Shown in pieces: positions 1-42,224 of a DNA stretch of 42,224 bases; within the stretch, counting starts at the first letter, position 1; the number at the start of each line of letters is the position of its first letter. Source of the stretch: Candidatus Woesebacteria bacterium RIFCSPHIGHO2_01_FULL_38_10 (GTDB taxonomy: Bacteria > Patescibacteriota > Microgenomatia > UBA8517); NCBI GenBank assembly GCA_001792215.1, contig MGGC01000038.1:73761-115984 (forward strand). The letters are read 5' to 3'. The position numbers and the translations under genes are program-made. The notes under the pieces are model-generated. The model had not been told where the DNA came from, did no database searches, and worked only from the letters and a program-made list of their open reading frames with translations.

Positions 1-19
1 CAAGATAAGTAATATCCAT
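1..19 (-). CDS. 5' end of a gene running off the window; MDITYL(G) fits an MBL-fold metallo-hydrolase start
   Basis: Minus strand reads ATG GAT ATT ACT TAT CTT G from 19. Only six codons are visible. Confidence 0.35.
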
Positions 20-115
20 TTGGGACATCCTAGCAAAGACCGGCCAACTTGACAAGATCCGGCTTTTATATATACTGAATGTTTACAAAACCTCTGCCTT
101 GATTAAAATCTTCAT

Positions 116-1219
116 ATGCGCAAAGAAATAATTTTTGCTGTCGCTATCGGAATCCTTTTCGGAACGGCCATTGCTTTTGGAGTCTGGCGGGCAAATAAGG
201 CAATTAAAATAAATCAAAAAGAAGAAAGCTTTACCCAAAACGTAACTCAAGAAAAACCTGAACCGGAAAAAGAATTTAAGATCAGTTTACTTACCCCAGA
301 AGAAAATGACGTAATAACCGACTCCCCAGTCAAAATCTTAGGTTTAACAAAGGAAAACGCTTGGATGGCAATATCTGCTGAGGAAAAGGACTATATCCTA
401 CTTTCAAATGAAAAAGGAGAATTTGAACAAGAAGTTGGTCTTGTGGGAGGAATCAATCAAATAATTATTTTTGCTTTTAGCGAGCAGGGTTTATCAATTA
501 GTAAAAACTTAACCTTAGTTTACTCGACTGAAATTTTAGAAAAGGAGGATAAAACCTCCCCAGGCGGATCAACAGGGCTTTTTATTCTTAAGAATTCATC
601 CAAAATCCTGGCTCAGGAAAAAGCAACCGGAGAAGCTGATAGAGTTCAAGAAAAGGTAAAAGAAAGGCTCGATCAGACCAAAAATAAACTTAAAGCTTAT
701 ATTGGAACAGTCACCGATATCAGTAATAAAACGATACAATTAAAAAACAAAAACGATGAAATCCAACTTATATCTTTTAGTGGAGAAACAACTTTAGTCA
801 AAATTGATAAAACCTCGCAAAACATAAAAATAGATGATCTGTCTATCGCTGATTTTATTGTGGCAATGGGATACGTGGGAGAAAATCAAACACTTGAGGC
901 TGAAAGAATTTTATCTCTCAAACCCCCGGCAAGTCCAGGAAGAAACGCGGTTTTCGGCTTCGTAGAAAACGTAAGCAAAAACCAAATTAGCCTAAAAGAT
1001 CAAAATAACAATGAATATACTTTTGTTTTCGATTCCAAAACGCAAGTAACTCTTCAAAAAGAGGGTGAAATTATCAAATCAAAAAATTCAGAAATCGAAA
1101 AGGGCGATAATCTAATAATAATGTTTAGAAAAGATGAAGAAAGATTACTTGCAAGAAGAATTCACATTGTCTCCCAATTAACTCCCTCGCCCACCCCAGC
1201 AGATTCTGAAAAAGAATAA
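116..1219 (+). CDS. Membrane-anchored exported protein with an Ig-like part and two DUF5666-like beta repeats
   Basis: N-terminal TM helix; two GxVxxIS...T.v.......L.vgD.I repeats; Pro/Thr tail. Confidence 0.75.
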   Translation: MRKEIIFAVAIGILFGTAIAFGVWRANKAIKINQKEESFTQNVTQEKPEPEKEFKISLLTPEENDVITDSPVKILGLTKENAWMAISAEEKDYILLSNEKGEFEQEVGLVGGINQIIIFAFSEQGLSISKNLTLVYSTEILEKEDKTSPGGSTGLFILKNSSKILAQEKATGEADRVQEKVKERLDQTKNKLKAYIGTVTDISNKTIQLKNKNDEIQLISFSGETTLVKIDKTSQNIKIDDLSIADFIVAMGYVGENQTLEAERILSLKPPASPGRNAVFGFVENVSKNQISLKDQNNNEYTFVFDSKTQVTLQKEGEIIKSKNSEIEKGDNLIIMFRKDEERLLARRIHIVSQLTPSPTPADSEKE

Positions 1220-1230
1220 ACTTATTGTAA

Positions 1231-1260
1231 TTGACACGATTAGTCGAAAATTGATATACT
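1231..1260 (+). promoter_or_regulatory. Sigma70 promoter of the leader/operon
   Basis: TTGACA(1231-1236)-18 bp-TATACT(1255-1260) with extended TG. Confidence 0.75.
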
Positions 1261-1272
1261 CATCCTAATATT

Positions 1273-1365
1273 ATGCAAAACAGAAGCTTTTCCCAAAAAG
1301 TCTGGCATAGGCGCCATTCTATAACCTCTCCTGGGGAGGAAGCTTTTACTGTGGAAAAAACTTAA
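1273..1365 (+). CDS. Putative 30-aa leader peptide MQNRSFSQKVWHRRHSITSPGEEAFTVEKT
   Basis: ATG 12 nt after the -10 box, stop TAA at 1363-1365, directly upstream of a terminator. Not in the ORF track. Confidence 0.55.
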   Translation: MQNRSFSQKVWHRRHSITSPGEEAFTVEKT

Positions 1366-1391
1366 ATTAATATAACTTTTATTATCAGGGC

Positions 1392-1417
1392 AACCTCCCC
1401 CAAAGGGAGGTTTTTTT
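1392..1417 (+). terminator. Intrinsic terminator/attenuator hairpin in the 5' leader
   Basis: AACCTCCC-CCAAA-GGGAGGTT plus a T run, ending 7 nt before the ATG at 1425. Confidence 0.8.
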
Positions 1418-1424
1418 ATTTTAT

Positions 1425-2678
1425 ATGGAAAGAGTCAAAATAGAAAAAACTGAGAAAAACTTTGCCACTGATTTACGTCAACTAGTGACCGATCTTGGTT
1501 TAGGAAATCAGGTGGGAATAGACTCCAAACCTTGCAGGTCGGGAGGAATTCGGATTATCTTTGCCGGAAAAAGAGAAATAAGCGCGGCTTGGGGCTCAGG
1601 CTTGGATCAAATAGAAAATGCTAAGTATTCCCTTTTAATTAAACTTATCGCCAGAAGTTTAGCTTGTGGAGAAAGATCGGTATCTTCCGGAGATCTTCTG
1701 GAAAAAGAAAGTTTCAGAGATGCTTGTGTTACTGAAGTTCAATTAAGTGAACCTTCTAAAGGGAATGAATTTTTATCATCTTTAACCGAAGTCGACGATG
1801 CAAGAATACCCTTTTTTTACGGATCAACCGACGGTTTAAACTTTGCAGAACTTCTAGAAACTGTTCTTACTGCTCGATACTTAGAGTCTAGAGGATTGGA
1901 TGCAACTGTTATTTTTGATACAGCAGGAAATGACTCTAAACGATCACGGCAGATGCTCTCAGAAAGCATTAGTGTTCTTCCTTATGAATTACGCCAAGAA
2001 TTTTTTAATTTTTTAAAAACTATTGGAGATACTTTGCAGGAACAAAGAATAAGCGCGGCAAAGGGTCTCTTGCCTAACACGAATCTTAGAATTTTACCTG
2101 CTGAACAGATATTTGACGCCCTGGGAAAAAAACTTACAGTTGGAAAACTCGCAGTTCTTGCCAAAATAGCCGGAGAGGATCCTCAACTCTTCCAAGGCGT
2201 GAGGGTATCTGAGCTATTAGCAAGCACTAATCAATCGAGAGAGGGTTTGCAACTACTTAAAACACTTGTCTCTGAAACTGGTTTGCAGCCTGCAGGTTTT
2301 ACCTACTACGCTAGAGATGCCGTGATCGCGGCCGAATTTCGCGGCATAGTTGGCTTTCCTTTTAAATTGACCGATCACGCAAACATTTACAAGATACTAG
2401 ATGGCTACTCTGCTCTCTATTCTCCATCAAAGGGAAGTGGGGCAATTCTTTGTCCTATCCAAAGACAAAGAATTCAAACCAGAAGTCAATCTCAAGAAGG
2501 GGCAGATCCTTTTGATGTAACTGCTTTATTTTTTTTATCCCAAAAGTTTCCGGAAGAATTTCACTTACTTATAGAAGACTTTACCCTGTCTACACGTATT
2601 CTTACACCGACAGAAGCAATTGGTATTGGTAATAAAGATAAGCGTTTTATCATTGAGGATTATTTTTTTAGAAGCTAA
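1425..2678 (+). CDS. Hypothetical protein, possible degenerate class I aaRS/CDPS-like Rossmann fold
   Basis: 417-aa ORF. FFYGSTDGLNFAEL...YLESRGLDATVIFD loosely resembles the HIGH region of Tyr/TrpRS. The fold call is weak. Confidence 0.7.
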   Translation: MERVKIEKTEKNFATDLRQLVTDLGLGNQVGIDSKPCRSGGIRIIFAGKREISAAWGSGLDQIENAKYSLLIKLIARSLACGERSVSSGDLLEKESFRDACVTEVQLSEPSKGNEFLSSLTEVDDARIPFFYGSTDGLNFAELLETVLTARYLESRGLDATVIFDTAGNDSKRSRQMLSESISVLPYELRQEFFNFLKTIGDTLQEQRISAAKGLLPNTNLRILPAEQIFDALGKKLTVGKLAVLAKIAGEDPQLFQGVRVSELLASTNQSREGLQLLKTLVSETGLQPAGFTYYARDAVIAAEFRGIVGFPFKLTDHANIYKILDGYSALYSPSKGSGAILCPIQRQRIQTRSQSQEGADPFDVTALFFLSQKFPEEFHLLIEDFTLSTRILTPTEAIGIGNKDKRFIIEDYFFRS

Positions 2679-2680
2679 AT

Positions 2681-3388
2681 ATGAAAAAGAAAAATCTTTT
2701 AATTATTTCTGCTCATGCTGATGACAATGTAAGTTGTGCCGGCACTGTGTTTAAACTGAGCCAAGAGTTCGGTTTCACTGCCTATGAGGCAGTTCTCACC
2801 AATTCTCAACTCGGACAAAGTTTCAAAAACAAAAAAGAAAAAAAGAAAAATTTGGTTGCGAGAGTAAGATTTAAAGAACTGAAAATAGCCTCAAAATACT
2901 TGGGAATCAAAAAAACATTCCAGTTTGGTAAACCCGACCTTAGTCTTGAATACAGCCAAGAAATTACTTTTAAGTTGGCAAAAATAATAAGAAAAGTTAA
3001 ACCCGAGGTTATCTTTCTACACAACCCCTACGACGCACATCCTGATCATAAAACTTCCTATAAAATTGGCCTAGATTCAATAAAAATTGCAGCTATGGGA
3101 GTTGAAAAAGAAAAGCTTGGAACTCCCTATAGGGTGCCAATTGTCCTTTGTAGTGAAGGGATGTTGCCTGTTAAAACTCAAATTCTGGTTGACATAACTA
3201 AGTATCAAAAAAAGAAAGAAAGACTTTTTAAGCTTTACTCTTCTCAGGCAAGTCCCAAGGCACTGAAGTTTGAAAAGGGTCTTTCTATGGTCAGAGGGTA
3301 TCAGCTGAAAAAAGATAAATCATTTTATGCCGAGGCTTTTACTTTACAGGAAGAGTTTCCAATCCTTTTCTTTGAAGAAAATGAATAA
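2681..3388 (+). CDS. PIG-L/LmbE family de-N-acetylase
   Basis: ISAHADD (HxDD), RxxE, HPDH and YxSQ motifs. Confidence 0.9.
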   Translation: MKKKNLLIISAHADDNVSCAGTVFKLSQEFGFTAYEAVLTNSQLGQSFKNKKEKKKNLVARVRFKELKIASKYLGIKKTFQFGKPDLSLEYSQEITFKLAKIIRKVKPEVIFLHNPYDAHPDHKTSYKIGLDSIKIAAMGVEKEKLGTPYRVPIVLCSEGMLPVKTQILVDITKYQKKKERLFKLYSSQASPKALKFEKGLSMVRGYQLKKDKSFYAEAFTLQEEFPILFFEENE

Positions 3389-4148
3389 GGTTTTTTTTGA
3401 CCAAAAAAGAAAAGTTTTTATTAAAGTACTGAAAGACTCTTTTAAAAAAGAGAGAGAAATTATTGGGGCAAATTGTTTCCAAAATTTTGTCAACGTACCG
3501 CTGTACGAACCCCTGGACAAAAAAACCTTAAAGATAATACCTGCAAAAGGAGTTAAATCCACCTTAGTTGATGAGCAAATTCTCAATTCTCTCATTATCA
3601 ACCTATCTACTTTAATTAAAAAAAGCAAATTTAAAGTAAATCCAAATTTCTCAATCTTGAAAGAAATAGAGGCGATTAAATTGGTTTTAAGAAATAAACC
3701 TGCAATTACTGATTGGTTAACTTCTCTCCAACTTTCTTTGGGTAGGAAAAATCTTTATCCGGTGCACGGAGATTTACAAAAACAAAACATCTTTGTAGCC
3801 AATAACAAAATCTCACTAATTGATTTTGAGCATTTCAGCTTCGCTCCGCTGGAACTGGAATTTGCTAATAATCTTTTTTTCAATAGCCCAAACTGCCTGG
3901 ATGTTGGAAAGATTATTCCTCCCCTTATCAAGAGAAAAATCGTCAGCAAGGATTTACTTACTCGTATGCTAGTTTTATACTCAATTAGGAAACTCGCAAA
4001 AGGATTAAAGGTAAAAGAGGTTGAAAAAAGACTTTCGCAAGGATTAGAGAAAATAGAAACGATTGTGGGAAAAGATCTTTCCCTTAGACTGCTTGATTTC
4101 AGAAGCGTTAAAAAGATTGACTGGACAGGGAGTTCGTGTCTTGCCTGA
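3381..4148 (+). CDS. Aminoglycoside phosphotransferase/choline kinase-like protein
   Basis: HGDLQKQNI and LIDFE motifs. Start moved to ATG 3381, which overlaps the upstream stop (ATGAATAA). Confidence 0.85.
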   Translation: MNKVFFDQKRKVFIKVLKDSFKKEREIIGANCFQNFVNVPLYEPLDKKTLKIIPAKGVKSTLVDEQILNSLIINLSTLIKKSKFKVNPNFSILKEIEAIKLVLRNKPAITDWLTSLQLSLGRKNLYPVHGDLQKQNIFVANNKISLIDFEHFSFAPLELEFANNLFFNSPNCLDVGKIIPPLIKRKIVSKDLLTRMLVLYSIRKLAKGLKVKEVEKRLSQGLEKIETIVGKDLSLRLLDFRSVKKIDWTGSSCLA

Positions 4149-4165
4149 ACTTTTAAACTGAACAT

Positions 4166-5416
4166 ATGAATAAACAAAAACTTCAAACTCTCAAAGGTTT
4201 TAGGGATTTTTTGCCGGCTGATGCCAAAAAACGTCAATTTACAATTGAAACTATTAAGCAAACTTTTGAGCTTTTCGGATTTGAGCCTTTGGAAACTCCA
4301 GCACTGGAATACCAGGAGGTTCTTCTGGGAAAATATGGTGAGGAAGCTGACAAGCTTGTCTATACATTCAAAGATAAAGGTAGAAGAGAAGTCGCACTGC
4401 GTTACGATCAGACCGTACCAACAGCTCGGGTCTTAGCTACCTATCAACAAAGATTAGCCATGCCTTTTCGTCGCTACCAAACTCAACCTGTATGGCGAGC
4501 TGAAAGACCCCAAAAAGGAAGGTTCAGAGAAATTCTTCAGTGTGACGCTGATATTTACGGATCAGCCTCTCCCCTTGCTGACACGGAAATTATTTCTTTA
4601 GCAAACTCAGTTTTCAAAAACTTAGGCTTTCAAAACTTTAGTATTTTTATCAATGACCGTAAAATACTTTTTGAACTGATGAACTACTCCTCAATCCCTG
4701 AAAACCTTCATCTTCAGGTAATTAGCGAAATTGACAAACTGGACAGAAAGGATAAAGAAGAAGTCACAATTGAGCTTACCAATTTGGGACTCTCTCAGAA
4801 AACTATAAATCATCTTTTCCAACACTTGGAGACATCCAAGCCGACCGAGAACATTGAGAAAATTACCGAATATGCCAAACTCATGGGTGTTGAAAAGGAT
4901 AAATTAAAGTTCCAGGCTCGACTTGCCCGAGGGCTGGATTATTACACCAGCACGATATTTGAAATAAAAATTGACGAGTACAAAGGCGGCTCAGTTGCCG
5001 GTGGAGGAAGGTACGACAACTTAATTGAAAAACTCTCCGGAAATTCAATCCCGGCTGTGGGAATTGCCTTTGGTATCGATAGGATCATTGAAGCAATGCA
5101 GGAAATTAAGCTTTTTTCCCAAGAAGAAAAAAGGCTTGGCTCTCTAATTACAATTTTTAACCCAGAGCTTATTCCAAGATCCTTGCGGGTGGCAAGAATC
5201 CTAAGACAAGCAAAAATTCCTTGTGAAATCTTCGTCGACCAGACTAAAGACCTTAAAAAACAACTAAAGTACGCCGATAAAAAGGGAATTAAATGGTTGA
5301 TTGTCATCGGTCCTGATGAGGCTAAAAATGCTTCAGTAATTTTAAAGGACTTAGAGACAGGATACCAGGAAAGCATTAAATTAAATGATTTAATAAGATA
5401 TTTATTAAAAAGATAA
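4166..5416 (+). CDS. hisS: Histidine--tRNA ligase
   Basis: KGFRDFLP, LRYDQTVP, RAERPQKGRFRE, RGLDYYT, GGGRYD; C-terminal anticodon-binding domain. Confidence 0.97.
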   Translation: MNKQKLQTLKGFRDFLPADAKKRQFTIETIKQTFELFGFEPLETPALEYQEVLLGKYGEEADKLVYTFKDKGRREVALRYDQTVPTARVLATYQQRLAMPFRRYQTQPVWRAERPQKGRFREILQCDADIYGSASPLADTEIISLANSVFKNLGFQNFSIFINDRKILFELMNYSSIPENLHLQVISEIDKLDRKDKEEVTIELTNLGLSQKTINHLFQHLETSKPTENIEKITEYAKLMGVEKDKLKFQARLARGLDYYTSTIFEIKIDEYKGGSVAGGGRYDNLIEKLSGNSIPAVGIAFGIDRIIEAMQEIKLFSQEEKRLGSLITIFNPELIPRSLRVARILRQAKIPCEIFVDQTKDLKKQLKYADKKGIKWLIVIGPDEAKNASVILKDLETGYQESIKLNDLIRYLLKR

Positions 5417-5493
5417 ACTACTTCGACCTAAAGTCCATTTGCAAGTATTCTCCTGCTTGAATCTTTATAGCACCGACCTATATCATTTAATTC

Positions 5494-6396
5494 ATGAGCT
5501 CATATCGCCTGCGCGCCTATTTTTATTTAATCATTATTTCGATTATCTGGGGGGCAGCTGGCCCGATTATTAAATTTACCCTGGGCGGAATTGACCCTCT
5601 TCCCTTCCTTTCTTACAGATTGGCAATTGCCAGTTTATTTTCTTTGGCCTTTTTCTTTGCCAAAGGAGTTAGGCTTCCCAAATCAAAATCAAGTCTGCTT
5701 TTGCTTTTTTTGTATGGATTTTTGGCTGTTCCGCTTGCTCTGGGGATCCTTTTTATCGGTCTTTCCAGCGCAACTGTTCTGGATCTTACTTTAATTAGTG
5801 CTATTGGTCCAATGGTTGTAACTTTAGGAGCCGGCTTTCTTCTGCACGAACACATCACAAAAAAGGAAAGATTGGGAATCGTAGTTGTCCTTATCGGAGT
5901 ATTTTTAAATATCTTCTATCCCCTATTGGCAAATGGTCAATCCCATTTTACAGGAAATTTATTTCTTTTAGCTTTCCTCTTCGCTGATTCAAGCTCAGCT
6001 CTGCTTGCCAAATTTGCAGTTCGTAAAAAAATCAACTCAATTACCCTAACCAACAGCGCATTTCTTATAGGAGCCGTATTTTTAATACCAATAACCTCCC
6101 AAAAATACGGATTTGCTAACCTTGTATCTACAATCATAAATTTACCGCTCAGGTACCACTTGGGTGTTTGGTATATGGCTTTAATTTCAGGCAGTCTGGC
6201 TTACTATCTTTATGTTAAAGCTCAACGATCAATTGAGGTTTCTGAAGCCATACTATTTAATTATCTTCAACCGGTCTTTTCGATTCCCCTAGCACTATTT
6301 TGGCTGGGAGAAAAAATTACTCCGGCATTTCTTCTAGGAGCACTAATTATTGCATTAGGAGTGATAATCGCTGAATACAAAAAGGCTTATAAGTAG
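5494..6396 (+). CDS. EamA/DMT family transporter
   Basis: About 10 TM helices in two repeats; IWG, LLHE and LGE motifs. Confidence 0.92.
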   Translation: MSSYRLRAYFYLIIISIIWGAAGPIIKFTLGGIDPLPFLSYRLAIASLFSLAFFFAKGVRLPKSKSSLLLLFLYGFLAVPLALGILFIGLSSATVLDLTLISAIGPMVVTLGAGFLLHEHITKKERLGIVVVLIGVFLNIFYPLLANGQSHFTGNLFLLAFLFADSSSALLAKFAVRKKINSITLTNSAFLIGAVFLIPITSQKYGFANLVSTIINLPLRYHLGVWYMALISGSLAYYLYVKAQRSIEVSEAILFNYLQPVFSIPLALFWLGEKITPAFLLGALIIALGVIIAEYKKAYK

Positions 6397-6508
6397 TAAT
6401 TCTTTCTGTTCAAATTAATTATTCTAATCAAAGAAGTGTTTTCTGTTTAATCTATGTCCTGCATTAAAAACACATCTTCCCCCAAGCCGTAATTGTCTCA
6501 TTTCATCA

Positions 6509-6775
6509 TCATAAGGCACAATATTGGGGCATCTTCAAAAGTCTATCGTCAGACCCTTTCTTGTTAAGATGAAGGGCTTGTACTTCGCCTCTAATAGGAT
6601 GTTGATTAACTTGACCGTCATTTCCTAAATAAGGATAGGTTACATTCTCATCCGACCAACAAGAAACTATCACCCAACCAGAAAGAAAAGTCCCTTCTTT
6701 TCTATCATAAGCTTGGGAAGCACAAAACGTAAGCATTTGGCCTTTTTTAACCTTAAATATCTCCGCAATACCCAT
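6509..6775 (-). CDS. Small hypothetical protein (MGIAEIFKVKK...)
   Basis: Internal ATG at 6775 avoids overlap with the rpmE promoter; no family recognised. Confidence 0.4.
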   Translation of the reverse strand: MGIAEIFKVKKGQMLTFCASQAYDRKEGTFLSGWVIVSCWSDENVTYPYLGNDGQVNQHPIRGEVQALHLNKKGSDDRLLKMPQYCAL

Positions 6776-6845
6776 TAAAGTTACTTCTCTAAAACCAATG
6801 TTATTGTAGCAAATAAAAGTTAATTTTGCTATAATTCTATTTATT

Positions 6846-7184
6846 ATGAAAGCCAAAATTCATCCCAGGACTTACTTTAATGCAAAAGTTAGCTGCGCCT
6901 GTGGCAACATTTTTACAACTGCATCCACACTTCAACAAATTACTGTTGAGGTCTGTAGCGCCTGCCATCCTTTTTATACCGGACAGATGAAATATGTGGA
7001 TACAGCTGGACGAGTCACCGCATTTAAACAAAGAAAGGCTAAAGCCCAAAAAAAGGTTATCTCGAAAACTGAAAAAAGAAAACTAAAACACCAGAAGAAA
7101 ATAGAAAAAGAGCTTAAAAAACCAGAAACTTTAGGTGAGCTTCGAAAAAAAGCCAAAGAGAAAAAGAAAAAAAAGGAAAGTTAA
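6846..7184 (+). CDS. rpmE: 50S ribosomal protein L31, Zn-binding type, with Lys-rich C-terminal extension
   Basis: [27 protein letters not shown]. Confidence 0.96.
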
Positions 7185-7196
7185 GTTGAAGTTATC

Positions 7197-7889
7197 GTGT
7201 TACAAAAAGCCTATATCGAAATTAGACCTGCAGCAGGGGGAAATGAAGCCAAAATTTGGGCCGGCGATCTTCTCAGAATGTATATGCGCTTCGCAATAAA
7301 ATCCACTTGGAAAGTAAATCCGATTGATGAAACTGTTCTTATTGTCAAGGGAGAGGGTGCCTTTGATCTTCTTAAAAATGAATCGGGAGTTCACCGAGTC
7401 CAAAGAATTCCTCTGACTGAAAAAAGAGGGCGAATCCACACATCCACAGCAACGGTTGCAGTTTTACCTGAAATAAAAGAGTCGGAAATAACCATCAACC
7501 CCAATGAGTTAGAATGGCAGTTTTATCGGGCTTCAACACAGGGAGGACAAAATGTTCAAAAAGTTTCAACCGCAGTTAGAGTTACCCATAAGCCCACAGG
7601 TACTGCAGTAACAGCCCAAGAAGAACGCTTTCAGGAACAAAACAGAAGAATTGCGCTCGAGCTGCTTCGGGCTAAACTTTGGCAGAAAGAGGAAGAAGAA
7701 AAATTAAAAACTATTGCCAATTACCGTTCAGCTATCGGACGCGGCATGCGAGCTGAAAAAATAAGAACGTATAACTTCCCACAAAATAGGCTCAGTGACC
7801 ACAGATTAACTAAATCCTGGGGTAATTTGGAAATCATAATGAATGGAGCTTTGGAAAAAATTCTTGACGCAACTAAAAAATCAGATTAA
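7197..7889 (+). CDS. prfA: Peptide chain release factor 1, short form lacking domain 1
   Basis: EIRPAAGG, ESGVHRVQRIPLTE (PxT), GGQ, RTYNFPQNR; rpmE-prfA synteny. Confidence 0.85.
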   Translation: MLQKAYIEIRPAAGGNEAKIWAGDLLRMYMRFAIKSTWKVNPIDETVLIVKGEGAFDLLKNESGVHRVQRIPLTEKRGRIHTSTATVAVLPEIKESEITINPNELEWQFYRASTQGGQNVQKVSTAVRVTHKPTGTAVTAQEERFQEQNRRIALELLRAKLWQKEEEEKLKTIANYRSAIGRGMRAEKIRTYNFPQNRLSDHRLTKSWGNLEIIMNGALEKILDATKKSD

Positions 7890-7907
7890 CTAGTATCTAA
7901 ACTCTTC

Positions 7908-8453
7908 ATGTCTTTGTTGGAAAGACAAAAAAGTCGCTGTCCAAAAAATCCGCCTTATTGGAGATTCAATTCTTCTCGAAGAAGATTCCTAAGAACTTTA
8001 GCGATATTTCCAATAATAATCCTGTTTCCTTCCTCCTGTTCCGAACAAAAGCCTATCTATCCTCAGGGAAACAAAGGATTCATTTTTAATAATTGGTTTT
8101 ATGAGGAGCGTTTCTTTGAGGGGTTTGAGATAAAAAAAGTAACCCCGTATGAGCCAGTAGTTTTAATTTCAGAAGATGGCCTCCGCTTCTCAATTGAAAG
8201 CTATGTTTCCTCTGACCTTTTTCAGACGGAAGTTATCGCATCTGAGGGAATTCAGGAAATACCCTGCTGGCCTGAAGGAAAATGGCCACGTCAGAATCCT
8301 CCCCACTCATGTAATCAATGGGCAAAAGATTCTTCAAATGCATCAATAAGGGTAATACTTGAAGAAGACAAACTTTATCTAAGACAGCCAACACGAATAA
8401 TGACTGTCGCCTGGAGGCAGGATGAATGGACGCTTGATGAAAATCAACCATAG
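7908..8453 (+). CDS. Hypothetical exported protein/lipoprotein
   Basis: SRRRFL, a hydrophobic stretch, then PSSC. Confidence 0.6.
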   Translation: MSLLERQKSRCPKNPPYWRFNSSRRRFLRTLAIFPIIILFPSSCSEQKPIYPQGNKGFIFNNWFYEERFFEGFEIKKVTPYEPVVLISEDGLRFSIESYVSSDLFQTEVIASEGIQEIPCWPEGKWPRQNPPHSCNQWAKDSSNASIRVILEEDKLYLRQPTRIMTVAWRQDEWTLDENQP

Positions 8454-8487
8454 AAAAAAACTTGACTCCTTTGCTAAAATATTATTA

Positions 8488-8661
8488 GCCCCGCTAAGGG
8501 TGATTAGGAAAGCTTTTTTCTCATCAAAAATCATACTGGGAGAGCTTTAGTTCCTGATTTCTAAGGAGACTAGCTAAAAACGCTTGTTTCTGATGGAATT
8601 AAGACAGCTCACCCACCTGGAAACATCCGGGAAAAAACTTCATCCGACACCTAAGCGGGGT
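8488..8661 (+). ncRNA. ssrS: 6S RNA-like non-coding RNA
   Basis: Extended -10 TGC-TAAAAT (8472-8480) just upstream. End-to-end pairing gives a rod with a central A-rich bubble, 174 nt. Confidence 0.65.
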
Positions 8662-8723
8662 TTACAATTAAACACCCAAACAATACCCCTTTTAACAAAA
8701 AAATAATTATTATTAAATAAATC

Positions 8724-8918
8724 ATGCTTAGAAATCCTGATACTGAACCTACAACACTGGAAGTCATGAAGAGGGAGGTAGACGTTACCGAGGAAATAAT
8801 CGATGAAAGTATTAATGAGTTCAGGATATTCAGATTGGAAGAAGTTATAATAAGTTATGACAAAATTACTTCCCCTTCCCTTAACAATTTCACCTCCTTT
8901 ATAAATTTTTTGAATTAG
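8724..8918 (+). CDS. Small hypothetical protein or gene remnant
   Basis: 64-aa ORF, acidic, no motif. Confidence 0.3.
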   Translation: MLRNPDTEPTTLEVMKREVDVTEEIIDESINEFRIFRLEEVIISYDKITSPSLNNFTSFINFLN

Positions 8919-9117
8919 AGCAAACTAAAGCCTAAAAATCATCTGCCTCTTGATTTTACGGTAAAAATATTTCTACATTGTTATGATACCTAACTCTTCC
9001 GATCGCTTTTTTGATGACCGCATTGGTCAATTTGAGGAATCGAGCTGGGTACGATTAGTGCGGCCTTTAAAATTATTTAAGTTTTGTTCTTTAAAAGATT
9101 TAGCGCTTTTTCAGAGG

Positions 9118-9495
9118 CTAAACTTCTATTGCTAGAAACTTCATTAGAAGCATAGGAAGAGGCTTTAACTCACGATTGATTGGATCAAGAATCACACCTA
9201 ATGATTCTAATGTAACTGCTCCTAGAAGATAAATTCCTTTTTCACCAAACACTACCGGAGAACCTCGTAATCTTCCTCGATATTCGAATAATCCGTTCCC
9301 TATGAGTTTTTCTATTACTTCACCATTCGCAAGAGTGAATTTCTGTTTATCTCTCGATTTTATCCCGATTTTTTTTAAAACTGATGTTGGCATTACTGAA
9401 TAAACAGCACCAGAATCAACCAAAAAATGTCCAACTGTAAATTTCTGCGGATTTTGAGGATTTTTAACCTTAATATCAAGATACGTAATTGACAT
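9118..9495 (-). CDS. Clan AA (retropepsin-like) aspartyl protease
   Basis: LVDSGA, LANG and LLG motifs. Start set to 9495 because the longer ORF runs into tRNA-Tyr; TGA-TATAAT lies 7 nt upstream. Confidence 0.88.
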   Translation of the reverse strand: MSITYLDIKVKNPQNPQKFTVGHFLVDSGAVYSVMPTSVLKKIGIKSRDKQKFTLANGEVIEKLIGNGLFEYRGRLRGSPVVFGEKGIYLLGAVTLESLGVILDPINRELKPLPMLLMKFLAIEV

Positions 9496-9545
9496 ATAAG
9501 AAATTATATCATATTTTTCCTTACTCCAACCCCAATCTCCTTTTG

Positions 9546-9630
9546 TGCTAGGACCAGGATTCGAACCTGGGTAGCCCATCCGGGCGACAGTTTTACAGAC
9601 TGTTGCGTTTGACCGCTCCGCCATCCTAGC
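9546..9630 (-). tRNA. tRNA-Tyr(GTA)
   Basis: GCTAGGA acceptor, ACAGT-CTGTAAA-ACTGT anticodon arm, long variable arm, GGTTCGAATCC. Confidence 0.95.
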
Positions 9631-9775
9631 TCAATTGCCTGTCCCGTGTTTCTGCGAAGCAGAAATTTACGGGCTCCACTCCAACACCGCAATTCCTTAG
9701 CCAATTTGAACCTTCCTAGAAAATCGCACTCTGATCGACGGTTTATCCCAAAAAATCGTGCTTGCTTATCTTTTG

Positions 9776-9847
9776 AGCCGAGAAAGGGATTTGAACCCTT
9801 GACCCCCTGTTTACAAAACAGGTGCTCTACCGCTGAGCTATCTCGGC
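9776..9847 (-). tRNA. tRNA-Thr(TGT)
   Basis: GCCGAGA/TCTCGGC acceptor, CCTGT-TTTGTAA-ACAGG, GGTTCAAATCC. Confidence 0.95.
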
Positions 9848-9968
9848 AAGTCTGGCAAGCTGGATTTTTGAGTAAGTTATATTATACTTTTAAAAAAGGG
9901 GTCTGTTCAACTTTTTATGCCCAAAATACTTTAAAAGGAAGATTTTTACTATAATTAATCCGCGTTTC

Positions 9969-10064
9969 TTAGCGCATTACTATAAGAGCAACAATAAGAA
10001 GTGAAAAGATTGCTAAAGCCGTAACCATCTTCAACAGTTCATAAGGATCTTTTTTAACTGCCAT
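9969..10064 (-). CDS. 31-aa single-pass membrane protein MAVKKDPYELLKMVTALAIFSLLIVALIVMR
   Basis: G-rich SD-like GGGGGGCTGA upstream, 21 nt after the upstream stop, clean TM helix. Not in the ORF track. Confidence 0.6.
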   Translation of the reverse strand: MAVKKDPYELLKMVTALAIFSLLIVALIVMR

Positions 10065-10085
10065 TTACTTATCAGCCCCCCTTCT

Positions 10086-10916
10086 TCACAAAATCAAAAT
10101 CAGTGCTCCACCGATCATCAAAATCCCAATTACAATTCCCATGATTGTTGGATAGGAAATTCCCGCATCCGGTAATTCTTCTCCTCCCTTACTTGTAACT
10201 GTCGGCGTGGCTGAAATGGTTGAGGTTGGCGTTACAGTCAACCTGGAAGTCGGGGTCGGGGTTCTTGTTGCAACCAAAGTGCCAGTCGGAGTAAGAGTGG
10301 CTTCAGGAGGCGAAGTAGGCGTCACTTCAGCCTCTCCTATTGTATAAACTCCTGTACTCGAAGGAATAAGTAGAATATCCTGGTTGTCGGTTTTGCGGGT
10401 AATTACACTTGAGGCTGCGTCAAAACGCAAAGTTATAGGATTAACAGCAGGCGGTCGATTTACCTTCAGATTTACGTTGGCAAGCAAAGTATTCTCACTC
10501 GCGCTGAATCCTGAAGCGCTGGTATTGGCACAGGCAATATCGATAATTACACTCTCGCCCTGCTGGGTTGAATCTTGAGTCGGACAAGTCCAATCGCCTG
10601 TTGCCAAAAGAGTTGAATTAATCTCAATATTTTCAACGCTTACCTCCGGAGTTCCTCCAGAAAAGGGGTACATTAATCTGACTGCAACCCCAGATATAGC
10701 GATACCTGCTGGATTAAAATAAATAGTAGTCTCAATCGACTCCCCTATTTCATAACTGCCTGTTTCTGGGGAAATTGAAACTTCTGTTGTGCCGGTAGGG
10801 GTGGACGCTTTTTCCCTTAAATCTTGTCTTTCCCTAAGAAGTATTAGTCCCGCAGCAAATCCTCCAACAGCCACCAGGATGATGACCAAGGCAACAGCAA
10901 TTTTCTTGACAGGCAT
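10086..10916 (-). CDS. Surface protein: N-terminal TM, cohesin-like domain, Pro/Thr linker, LPxxG motif and C-terminal TM
   Basis: Beta-rich domain with a Cys pair, TPTP repeats, LPDAG followed by a hydrophobic helix. Confidence 0.8.
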   Translation of the reverse strand: MPVKKIAVALVIILVAVGGFAAGLILLRERQDLREKASTPTGTTEVSISPETGSYEIGESIETTIYFNPAGIAISGVAVRLMYPFSGGTPEVSVENIEINSTLLATGDWTCPTQDSTQQGESVIIDIACANTSASGFSASENTLLANVNLKVNRPPAVNPITLRFDAASSVITRKTDNQDILLIPSSTGVYTIGEAEVTPTSPPEATLTPTGTLVATRTPTPTSRLTVTPTSTISATPTVTSKGGEELPDAGISYPTIMGIVIGILMIGGALILIL

Positions 10917-10984
10917 ATAGATTTATTTAAACATTTGCCACTAACCTTTTTCAAGGGTCAATTTCGAAGCTTAAGCTTATATAT

Positions 10985-11230
10985 TTACTCAATTTCTTCT
11001 GGACACCCTCCCAACACATCTCCCTGATCAATGTAAAATTTTAAGTCCTTTTCCTCAACTTCGATTTCAACTGAAGGCTTATCTGAAGAATCAAGTCTAT
11101 GACAGATGGTCACTATTTTCTTTCTATCTTCAGCTCTTTCTCTGTACTCTTGACTTTGCTGGACCAGTAAAACCCCGATAAAAACTCCTAAAAAAAGAAT
11201 AAAGACTCCTATGACATTTTTCCTGCTCAT
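10985..11230 (-). CDS. Small membrane-anchored protein with VTICH...GD.LG.C motif
   Basis: N-terminal TM, GAGG SD, two-Cys mini-domain. Confidence 0.7.
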   Translation of the reverse strand: MSRKNVIGVFILFLGVFIGVLLVQQSQEYRERAEDRKKIVTICHRLDSSDKPSVEIEVEEKDLKFYIDQGDVLGGCPEEIE

Positions 11231-11304
11231 ATCCTCAAATAATTCTTAGCACATTTTTGATAGTCTGACTAGATATAAAAATTTGATATAATATACCCGT
11301 CTTT

Positions 11305-11377
11305 GCCTGGATAGCTCAGTTGGCAGAGCGTGCCCTTGGTAAGGGCAAGGTCATGGGTTCGATCCCCATCCCAGGCT
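11305..11377 (+). tRNA. tRNA-Thr(GGT)
   Basis: GCCTGGA/CCAGGC acceptor, TGCCC-TTGGTAA-GGGCA, GGTTCGATCCC. Confidence 0.95.
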
Positions 11378-11382
11378 CACAA

Positions 11383-11782
11383 TTAACTTAAAACTAAAAA
11401 CTTAAGATGGGATTCAGATTTAGAGATTTTCCTATATATTCAGAACTAAGACAATTTATTAAGGGGATTTATATACTCAATTCCAAGTTGCCTCAAAAAG
11501 AAAACTATGGACTCGCTTCTCAGCTTAGAAGAGCAGCAACCTCAGCACTACTTAACTTAACAGAAGGGTCTATGAAAAAATCAGACAAGGAATTTAATAG
11601 ATTCTTGTTAATCTCAATAGGTTCAATAAGCGAAATAGTAGCTATTTTGGACATCTGTTTAGATCAAAAATATATTTCTTCTTTAATTCACAAACAATAT
11701 TTGATAAAATGCGAAACACTCGTTAAGAAACTTTACAGTTTCAGAAAGACACTAAAACTTAAGTCCTAAGTTTTTTAGTTAA
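11383..11782. repeat. Imperfect heptamer-based inverted repeats flanking the four helix bundle gene
   Basis: Left AACTTAA AACTAAA AACTTAA (11385-11405); right TTAAGTC CTAAGTT T TTTAGTT (11759-11780). Confidence 0.65.
11407..11769 (+). CDS. Four helix bundle protein (23S rRNA IVP-like family)
   Basis: LPxxExYGLxSQLRRAAxSxxxNxxEG and FLxISxGSxxE motifs. Confidence 0.92.
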   Translation: MGFRFRDFPIYSELRQFIKGIYILNSKLPQKENYGLASQLRRAATSALLNLTEGSMKKSDKEFNRFLLISIGSISEIVAILDICLDQKYISSLIHKQYLIKCETLVKKLYSFRKTLKLKS

Positions 11783-11793
11783 CCAAAAGTTAC

Positions 11794-11967
11794 ATGGCCA
11801 AAAAAGGAGCTCGAGAAATAGTCGCACTAGTTTGCAAAAATTGCAAAAGTCAAAATTACGCCACAGTCCGTAATAAGCTTAATATGGAGGGAAAACTAAC
11901 CTTGAATAAATATTGCAAACGTTGTAAAAAACACACCGTTCATAAAGAAACTACCAAGTTAAAGTAA
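11794..11967 (+). CDS. rpmG: 50S ribosomal protein L33 (Zn-binding)
   Basis: MAKKGAREIVALVCKNCKSQNY...LNKYCKRCKKHTVHKE, 57 aa; below the ORF-track cutoff. Confidence 0.95.
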   Translation: MAKKGAREIVALVCKNCKSQNYATVRNKLNMEGKLTLNKYCKRCKKHTVHKETTKLK

Positions 11968-11987
11968 AATAGTCCGAAGTTTCATTT

Positions 11988-12058
11988 AGGGCTGTAGTTA
12001 AATGGTATAACAGCGGTCTCCAGAACCGCTATTGGGGGTTCGATTCCCTCCAGCCCTG
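11988..12058 (+). tRNA. tRNA-Trp(CCA)
   Basis: AGGGCTG/CAGCCCT acceptor, GCGGT-CTCCAGA-ACCGC, GGTTCGATTCC; follows rpmG as usual. Confidence 0.93.
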
Positions 12059-12117
12059 CACAGCTCTACTTATTCCAGTAGAAGCTCCTGTTACAATAAC
12101 AAATTTGCCCCGCATTC

Positions 12118-12504
12118 TCATTTAACTTTCTCGTCTAAAAATAATTTAAGAGCCTTTAGGTCTTTCTTGTCTGGGTCATAAAAATATGAGGTTATTCCCA
12201 CTGACTGGGCACTTTTTACAGCTTCTGGATTATGCTCAAAATATACGACGTCTCTTGATTTTAGATTGAAGTGTTTCAACATACTCTCAAAATACTTTGG
12301 GTCTGTCTTATCTGGGTTGTGTTTCAGAGTAAATAACTCGTAAGGCAAGCTAGTTAACCCAAATTCCACCTTCTGCTCATCGTTTGCATTAGTTAAGATA
12401 ATCTTTCTGTTTGGGTAATTTTGCAACAAATCAAACATGGGTTTGTAAATTCCTTTGCCTTCAATTACAAATGTATCTACTGCGTCTACTAAAATAGTTC
12501 TCAT
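12118..12504 (-). CDS. HAD-superfamily hydrolase (small)
   Basis: ILVDAVDT, ILTNA, KxDPxYF and SAQSVGI motifs. Confidence 0.8.
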   Translation of the reverse strand: MRTILVDAVDTFVIEGKGIYKPMFDLLQNYPNRKIILTNANDEQKVEFGLTSLPYELFTLKHNPDKTDPKYFESMLKHFNLKSRDVVYFEHNPEAVKSAQSVGITSYFYDPDKKDLKALKLFLDEKVK

Positions 12505-12830
12505 AATTCCTCCTCCGAAATTAAAGGGTAAATATCAAAGGCGACCTCCTCGTAAGGGTGAACCTTTCTAACTGCCTCAATTACACCCTTTGCTTTGCCT
12601 TTATCACAAACACATTCAACCCTCTCCTCCTCAACTTCCTCAAACTTGCCAACTCCACCGATAGCGGGTTTTGCACCTTCAACGGGTTTGTATCTCCCAA
12701 TACCTTCAACTGAATAACTGCAATGGCTGTAGTTGCCTATTTTGCCTGCCCCCGCGTCTCCCATAGCCTTCCTAACCACATCTGTGTGGCTTTTGGGTGT
12801 AAATACAACTAATTTAATTTGACTACTCAT
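12501..12830 (-). CDS. YqfO/NIF3 PII-like insertion domain as a stand-alone protein
   Basis: GAGKIGNYSHCS, GRYKP.EGA.P.IG, HPYEEVAFD. Confidence 0.9.
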   Translation of the reverse strand: MSSQIKLVVFTPKSHTDVVRKAMGDAGAGKIGNYSHCSYSVEGIGRYKPVEGAKPAIGGVGKFEEVEEERVECVCDKGKAKGVIEAVRKVHPYEEVAFDIYPLISEEEL

Positions 12831-13087
12831 TTTTTGTTTATATACTTACTCCAAAGATTTTTGAAATAAGGCAAGGTAAGAGTTGAGAGTAAAAATCCAA
12901 CTGCTGGGACTATGGCATTAAGCCAAGCATTAGGGACGGCAATTGCATTAAGATAAAAACCAATAGAGAGGTAAGTAAACAAAATCAGCAAAAACCTGCG
13001 TGTCCAGCTTGTCTCCCAAGCCTTGTCAGTCTCCACTTTCTTGTTCCTATTCTCAATTTTTTTAAGCCTTGCTTCTAAATCTTTCAT
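12827..13087 (-). CDS. Small two-TM membrane protein
   Basis: RNKKVETDKAWETSWTRR plus two TM helices; coupled to the next gene. Confidence 0.75.
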   Translation of the reverse strand: MKDLEARLKKIENRNKKVETDKAWETSWTRRFLLILFTYLSIGFYLNAIAVPNAWLNAIVPAVGFLLSTLTLPYFKNLWSKYINKK

Positions 13088-14018
13088 TTTCATTATCCGT
13101 TACTTCGTTAACCTTCGGCATTATCTGTTTCCGAAGTATCGCCGGTAAAGTAATCCACCCGTTACGAAACTCTGCACCCAATGCTTCCGAAATAATTTCC
13201 CCTCCATCATCACTTTCTGAATAAATATGGCTATTCCTTGCTTCTAAATCAATTATATTTACGAATGACCAATCAGCACCCATTTTGTCTTTCAAGTTTC
13301 TTACACTTTCCTCTATCAACTTCTTGTCCGAGAAAATTTCACTTCCCCAAACAACAAGCTGGTACGCTCCGATTTTCCAACCCTCACCAAATTCCTTGGC
13401 GTCATCTTCCAAGGCGGTTTTAACATCAGCCTCAACCTCACGAGTTGCGAAATCAAACATCTCACGAATGACTCCTTCGTTTAAGTTATAATTTGTCTCT
13501 AAATATCTTACAGCTTTTCGGTCTCGCCCTGTTGTGTTTGTTGCAATAAAGTTGAGGGTGTTGTGATAAATCGCACCGTATAAAAGCATGGCGTAGTCTG
13601 GATTTATTTTCTTACCAACTTTAATAAATCTCTCAACAATAATTGTTGCTGCAGCCCCTATTATCTCATTCTGAATTCTTGCGTTTGGAAACTCCCTCTC
13701 TGGCTCACCAGTTCTGTGGTCAATAATCTCAACTACCCTATCTGGTATAACTACTTTGGGCATGCCTTTCATTGAGGAAGCGTCAACTAAAATAAACTTA
13801 TTCCAATCAGTTGAATTCTCGTCTGGCCTGGTTGGAATTGATATATTATGTTTCTCAATAAAATATCTAACTTCCGACTGTGGTGAGCCTGTAATTACAC
13901 CATTTATTTCTGTTCCCTCCTGCTTAAGTAAATCGGCATAAGCAAGCGTACAAGAAACCCCATCTAAATCTGGGTTAACTTTGGCGGTAACCAGCGTCTT
14001 ACTCCCTTTTGTCTCCAT
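13062..14018 (-). CDS. DHH/DHHA2 family phosphoesterase, Mn-dependent (family II) pyrophosphatase-like
   Basis: NPDLDG, ILVD, IIDHR, GAAATI, LLYGAI..NTLNF, LRKQIMP. Confidence 0.85.
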   Translation of the reverse strand: METKGSKTLVTAKVNPDLDGVSCTLAYADLLKQEGTEINGVITGSPQSEVRYFIEKHNISIPTRPDENSTDWNKFILVDASSMKGMPKVVIPDRVVEIIDHRTGEPEREFPNARIQNEIIGAAATIIVERFIKVGKKINPDYAMLLYGAIYHNTLNFIATNTTGRDRKAVRYLETNYNLNEGVIREMFDFATREVEADVKTALEDDAKEFGEGWKIGAYQLVVWGSEIFSDKKLIEESVRNLKDKMGADWSFVNIIDLEARNSHIYSESDDGGEIISEALGAEFRNGWITLPAILRKQIMPKVNEVTDNENERFRSKA

Positions 14019-14218
14019 CTAAGTCATAGTATATTTCCTGAAACTTTTTTAGGCAAAGGTAATTTGAGGATTAGGATTGAGAAATTGCTGGATTCTTTCT
14101 AAATCAAACGAGCTCAACTGACACCAAACTGTTCGTAGTTGGGATACTAAGGCCTGCCACAAGCAATCTTTGAAAGAAAGATACTTGTACCATCAGCTAT
14201 CATTTGTAGGAAAATAAT

Positions 14219-14479
14219 ATGTGGCCGAGTGACTGTTCCCAAAAGCTCAAAAATTAATCAAGAAAGACCCTAACCTAAATTCGGTCCTGAAAAAGCAACT
14301 TAATTTATTTAGGTCTAACCCACTCTATCCCTCACTGCATTTACATAAATTACAAGGAAAAAGATCTGAGCAGTATGCCATTAAGATAAAATCAGATCTA
14401 CGGGCTTTATCCATAAAATCTAAGTATAAAAAAAGATACGTACATATTTTTTGATTTGGTAAAACACGGCGAATATTAA
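14219..14479 (+). pseudogene. Degraded RelE/YafQ-type toxin
   Basis: ...LFRSNPLYPSLHLHKLQG...YAIKIKSDLRA, then a frameshift in an A7 run to DTYIFFDLVKHGEY*; in-frame TGA near the 5' end. Confidence 0.7.
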
Positions 14480-14755
14480 GGAGCGGATTTCAATTTAACT
14501 CCTGCCCAGGAAGCTTTTGTCTTGGGTCGCCTTAAGGATCTTGGCTACCTGACAATCGGAAGATCAATAGAAGAATATAAAAGACTCTCAGACAATACTA
14601 TAATAAGTTATGCCACCCGGGACTCAAGAAGAGCTATAGAAAATATTCGGAAAAAATTACAAGCTTAAAAAAGCCATTGAACTCTTGCCCTTTATTTGCT
14701 AAAATTGCCTCATCAAGAAAGATAATTCAATTATTTTTAAATCTGATAATCGAGC

Positions 14756-14968
14756 ATGACAATCGTTGAAAATCCAAATCCAAATGAGCGTCTTGAGAAA
14801 ATAGCAAAATATCTGAGAAATGCCAGAGGCCCTAAAACAGGAGTGGTGGAGCAGACAGGACAGGCAAGGTTAGAGGCTGCTCGACGCCAAATGAGGCCGA
14901 TTGGAGGCTTAGTAATAAATCCCGATACGGCTAGAACAAATATCCCCACAGACAACCTCAAGATTTAG
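14756..14968 (+). CDS. Small hypothetical protein
   Basis: 70-aa ORF with TTGAAC-17-TAAAAT upstream; converges on the 14978 gene. Confidence 0.55.
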   Translation: MTIVENPNPNERLEKIAKYLRNARGPKTGVVEQTGQARLEAARRQMRPIGGLVINPDTARTNIPTDNLKI

Positions 14969-14977
14969 AAAGTGCAA

Positions 14978-15613
14978 TTACCTAAATCTTGTCCCTCTAA
15001 CCGTATTGCCATCTCCATCCGTAAAACTATAATCAACTCTTCCATCCTCTCTCGGAGTCACCTCTAAGCTATCTTTTTCTTGAGGAGATAAAGAACCACT
15101 AATTTTAGATACCAAATCTTGATCAATATCTCCAGCATTACTCTTCCCCCTTCCACCACCTTCATAAGCAGCTTGCGGTCTATCCGGACCAACGATTGAA
15201 GTGATGCCTATTCCACTCTCGGGCCCTTTTCCCAAAAGAGATTTCGCAACGCGCGTTAATAAACCTAAAGGCTGTATCTGCGCATGTCTTCTCCCACTAC
15301 CACCCTTTCCTCTTTCTTCAATTATATTACTCTCATGTCCTGGCTCTACTTCTACTCGTATACGACCGTCAGGAGTAGTATAGGAGGATGGTCCATCTAT
15401 CCTCGCAATTTTTCCTCTCACAGGATTAGCTGGCATTGTGGGGCGCACATCTACGCCAGTTCTTCGATAATACTCCTCTCTAACCTGACGTGCAATCTTC
15501 TGACTCTCAGAACCAGTAATCTTTACACCCCTTAAAGTCTTACCGTCTTCACTTATTTCCTGCGCATGATCGGTTAAATATTCCCGCAATTTTTCTTCAG
15601 CATATCCTCCCAT
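14978..15613 (-). CDS. Hypothetical Gly/Arg-rich protein
   Basis: 211-aa ORF, tandem with 15649-16086. Confidence 0.7.
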   Translation of the reverse strand: MGGYAEEKLREYLTDHAQEISEDGKTLRGVKITGSESQKIARQVREEYYRRTGVDVRPTMPANPVRGKIARIDGPSSYTTPDGRIRVEVEPGHESNIIEERGKGGSGRRHAQIQPLGLLTRVAKSLLGKGPESGIGITSIVGPDRPQAAYEGGGRGKSNAGDIDQDLVSKISGSLSPQEKDSLEVTPREDGRVDYSFTDGDGNTVRGTRFR

Positions 15614-15648
15614 ACAATCTGAAATACTCTGTTAAGTTAAGAAGAGTT

Positions 15649-16086
15649 TCACCATTGCACCTCACCTATATCAGCCTCCCCGGCTCTCCAGTAAATAATT
15701 TCTGCCTCGGATCCCAAACCCATCTCAGCGCCCATGTCAGGAAAAGATGCTGGTCCTTTAAATCTACCTGCCTTTACCTCCGTCCCTACGACCTTCACAC
15801 CCCTCATTCTTATGGCCCCGGTTCCTCTAACCTGCCGGACCAAGCTCGCTGCGCTATCCACTACATCTCTCGAGGACTTATCAAATCCCATCCTTTCAAG
15901 ATCAGAAGTTAAACCTCCTTTACCTCCTCTCAATACTCTGCTAACTCTTCCCAATAATCCTCCTCCTCCTGACCTGGGCACTAAAGCTGTTGTAGTTCCC
16001 CTTGCTCTCCCCTTACGTCCTTGTTCCTTCTTTCTCTCTTCCTCCAATATTGCCCTCATCCGATCGCCAGCTTTTCTTCCTGTCAT
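15649..16086 (-). CDS. Hypothetical Gly/Arg-rich protein
   Basis: 145-aa ORF with a consensus promoter upstream. Confidence 0.7.
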   Translation of the reverse strand: MTGRKAGDRMRAILEEERKKEQGRKGRARGTTTALVPRSGGGGLLGRVSRVLRGGKGGLTSDLERMGFDKSSRDVVDSAASLVRQVRGTGAIRMRGVKVVGTEVKAGRFKGPASFPDMGAEMGLGSEAEIIYWRAGEADIGEVQW

Positions 16087-16131
16087 AAATATTAATCTTT
16101 CGAACTTTTAAAAAAATTATAGGTTTTTGCG

Positions 16132-16161
16132 ATTATATATCACACACAAACGCATTGTCAA
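16132..16161 (-). promoter_or_regulatory. Consensus sigma70 promoter
   Basis: Minus strand TTGACA-18 bp-TATAAT. Confidence 0.8.
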
Positions 16162-16177
16162 AATCTGTAGCAAAACA

Positions 16178-16564
16178 TTAAATTTTTATTTTTAGAAGTT
16201 TTTTGTCGAAACTGAAAAGTTCGCAATTCTCAATTTCAGCCAAGGCTAAAAGATACGAGTCAACAAAACTTAAATTTCTACTCTTATAAATTTCTAGCGA
16301 TTTCAGAAAGACAACTCTATTATTAATTTGGAAATATTGGGTGTTAACAAGTGGCTTCAATTTCGAGGATATATCTGCTACTGGAAATCGATAGTATTTT
16401 CTCAAAATAAAATCAATTTCAAAAATTATAATTTGTGGGACAATAATTCTAATTTTCCCTTCTTTTGCCTCTCTAAAAAGATCTTCAGCTATTCTCTTTT
16501 GTTTTGGAATATCTCCAAGAAGAAATCGTAAAAAGACATTTGTATCCGCAATAACTTTTCTCAT
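16178..16564 (-). CDS. vapC: PIN-domain (VapC-type) toxin
   Basis: IADTNVFLR, E in helix, LSFVDSY, LFSFDKKL. Confidence 0.9.
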   Translation of the reverse strand: MRKVIADTNVFLRFLLGDIPKQKRIAEDLFREAKEGKIRIIVPQIIIFEIDFILRKYYRFPVADISSKLKPLVNTQYFQINNRVVFLKSLEIYKSRNLSFVDSYLLALAEIENCELFSFDKKLLKIKI

Positions 16565-16815
16565 TTACTGTCATTTCGATATTCTGAGGCTAAACTTTCT
16601 GCAAACATCTCATGAATCTCACTTGAACTCAAAGGAGGCTTGGTAGTTTTTAGACTTCCTCCTAATTCTAAAAAATCCTTTACCTGTTCTACTACCATTT
16701 TACCATCTTCTACCCTTACAAGAGCCTTACCAGGCCGTTTGAAACCCAATTCTTTTTGGATCTTTGCCGGTATGCTTATCTGTCCCTGAGATGTTATTGA
16801 AACGGTATAAATCAT
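16561..16815 (-). CDS. AbrB/MazE/SpoVT-family antitoxin
   Basis: ITSQGQISIPAKIQKELG; ATGA overlap with the PIN gene; TTGACA-17-TATAGT upstream. Confidence 0.9.
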   Translation of the reverse strand: MIYTVSITSQGQISIPAKIQKELGFKRPGKALVRVEDGKMVVEQVKDFLELGGSLKTTKPPLSSSEIHEMFAESLASEYRNDSK

Positions 16816-17144
16816 ATGACAGTTAACTATATGTTTTTGCATTAAATTTGTCAATAAATAATACATATACAATTTATTAATGAAAAACCTGCTTTTTAAT
16901 TAAGGGTTATTTTAAAAACAATAAATCTTGAAGAATTCGCGTTATCCCGAGACGGTGTATCCATTCCACCAAGTCAAACTTGGTAGGTACGTTTGATGCA
17001 CCACCCCGAGGGTAGCATCTTTTATTTTCCACAGAATATTCGGAGCGATGGGAGCCGAATATGAAGAAAAAGTGCCTGTTCACGTAACAAGAGTACAAGT
17101 GTAAAAAGAGAAAGAAAGCTTTTTCAAAGTTCAACCTGAAGTTT

Positions 17145-18323
17145 TTATCTAAGAAGTTTTTTATCCCGATTACCCATATACTCTTCAACTCCTTCTCCTA
17201 ACCTATGAGTAGCGCCTCTCAAACTTTCCCACATTGCCTGCATAGCTTCTATCCTATTTTGGTGTGAAGTTGTAAATTGACAATCGGCCGCATACCCTAC
17301 CAAGGTAGTTAAAAGTGAAGTTGATCCTCCTGCTCCTAATAAAACCGCTGCAACGCCATCTTTATAGCTAGTTGTGGCTGTCCGAAGTGTTTTCCAAGCA
17401 CTCGGAATCGAACCCATTCCCATTGCATATAATGCCTGGACAGATGTTTGAAGATCAACGTAAGCCATCCCTCCTTCCGCTTCAGCCTGAGAAAGGGCGG
17501 CCACTGCCCCTAAGTATCTTTTAAGTGCAGCTAAGGCCTCATCCCGCTCTCTTTTAGAATCGTCAATCTCTATCAAAGCTGCTCTTTGTGAACCCTTTAA
17601 ACTTCTACTTACTTCTGTTTGCGCCTGTTTAACTTCGCCTGATGCTTTCTCAATGTCCGCACTATAACCTTCTGCTGATTCCAAAATATCATCTTTAACC
17701 ATCCGCGTATGCGCTATTGCAAGCCGAGCAGCCTCAACAGCCCTAAATCTTGGTTCAAGTCTTGTGTATGCACTAGCACCAGCTTGAACAAATGGCGAAA
17801 GAGCACCGATGCCGGCTATCACCTTCTCTAAGGGCATAAGAGGCGCTTCTCTTAGTCCCAATCTTCCCGCCAGTTTTTCTCCACCTTTACGTACAGCCTG
17901 ACCAGGATTTCTCAAAACCTCTAAGGCTCTTTGGAGTCCAGCCATATCTCCTGTCCAAATTAATCCTTCTGAGGCTGTTAAAAAGTCTTCATGAACATCC
18001 CTTGTCAACCCTCCTGAAGCCTGCGAAGCAGCCCAATAACATAGTCTATCTAAGCGATATATCATCACTGCACTGTTGGCGGCTAAGTAGGAGGCGGTGT
18101 CGCCACTGGCCAAGTCCTCAACAAGCTGCCTGGCTAAATCAGTACCTTCTTCTTTTTTAACTGGAGATCTTCTGCCTGAAATCCTGTCTATTGCATTTAA
18201 GGTAGCCCCCATAAGACGACCTATTTCTGGTACTCCTTTTTTGGCCATGTCCACTAAAGCCTCAGGATTAAGGGGACTGGCCTCTGGGGGTAAAACTTCT
18301 ATAAGATCTCTTCTTTCTGTCAT
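17145..18323 (-). CDS. Hypothetical alpha-helical/coiled-coil protein
   Basis: 392-aa Ala-rich ORF. Confidence 0.8.
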   Translation of the reverse strand: MTERRDLIEVLPPEASPLNPEALVDMAKKGVPEIGRLMGATLNAIDRISGRRSPVKKEEGTDLARQLVEDLASGDTASYLAANSAVMIYRLDRLCYWAASQASGGLTRDVHEDFLTASEGLIWTGDMAGLQRALEVLRNPGQAVRKGGEKLAGRLGLREAPLMPLEKVIAGIGALSPFVQAGASAYTRLEPRFRAVEAARLAIAHTRMVKDDILESAEGYSADIEKASGEVKQAQTEVSRSLKGSQRAALIEIDDSKRERDEALAALKRYLGAVAALSQAEAEGGMAYVDLQTSVQALYAMGMGSIPSAWKTLRTATTSYKDGVAAVLLGAGGSTSLLTTLVGYAADCQFTTSHQNRIEAMQAMWESLRGATHRLGEGVEEYMGNRDKKLLR

Positions 18324-18356
18324 ACTTCTAAACCTTTGCTGAATCTTCTTAATAAG

Positions 18357-19436
18357 TCAATAACGAACCCGACTTGTTCTGCGCATTATAGCTTCTACTT
18401 CTCTAGGAGTCAATCCTATAGGAGTTCCTCTGAACATACCCAAAGCCGCTTCTGTCAAAAAACCAATTTCAGCAGCTGTTAACCTTAAATCCCTCTGTCC
18501 AGCCATGGATGCGACCGCAGCTAACTCTGAAGAGACAAGTGCCCCTTGCACTGCCCCCCGCGCCAATCTCTTTCCCCTTGAGGCAAAATAGTTCTCACTT
18601 TCCTCCTTAACTTCCTCCAATAAATAAGGATCTTTTCCAATTACTCCTGCCGTCAGTCCACTCGTTACTGCCCTAATTCCCAGTCTGGTTGATTGAGCTA
18701 ATGATCCATTTACAATGGAACGAGTTTTGGAATCAAGCCCGCCTACAACTTCGATAAATAAAGGATCAATTCTGATAGAAGGGAATACTTCTGTCACCCT
18801 AACTCTTCCGTAGCTTACTGATTCGCCAAATTCTAATCCACCCAGAATCTCTCTGCCGCGAGATAATGCCTTAACAATTTCTTTTATCCTTTCTCCAGAA
18901 ATTGATTTTATCCGTTGAAGTCTAACTCCTGGCGTTGGCGGGTGAACAGGAATTAGTTCCGGTTGCCTTATTGTTGGTAATCCAGGCAGTGAAACAGATC
19001 TGGGACGAGAAGTGATTTCATTATCCCACCCTTCTATCACCTTCAATCCTTCAATCACTTTCCGACTTGGAAATATTTCCGGAACAACATAAGCAGGTCT
19101 TTCAAAAAACGCACTCTCTATATCCGGCCAGCCTGGTTTCATACTCCGTACGGCTTTAAGTATCTCTACACATATAGGTGTATTACTTGCGCCTTTGACA
19201 TTCTCAAAAAAAGACGCTATCAATTCCGGTCCCGGTAAGTCGAACGGTTTTAATTGTTTAAGTGCAGGTTCTTTTTGCTGCGTCGCTGCAATACGCCTCA
19301 AATCCACTGCTTGTCGGCTCAAATCATCTTTTAACCCGCCCAACTCAACCTCTCTGCCACCTTCAATCATTGATATAGCATCAGAGACTTGCTTATTCAA
19401 CTCAGCAACCATTAATAGTGGGTTCTCAGGAGTCAT
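18357..19436 (-). CDS. Hypothetical protein
   Basis: 359-aa ORF, 33 nt from the next gene; central Pro-rich segment. Confidence 0.8.
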   Translation of the reverse strand: MTPENPLLMVAELNKQVSDAISMIEGGREVELGGLKDDLSRQAVDLRRIAATQQKEPALKQLKPFDLPGPELIASFFENVKGASNTPICVEILKAVRSMKPGWPDIESAFFERPAYVVPEIFPSRKVIEGLKVIEGWDNEITSRPRSVSLPGLPTIRQPELIPVHPPTPGVRLQRIKSISGERIKEIVKALSRGREILGGLEFGESVSYGRVRVTEVFPSIRIDPLFIEVVGGLDSKTRSIVNGSLAQSTRLGIRAVTSGLTAGVIGKDPYLLEEVKEESENYFASRGKRLARGAVQGALVSSELAAVASMAGQRDLRLTAAEIGFLTEAALGMFRGTPIGLTPREVEAIMRRTSRVRY

Positions 19437-19563
19437 ACTTTAAAGATAATGATAATATATTATAGGTTTGGCATAATTGCAAGCCTTAGCGGAATTGACA
19501 ACAAATAAATTTCCTTCCCTTAAAAAACTCGTAAACTAAGGTAAAATATAGGTTAATTGAAAC

Positions 19564-20202
19564 ATGGGATTTCTTGAAATATTTAGAAAAAAACAACCAT
19601 CCCGCCTTGTAATGAGGCTCGTGGATGAAGAAGAAATGGCACGACGGCAAGAGGAATATGGTCGTTTATTCAGTGGTAAAAAACGTCCCCGTGCCGAAAT
19701 TGCAAGAGTGGCTAACTTAGTCGAAGATATCCGATCAGCCGATCCCGATTCCAGGGAAAAGGCCGAAAAGGCAATGTTGAAAGAAGCAATAGAAGATGGA
19801 CAAAGATCCAGACAAAAACTAATCAAGCTAGGAATAAAGCCCACGGATGTAATCACTGAAGGTGAATTAAATAAACTGGCTAGACTGGTGGCTAAACAAA
19901 GAATAGATATAGACCCGAATATGCTCACAGGCGTTAATCAGCGTATGCTCGGCGGAACCATACATTTTTCCTCACTTTTATTTGAAGAAACATTTGAAGA
20001 AAACGATGTTAAGAAGACTCCACGCTCTCTTGGAAGATTTAAGAGAAAGAGAAGGAGAAAAGAAAAAAAGATCCTGAAAACTTATCAACCCAAAATCATT
20101 TTTTGCGACAGATTAAAGCACAGTGCTTTTTTCCAGAATGAAATTATTCTCCCTCTACTCTTCTTCTTTTTCCCCAAGCTTCTTCGATCTGCGCCTTGGT
20201 AG
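19564..20202 (+). CDS. Hypothetical charged protein; 3' end uncertain
   Basis: ORF overlaps the convergent gene by 59 nt; the tail may be frameshift read-through. Confidence 0.6.
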   Translation: MGFLEIFRKKQPSRLVMRLVDEEEMARRQEEYGRLFSGKKRPRAEIARVANLVEDIRSADPDSREKAEKAMLKEAIEDGQRSRQKLIKLGIKPTDVITEGELNKLARLVAKQRIDIDPNMLTGVNQRMLGGTIHFSSLLFEETFEENDVKKTPRSLGRFKRKRRRKEKKILKTYQPKIIFCDRLKHSAFFQNEIILPLLFFFFPKLLRSAPW

Positions 20203-20419
20203 TCACAAAACTAACGTAGGATCGCGCGGGTTCGCCTCTTTCTCTCCCAGCATCAGCATCTGCACGTTGATATCCCTCTATATCTTTCAACTGCTCTGGA
20301 GTTAATTTAAGAATTTGCTCTTCGGTCAAAGACCCAGATATCGCTACTTCTCTGAGATTAAGTCCAGGCTGTTCTTCACTAGAATCTGCAGATTTTCGTC
20401 TAAATAATGATAGTCTCAT
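20144..20419 (-). CDS. Small hypothetical protein (MRLSLFRRKS...)
   Basis: AAGGTGA SD before ATG 20419; TTGACA promoter upstream. Confidence 0.65.
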   Translation of the reverse strand: MRLSLFRRKSADSSEEQPGLNLREVAISGSLTEEQILKLTPEQLKDIEGYQRADADAGRERGEPARSYVSFVTTKAQIEEAWGKRRRVEGE

Positions 20420-20547
20420 ATTCACCTTCTTTCTTGATTTTAGTACAACCCTATAATATACTTTCTTTGCCAAATTTGTCAAGTAACTGTTCGTATCCGG
20501 AAATTACTTTTTTTACTTCCACAAGTTTCGTACTTAAACCAAAAAAA

Positions 20548-20663
20548 CACCTCCGGGGCTTCGACCGTGAGCTCAGCCGAATCGGTGTGCGAAGTACTCC
20601 CCGGACGGTGGAAGGAATTACTTTTCACCTCGGAGGAATCCCTTCGGGCTACCTTCCGAGGTG
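20548..20663. repeat. Cluster of REP-like palindromic elements
   Basis: CACCTCCGGGG...CCCCGGACGGTG and CACCTCGGAGG...CCTTCCGAGGTG hairpins; GC-rich within an AT-rich intergenic region. Confidence 0.7.
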
Positions 20664-20736
20664 ATCTTTCTTAAAAGGCCCAAAACTTGGTTAAATATTT
20701 ACATTCTCCTGAAAAAGCCTATAATGTGTTTAACTT

Positions 20737-21009
20737 ATGGGAAGCGTTTCGATTGATAGGTTAAGCACATATCCACCCAGTAGAAAAGGAAAGGATGTTT
20801 GTTCGGGCTGTTATTTCAGACTAACATATGGAAAAACTAGATGGGGAAATGAAAAATTTGAATGTGATAAACTTATCCCGCAGACAGGAAATTGTCAACC
20901 TCCGACCGGCAAAGAACCCCAACACTGCACGCGACTTAAAAAAAGGAGTAAAATTTCTCTATCAGAACTTCCACCAAAAAAGGGCAGATCTGATATAATC
21001 GACCTTTAG
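20737..21009 (+). CDS. Small Cys-rich basic protein
   Basis: CxxC plus three further Cys; TATAAT upstream. Confidence 0.55.
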   Translation: MGSVSIDRLSTYPPSRKGKDVCSGCYFRLTYGKTRWGNEKFECDKLIPQTGNCQPPTGKEPQHCTRLKKRSKISLSELPPKKGRSDIIDL

Positions 21010-21058
21010 TTGATCTTCTCGGCAAGGTTCTTACAATACTTAAGAAGTAATTTCTGAC

Positions 21059-21085
21059 TACCTTGCAGGTTCTCTCCTTTAAAGG
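21059..21085. repeat. 27-bp element identical to 24843-24869
   Basis: TACCTTGCAGGTTCTCTCCTTTAAAGG. Confidence 0.9.
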
Positions 21086-21173
21086 GTGCAAAAACACAAG
21101 CCGCAGCAACTACTGGTTTGGCTAAAAAGTGCATTTTTCAAAAAAATTTGATTAAATGCGCTATAATTAAAGC

Positions 21174-21317
21174 ATGTCTGAAGAAGTTGACAGACCATCT
21201 TCAGAAAAAAATCCCGCAGGACAGACCGTCCGTTTAACAGTTCCAGAAGAGTTAGAAGAAGACCTTAAAACAAACAGTCCTCACGCCGGCAAGATTTTTG
21301 CAATACTTAAAAAGTAA
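21174..21317 (+). CDS. 47-aa small protein, ribbon-helix-helix-like segment
   Basis: TATAAT 6 nt before the ATG; VRLTVPEELEEDLK. Confidence 0.5.
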   Translation: MSEEVDRPSSEKNPAGQTVRLTVPEELEEDLKTNSPHAGKIFAILKK

Positions 21318-21366
21318 CTAAGATTCTTCTTGCAATCTTAAAACAATTTGAAATATACTTTACTTT

Positions 21367-22914
21367 ATGGATCCTTCTGTCCCGAAAAAAGAAATACTCA
21401 ATCCCCTTTCAGAAAGTTCGCAACCTTCCGAGCTTACCCAACCATCCGAACCTTACCACGAATTTAAAGAATCTAAAGAGAAAAAGCTCCCTAAAATAAT
21501 TCCGCTTTCAGCTATTCTTTTCATTTTCCTTCTAATTATTGCCAGTTTCTTCGCTACTGCCTGGGCTCTGGCTTACGAAAAGGTGAAGCTTGAAAAATAC
21601 CCTGATTTTCAAAAAAGGATTTCGCACTTTGTCCAAAGCCTGCCTTTAACACCCAAAACCCCAAAATTCTTAATCGAAAAAACCATAACAGCTCAACAAA
21701 ATGCAGCAAAACATTCATTTGATGTTTCTTTAGCCTTTGATTCGGACAGTCTAATCAGCTCTCTGGGTTTGGCTAAACTTGATCTTGAAGCAAAGGGCGC
21801 CGCCGATTATAGCGATCCTAAAAATCTAATCTTTGATTTAAACGCCTCAATCAGCAAAGATTTTAAGCTGGATCTGAAAAAGAAAGATGCCATTATCTTT
21901 TTCAAAATAACCAAATTTCCCACACTTCTTTTAAGTTTGGCCGGTATAAAAGAGGAGGAGCTTAGCCCAATTACCGATAAATGGGTTTCTTACGATACCT
22001 CGGGTCTAAATACTTTGGCCAGAAAAGAAGTCGATAAAAGAAAAGAGATGAAAAGTTTAAATGATTATTTAAAAGAAACTCAGGAAAAGTATCTTGATGA
22101 GTTTGTTTTGGAGAGAATGAAGACCGAGAAGGTCAGGGAGGACACTGGCACTTTTTATAAAATCAGCTTAAACCAAAGCGACGAAGTTTTAAACCATATC
22201 GGAGAGAAGCTTATTAAAGAAGCTGAAAAAAGTTATCAGGAACAATATAAACTTCCTCTTCCTTCACAAGGAGCAATCAAAATTAAAGCTTCCGACTATA
22301 TAAAAAATTTCAAGCTGGAAGTATTTATCGACAGTAATAACTTCCACACCAGAAAAATTTTACTTTCAGCCGACTTTAAAAATCTTTCCCCAATAATCAG
22401 CAACATTTATTCAGAAGAAGAAGTCTTTGGCAGATCAGATAATAAGGTTATTAAAATGGCTCTGGTTGCCAAATTTGACGATTTCGGAAAAGATGTTGTT
22501 ATTCAAAAACCGGCCGCAAGTATGAATCTTGAAGAATTCATAAATCAGTTATCGGGAATGCCAATTGCAGGGGGTTTACTGGGAATTTCTCCTTCCGATC
22601 AGCTAAAATCCTCAAGGGATACGCAAAGAAGGCAAGATCTAGCCAGGCTACAAACCCTGCTTGATATTTACTTCGCAGAATGCAAGAAATTTCCACAAGG
22701 TCTAGACAAGGACGCTTCAGGTAAAGCAGGCTGCACTGGGCTTGTCCCCGCTTACCTGGCCAATATTCCCAAAGACCCTAAAGACCAAAGTAACTACTAT
22801 TATAAATCAGACGGAAAAACTTATGATCTTTGCGCAAAACTGGAAGTAAGTAATCTTCCATCCACCTGCCCTAACCCGGCCTATAATTATAAGGTGGGTT
22901 CAAAATCCCCTTAA
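21367..22914 (+). CDS. Membrane-anchored protein with a C-terminal GspG/pilin-like globular domain
   Basis: TM near residues 45-70; RDTQRRQDL...YF...FP...YLANIPKDP...YYY...YDLCAKLE. Confidence 0.8.
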   Translation: MDPSVPKKEILNPLSESSQPSELTQPSEPYHEFKESKEKKLPKIIPLSAILFIFLLIIASFFATAWALAYEKVKLEKYPDFQKRISHFVQSLPLTPKTPKFLIEKTITAQQNAAKHSFDVSLAFDSDSLISSLGLAKLDLEAKGAADYSDPKNLIFDLNASISKDFKLDLKKKDAIIFFKITKFPTLLLSLAGIKEEELSPITDKWVSYDTSGLNTLARKEVDKRKEMKSLNDYLKETQEKYLDEFVLERMKTEKVREDTGTFYKISLNQSDEVLNHIGEKLIKEAEKSYQEQYKLPLPSQGAIKIKASDYIKNFKLEVFIDSNNFHTRKILLSADFKNLSPIISNIYSEEEVFGRSDNKVIKMALVAKFDDFGKDVVIQKPAASMNLEEFINQLSGMPIAGGLLGISPSDQLKSSRDTQRRQDLARLQTLLDIYFAECKKFPQGLDKDASGKAGCTGLVPAYLANIPKDPKDQSNYYYKSDGKTYDLCAKLEVSNLPSTCPNPAYNYKVGSKSP

Positions 22915-22982
22915 TATTAAGACTTTCAACTTTTTGGGCTACAACTTGCTTTAATAATAAAACTTAAGCTATTATTTTCTCC

Positions 22983-23840
22983 ATGAATGAGGACGTGATT
23001 AAAGGCAGTGAGTTTTCCCGGGAAAAAAAGGAAAAGTTTGGCAAGCTCCCAAATATTTCAAGGGCTGAAAAAATAATAATTGCTTTAGGAGTGCTTAGCT
23101 TAATTTTAACCTTGATAGGAGGAGTCTTCTTTTTAGGCAGAATGAGCCGATTTTCTGAAACTGACGAGCTAATAACTCCATCTCCCCATCCATCGCCAAC
23201 GCCGTTTCAAGAACCGTCAGAAACTCCTCTTCCTGCTCAATCAGGAACGCCAACTCCAACAAAAAAGTCAAATCCAACGCCATTGCCCAGCGTAACTCCT
23301 GCCCCGGCTATAAAAACCAAAATTTTATCCTCAAGCGCTTCTTTGGACGGATTTCGTTCCAGTAATGGAGAAGGTCATAGCGGACTGGAGATAAGGTCCG
23401 GGAGAAACATGTATTTAGTAAGCAGAGGTTTTGTCAGCTTCAATCTTTCAAACATCCCTTCTGGCGCAAATATTCAAAAGGCAATTTTAAGGCTTTATCA
23501 GGCGAAAATTATCGGAAATCCTTACAGCGTTGGCGGGTCTTTAAAAGTTGACCACTTAACTTACGGAGATTCTTTGGAAGATGGCGATTATGCAATCTCC
23601 ACCTTAACCTCAAGTTTCGCAACTCTGGCAACTAATTCGGCAGTGGAATGGAAAGATGTTGATGTAACCGACACTGTCAGAGACGATATTGCCAACGCCC
23701 GCTCAAAAAGTCAATTTAGGATTCATTTTCAGACAGAAAATACCGGGAGAGACGCAACCGGTGATTTTACCTATTTTGAAGCCAATGAAAATTCGCAAAG
23801 TTCAGGCAATATTCCTCAACTGGTCGTTGAATACTACTGA
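22983..23840 (+). CDS. Surface protein: TM, Pro/Thr linker, DNRLRE/CBM96-like domain
   Basis: RGFVSFNLSNIP.GANI.KA.LRLY, W..VDVT..V, PQLVVEY. Confidence 0.8.
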   Translation: MNEDVIKGSEFSREKKEKFGKLPNISRAEKIIIALGVLSLILTLIGGVFFLGRMSRFSETDELITPSPHPSPTPFQEPSETPLPAQSGTPTPTKKSNPTPLPSVTPAPAIKTKILSSSASLDGFRSSNGEGHSGLEIRSGRNMYLVSRGFVSFNLSNIPSGANIQKAILRLYQAKIIGNPYSVGGSLKVDHLTYGDSLEDGDYAISTLTSSFATLATNSAVEWKDVDVTDTVRDDIANARSKSQFRIHFQTENTGRDATGDFTYFEANENSQSSGNIPQLVVEYY

Positions 23841-23996
23841 ATGTTCTGGTAGCTTCCAACTTTCCTCGTAAGGCTTGGGGCTTAAAATTTTTAAAACTAC
23901 AACTATTTAGCAACATCTGCTAAAATAGTTTCTGGTGAATTTATATGACTCATAATCAAATATTCCAAATCACCTATCGAAAGGGGGCGAAATATA

Positions 23997-24191
23997 ATGG
24001 TTGTTGTCAAAAAGGAAAAGGGAGAATCAGAGGAAAGGCTTATTGCTCGTTTCAAAAAGAAGGTCGTGGATTCTGGAATCCTCCAGGAGATCCGTGACCG
24101 ACAACGCTATAAACCACCTTCGGAAAAAAGAAAAGAGCAAAAGTCCCGAATAAAACACTATATCGAATTGGAAAAGAAGAGAAGTTATTAA
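23997..24191 (+). CDS. rpsU: 30S ribosomal protein S21
   Basis: GES.ERLI.RFKK.V...GIL.E.R.R.RY.PPSEKR; G-rich SD. Confidence 0.92.
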   Translation: MVVVKKEKGESEERLIARFKKKVVDSGILQEIRDRQRYKPPSEKRKEQKSRIKHYIELEKKRSY

Positions 24192-24243
24192 ACCAATCTC
24201 AGAAGCTTTTTCAAAACCTCACTTATAATTCGGTTTTGAAAAG

Positions 24244-25002
24244 TTATATGAGTTTATTTAGGAAAGTCTGGACAAACCTTTCCCTATGAAACCTCGTAAT
24301 CCCGTATTTTAAGATTGCCTGCCTGTGTTCTTTCGTTCCGTAACCTTTATTCCTATCAAACTTGTATTTTCGAAGATTTCTCTCTTCAGAGATTTTTTCC
24401 ATAAGTTTGTCTCTATAAACCTTGGCGATAATTGAGGCAGAAGCAATCGAGAATGACTTTTCATCACCATCAATTAGCGCCAATTGTCTTGACCGAGAGC
24501 GCGAGATTAAATGCCCACTATTCCCCTTTTTTGCGTTTTTGCAGGTTTTAATATTTCTTCGTCCAACAGGAAAACCGCGCATAAAGGGAAGATAAAAGGC
24601 ATCAAGAAGTAAAAAGTCTATCGATCTTATTTTGTATTTTGACTTTAGACGCCCGTTCGCATCAATTATTGCTCTTCTAAATGCAACTGATGTTGCTCGA
24701 GTCATTCCCAACATATTTATTTCAGGAACGCTCGCCTCCCCAATTCCCCAGGTTACACTGTTTCTACGAATCCATTTATCAGCAATTTCTCTTTGTCTGG
24801 CAGTCAACTTCTTGGAATCATCAATTTTCACACCTTGGCGGGTACCTTGCAGGTTCTCTCCTTTAAAGGTGGGTGGAAATACCACACATCCGACAACCAC
24901 AGGTCCTGCAAAACAGCCTCTCCCAACCTCATCAGCTCCTGCAACTAATTTATGGCCTTTCTTCCAAAGCTTTTTTTCGAAGAAAAAATCAGGATAACTC
25001 AT
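24244..25002 (-). CDS. rnhB: Ribonuclease HII with two loop insertions
   Basis: GADEVGRG, DSKKL, LLDA, GD..S.SIASASIIAKV.RD, NKGYGT. Confidence 0.95.
   Translation of the reverse strand: MSYPDFFFEKKLWKKGHKLVAGADEVGRGCFAGPVVVGCVVFPPTFKGENLQGTRQGVKIDDSKKLTARQREIADKWIRRNSVTWGIGEASVPEINMLGMTRATSVAFRRAIIDANGRLKSKYKIRSIDFLLLDAFYLPFMRGFPVGRRNIKTCKNAKKGNSGHLISRSRSRQLALIDGDEKSFSIASASIIAKVYRDKLMEKISEERNLRKYKFDRNKGYGTKEHRQAILKYGITRFHRERFVQTFLNKLI
24843..24869. repeat. 27-bp element inside rnhB, identical to 21059-21085
   Basis: Exact match; encodes roughly TFKGENLQG. Confidence 0.9.
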
Positions 25003-25273
25003 TTTTTTACTTCCAGGCCATTATACTACCCAAACTAATCCTTTACTTTCTTTTTATTGTGCAAATACCCGTCTTACTTAAATTTACTACAAGCAGTTTT
25101 ATGCTTGTAGTTTATTAACCACCTCGAACGGTGGCCCGAAGGGACAAGCTTTACTACCTCGAAGGTGATTTAAGCCTTGTCTTGCGCAGGTAGACCTGTC
25201 TGCAAAACTTGTGTATTCAAAAACTCTTCGTTGTGAATTACAAACTCGAGTTTGTTGAGTATAAAAATAAATT

Positions 25274-25477
25274 ATGATAAAATTCTTATCTGTGAGGGCT
25301 TTGGTAAATTATATCCAAGAAGTAAAATCAGAATTAGAAAAAGTCACCTGGCCTAAAAAAGAGGAGATCATAAAGTTAACTCTTATTGTTTTTATCATCT
25401 CCGGGGTAGTTTCTTTTTATCTTGGAGTGCTTGATTTTACCTTCACCAAACTATTGGAACTTACCATTTCAAAATAA
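25274..25477 (+). CDS. secE: Preprotein translocase SecE (start may be GTG 25292)
   Basis: EVKSELEKVTWP plus one TM; adjacent to nusG. Confidence 0.93.
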   Translation: MIKFLSVRALVNYIQEVKSELEKVTWPKKEEIIKLTLIVFIISGVVSFYLGVLDFTFTKLLELTISK

Positions 25478-25479
25478 TT

Positions 25480-26154
25480 ATGAAAGATACGCAAAAAGCA
25501 AAAAAGGTTAAGGATTTAGTTAAGAAAGACGCTGATCTTTCTGACGACGATAAGGGAAAAATTGTTACGGAACGGGGAACCGGCAGGAAAAAAATCCCCG
25601 GTCATATTGTTATAAATGAGAAAAAAAATCCTGAGGCAAAATGGTATGTTGTCCACACAACCTCGGGTCACGAAGCCCGCATCGCTGAAACTTTAAGACA
25701 AAGAGTTGAAACAATGGGGCTTGAAGAAAAAATATTCGAGATTCTCATCCCGACTCAGGACAGGATTATAATAAGACAGGGCAAAAAAGCCAATATCAAA
25801 GAAAAAATATTTCCCGGCTATATGCTTATTAAAATGCTTCTTAATGACCCCACCTGGCTTGCGGTCCGGACCACTCCGGGAATTACCGGCTTTGTCGGAG
25901 CTGGAAAAAACCCAACTCCATTGTCTCTAAACGAGGTGCAAAATATCCAAAAGTTCGTTTCCTCACCTGCCAAAAGATTTAAAACACGCTTTTCAATCGG
26001 CGAGGCGGTTAAAATCACTGACGGCCCTTTTTCTGACTTTTTGGGAACAATTGATTATATTGACGAAGAAAAAGGAAAGGTAAAGATCCTGGTTTCAATC
26101 TTCGGCCGCGAAACCCCGGTTGAGCTCGATCTTTTGCAGATTGCAAAAGTATAA
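25480..26154 (+). CDS. nusG: Transcription termination/antitermination factor NusG, N-terminally extended
   Basis: WYVVHT.SG.E, FPGY, TPGITGFVG, KOW GPF, IFGRETPVEL. Confidence 0.97.
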   Translation: MKDTQKAKKVKDLVKKDADLSDDDKGKIVTERGTGRKKIPGHIVINEKKNPEAKWYVVHTTSGHEARIAETLRQRVETMGLEEKIFEILIPTQDRIIIRQGKKANIKEKIFPGYMLIKMLLNDPTWLAVRTTPGITGFVGAGKNPTPLSLNEVQNIQKFVSSPAKRFKTRFSIGEAVKITDGPFSDFLGTIDYIDEEKGKVKILVSIFGRETPVELDLLQIAKV

Positions 26155-26160
26155 AGAGTA

Positions 26161-26325
26161 TCAACTCCTGGGGTTATCTACGTTCAAACCAAACCTATAG
26201 AAATTAATTAAATCTATAAAACGCGTGTAGTTCTTCTTTTTACTGAATATCGGCAACGAGGCTACTCCCCGGTTAAATACATTATACGCTTGACCATTTG
26301 CTAAAATTTCTTTTCTCCGTGGCAT
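26161..26325 (-). pseudogene. Truncated REP-associated tyrosine transposase (RAYT/Y1) N-terminus
   Basis: MPRR....GQAYNVFNRGV...IF....Y..F; stops before the HUH/Tyr motifs; REP-like ends on both sides. Confidence 0.75.
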
Positions 26326-26593
26326 TATTAACAGCATACTACCGGGGTTCAAAGCTAATTAACCCCCCGAAGTTGATTTATTTTTCCCCTTGTTCTAATG
26401 GTTATTACTATGCTAAAATTCTTTCACCTCATTCCGAGTTGTGCTTGGCATCAAGCCAGACTTTGTTTCCAAGCTTAGCTGGGTCTTAGGGAGATAGGAG
26501 CCTAAAAGCAAAGTGGCATATCGAAAGTTTGTAATTAAAATGTCTTGTTAACTTCGATGAAAAAACTTTCTGCTTAAGGAAGTCCTACTTTAC

Positions 26594-26634
26594 CAATTAC
26601 TAATTTCTAATTATTAAATTCTAAACTCTAAAAT
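26594..26634. repeat. Degenerate 7-bp tandem repeat before rplK
   Basis: CAATTAC TAATTTC TAATTAT TAAATTC TAAACTC TAAAAT. Confidence 0.65.
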
Positions 26635-27063
26635 ATGGCTGGAAAAAAGATTTTAACCACTCTTAAATTGAACCTCAAAGGCGGTGAGGCATCACCGGCT
26701 CCTCCACTTGGTCCTGCATTGGGTCAACACGGAGTTGCCATTATGGATTTTGTCAAAGAGTATAATGAAAAAACTGCCGGGATGAAAGGTCAGATTGTTC
26801 CTGCTCTAATTACCATTTATGAGGATCGATCTTACGATTTTGAGATTAAAAAGGCTCCAGTTACCGAAATGATAAAAAAGGCAGCCAAAATCGAAAAAGG
26901 ATCGGGTACAACTCCAAGAGATATTGTTGGAACCCTTACCAAATCAGGGGTAGAGAAAATCGCAAAAGAAAAAATGGATGATTTTAACACCAAAGATTTA
27001 GAAGCTGCAAAAAGAATTGTAGAAGGTACGGCAAGATCAATGGGTGTAAAAATCGGGGAATAA
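26635..27063 (+). CDS. rplK: 50S ribosomal protein L11
   Basis: GGEASPAPPLGPALGQHGV, GTARSMGV. Confidence 0.97.
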   Translation: MAGKKILTTLKLNLKGGEASPAPPLGPALGQHGVAIMDFVKEYNEKTAGMKGQIVPALITIYEDRSYDFEIKKAPVTEMIKKAAKIEKGSGTTPRDIVGTLTKSGVEKIAKEKMDDFNTKDLEAAKRIVEGTARSMGVKIGE

Positions 27064-27106
27064 TTTTCTTTGTTGTACTTTCTTTCCTAAAGAAAGTACG
27101 AATTAT

Positions 27107-27925
27107 ATGGGTAAAACAAAAACAGCCACAATTTCGGATTTTTCCAAAGAAAAAAAATCGGGAAAAGAAATTTATGAGGAAAAAAGGGTAAAAAAAGAAG
27201 AAAAAAGGGCGAAAGAAGAAAAGAAGACACAAGTTGAAAGTGTTGGTCTAAAAGGCGGAGAAAGAATAAAAGTCGTAACTGGCGAAATACCAGACGTGGC
27301 TGAAGAAGAAAAATCGGTAGCTAAGAGAAAAAAAGCCAAAGTCAGAGGCAAAAAATATCTGAAGCTCCGAAGTAAAATTGATAAGTCAAAATTGTATAAA
27401 TTACCTGATGCTATTAAGCTTGTAAAGAAAACTTCTTATTCAAAGTTTGATGGAACTATTGAGCTTCATCTAATCACCAAAAGGGCCAAAATAAACGAAA
27501 ATGTTAAACTTCCTTACCCAACCGGTAAAGAAAAAAAGATCGAGGTCGCAGACGAGAAGACTATCGAAAAATTAAAAAAAGGCAAAATTGACTTTGATCT
27601 ACTTTTGGCAACTTCTGAAATGATGCCCAAACTCCTAACCTTTGCTAAAGTCCTGGGTCCGAAAGGGCTGATGCCCAATCCCAAAACAGGAACATTAATT
27701 AAAGAGGCAAAAGATGCAAAAAAGTTCTCAGCAAATACCCTTGTGGTAAAAACCGAGAAGAAACAGCCGGTTATCCATACAATTATCGGTAAAGTCAGCC
27801 AAAAGGAAAATGAGCTTGAAGAAAATGCCCTGGCCATAATTAAGGCAGTTGGCGAAGGTAAACAACTCGTTAAAGCCTATCTTTGTTCAACCATGAGTCC
27901 TTCAGTGAAACTTAACCTGTCTTGA
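27107..27925 (+). CDS. rplA: 50S ribosomal protein L1 with a charged N-terminal extension
   Basis: KFDGTIELH, LGPKGLMPNPKTGT, STMSPSVK. Confidence 0.95.
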   Translation: MGKTKTATISDFSKEKKSGKEIYEEKRVKKEEKRAKEEKKTQVESVGLKGGERIKVVTGEIPDVAEEEKSVAKRKKAKVRGKKYLKLRSKIDKSKLYKLPDAIKLVKKTSYSKFDGTIELHLITKRAKINENVKLPYPTGKEKKIEVADEKTIEKLKKGKIDFDLLLATSEMMPKLLTFAKVLGPKGLMPNPKTGTLIKEAKDAKKFSANTLVVKTEKKQPVIHTIIGKVSQKENELEENALAIIKAVGEGKQLVKAYLCSTMSPSVKLNLS

Positions 27926-27944
27926 GAAGATAATCTAACTAAGG

Positions 27945-28202
27945 TTGAACCCCACAGTTGCAGTTTCAAAAATACTAACACTTCGTTTATCTCAAGATTG
28001 GGAAGTAATCGACGAATTTTTACCGTGGAGTAGTGGCAGAAAAGAAGCGGTCCCGTGTACAGATAGATGTCGGTTTTATATTGAAAATACTTGCACCGTG
28101 ACTGAAAAAAGAGTTGAAAGTGGTATGTCCTCTTGTGAAGCGCCTAATAAGAGGGGGGTAAGGAAAAAACCATTAAAATATTTACTAAAACCCCGCCTTT
28201 AA
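27945..28202 (+). CDS. Small Cys-rich hypothetical protein
   Basis: CxxxC...C...C and a basic tail; start uncertain. Confidence 0.4.
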   Translation: MNPTVAVSKILTLRLSQDWEVIDEFLPWSSGRKEAVPCTDRCRFYIENTCTVTEKRVESGMSSCEAPNKRGVRKKPLKYLLKPRL

Positions 28203-28212
28203 AACCCAGCGC

Positions 28213-29619
28213 TTATAAGGATTTGAAAAGAGGAACAATCGGGCCTGAGCCCCCTGTATTTATCAAGGCAAAAATAATAAAAACTGAAACTCCTAAGAAA
28301 AGAACAATCCAAATTACGCTAAAAACTAAAGTGGTTATCCCCCATCCCACTCCCTTTTTAGCTCCAATAAAAGCTGCGGGCGCAAAAATCAAAATGGCAT
28401 AGATAATAAATGAGGCAATTATTAAAAATAGTGCAAACATACCCAAAAACTGATATTCGACTAAACCAGATAAAAATTTGCTCAACAAATAGACAAAGAC
28501 GCTATAAGCTGAAACTAAAACCGAGGAGAAAAAGCTTACTCCCAAAGTTAAAAGCAGTAAAGCGCTGCTTGAAGATAAGTTTTCCTTCTTTTCTGCGGAA
28601 TCGCCAACTTCTTTTTCTTTAAGCGCACTGAACTTTTTGTAAATCCTTTTTACCACTAAACCCGTTAAACCCACAAAAATTAAAATTAGTAAAAAGCCAA
28701 TTGTCAATTCTTTAGCATAAAGCTTTATTCGCGAAGAAGCGTAATCTCCTTCAACCTTATAAGATTCGAGGGCTGCCAGGTTTGAGGCAGATTTATTAAT
28801 TTTCCCATGGCCAATCTGGGAAACAAAGCGGTCCATAGCAATCGATTTCTGCGGAGCGGTAACTGCGCCCGCCGATTCAAGTGCGCTAAATGCCGACTCT
28901 TCAAAGCGATAAGAAACTTCCCCCTTAACACCCTTTAAAATTAAATCTGAATCGGTGGAAATCCCAAGCATCAGATTTCTTATATCTTCCTCTGCTTTTA
29001 AAGTTTCAAATTCATAATTAAACGCGCCAAATAAATTTTTCTTGGCATATCCTATGGCTCTAAAATAAATAATAAAAGCACCAGATTTGTTGGATGCAAC
29101 TGCTTTCGGAAGCGTAATTTTCAAAGTGTCAACATCAAGTTCGGCTTTGGCTTTCTGATACGAAACGTTTCCGTAATAAGAATAGTAATCAGGCTCTTCA
29201 ATTTCAATGCATCTTGAGGGAAGATAGCGATTCTCAACCGGGTCGTAGGTTCTCGACGAATATCTCAAACACCTCCCCAGACTTATCGCCTGGTAAACGC
29301 TTAAGTTAGTCGGCAGCACTTTCGTAACCCGAAGCTTAATCTCATCCAAAGTATCATCTTTCTTATTCATAAAAACTATCTTTGCCGAAACAACTGCTTC
29401 GCCGTTTCCTCTAAAAACTACGCTGTAAGAGTGGTCTTGTCCTAAAAATCCCGGCTCACTCCCAGGATAAGGTGGGTACAACGTATCAGGGGCTATAAGA
29501 GATTCTTTAGAAACTCCTTCTGAAGAGTCAACCGTCTGTGAATCTGTCTGGGCAAAAACTTCTGTTGCTGGTAATAACAATATTGCCAAAGAAGAAAAAA
29601 GTAAAACTAGCCTTTTCAT
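28213..29619 (-). CDS. Membrane protein: signal peptide, large extracellular domain, four C-terminal TMs
   Basis: VFA-Q cleavage site and hydrophobicity pattern. Confidence 0.85.
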   Translation of the reverse strand: MKRLVLLFSSLAILLLPATEVFAQTDSQTVDSSEGVSKESLIAPDTLYPPYPGSEPGFLGQDHSYSVVFRGNGEAVVSAKIVFMNKKDDTLDEIKLRVTKVLPTNLSVYQAISLGRCLRYSSRTYDPVENRYLPSRCIEIEEPDYYSYYGNVSYQKAKAELDVDTLKITLPKAVASNKSGAFIIYFRAIGYAKKNLFGAFNYEFETLKAEEDIRNLMLGISTDSDLILKGVKGEVSYRFEESAFSALESAGAVTAPQKSIAMDRFVSQIGHGKINKSASNLAALESYKVEGDYASSRIKLYAKELTIGFLLILIFVGLTGLVVKRIYKKFSALKEKEVGDSAEKKENLSSSSALLLLTLGVSFFSSVLVSAYSVFVYLLSKFLSGLVEYQFLGMFALFLIIASFIIYAILIFAPAAFIGAKKGVGWGITTLVFSVIWIVLFLGVSVFIIFALINTGGSGPIVPLFKSL

Positions 29620-29663
29620 TATTTAATTTATTTACTCATAAGCGTGTATTAAAGTCAACTGTC

Positions 29664-29699
29664 TCCCAAGGTGTCATCTTTCCGACACCTCCGAGGTGT
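29664..29699. repeat. REP-like palindrome
   Basis: GGTGTC..GACACC hairpin overlapping ACACCTC-C-GAGGTGT. Confidence 0.6.
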
Positions 29700-29826
29700 T
29701 TAACACATTTCTTCCACCCTTCTCACATTCGAAACGATTTAGTAAATCTTAACAAAAAATATCCTTAAAGGGAAAAAGATTAAAGGTTGCTTGATTCGCA
29801 CAACAAAGAGAGGGTAAAATGAAGGT

Positions 29827-31200
29827 GTGGAAGATAGCGGCTTAGGAGTAAGTTATTCAGAAGTTCTCAACGATAAACCACTCCCTTGGCAAAAAGAAGT
29901 GGACTACTCCGAACAACTGGCAGGCGGCGTTGAACTGCAAAATGCCCCGGAAAAAATTCAGGTTGCCTCCAGACAAGAAGCGGTTGATAAAATAAAAGAA
30001 CATTTCCGAAACACTCTTGAAGATCGTTTTCCCCATTTTGCCTTCCATAACGTCGAACATTCCAAAGGTGTCCTCGGTAGTGCAATTCTTTTTTCTGATT
30101 CAGTAAAGTTAGCCGATCCGACAATCTTTGAAGGGAAGAGAGAGATTTTAGAAGTCGCTGCCTCTGCACACGACAGCTGGCAGGCTTGGGAAGTTAAGGG
30201 CGGACTAAGACAAAGAAACAGAGGCTTTGTTCCACAACGGGCCGAGAAAGTCGTAAAAGATGTCCTAGAAACCGGTCGCAAAAAGCAGATAAAAATTCCT
30301 GAATACGACCATACCCATCCCGAAGAATTCTCGATCGGCAACGAAGAATACAGCGCCTATGAGCTGATAGATAAAATGACCAGATACATCATCGTTGCGG
30401 ACGGAAGAAAGGAGAATGCGTTTTCCAACGAAGAAATCCTCGAAGCAGTCGAGACGATAGGCGGAACTTACCCGAGCTTTGTCTTTAACGAATCGTTCCC
30501 GGTTAATGTTGATCCCAAAAACGAAACCTCACTTGACGTCTCCGAAATAACAGACCTTAAATCAGGTCTTCATATTTCCCAACCCTACGCGGAAAAATGC
30601 TGGGCAGCAAGAGCAATCGGCACTGGTGACTTGTGGAACCACATGGGATCTACAGAAGGTAAATTAAGTCTTCAAGCAGCCATGAAAGAGTGGGAAGAAT
30701 TCCATATAAAATTTGCTGACAAGTTAAAAAGGGCTGATCAGACTCCCGATGATAGGGTTGAAATCGCAGGCTCGATACTGGACTGGCTTTTTATGCAGGA
30801 GGGAACCATCGCCTGGCAACACCTTAATTTTGAACGCTTTCTTGCAACCAGCCCTCTTTTAAAGACACATCCCAAGGCCGATGAGATAAGAACAAATATC
30901 AGAAACGCATTTCCGCTTTTTAAAGCCAACGCCGCTTATGCCCGAGAAGCATACCTTACACTTGAATCTGCTTTTGGAGATCGCGAGTATGCAACATTCA
31001 GAAGAGAACTTGCAACAAAGGGTCCCGATGAAATAAGCGAAGAAGAAAAACAAAAACTAACAAAACTCAAAATAGAAAGGGATAAACGCTTGAAAGAAAA
31101 TTTTGGCGAAAACGACATAGAGGATGTTGAGAAAACAAAGGAAAGATTTGAATTTTTCAGAAAGAAAGTTATGCAAGTTGAATTGGAAGATTTAAACTAA
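29827..31200 (+). CDS. HD-domain metal-dependent phosphohydrolase-like protein
   Basis: FHNVEHS...AASAHD...NEE.SA...D; TTGATT-18-TAAAAT 6 nt before the GTG. Confidence 0.75.
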   Translation: MEDSGLGVSYSEVLNDKPLPWQKEVDYSEQLAGGVELQNAPEKIQVASRQEAVDKIKEHFRNTLEDRFPHFAFHNVEHSKGVLGSAILFSDSVKLADPTIFEGKREILEVAASAHDSWQAWEVKGGLRQRNRGFVPQRAEKVVKDVLETGRKKQIKIPEYDHTHPEEFSIGNEEYSAYELIDKMTRYIIVADGRKENAFSNEEILEAVETIGGTYPSFVFNESFPVNVDPKNETSLDVSEITDLKSGLHISQPYAEKCWAARAIGTGDLWNHMGSTEGKLSLQAAMKEWEEFHIKFADKLKRADQTPDDRVEIAGSILDWLFMQEGTIAWQHLNFERFLATSPLLKTHPKADEIRTNIRNAFPLFKANAAYAREAYLTLESAFGDREYATFRRELATKGPDEISEEEKQKLTKLKIERDKRLKENFGENDIEDVEKTKERFEFFRKKVMQVELEDLN

Positions 31201-31301
31201 CTTATCCCAAATAATCTTCAAGCTTCTTTAAAAATCCCTCAGCTTTCCCATTCATCAAGAAACTATAAAACTCTCAATCTTGAAAGTAAACTACACATGG
31301 G

Positions 31302-31502
31302 CTAATCCATACTGGGTTTTGGTTCTTCTCTTGCTACAATTTTGCCACTAGGATGGTGTGTCTCCATAATGCTAACTCCTCTTCTACCTCTTATTGAAGT
31401 ATTATGCCTTATTGTAAGGGGAGATTTATTTTGAGACTGAGTTCCTTCAGAACCAAAACTTCTTCTCTTCTGAGGACCTGATTGTTCCTCTGACTCATCC
31501 AT
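31302..31502 (-). CDS. Small disordered hypothetical protein
   Basis: Strong SD GAGGTGGTGA before the ATG. Confidence 0.6.
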   Translation of the reverse strand: MDESEEQSGPQKRRSFGSEGTQSQNKSPLTIRHNTSIRGRRGVSIMETHHPSGKIVAREEPKPSMD

Positions 31503-31588
31503 TTTTTATCACCACCTCTCTCCTATATCTATTTTATATTATACCATTTGACGCAAGGGAACATTATAGGTTACAATTTGGAATTACA

Positions 31589-31930
31589 ATGTCGGAAAGA
31601 AAAAAGCCATGGTGGAAAGGTGCAAGAAAATCGACCCCACCACCGACTCCCCAAACTTTTGAAGACCAACTTGGTGTTTCCCAAGAACCCACAGGAAGTG
31701 TAATTGGAGATAGCCGACCTTTAATTGGTGAAACACTTACTGAAAGAACAAGACAAGGAGTCATCAGAAGGGGACGACAAGAACTGGGTTTACCCTCAGA
31801 AAAACCTCCAGATGCTGATACAGACACAAAACCTACCAGACCAAAGATCAAACCACTACCTTCTAGAGTAATCGGGAATTTATTTGGTAGGATAACTGCC
31901 AAAGATCAGGGAGTTAAAAATAATAAATGA
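31589..31930 (+). CDS. Small Pro/Lys/Arg-rich hypothetical protein
   Basis: TTGACG-18-TACAAT upstream. Confidence 0.65.
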   Translation: MSERKKPWWKGARKSTPPPTPQTFEDQLGVSQEPTGSVIGDSRPLIGETLTERTRQGVIRRGRQELGLPSEKPPDADTDTKPTRPKIKPLPSRVIGNLFGRITAKDQGVKNNK

Positions 31931-32028
31931 AGTCCGAACTTATTTGAAGCTTATTTGAGACAAAAGTGGGGTAAGACCAGAAATTTTGACTATTGATTTT
32001 TGGATTAATTTAACTCTATAATCCGACT

Positions 32029-32217
32029 ATGTCAGAAGCACCTGGGCAACGACCTGCATGGCAGGAAAGAGAGAAAAAGCGAATTAAGGGCCAACCCGTA
32101 ACGCTAACGAGATCAACTCTTGGTCCTTCTTCAACCCCTAAAGCTCAACCGGGAGTTCCTCCTAATGTAGCAAGAATAAGACAACACCAACAACAATCCG
32201 GGGAAACAGGAAGTTAA
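32029..32217 (+). CDS. Small disordered hypothetical protein (leaderless)
   Basis: TTGATT-18-TATAAT-6 nt-ATG. Confidence 0.6.
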   Translation: MSEAPGQRPAWQEREKKRIKGQPVTLTRSTLGPSSTPKAQPGVPPNVARIRQHQQQSGETGS

Positions 32218-32291
32218 AGAAATTCTCCCCCTACACTCTTTCTCAATTACGCCTTGACTACTTCCTTCCCTCTAAAGTAAAATAACCTTAT

Positions 32292-32417
32292 CCTAAGAAA
32301 GCATGCGGGATAGAGTTTAAAAACCCTTTTATTCTATCAAATAAGCCGTGCCGAGGAGCTGTAATCGCAGTTGTTTGTTGGCGGATTAATAAAGCACTCC
32401 TTGGGAGTGCATTTTTT
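32292..32417 (+). promoter_or_regulatory. L10 ribosomal protein leader with terminator-like hairpin
   Basis: CCTAAGAAAGCA...ATAAGCCGTGCCGAGG kink-turn-type pattern; GCACTCC-TTG-GGAGTGC plus a T run; promoter TTGACT-18-TAAAAT at 32254-32283. Confidence 0.7.
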
Positions 32418-32440
32418 ATTAATGAATCTTTTACTTTAAA

Positions 32441-32965
32441 ATGAAACGCCAGGAAAAAACATTTTTTGTTGCTAATCTAACTGAAGAATTGAAATCAGCA
32501 TCAGCCTTGGTTCTAATTAATTACTTAGGACTTTCGGTTAAAATGCAGCAGGATCTTAAAGCTCGTTTGAAAGAAGTCGGAGCCTCTTTCACCGTTGTCA
32601 AAAACACTCTTTTTGCTCTGGCTGGGAAAGCTGCAAAAATTCCGGAAGAAACTTTGAAAGATACAGTTTTGCAGGGGCCTTTGGCTTTGATAATTACCGA
32701 ATCCGACCCTATTGCACCACTATATGTGTTGGCCAAGTTCGCAAAAGAGCACGAAACTCCCCAACTAAAAGTAGGAATCATCGAAGGAACATTCCAGGAT
32801 AAAGAAGACTTAACGGAACTTTCAAAGCTTCTTTCAAAAAATACCCTCTATTCCCAAGTTATCGGGACAATTGCCAATCCCATGTACGGATTGGTGTCAA
32901 TTTTAGAGGCAAATTTACAAAAATTGATATACATAATTCAAAAGTACAGGACTAAAAAAGTTTAA
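32441..32965 (+). CDS. rplJ: 50S ribosomal protein L10
   Basis: YLGLSV...L, VVKNTL, L.GP.A. Confidence 0.95.
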   Translation: MKRQEKTFFVANLTEELKSASALVLINYLGLSVKMQQDLKARLKEVGASFTVVKNTLFALAGKAAKIPEETLKDTVLQGPLALIITESDPIAPLYVLAKFAKEHETPQLKVGIIEGTFQDKEDLTELSKLLSKNTLYSQVIGTIANPMYGLVSILEANLQKLIYIIQKYRTKKV

Positions 32966-32986
32966 GATGGGAAGGTGGTGATAAAA

Positions 32987-33424
32987 ATGGCTGAAAATAA
33001 AACTAAAAAAGAAGAAAAGAAGGAAACAAAATTATCCAAAAGCGTCGAAAAATTGGTTGAAGAAATAGCAAAGTTGACAGTTATTGAACTTAGCCAATTG
33101 GTTAGCGCTTTGCAGGAAAAATTGGGAGTATCTACTCCAGTAGCAACTGCAGCAGTAACCCAACCGCAACCAACTCAGACTGCTGAAGTAGCGCCATCAG
33201 GAGGCGGGGCTACAAAGCAGACTTTAGTAATGACTGCTTCAGGCAGCAATAAAATCGCAGTTATCAAAGCTTTAAGGGAAATCAATCAAAACTGGACTTT
33301 AAAAGAGGCCAAAGACATGACCGAACAAGTTCCAACCGAAGTTTTGAAAGATGCCAAAGCTGATGATGTTAAAAATGCAACCGACAAACTGAAAGTGGCA
33401 GGCGCGAATGTTGAAGTGAAATAA
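32987..33424 (+). CDS. rplL: 50S ribosomal protein L7/L12
   Basis: LTVIELSQLV..L.EKLGV, KIAVIK.LRE, LKEAK, AGA.VEVK; SD GGTGGTGA supports ATG 32987. Confidence 0.95.
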   Translation: MAENKTKKEEKKETKLSKSVEKLVEEIAKLTVIELSQLVSALQEKLGVSTPVATAAVTQPQPTQTAEVAPSGGGATKQTLVMTASGSNKIAVIKALREINQNWTLKEAKDMTEQVPTEVLKDAKADDVKNATDKLKVAGANVEVK

Positions 33425-33677
33425 GACACCGAGTGTCCCACAAGAATCGCCGTCTTTAGCCATGCGTATCTAGAGGTACGACATACCGAATAGTACTGGA
33501 AAAACGAAAGTTAAGATTCAGCGGAAAGCTACAGTAAGTTGAAATGTATATTTTAAATTTCATCTCTACACAAAACCTATCTAAATCGTGTAGCATTTTT
33601 CTATGACAAAATACTAATGGATAAAAAAAACTAATTGTAATAGTTGACTACCTGTAATCACAATCTGTAAACTACTA

Positions 33678-33697
33678 CTAATACATCGATGTATTAG
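33678..33697. promoter_or_regulatory. Perfect 20-bp palindrome (putative operator) over the predicted TSS
   Basis: CTAATACATCGATGTATTAG, just after TTGACT-18-TAAACT (33644-33673). Confidence 0.75.
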
Positions 33698-33701
33698 CTC
33701 C

Positions 33702-34154
33702 ATGCCAAAAGTTTCAAGAAAAAAACTTGATAAAGATATCGAGACTGTTATGTTCAAGCAATTTTGGAGTTCATTAGCAAAGATAAATAATGCTTCAAAA
33801 GCTTCTGAATTCTTCTCCGATCTTCTCACTCGATCCGAAGAAATGATGCTTGCAAAACGGTTCGCGGCGGCAATTCTTCTTATTAGGGGAAAATCGCCAA
33901 CAGAAATTAAAAATTCAATACATTTAACATATACAACTATTGGATCTGTTGCATCTTGGGTCAAAAACGCTAAACCCAAAACTAAGGAAATACTTCTGGC
34001 TTTTTCTAAAGAGAAAGACTGGGAAACTATAATCGATAAAATAGAATCCTTATTAGATAAATTACCTCCACGTTTCGGAACAAATTGGAGTGAGGCCGGA
34101 AAGAAAAAATGGCAAAGAATGAAAGACAGAGCCGCTCGAAATAATCTTCGTTAA
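33702..34154 (+). CDS. TrpR-like (YerC/YecD) HTH protein
   Basis: FFSDLLT.SE..ML.KR...A.LL..G.S..EI...I..T..TI..V. Confidence 0.85.
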   Translation: MPKVSRKKLDKDIETVMFKQFWSSLAKINNASKASEFFSDLLTRSEEMMLAKRFAAAILLIRGKSPTEIKNSIHLTYTTIGSVASWVKNAKPKTKEILLAFSKEKDWETIIDKIESLLDKLPPRFGTNWSEAGKKKWQRMKDRAARNNLR

Positions 34155-34160
34155 CATTCC

Positions 34161-34204
34161 ACTATCAATACATCGATGTATTGATAGTATTGATAATATT
34201 GATA
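34161..34204. repeat. Perfect 28-bp palindrome plus 9-bp tandem repeats
   Basis: ACTATCAATACATCGATGTATTGATAGT (34161-34188) running into (R)TATTGATA x3. Confidence 0.85.
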
Positions 34205-34262
34205 GTTTTACCGGGGATAAATACTACAAAATATTACAAAACTACAAACAGAAATCTAATTT

Positions 34263-34886
34263 TCACTTAAACATCGCGATTGTGAAGTCGCGCTTTCGAT
34301 AATGATGGCGAAATATGATTTTTGAGGTTAGAGTAAAGCAAAACCTCAAAATCTCAAGTGAATTTGCGTAGAACACCCTATTAACGTTCTTATTTTCAGG
34401 CTGAGGATAACCCCCTGACATATTAAAAGCAACCACCTCTCTGGCATACTCCCACATTATTTCTATTGCCTTTTTTCGATATCTTATCGAATTAGAAGGG
34501 TTCGAATTTAAAGCACCGCAACAAAGTACAACGTCAAATTTTTGCCTAAGAGGATTTTTTATATAATCCCTCACTAAGAAATGCACCCTTAGCTTTTTCT
34601 TAATATTAATTCGGTTTTTGTAAGTATCTTTTGCAACTTTAATAAACTCCGGAACTATATCGATACCTATATACTCAAAATGTTTACTTTTTTCCAAGAT
34701 ATAGGGAATTATATCTCCAAACCCACACCCAACATCCAAAACACTTTTTCCCTCAAAATCAAGGTCGGCAATAAGTTGTTTATAATGAACTTCGGCGGCC
34801 TCTTTCGAAACCCAGTGAAGGGCTCTTGGCGAAACACCATATTTTTTAAAGGATTTCTGATAACTCCTAATTTTCTTATTCAACAT
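34263..34886 (-). CDS. Class I SAM-dependent methyltransferase
   Basis: SVLDVGCGFGD, YIGIDI, FDVVLCCG; start at ATG 34886. Confidence 0.9.
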   Translation of the reverse strand: MLNKKIRSYQKSFKKYGVSPRALHWVSKEAAEVHYKQLIADLDFEGKSVLDVGCGFGDIIPYILEKSKHFEYIGIDIVPEFIKVAKDTYKNRINIKKKLRVHFLVRDYIKNPLRQKFDVVLCCGALNSNPSNSIRYRKKAIEIMWEYAREVVAFNMSGGYPQPENKNVNRVFYANSLEILRFCFTLTSKIIFRHHYRKRDFTIAMFK

Positions 34887-34914
34887 ACCTACTATTGTAA
34901 ATAGTATACGGGAT

Positions 34915-35990
34915 ATGAACGAAACTCCAGTAAGGACTCCAAAAGAAACCAAGTTTAAAGAGCCTCAAACTAAATTAAGTAAGATGTTTTGGACAGACGG
35001 GGAGGCACGGCTGGTAGGTAATTTTCTCAGGGGTAATCCAACTGAGATAGTCGAGGCGGAGGCAAAAAGACCCCTGTGGGAAGAAGTAAAATACCAACTG
35101 ATTTTGAAGACGAAGAAATTCCTGCTCTTCTTATCAGAGCTCAAGGATTTGTTAAGAACTTAAGCCCGAATCCGCTTCTTTCATTCCCACAAACTCCTTC
35201 TAAAGAAAATGTCCCGAAAACTGAATACACTTATTCTGTAAAAAAAAGATCGCAGGTTATCTTACAACTAGTTGAACCTCTATTTAGAAGATTCGGAATT
35301 TGGAGCACTGATGAATCAAGAAGAATTACTGCCTACGGAGGATTAAAGAAGCAAAGATAAGTCAAATTTTTTCCAGGCTGAATTGCTGGGCCAAGAAGTT
35401 GAGAGAGAAGGGCTTATTTCTCCTGAAGAAGGAGGGCCTTCTCTTATTGATGCAATTTACGCACCTAGATTCGAAAAAATTAAAGACCCATCTGATAAAA
35501 GAGTTAGAAGAAGTCTGGCTCATGAAATCGTTCATGCTCTTCGCGCCCTTTCCAATCGAAATTTCTGGAGAGATGTCCAAGACGAAGCCGAGCTTTTTGG
35601 TTTAAGAAAACCGGATTCTGATGAGAAGAAAAAACATATTGGAGGGTTTTACGTAGCCTCAAATATGCAAGGAGCTGAAGCGGTAGGAGAATTACTTGCA
35701 GCAGTGAGCGAACATAAGGCAGCCTATCAATCAGAACCTACTATAAAAATTTACTACCTGAATTATCTCAAAGACTACAAGTTACTATCGATAAATTTAA
35801 AAATGAGGAAAGACCCAAAAAAACTAGATATTTGACAGCCAAGCTTACCTTAGTTCATCATCTAGAACAGCTGAAAAATCTCGGATACGCTGATATTGAG
35901 GCGATTGATTTAGTTGCTTTAGGTTCCGGATACGTGAGCTTGGAAAAAGCACCAGAGCTTATTAAGCTTGGAGTTATCCAGCAGGAATAA
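34915..35990 (+). pseudogene. Frameshifted gene for an HExxH (zincin-like) protein
   Basis: Four abutting reading-frame segments; LAHEIVHAL in the third. Confidence 0.6.
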
Positions 35991-36042
35991 TATGGAAAAA
36001 TGCAACAAGTAGTTAGAAATATTTCCAATTGGCTAACTTCTC

Positions 36043-36939
36043 CTAGTGAGTCCGGCTTTCGTATAGAAGCTCAAAATATTTGATAATTTCCAAAGCAGCG
36101 TTTACTCCGGTAAACTCCTCTAATCCTCTGAACTGAGGACCTCTATTAATTTCAAGCACATAAGCTCGATGTGTTTTTTTATGAAGCATAATATCAACTC
36201 CGGCAATTTCTGTATGGTTTATTCTACTCAATTTCTCCGCTATTTCCCGTATATCAGAATTTTTATTTAAATCAAAAGACTCCCCCTTTGCACCCCGGCT
36301 GATATTACTCCTAAAATCTCCCTGAGAAGGAGTCCTTTTCATGGCTCCAATAGCTCGGTATCCAACCGTAAAAACTCTGATATCTCCGTCGTTGGGAATA
36401 AATTCGCGAATTTGGAAAGAAACAGAAGCCTTATCCTTAAGAATCACCCTTTTAATTTCCTTATAGGAATTAACTTTACTTACCCCGAGTCCTCTCTGAC
36501 CGTAACTGTTTTTTATAACAACCGGAAAATTAAAATCTTTTAAAGCCTCTCTTAAGGTCTTAATAGAAAGAACTATGCTCGTCTTGGGAAACCTTATTCC
36601 AAGTTCAATTTGTTTAATCAATTCAGAAGTCGGAGTAAAATAAACTTTATAGGCAGGATCAATCATCTTAAACTCAACTATCTTTGTTCCAAAGTTTTTA
36701 TGAAGATAGTCGCAGCTTATATACCACTCCCATTTCCTCTCGCCAACCGTAAGAAGATAGATAAGATTATACTTTTGCAAATCTAAACCCCCAACAGCGG
36801 GTTTAAAAAAATTTTTTGCGGTTCTAATTATGAGATCATAACTTGAACAATTATCAACAATATGTCCGCGTCTCCCCCCTTCTTCTTTTAACCTATTTGT
36901 CTGTCCGCTAGTTACCTTACCTACAATAAGAATTTTCAT
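36043..36939 (-). CDS. RimK-family ATP-grasp ligase
   Basis: PVVIK..G.RG.GV, EFIP..GDIRV, FRSNISRG, GVDI, LEIN..P.F.GLE. Confidence 0.92.
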   Translation of the reverse strand: MKILIVGKVTSGQTNRLKEEGGRRGHIVDNCSSYDLIIRTAKNFFKPAVGGLDLQKYNLIYLLTVGERKWEWYISCDYLHKNFGTKIVEFKMIDPAYKVYFTPTSELIKQIELGIRFPKTSIVLSIKTLREALKDFNFPVVIKNSYGQRGLGVSKVNSYKEIKRVILKDKASVSFQIREFIPNDGDIRVFTVGYRAIGAMKRTPSQGDFRSNISRGAKGESFDLNKNSDIREIAEKLSRINHTEIAGVDIMLHKKTHRAYVLEINRGPQFRGLEEFTGVNAALEIIKYFELLYESRTH

Positions 36940-37808
36940 ACTGCGTACTTCAAAGCATGCTCCAGATAAAGCCTGCCGATATTTTTGCCAGTTGCCTTCT
37001 CCATTCCCACAAACCCGGCCGTATGGTTAACCTCCAAAATATAACGCTTGCCACTCTCATCAATAAGAATATCAACTCCGCCAACACTCATATTAACCGC
37101 CCTCAATGCGTATTTTGCCAGCCTTTTCCCCTCCTCATCCAAATCATGCAGCTCAACCGATCCTCCTAAAGAAAAATTGGCTCTAAACTCCCCCTTCTTG
37201 GGGATACGGCGCATAATGAAAACGTTCTCTCCAATTATTAAACACCTTAAATCGTATTTATAAGGTATAAATTCCTGAATGATATAGCTTTTGGCCAATT
37301 TTCCCTGATCAACTAGCTGCCTTATCAGAACATCCAAACTATCTTTACTATCTACCCTAAAAACACTTGCACCTTTGCCCGACCTTACTGATTTAACAAC
37401 CACTGGGTAGCCTATCTTCTCAGCACTTTCTTGGTATTTTGAAAAGTCTCTTACATAGGCCGTATCCGGAACCAAAATCCCCTTAATTGATAACTTTATA
37501 AGATCAGTTACTTTATCAATTGAGTACCTATGTTCAAGAAAATTATTATCAAAAACCCGAACATCCTTACCTCGCAAATTATTAATCAAAACTGATATTG
37601 TTTTAATCGAATTAAAAATTCCCCGCATGATAATAACATCTGTTTGCAAATCAGAAAGTTGAGGAATAAAAAAACTGTCCTCCTTGAGAATGAAGCCGAA
37701 ATTCTTTAAATCAATGAGTTCAAAATCGTGCCCCAAAGCCTTAACTTCCTCTTCAATTCTTTTATTTTCGACCAAGGATAAAAGTGTTGTAATTAAGCTA
37801 ATCTTCAT
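36936..37808 (-). CDS. RimK/LysX-family ATP-grasp ligase
   Basis: YPVVVK, QEFIP...DLR, FRANFSLGG, GVDI, LEVN. Confidence 0.92.
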   Translation of the reverse strand: MKISLITTLLSLVENKRIEEEVKALGHDFELIDLKNFGFILKEDSFFIPQLSDLQTDVIIMRGIFNSIKTISVLINNLRGKDVRVFDNNFLEHRYSIDKVTDLIKLSIKGILVPDTAYVRDFSKYQESAEKIGYPVVVKSVRSGKGASVFRVDSKDSLDVLIRQLVDQGKLAKSYIIQEFIPYKYDLRCLIIGENVFIMRRIPKKGEFRANFSLGGSVELHDLDEEGKRLAKYALRAVNMSVGGVDILIDESGKRYILEVNHTAGFVGMEKATGKNIGRLYLEHALKYAV

Positions 37809-37809
37809 A

Positions 37810-39135
37810 TCAGTTTGCTTTTTTTACAGCCTCCTCTTTTTCATCTTTTGTTATATCGGGATTGACTAAAAGTCCTTTTAAACTTTTTCTGCCAATAATT
37901 ACGGGAAACTTTAATGCAGTTCTTTTGGCAATTGATGCAGGAGTAGTAATTTTTCTTCCTGCCAACCAAAAGCTTAAATTAATTACCGGCCTTTTCTCCT
38001 TGCCAAATGAGCTTCTTACAGTCTTTGTCCAAAGAATATTATCATCTTTTAAAAGTCCAAGCTCACTGGCCAAACCTTCATTAATAGAAGTTCTCCAGGC
38101 ACCGGTATCAATTTTAGCAGTAACTTTTACCTTCTTTCCCCAGGCATTTACTATCTTTACTGTCTCAAACACCTTAACAGTTTTTATCCCCTCCTCAGCC
38201 TTAACCCTATCAGCAAATCTCTCTGCAAAAAGGGCTTTGGCAATTTTAACTCCGTGTTCACTATCCTTTACCGCCAAACCCATAACCCTGTCAAGCCTTC
38301 TTCTTAAACCAGCTTCATTGGCCAACTGAATTGACAATCCCGGCTGATAATTAAGTTCAAGTATCATCGGACCTTTTTCAGGATGAAGAACAACGTCAGC
38401 CCCAAAATAGCCTAAATTTGCGGCATTTCCGGCCTCAACCGCAATCTCCAACATCTCTGTCCAGTTGGGTATCTTTATACCATTTAACTTTCTTTTTGTT
38501 CCCGGTTTATAATAGATATACTCTGAGTGCCAAAAAGCTTGAGTGGTAATTCCGGTTGCAATATCAATTCCAACCGCAATTGCTCCTTGATGAAGATTAG
38601 CTCTGCCACCTGATTCTTTAGTAGGAAGTCTGAGCATGGCCATCACCGGAATTTTATTGAAAACAATGACCCTGATATCTGGAGTTCCCCGAAAGGCGTA
38701 TTTCTTAAAGGCTTTATGTCTTCCCACATACTCTTCAATATAAGCACTATCTGGCACATTGCCAACTGAAAATGCTCCCTCCAAAACATCCAAAACATGG
38801 ATTTTTAAATCCTCGATAGTAACCTTTTTCCGTTGAGTCGTTATCCAACCGCTACCGTCCTTGGTACGCTTCTTGACAACAATGATACCCTCACCTCCTA
38901 ATCCTTTTGAGGGTTTCAAAGCAAAGGAGTCAGGAAGTTTACCCCAATTAAAGTTTTTAATCTTTAAAGGTTTGCTAAATTTTGTATATATTGCGGGAAC
39001 TGGTATGCCAGCTTTTGACAAAACCTTTTTTGTTTTTATTTTTGAACTGGCGATGCTTCTTCCTCGGGCTTTATTAAAGGGATAGGAAAAAAGCTGCGTC
39101 CGGGCATTTAAACCTAAAATATCAGAAAACCGCAT
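37810..39135 (-). CDS. Alpha-L-glutamate ligase-like ATP-grasp fused to a C-terminal retropepsin-like (RimK-associated) peptidase domain
   Basis: ILGLNAR, G.GGEGI, AMLRLPT..S.GRANLHQGA, LELN..PGL.IQ.AN; then AKIDTGA...IIGR. Confidence 0.9.
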   Translation of the reverse strand: MRFSDILGLNARTQLFSYPFNKARGRSIASSKIKTKKVLSKAGIPVPAIYTKFSKPLKIKNFNWGKLPDSFALKPSKGLGGEGIIVVKKRTKDGSGWITTQRKKVTIEDLKIHVLDVLEGAFSVGNVPDSAYIEEYVGRHKAFKKYAFRGTPDIRVIVFNKIPVMAMLRLPTKESGGRANLHQGAIAVGIDIATGITTQAFWHSEYIYYKPGTKRKLNGIKIPNWTEMLEIAVEAGNAANLGYFGADVVLHPEKGPMILELNYQPGLSIQLANEAGLRRRLDRVMGLAVKDSEHGVKIAKALFAERFADRVKAEEGIKTVKVFETVKIVNAWGKKVKVTAKIDTGAWRTSINEGLASELGLLKDDNILWTKTVRSSFGKEKRPVINLSFWLAGRKITTPASIAKRTALKFPVIIGRKSLKGLLVNPDITKDEKEEAVKKAN

Positions 39136-39144
39136 AAATATAGG

Positions 39145-39213
39145 GCAAAATTCAAATTAGAACTAAAAACTTTCAGTTTTGATCTGTTTTGAGTTTTGCA
39201 TTTTGAGTTTTGC
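39145..39213. repeat. Intergenic hairpin built from degenerate heptamers
   Basis: GCAAAAT TCAAATT AGA ACTAAAA versus GTTTTGA TCT GTTTTGA GTTTTGC ATTTTGA GTTTTGC. Confidence 0.7.
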
Positions 39214-39216
39214 AGT

Positions 39217-40146
39217 TCAGCCCGAAATAAGTTTTCTGAATCTCCAAATTTCCATAAACCTTAAACCCACATACTTGCCTAACAAAAAGTCAAAAACAAA
39301 GATTGATAAAATCCAGACTTCAGGATTAAGAAGGGCAAATTCCTGAACACTCTTGGTTGCCAGCAAGACAAAAGAGGTAAGTGCCAAAATCAAAGTTTCT
39401 AAAGCTAAACTCATTGCAACTTTAACCGACTTTCCCAGTTGAACTTTACTAAAGTCCTCTGATAAAAGAACCAATACCAAAACCGGAAATATTGAGACAC
39501 TGCTTATATCAGGACTTTTTATATAAGGCGCTAAAAAAAGAAGAAATAAAATACTCAATACAACAAAATGAAGCATGAGAGCCATTCTGGGTAGGTACTG
39601 AAGTTTAATAATGGACAACCTTCGCAAAACCATACGAAAGAACGTTGAGACAAAAACAATGAGCAAAAATATGATTATTCCGACTATCGGTCCGGTTGCT
39701 ACAAAACTTACGGACAAGGCCGCCGGTAAAAAAATTCCAAAACCTCTTATTCCGATCAGATGTCTGGCTGCGGCAATCAAAGCAGCCACACCGGGAATAA
39801 GTAAAAGCAGAACTATTGTGTTAGGCGGAACGCCGGAGGCAACCGCTCCCCGAATTGCGTATTTTATGAGGTTGTAAGGCAGAACCGCACCTAATTTCTG
39901 TTCGTTGAGCAGCCTGGTCAGAGGTTCAACTGTCTCTTCTGTTTCACGGGTAATATCTGCCCGAGGAGCGGACGTTGGTTCAACTTTTTTTGCCTTTTCC
40001 AATATGGTGGAAGAAGCGGTTGCTTCTTCCTGTGAAATCTCTTCAGGCTCTTGAAGTGTATTTTTTTGAGCCAAGATTGGCAACACTTCAAAGAAAAAAA
40101 GAAAAAAGAAAAAAAAAGTTGTTGACAAAAAAATAATTTTCTTCAT
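39217..40146 (-). CDS. 7TM domain protein (7TM_transglut family)
   Basis: LLLIP..A...A..R..IG..GFGIF.P, Y.PR, IFP, NPE, Y.GLR..E..RFR. Confidence 0.88.
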   Translation of the reverse strand: MKKIIFLSTTFFFFFLFFFEVLPILAQKNTLQEPEEISQEEATASSTILEKAKKVEPTSAPRADITRETEETVEPLTRLLNEQKLGAVLPYNLIKYAIRGAVASGVPPNTIVLLLLIPGVAALIAAARHLIGIRGFGIFLPAALSVSFVATGPIVGIIIFLLIVFVSTFFRMVLRRLSIIKLQYLPRMALMLHFVVLSILFLLFLAPYIKSPDISSVSIFPVLVLVLLSEDFSKVQLGKSVKVAMSLALETLILALTSFVLLATKSVQEFALLNPEVWILSIFVFDFLLGKYVGLRFMEIWRFRKLISG

Positions 40147-40486
40147 AGTCTATTCTGGAAGATTTCGGACCTTCCGGAACTTACCCAGAAACTTGATTGA
40201 TAATCAATTATATAACCCAGGAAGTCAAGTATCCATATTTAGGGAGAGGCTTCAACGTCGTTTTGTCGGATAAAATATTCAAGTCCTACTAGATTAACAA
40301 TATAGAAAGTAATGGCTGAGTCAGAGACGGTCAGAGTATAAGGTCATTATAAGCATCGGCTTGACCGTCGGGGTTACACACAACTATAGCATCTATATCA
40401 AATTGAGTAAGCATCAAGTAAGTCTATTCATCAAACTGCTAACCATAAGGCTGGTCGCCAAGATACTGAATGTGCACATCAAGACC

Positions 40487-42223
40487 CTACGGTGCCAGTT
40501 CCCTAAAGCGAGCGTGTCTTTCCCCTAAGCTGGCAGGAAAGTTCATAAGAAGATCAGGCGCAAACTTAAAGGTTTCTGCCGGAGTTATGGCGTTATTGGG
40601 AAGATCCCTGTCCATAACCAAAGTTCCCTGGCTAACCACTGATCCGCGCAGCAAAAGCGTCAAATCAGATCCTTGTACATCGGTGGTCAGAAAGTCTCTT
40701 TGGGCAAAATATAACCCTTCCATTTCAGTTACACTCTCATCAACGGTTATATTCCCGTCGGTAATCAAAAGCAGTAAACCCGTCCCATCAGTCAGATTAA
40801 TATTTTTATCGATTTTAACACTACCTCCTTGAACAAAGACAACTACTTTTCTTGAGCCGATATTCAAAGAAGCGTCTCCATCAGTCAAAGTTAAATCAGA
40901 GGGATTAGAATATTGATAGTAGTAATAGCCGCTTCCGGAAGGATATTCTGTTCCTCCGGATAATAAATTACTTTCAGTAACTGTCGGGCCAAGGCTAGCC
41001 AAACTTACACTGGTAGGAATTTTATCCCGGAAAAATTGATAGGTGTATGTATCCCCTCCGTAATCAGATCCTTCCACCACCCATCCCGGCCGAGAAGGTC
41101 CGTTTCCTGCTCCCCAGGAAACGTTTCCTCCTCTTCCAGCTGAGGGAATTCCGGCTGCCTCTTCAGGGGTGCCGGATGTATTTTTAACAAGATATGGATC
41201 ACAGGGTGGCGAATTCAGAGGGCAGCCTCCGGCAATTTGGGAAATTACATCGCCTCCGGATAATACATCCCCGTTTTCCACCTGGAACCAGGGCGGAGGA
41301 TTAATTACGCTAACCTGAGACGAATCATCACATATCGGACGACCTTCCATTACCATACTTGCATTAATAGTAGCATCCGGAGGACTTACTCCCTCGCCGT
41401 AAACATCCGTTCGGTAAGGCGAACTCCCATCGCTTCCCGGATTAACACTGGCAATTGATGTATTGCTTGAGGAAAAGTTAACTCTGTCAATGGCAATATT
41501 TGTAGGTTTATCAATATTGGTTGCCCAAAGCTGGTCAGTGGTCATTAGTTCAATTACCGTGTTTGCCGGCAATAAGTTAAAGGTACACCAGGCGCAACTA
41601 TTCCAAAGGCCACCAGTATAACCCCAATTTGAGGTTGTACAAACTCCTCTGGTTCTGACCCGACCATAATAAGTTCTGTTGGAAGTTAAGCCCCAGGTGG
41701 TGTAATTACACATTCCATCACTACACTGAAAAAAGGCTGAACTTTGCCACCAGGAATTATATACATAAGGAGCTGAGAAACTGGGTTCATTATCCACCTG
41801 TAACTGATACTCGGAAACAAATCGCCCACCGTCAGCATCCCAAACCCTGGGCCATTGCCAATTTATCCACCAATTACCGGTTTCCCTATTACAACCCCAA
41901 TCAGGCGGATCTCGGGGGCGAGGCTGGCTGCAGATTCCAGGAGTCGGAGTGGCTGTGGGGGGTACCGCTGTTGGCCGAGGCGTGTTGGTGGGTGCACCCG
42001 GAGTATTGGTTGGTCCTCCGGGAGTATTAGTCGGAGGTGGTGGTGCAGTAATTGTCAAGATAGAACTATCCGAACAAACAGCCACCTCAGAGATACCTGA
42101 ATTCATTATCACTTGAGCCGAGACAGTTGTAGTTCCTCCCGCTAAATGAGTTGCTGTCGTCGTATAAGGAACACTACTTTTACTACTGGAAGTAAGCGTG
42201 GCCACAGAAATATTTGATGAGTT
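40487..42223 (-). CDS. Large surface/adhesin-like protein, 5'-partial (Ig-like repeats, PTNTP linker, FN3-like domain, beta-rich C-terminus)
   Basis: Frame is open to the window edge; repeated SSN.S.A......S.PY.T units; YQLQVD..PSF and YYGRVR. Confidence 0.8.
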   Translation of the reverse strand, partial: NSSNISVATLTSSSKSSVPYTTTATHLAGGTTTVSAQVIMNSGISEVAVCSDSSILTITAPPPPTNTPGGPTNTPGAPTNTPRPTAVPPTATPTPGICSQPRPRDPPDWGCNRETGNWWINWQWPRVWDADGGRFVSEYQLQVDNEPSFSAPYVYNSWWQSSAFFQCSDGMCNYTTWGLTSNRTYYGRVRTRGVCTTSNWGYTGGLWNSCAWCTFNLLPANTVIELMTTDQLWATNIDKPTNIAIDRVNFSSSNTSIASVNPGSDGSSPYRTDVYGEGVSPPDATINASMVMEGRPICDDSSQVSVINPPPWFQVENGDVLSGGDVISQIAGGCPLNSPPCDPYLVKNTSGTPEEAAGIPSAGRGGNVSWGAGNGPSRPGWVVEGSDYGGDTYTYQFFRDKIPTSVSLASLGPTVTESNLLSGGTEYPSGSGYYYYQYSNPSDLTLTDGDASLNIGSRKVVVFVQGGSVKIDKNINLTDGTGLLLLITDGNITVDESVTEMEGLYFAQRDFLTTDVQGSDLTLLLRGSVVSQGTLVMDRDLPNNAITPAETFKFAPDLLMNFPASLGERHARFRELAP

Positions 42224-42224
42224 A

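Follow-up and report, generated by a model that had tools for sequence, protein, structure and literature searches.

A conserved three-gene cassette encoding a BshC-like protein, a PIG-L-type deacetylase, and a small kinase, with a putative ribosome-mediated attenuator, in a Woesebacteria genome

We analyzed a 42,224-nucleotide stretch of contig MGGC01000038.1 (hereafter, the window) from assembly GCA_001792215.1 of Candidatus Woesebacteria bacterium RIFCSPHIGHO2_01_FULL_38_10, a tiny groundwater bacterium. Five genes lie in succession on its forward strand: an orphan gene, recognized from its open reading frame (ORF) and a structure model as a BshC-like ligase candidate (window positions 1425 to 2678; 417 amino acids [aa]), a PIG-L/LmbE-type deacetylase or amidase (2681 to 3388; PF02585), a kinase of predicted APH/choline-kinase fold (3381 to 4148; 255 aa, with its start at the ATG at 3381), the housekeeping histidine--tRNA ligase hisS (4166 to 5416; TIGR00442), and an EamA/DMT transporter (5494 to 6396; profile match of 127 bits). 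Successive genes are separated by 2, −8, 17, and 77 nt. The ORF positions bear out the reading frames and the first three gaps given in a preliminary description of this region, the segments FFYGSTDGLNFAEL... and FTYYARD that it singled out are present in the orphan translation, and its domain calls are upheld by profile scores (PIG-L, HisRS, and EamA) or by fold (kinase).

The orphan, PIG-L, and kinase genes recur in identical order in all seven related loci (identity to the window proteins, 34 to 48% for the orphan, 53 to 66% for PIG-L, and 29 to 44% for the kinase), and the gene order of this cassette is therefore beyond chance. This check of neighborhood conservation found the orphan always with the deacetylase and the kinase, an association that the preliminary description had anticipated. 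The three-gene unit is rare: neither the orphan nor a cassette-type PIG-L was found in any of 60 relatives, which yielded only PIG-L paralogues (27 to 39% identical) and in which the cassette-type PIG-L was missing wherever the orphan was missing, and a sample of 400 genomes from the phylum yielded no member of the orphan family.

The functional unit is this three-gene operon, not five genes, with its own promoter and a putative ribosome-mediated attenuator. hisS and EamA are ancestral neighbors whose membership in the cassette or its pathway is not supported, because the three closest relatives examined (G001, G002, and G005; hisS 56 to 63% identical) keep the order membrane protein-hisS-EamA-rpmE-release factor without the cassette, and because hisS follows the kinase in only one of the seven related loci (L009; L010 is cut at that point). 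EamA follows hisS in L009 and is absent from the other loci. HisRS matches TIGR00442 over its full length (396 bits, cutoff 286.75) and is the sole match above this equivalogue cutoff in a genome with one tRNA-His, a copy count that agrees with an earlier caveat that hisS is the housekeeping copy; given this single copy and the synteny kept without the cassette, there is no indication of a role for histidine or of export through EamA. The five-gene, His-tRNA-dependent biosynthetic or detoxification pathway originally proposed, with hisS making the donor and EamA exporting, would draw on the 17-nt gap between kinase and hisS, across which transcription probably continues, on the lack of a strong hisS promoter (the sole candidate, at 3953 to 3981, matches at 9 of 12 positions), on the same hisS-EamA continuation in L009, and on two His codons in the leader ORF described below. 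It is nevertheless already contradicted by the synteny, and we regard it as very improbable. The sequence TTGAAT-18-TATCAT, proposed as a separate EamA promoter, does occur at 5457 to 5486, but it is only a 9-of-12 match, and shuffled sequences give about as many sites of this type (15.7 expected, 19 found in the region).

Ahead of the orphan, an attenuator noted in the preliminary description is real as sequence. A sigma-70-like promoter (1231 to 1260, forward strand; TTGACA-18-TATACT, with TG before the −10 element) ends 12 nt before the ATG of a 30-codon leader ORF (1273 to 1365, forward strand) that carries the stretch W-H-R-R-H at codons 11 to 15. The ORF spans a small hairpin (CCTC...GAGG; 1325 to 1340, forward strand) whose 3′ arm (1333 to 1340), a candidate antiterminator element, is complementary to the 5′ arm of an intrinsic terminator (1392 to 1422, forward strand; GC-rich hairpin at 1392 to 1412 plus a T-run) that ends just 5′ of the orphan ATG. 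The antiterminator duplex reaches −11.4 kcal/mol, whereas shuffled sequences average −4.6 and 1 of 200 is as good.

This anatomy of promoter, near-leaderless leader ORF, and intrinsic terminator precedes every cassette not cut by a contig end. Among seven leaders (the window and six related loci), all have a comparable promoter (scores of 8 to 11 out of 12), a leader ORF of 15 to 30 codons, and a hairpin with a run of at least five T's lying 7 to 37 nt before the orphan start codon, with stem sequences that differ between loci. The leader ORFs are leaderless or nearly so, since they begin 6 to 12 nt after the −10 element. In six leaders, the antiterminator is more complementary to the terminator arm than shuffled sequences are (0 to 5 of 200 as good), the exception being L009 (41 of 200). 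A Trp codon stands beside His, Arg, or an aromatic residue in six of the seven ORFs (Cys-Lys takes its place in L008), and the Arg codons vary by locus (AGG, CGC, and CGG), so conservation lies at the peptide level. The leader looks like a ribosome-mediated attenuator, although no Rfam family matches it. It shares with leader-peptide attenuators of the trp, his, and pheST type and with ligand-sensing arrest peptides a short ORF over mutually exclusive hairpins followed by an intrinsic terminator; unlike these systems, it is leaderless or nearly so and has a conserved Trp-His/Cys-Arg/aromatic peptide stretch in place of a single-codon run. Transcription would begin at the leader ATG or immediately upstream of it. 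A ribosome reaching the end of the ORF would mask the antiterminator element and let the terminator form, whereas one held at the conserved Trp-His-Arg stretch would cover only the first hairpin arm, so that the antiterminator could pair with the terminator 5′ arm and allow read-through into the operon and, here, also into hisS. Leader-peptide attenuators are more usual for amino acid supply or antibiotic resistance genes than for cofactor synthesis, which weighs against the biosynthetic reading proposed below.

The orphan matches no Pfam or NCBIfam family. Its own family is small, with 28 further clusters in a set of 1.84 billion representatives; no Pfam family recurs across 26 of its members, and the family profile retrieved nothing from PDB sequences at E ≤ 10. 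A confident structure model (pLDDT 94, pTM 0.92) comprises a small alpha/beta domain at the N terminus (approximately residues 1 to 82) and a class I aminoacyl-tRNA synthetase (aaRS)-type Rossmann domain (about residues 100 to 417). The top match to this model, both in Foldseek (E = 7e-4) and in the Foldseek-independent search VIA (Z = 10.6; 279 residues aligned, rmsd 5.0, 12% identity), is BshC (YllA; PDB 4wbd; PF10079), the putative cysteine ligase that completes bacillithiol, followed in VIA by catalytic domains of class I LysRS (1irx; Z = 8.5), ArgRS (7.8), and GluRS and CysRS (7.0), which share the Rossmann fold with inserted helical modules and align over model residues of about 100 to 417, and by MshC (3c8z; 6.0). 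The BshC match is a fold-level likeness in the class I aaRS-like Rossmann core and does not establish function. The two proteins have no detectable sequence relationship, the orphan, at 417 versus 540 residues, is shorter by about 120 and has a different N-terminal domain, and its gene, unlike that of BshC, lies in an operon with a deacetylase and a kinase; in both cases the partner PIG-L deacetylase would make the amine to be acylated.

The preliminary description had likened the orphan, by eye, to an aaRS-type fold without intact HIGH and KMSKS, and both points hold: HIGH and KMSKS are absent from the expected place in all 26 family members, and the signature P-x-x-Y-G-S-T-x-G-[IL]-N-x-A-E-x-x-E-T occupies the HIGH position. 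Its more specific comparison with class Ic aaRS and cyclodipeptide synthases fared less well. Cyclodipeptide synthases are aaRS-derived Rossmann enzymes that also lack HIGH and KMSKS, but none is among the 50 matches listed by Foldseek or by VIA, and the class Ic enzymes TyrRS and TrpRS reach only Z values of 5.0 to 5.5. MshC is a CysRS paralogue with ATP motifs and a zinc site and, like the orphan, would act with a PIG-L deacetylase (MshB), deacetylation coming before the ligase step in mycothiol synthesis. The orphan differs from it in having neither motif and no invariant Cys or His across the family, so a zinc site of the CysRS/MshC type, which serves cysteine, is unlikely from the alignment. 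Unlike class I aaRS, the orphan has no recognized anticodon-binding domain and comes from a mostly acidic family (pI below 6.5 in 18 of 29 proteins and above 8 in 5), and tRNA binding is therefore not suggested.

The second protein is a predicted metal-dependent N-acetylglucosaminyl deacetylase or amidase. It exceeds the PF02585 cutoff (76 versus 28.2 bits), as do LmbE/PIG-L deacetylases, and its closest solved relatives are archaeal diacetylchitobiose deacetylase (6.5e-17), TT1542, and Bacillus cereus BshB (2ixd). The metal site H12-x-D14-D15 plus H120-x-D122-H123, in keeping with the HXDD+H rule that the review PMC4101496 gives for LmbE-like enzymes, is invariant in all seven sequences. The same review names GlcNAc-core compounds or GlcN amides as the substrates of every characterized LmbE-like enzyme. 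The best NCBIfam matches are BshB1, BshB2, and Mca, but the score lies below every equivalogue cutoff (72.5 versus 182.5 bits for BshB1), and the protein differs from known relatives in forming a tight orthologue group of its own (53 to 66% identity), found only with the orphan.

The third protein is clearly, by its predicted structure (pLDDT 87.6, with a disordered C-terminal tail), a compact small-molecule kinase of the APH/choline-kinase fold. Its sequence match is weak (APH, 18.8 bits; Pfam cutoff, 23.2), while the orthologues in L007 and L008 exceed the cutoff (27.8 and 34.3). The closest folds are APH(4)-Ia (Z = 14.8), corramycin kinase (14.0), LicA (13.8), amicoumacin kinase and homoserine kinase (both 13.7), and fructosamine-3-kinase (13.6). 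It shares their catalytic loop and Mg-binding Asp, and residues K15, E26, H129-G-D131-x-x-K-x-N136, and D148 are invariant in the alignment, but the family is unusually small (209 to 258 aa aligned, versus 255 to 420 for the matched chains).

By analogy with bacillithiol and mycothiol synthesis, we tentatively propose, as the most likely of the readings considered, that the cassette acts on a GlcNAc-type small molecule by deacetylation followed by aminoacylation, with an additional phosphorylation step; we regard this as plausible but somewhat short of probable. PIG-L would strip the N-acetyl group to leave a free 2-amino group, the BshC-like enzyme would acylate that group with an activated amino acid, and the kinase may phosphorylate a hydroxyl on the substrate, aglycone, or product. 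Acylation after deacetylation would follow the logic of BshB then BshC and of MshB then MshC, which PMC4360819 and PMC5790435 present as consecutive steps. Both sources also state that the BshC reaction has never been reconstituted, so the bacillithiol analogy is founded on genetic evidence and not on an established mechanism. No glycosyltransferase is encoded in the cassette. Canonical bacillithiol (or mycothiol) synthesis, in which the orphan would be a divergent BshC and PIG-L would be BshB, would explain the top structural match and the best NCBIfam matches of PIG-L. We rejected it as highly improbable: the genome has no BshA equivalogue (best GT4 match, 131 bits; cutoff, 273.7), PF10079 has no match at E ≤ 1 in G000, G457, and G458, PIG-L stays below the BshB1 cutoff, and the known pathway, as outlined in PMC5790435, has no place for a kinase. 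None of 3 genomes yielded the bacilliredoxins BrxA/B or BrxC, so a thiol role is argued for by analogy alone.

The cassette could instead be an inducible module for detoxification, resistance, or salvage. The kinase would then phosphorylate an environmental aminosugar-containing compound (e.g., a translation inhibitor, an aaRS inhibitor, or a cell-wall fragment), and the PIG-L amidase would cleave or deacylate it, with the leader peptide sensing the resulting translation stress and turning the operon on. The predicted attenuator, the patchy, all-or-none distribution, the aaRS neighbors of several loci, and the inclusion of the conjugate amidases Mca and Bca among PIG-L relatives (as PMC4101496 relates) are consistent with such a role. 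Antibiotic kinases (hygromycin, aminoglycoside, corramycin, amicoumacin, and macrolide; Z = 12.7 to 14.8) make up most of the nearest kinase structures, but they dominate the solved structures of the APH fold, so it is no surprise that they rank first, and choline, homoserine, and fructosamine kinases lie within about 1 Z unit. Detoxification also leaves the ligase-fold protein, always present and first in the operon, without an obvious role, and the cassette seems to be old and to have been inherited vertically at a single site, because its proteins diverge between the window and L009 (41 to 61%) much as hisS and EamA do (44 to 49%). We consider this reading rather unlikely.

Still less likely, in our view, is a BshC-like enzyme that takes an aminoacyl-adenylate or aminoacyl-tRNA from a housekeeping aaRS and does no amino acid activation of its own, a dependence that would explain why aaRS genes recur beside the cassette. 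In four of five lineages, the nearest credible gene to one side of the cassette encodes an aaRS: hisS (window and L009), trpS (L013, overlapping the kinase stop by 4 nt), tyrS (L007), and proS (L011), with none in L008. With about 978 genes and an assumed 20 to 25 aaRS genes, the chance of at least four of five is roughly 1e-5 to 3e-5, a post hoc figure. The missing HIGH and KMSKS also fit, and PMC5790435 and PMC4360819 indicate that BshC probably needs some activated form of cysteine and has an open active site that might accommodate a second protein. The aaRS linkage expected in the preliminary description thus stands insofar as an aaRS often adjoins, but it is a different one in every lineage, a poor fit to one conserved chemistry; the hisS adjacency is ancestral synteny, tyrS is divergently oriented at a distance of about 540 nt, proS is located upstream of the promoter that belongs to the cassette, translation genes are dense in small genomes, and the acidic orphan family without a recognized anticodon-binding domain suits tRNA transfer poorly. 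HinT hydrolyzes aminoacyl-adenylates, and a HinT-like phosphoramidase gene (65 bits, below the family cutoff of 206) directly downstream of the cassette in L011 and L012 would be compatible with either aaRS-coupled transfer or detoxification.

The five forward-strand open reading frames lie exactly where the preliminary description had placed them: an orphan gene encoding a 417-aa protein (1425-2678), a PIG-L deacetylase gene (2681-3388), a kinase-like gene with weak APH and choline-kinase matches by sequence (3381-4148), hisS (4166-5416), and an EamA transporter gene (5494-6396; 127 bits), with successive intergenic gaps of 2, -8, 17, and 77 nt. The genome containing the window spans 1.02 Mb in 41 contigs, with an estimated completeness of 92.9%. 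Using an eight-row alignment of the orphan (A2), we recovered seven related loci, two from species genomes and five from metagenomes, and in all seven the orphan, PIG-L, and kinase genes are orthologous, directly adjacent, and in the same order. Identity to the window proteins is 34-48% for the orphan, 53-66% for PIG-L, and 29-44% for the kinase. Two of these loci, L011 and L012, represent one population; the L012 orphan is cut at the contig end, and the L010 locus stops right after the kinase. In L008 (Microgenomates OLB22), PIG-L and kinase are intact and the orphan is broken into two open reading frames that do not share a frame (7938-8528 and 8608-9204), so that it is either a pseudogene with a frameshift or misassembled.

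The preliminary description had joined hisS and the EamA gene to these three in a five-gene, His-tRNA-dependent pathway with an export step, a picture that needs correction. The hisS product matches TIGR00442 over positions 1-405 of 406 (396 bits against a cut-off of 286.75) and is the only match above that cut-off in the genome, which settles the copy count that the description had called for at one; the genome also has one tRNA-His gene. In the three closest relatives examined (hisS 56-63% identical), the gene order is membrane protein, hisS, EamA, rpmE, release factor, with no cassette; in the window and L009, the leader and cassette sit between the membrane-protein gene and hisS. The loci of the other lineages lack both hisS and EamA. 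Because the hisS neighborhood exists without the cassette, the single hisS is the sole housekeeping copy, and other lineages' loci lack it, His-tRNA dependence is unsupported; the export step is likewise unsupported, since the hisS-EamA order is kept in cassette-less relatives and EamA is missing from the loci of other lineages. Neither gene should be counted in the pathway. The L009 hisS (44% identical) is more distant than those of the cassette-less relatives, which suggests an old insertion at the hisS site followed by later losses. Separately, in seven of 16 relatives searched (G003, G004, G007, G008, G038, G040, and G042), the best HisRS match covers query residues about 7-312 in open frames of 294-329 aa, so that the catalytic domain is covered but the C-terminal anticodon-binding domain is missing; the G040 match covers query residues 7-326 and contains an in-frame TAG.

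The orphan founds an unannotated protein family. An exhaustive HMMER search of 1.84 billion representatives returned 28 other proteins at E ≤ 0.001, of which 26 score ≤ 1e-30; most are 413-444 aa long, and all are nameless or annotated as "hypothetical protein." The nearest homologue cluster carries the source label Candidatus Woesebacteria. The family is mostly acidic and was found in none of 60 relatives and in none of 400 genomes sampled evenly across the phylum. The orphan has no match in NCBIfam or in Pfam (E ≤ 0.1), and Pfam searches with all 26 family members gave isolated chance matches only. Its best match among PDB sequences, ribosomal protein uS7 at E 0.23, was rejected as noise, and a profile from the family alignment (A1) matched no PDB sequence at E ≤ 10. 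The ESM Atlas gave no usable feature match, and its structural matches (TM ≤ 0.32) were disregarded because the Atlas's own model of the protein is poor (pLDDT 0.34). No fused form appeared among longer proteins of 778-2220 aa, which is weak evidence, and a second orphan copy was dropped from consideration when the genome search gave one match.

Structure provides the sole guide to this family, and it points to BshC. The AlphaFold2 model of the orphan, built from a 26-row alignment, is confident (pLDDT 94, pTM 0.92), and its top Foldseek match in the PDB is BshC of Bacillus subtilis (4wbd, E 7e-4), followed by ArgRS, class I LysRS, pantothenate synthetase, and TyrRS. VIA, a structure search independent of Foldseek, also ranks BshC 4wbd first (Z 10.6, 279 residues aligned, rmsd 5.0, 12% identity), ahead of class I LysRS (Z 8.5), ArgRS (Z 7.8), GluRS and CysRS (both Z 7.0), and MshC (Z 6.0). 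The similarity to LysRS-I, ArgRS, GluRS, and CysRS (Z 7.0-8.5) lies in a predicted Rossmann-type catalytic domain at residues about 100-417. The orphan model thus shares the three-dimensional fold of BshC but lacks its sequence profile: PF10079 matches none of 26 family members at E ≤ 10, and with the profile searches equally without a match, the relationship appears in the predicted structure only. At the position of the HIGH signature, the family carries a near-invariant G-S-T-x-G-[IL]-N-x-A-E, with N139 and E142 marking the site that takes the place of HIGH; H-x-G-[HN] follows the first strand in none of the 26 members (one has an unrelated HSGH elsewhere), and none has a KMSKS-like motif. 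Since both structure searches place BshC and class I aminoacyl-tRNA synthetases (aaRSs) at the top, the earlier by-eye recognition was right that the fold resembles that of class I aaRSs and lacks intact signature motifs. No anticodon-binding domain was recognized among the VIA matches of the model, and no cyclodipeptide synthase was among the 50 matches listed by Foldseek or by VIA. A predicted complex of the orphan with PIG-L scored 0.00, run without controls, and is not counted either way.

The partner proteins are more readily placed. PIG-L scores 76 bits against PF02585 (cut-off 28.2), and its residues H12, D14, D15, H120, D122, and H123 are invariant in all seven sequences; the HXDD motif and a further His are given as the metal and base residues of LmbE/PIG-L enzymes in the available part of one review (PMC4101496). 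Among solved structures, it is most closely related to archaeal diacetylchitobiose deacetylase, TT1542, and B. cereus BshB. Where the orphan is absent, the cassette-type PIG-L is absent too, and the 60 relatives carry distant paralogues only (27-39% identity). The kinase is modeled as a compact APH-fold small-molecule kinase (pLDDT 87.6), with 3tyk (APH(4)-Ia) as its best structural match (Z 14.8) and 58 chains at Z ≥ 8; kinases of antibiotics, choline, homoserine, and fructosamine score similarly, with differences of about 1-2 Z units. Against PF01636 (APH; gathering score 23.2), the window kinase scores 18.8 and its L007 and L008 orthologues 27.8 and 34.3. The beta3 Lys (K15), helix-C Glu (E26), H-x-D-x4-N loop (H129, D131, N136), and Mg-binding Asp (D148) are invariant in all seven kinases. 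A Bud32/RIO protein kinase was dropped as a candidate, with Z of about 9-10, far under the small-molecule kinases. The window kinase ends in a disordered tail (4100-4148; pLDDT below 50), with counterparts in L009 (about 9150-9184) and L011 (about 5260-5296); the ending resembles D-W-T-x-S-[ST]-C-x-A in the window and L009 and reads S-A-S-T-C-R-A in L011 and L012; L007, L008, L010, and L013 lack it.

Upstream of the cassette lies a compact, apparently leaderless candidate peptide attenuator that is conserved across distant Microgenomates. We compared seven leaders, those of the window (1231-1424), L007 (7833-7997), L008 (7814-7937), L009 (6319-6430), L010 (6784-6937), L011 (2421-2572), and L013 (6851-7009), leaving out L012, which is cut upstream. 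All seven have a sigma-70-like promoter whose -10 element ends 6-12 nt ahead of an ATG, an open reading frame of 15-30 codons from that ATG, and a GC-rich hairpin followed by a T-run, located 7-37 nt upstream of the orphan start, with stem sequences that differ between loci. Because the ATG follows the -10 element so closely, the message would be leaderless or nearly so. A segment in the 3' part of the reading frame is complementary to the 5' arm of the terminator in six of the seven leaders (0-5 of 200 shuffles as good); in L009 complementarity is weak by this crude test (41 of 200). Promoter (a strong match at 1231-1260), short reading frame, terminator (hairpin and T-run at 1392-1412), and a terminator-excluding alternative pairing are all present in the window. 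Six of the seven peptides have a Trp codon beside His, Cys, Arg, or an aromatic residue, with Cys-Lys at this place in L008, and synonymous variation of the Arg codons points to constraint on this stretch at the level of the peptide or of codon identity. With window codons 11-15 (W-H-R-R-H, 1303-1317) placed shortly before the first hairpin arm (1325-1328), we infer a geometry that fits classical ribosome-mediated attenuation: a ribosome held at these codons would mask that arm and free 1333-1340 to pair with the terminator 5' arm, and a ribosome at the stop codon (1363-1365) would mask 1333-1340 and let the terminator form. A T-box or known riboswitch was dropped as a candidate, as no Rfam family reached its gathering score in the leader (best, Phe_leader, 22.8 bits versus 55). 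To our knowledge, regulatory RNA in Microgenomates has barely been described.

What might such a unit do? In the available portions of three reviews (PMC4101496, PMC4360819, PMC5790435), all characterized LmbE-like enzymes hydrolyze GlcNAc-core substrates or GlcN amides, and BshB and BshC, like MshB and MshC, catalyze consecutive steps of deacetylation and then cysteine addition; the BshC reaction is described there as not reconstituted and its activated donor as unidentified. From these substrates and this step order, we tentatively propose, as the best of the readings considered but with some doubt, that PIG-L would deacetylate a GlcNAc-type small molecule and the BshC-like ligase would then aminoacylate the product, with the kinase adding a phosphate at some point along the pathway. 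This would not be the canonical bacillithiol pathway, given that the genome has no BshA equivalogue (best score 131 bits versus a cut-off of 273.7), PF10079 has no match at E ≤ 1 in the genome of the window or in two others, G457 and G458 (B. subtilis control positive), bacilliredoxins (PF06491 and PF11009) were found in none of three genomes, PIG-L falls below BshB cut-offs (72.5 bits against 182.5 for the BshB1 equivalogue TIGR04001), and no Cys or His is invariant in the orphan family. The main competing explanation, an inducible detoxification or salvage module, draws on the antibiotic-kinase-like fold of the kinase, the amidases among PIG-L relatives, the patchy distribution of the cassette, and control by a leader peptide; its weak point is that a ligase-fold protein is always present, and we regard it as unlikely.

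A further question is where a ligase of this type would obtain its amino acid. Four of five lineages have a housekeeping aaRS gene as the nearest credible neighbor of the cassette: hisS downstream in the window and L009, trpS in L013 (a 4-nt overlap with the kinase stop), a divergent tyrS in L007 (one of a normal pair of W/Y enzymes in a 0.9-Mb genome), and proS upstream in L011, with no aaRS neighbor in L008. With about 978 genes and 20-25 aaRS genes assumed, the chance of at least four such neighbors in five lineages is roughly 1e-5 to 3e-5, a post hoc estimate that includes a window-lineage hisS whose location is older than the cassette or unrelated to it. In L011 (5305-5670) and L012 (2234-2599), a HIT-family, HinT-like gene (65 bits, below the NF007965 cut-off of 206) also lies 8 nt downstream of the kinase. 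BshC-type ligases without signature motifs might leave the activation of their amino acid to a housekeeping aaRS, which would supply them with an aminoacyl-adenylate or aminoacyl-tRNA. The absence of the ATP-activating HIGH and KMSKS motifs, the recurrence of various aaRS genes (His, Trp, Tyr, Pro), once with a HinT-like phosphoramidase, and a leader peptide that would sense tRNA charging or ribosome state are consistent with this idea, which we nevertheless think improbable. If true, it would offer a testable answer on the missing "activated cysteine" donor of BshC and would mean that bacteria of the candidate phyla radiation (CPR) have an aminoacyl-aminosugar metabolite.

Deacetylase plus aaRS-fold-ligase pathways are already known as a kind (bacillithiol, mycothiol). 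As read from the genes, what would be new here is this logic with a kinase gene instead of a glycosyltransferase gene, together with a new sequence family and a new leader-peptide attenuator. In the available parts of the full-text literature on bacillithiol, mycothiol, and LmbE-type enzymes in CPR, Patescibacteria, Woesebacteria, or Microgenomates, we found no description of the orphan family or of the cassette. With the BshC reaction unreconstituted since its discovery, a family of the same fold but very different sequence, tied into one operon with a kinase and the partner deacetylase, provides an independent system for studying ligase substrates. CPR bacteria have little biosynthesis, and a dedicated, tightly regulated small-molecule pathway is therefore unusual among them, whether the cassette serves to produce an aminoacyl-aminosugar for protection or to disarm such a compound.

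Several further features of these loci deserve mention. The L007 record (CAYZCU010000003.1) is labeled "uncultured Gammaproteobacteria," which looks doubtful, as the genome measures about 0.9 Mb and the locus combines a cassette of the Microgenomates type with an archaeal-type tyrS (NF006330). The 19 sequencing runs listed for the window locus are all DNA (groundwater or soil metagenomes), with no RNA run among those listed. Elsewhere in the window's genome are two additional, distant PIG-L paralogues, at C36:26753-27097 (38% identity to the cassette PIG-L) and C38:52469-53050 (32%). The gap between EamA and rpmE in the window is 449 nt (6397-6845), and its sole open reading frame would encode 115 aa on the minus strand (6509-6856); in two cassette-less relatives, G001 and G005, EamA and rpmE are nearly contiguous. 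Farther downstream, the window carries four tRNA genes in two pairs, one on the minus strand (9546-9847) and one on the plus strand (11305-12058).
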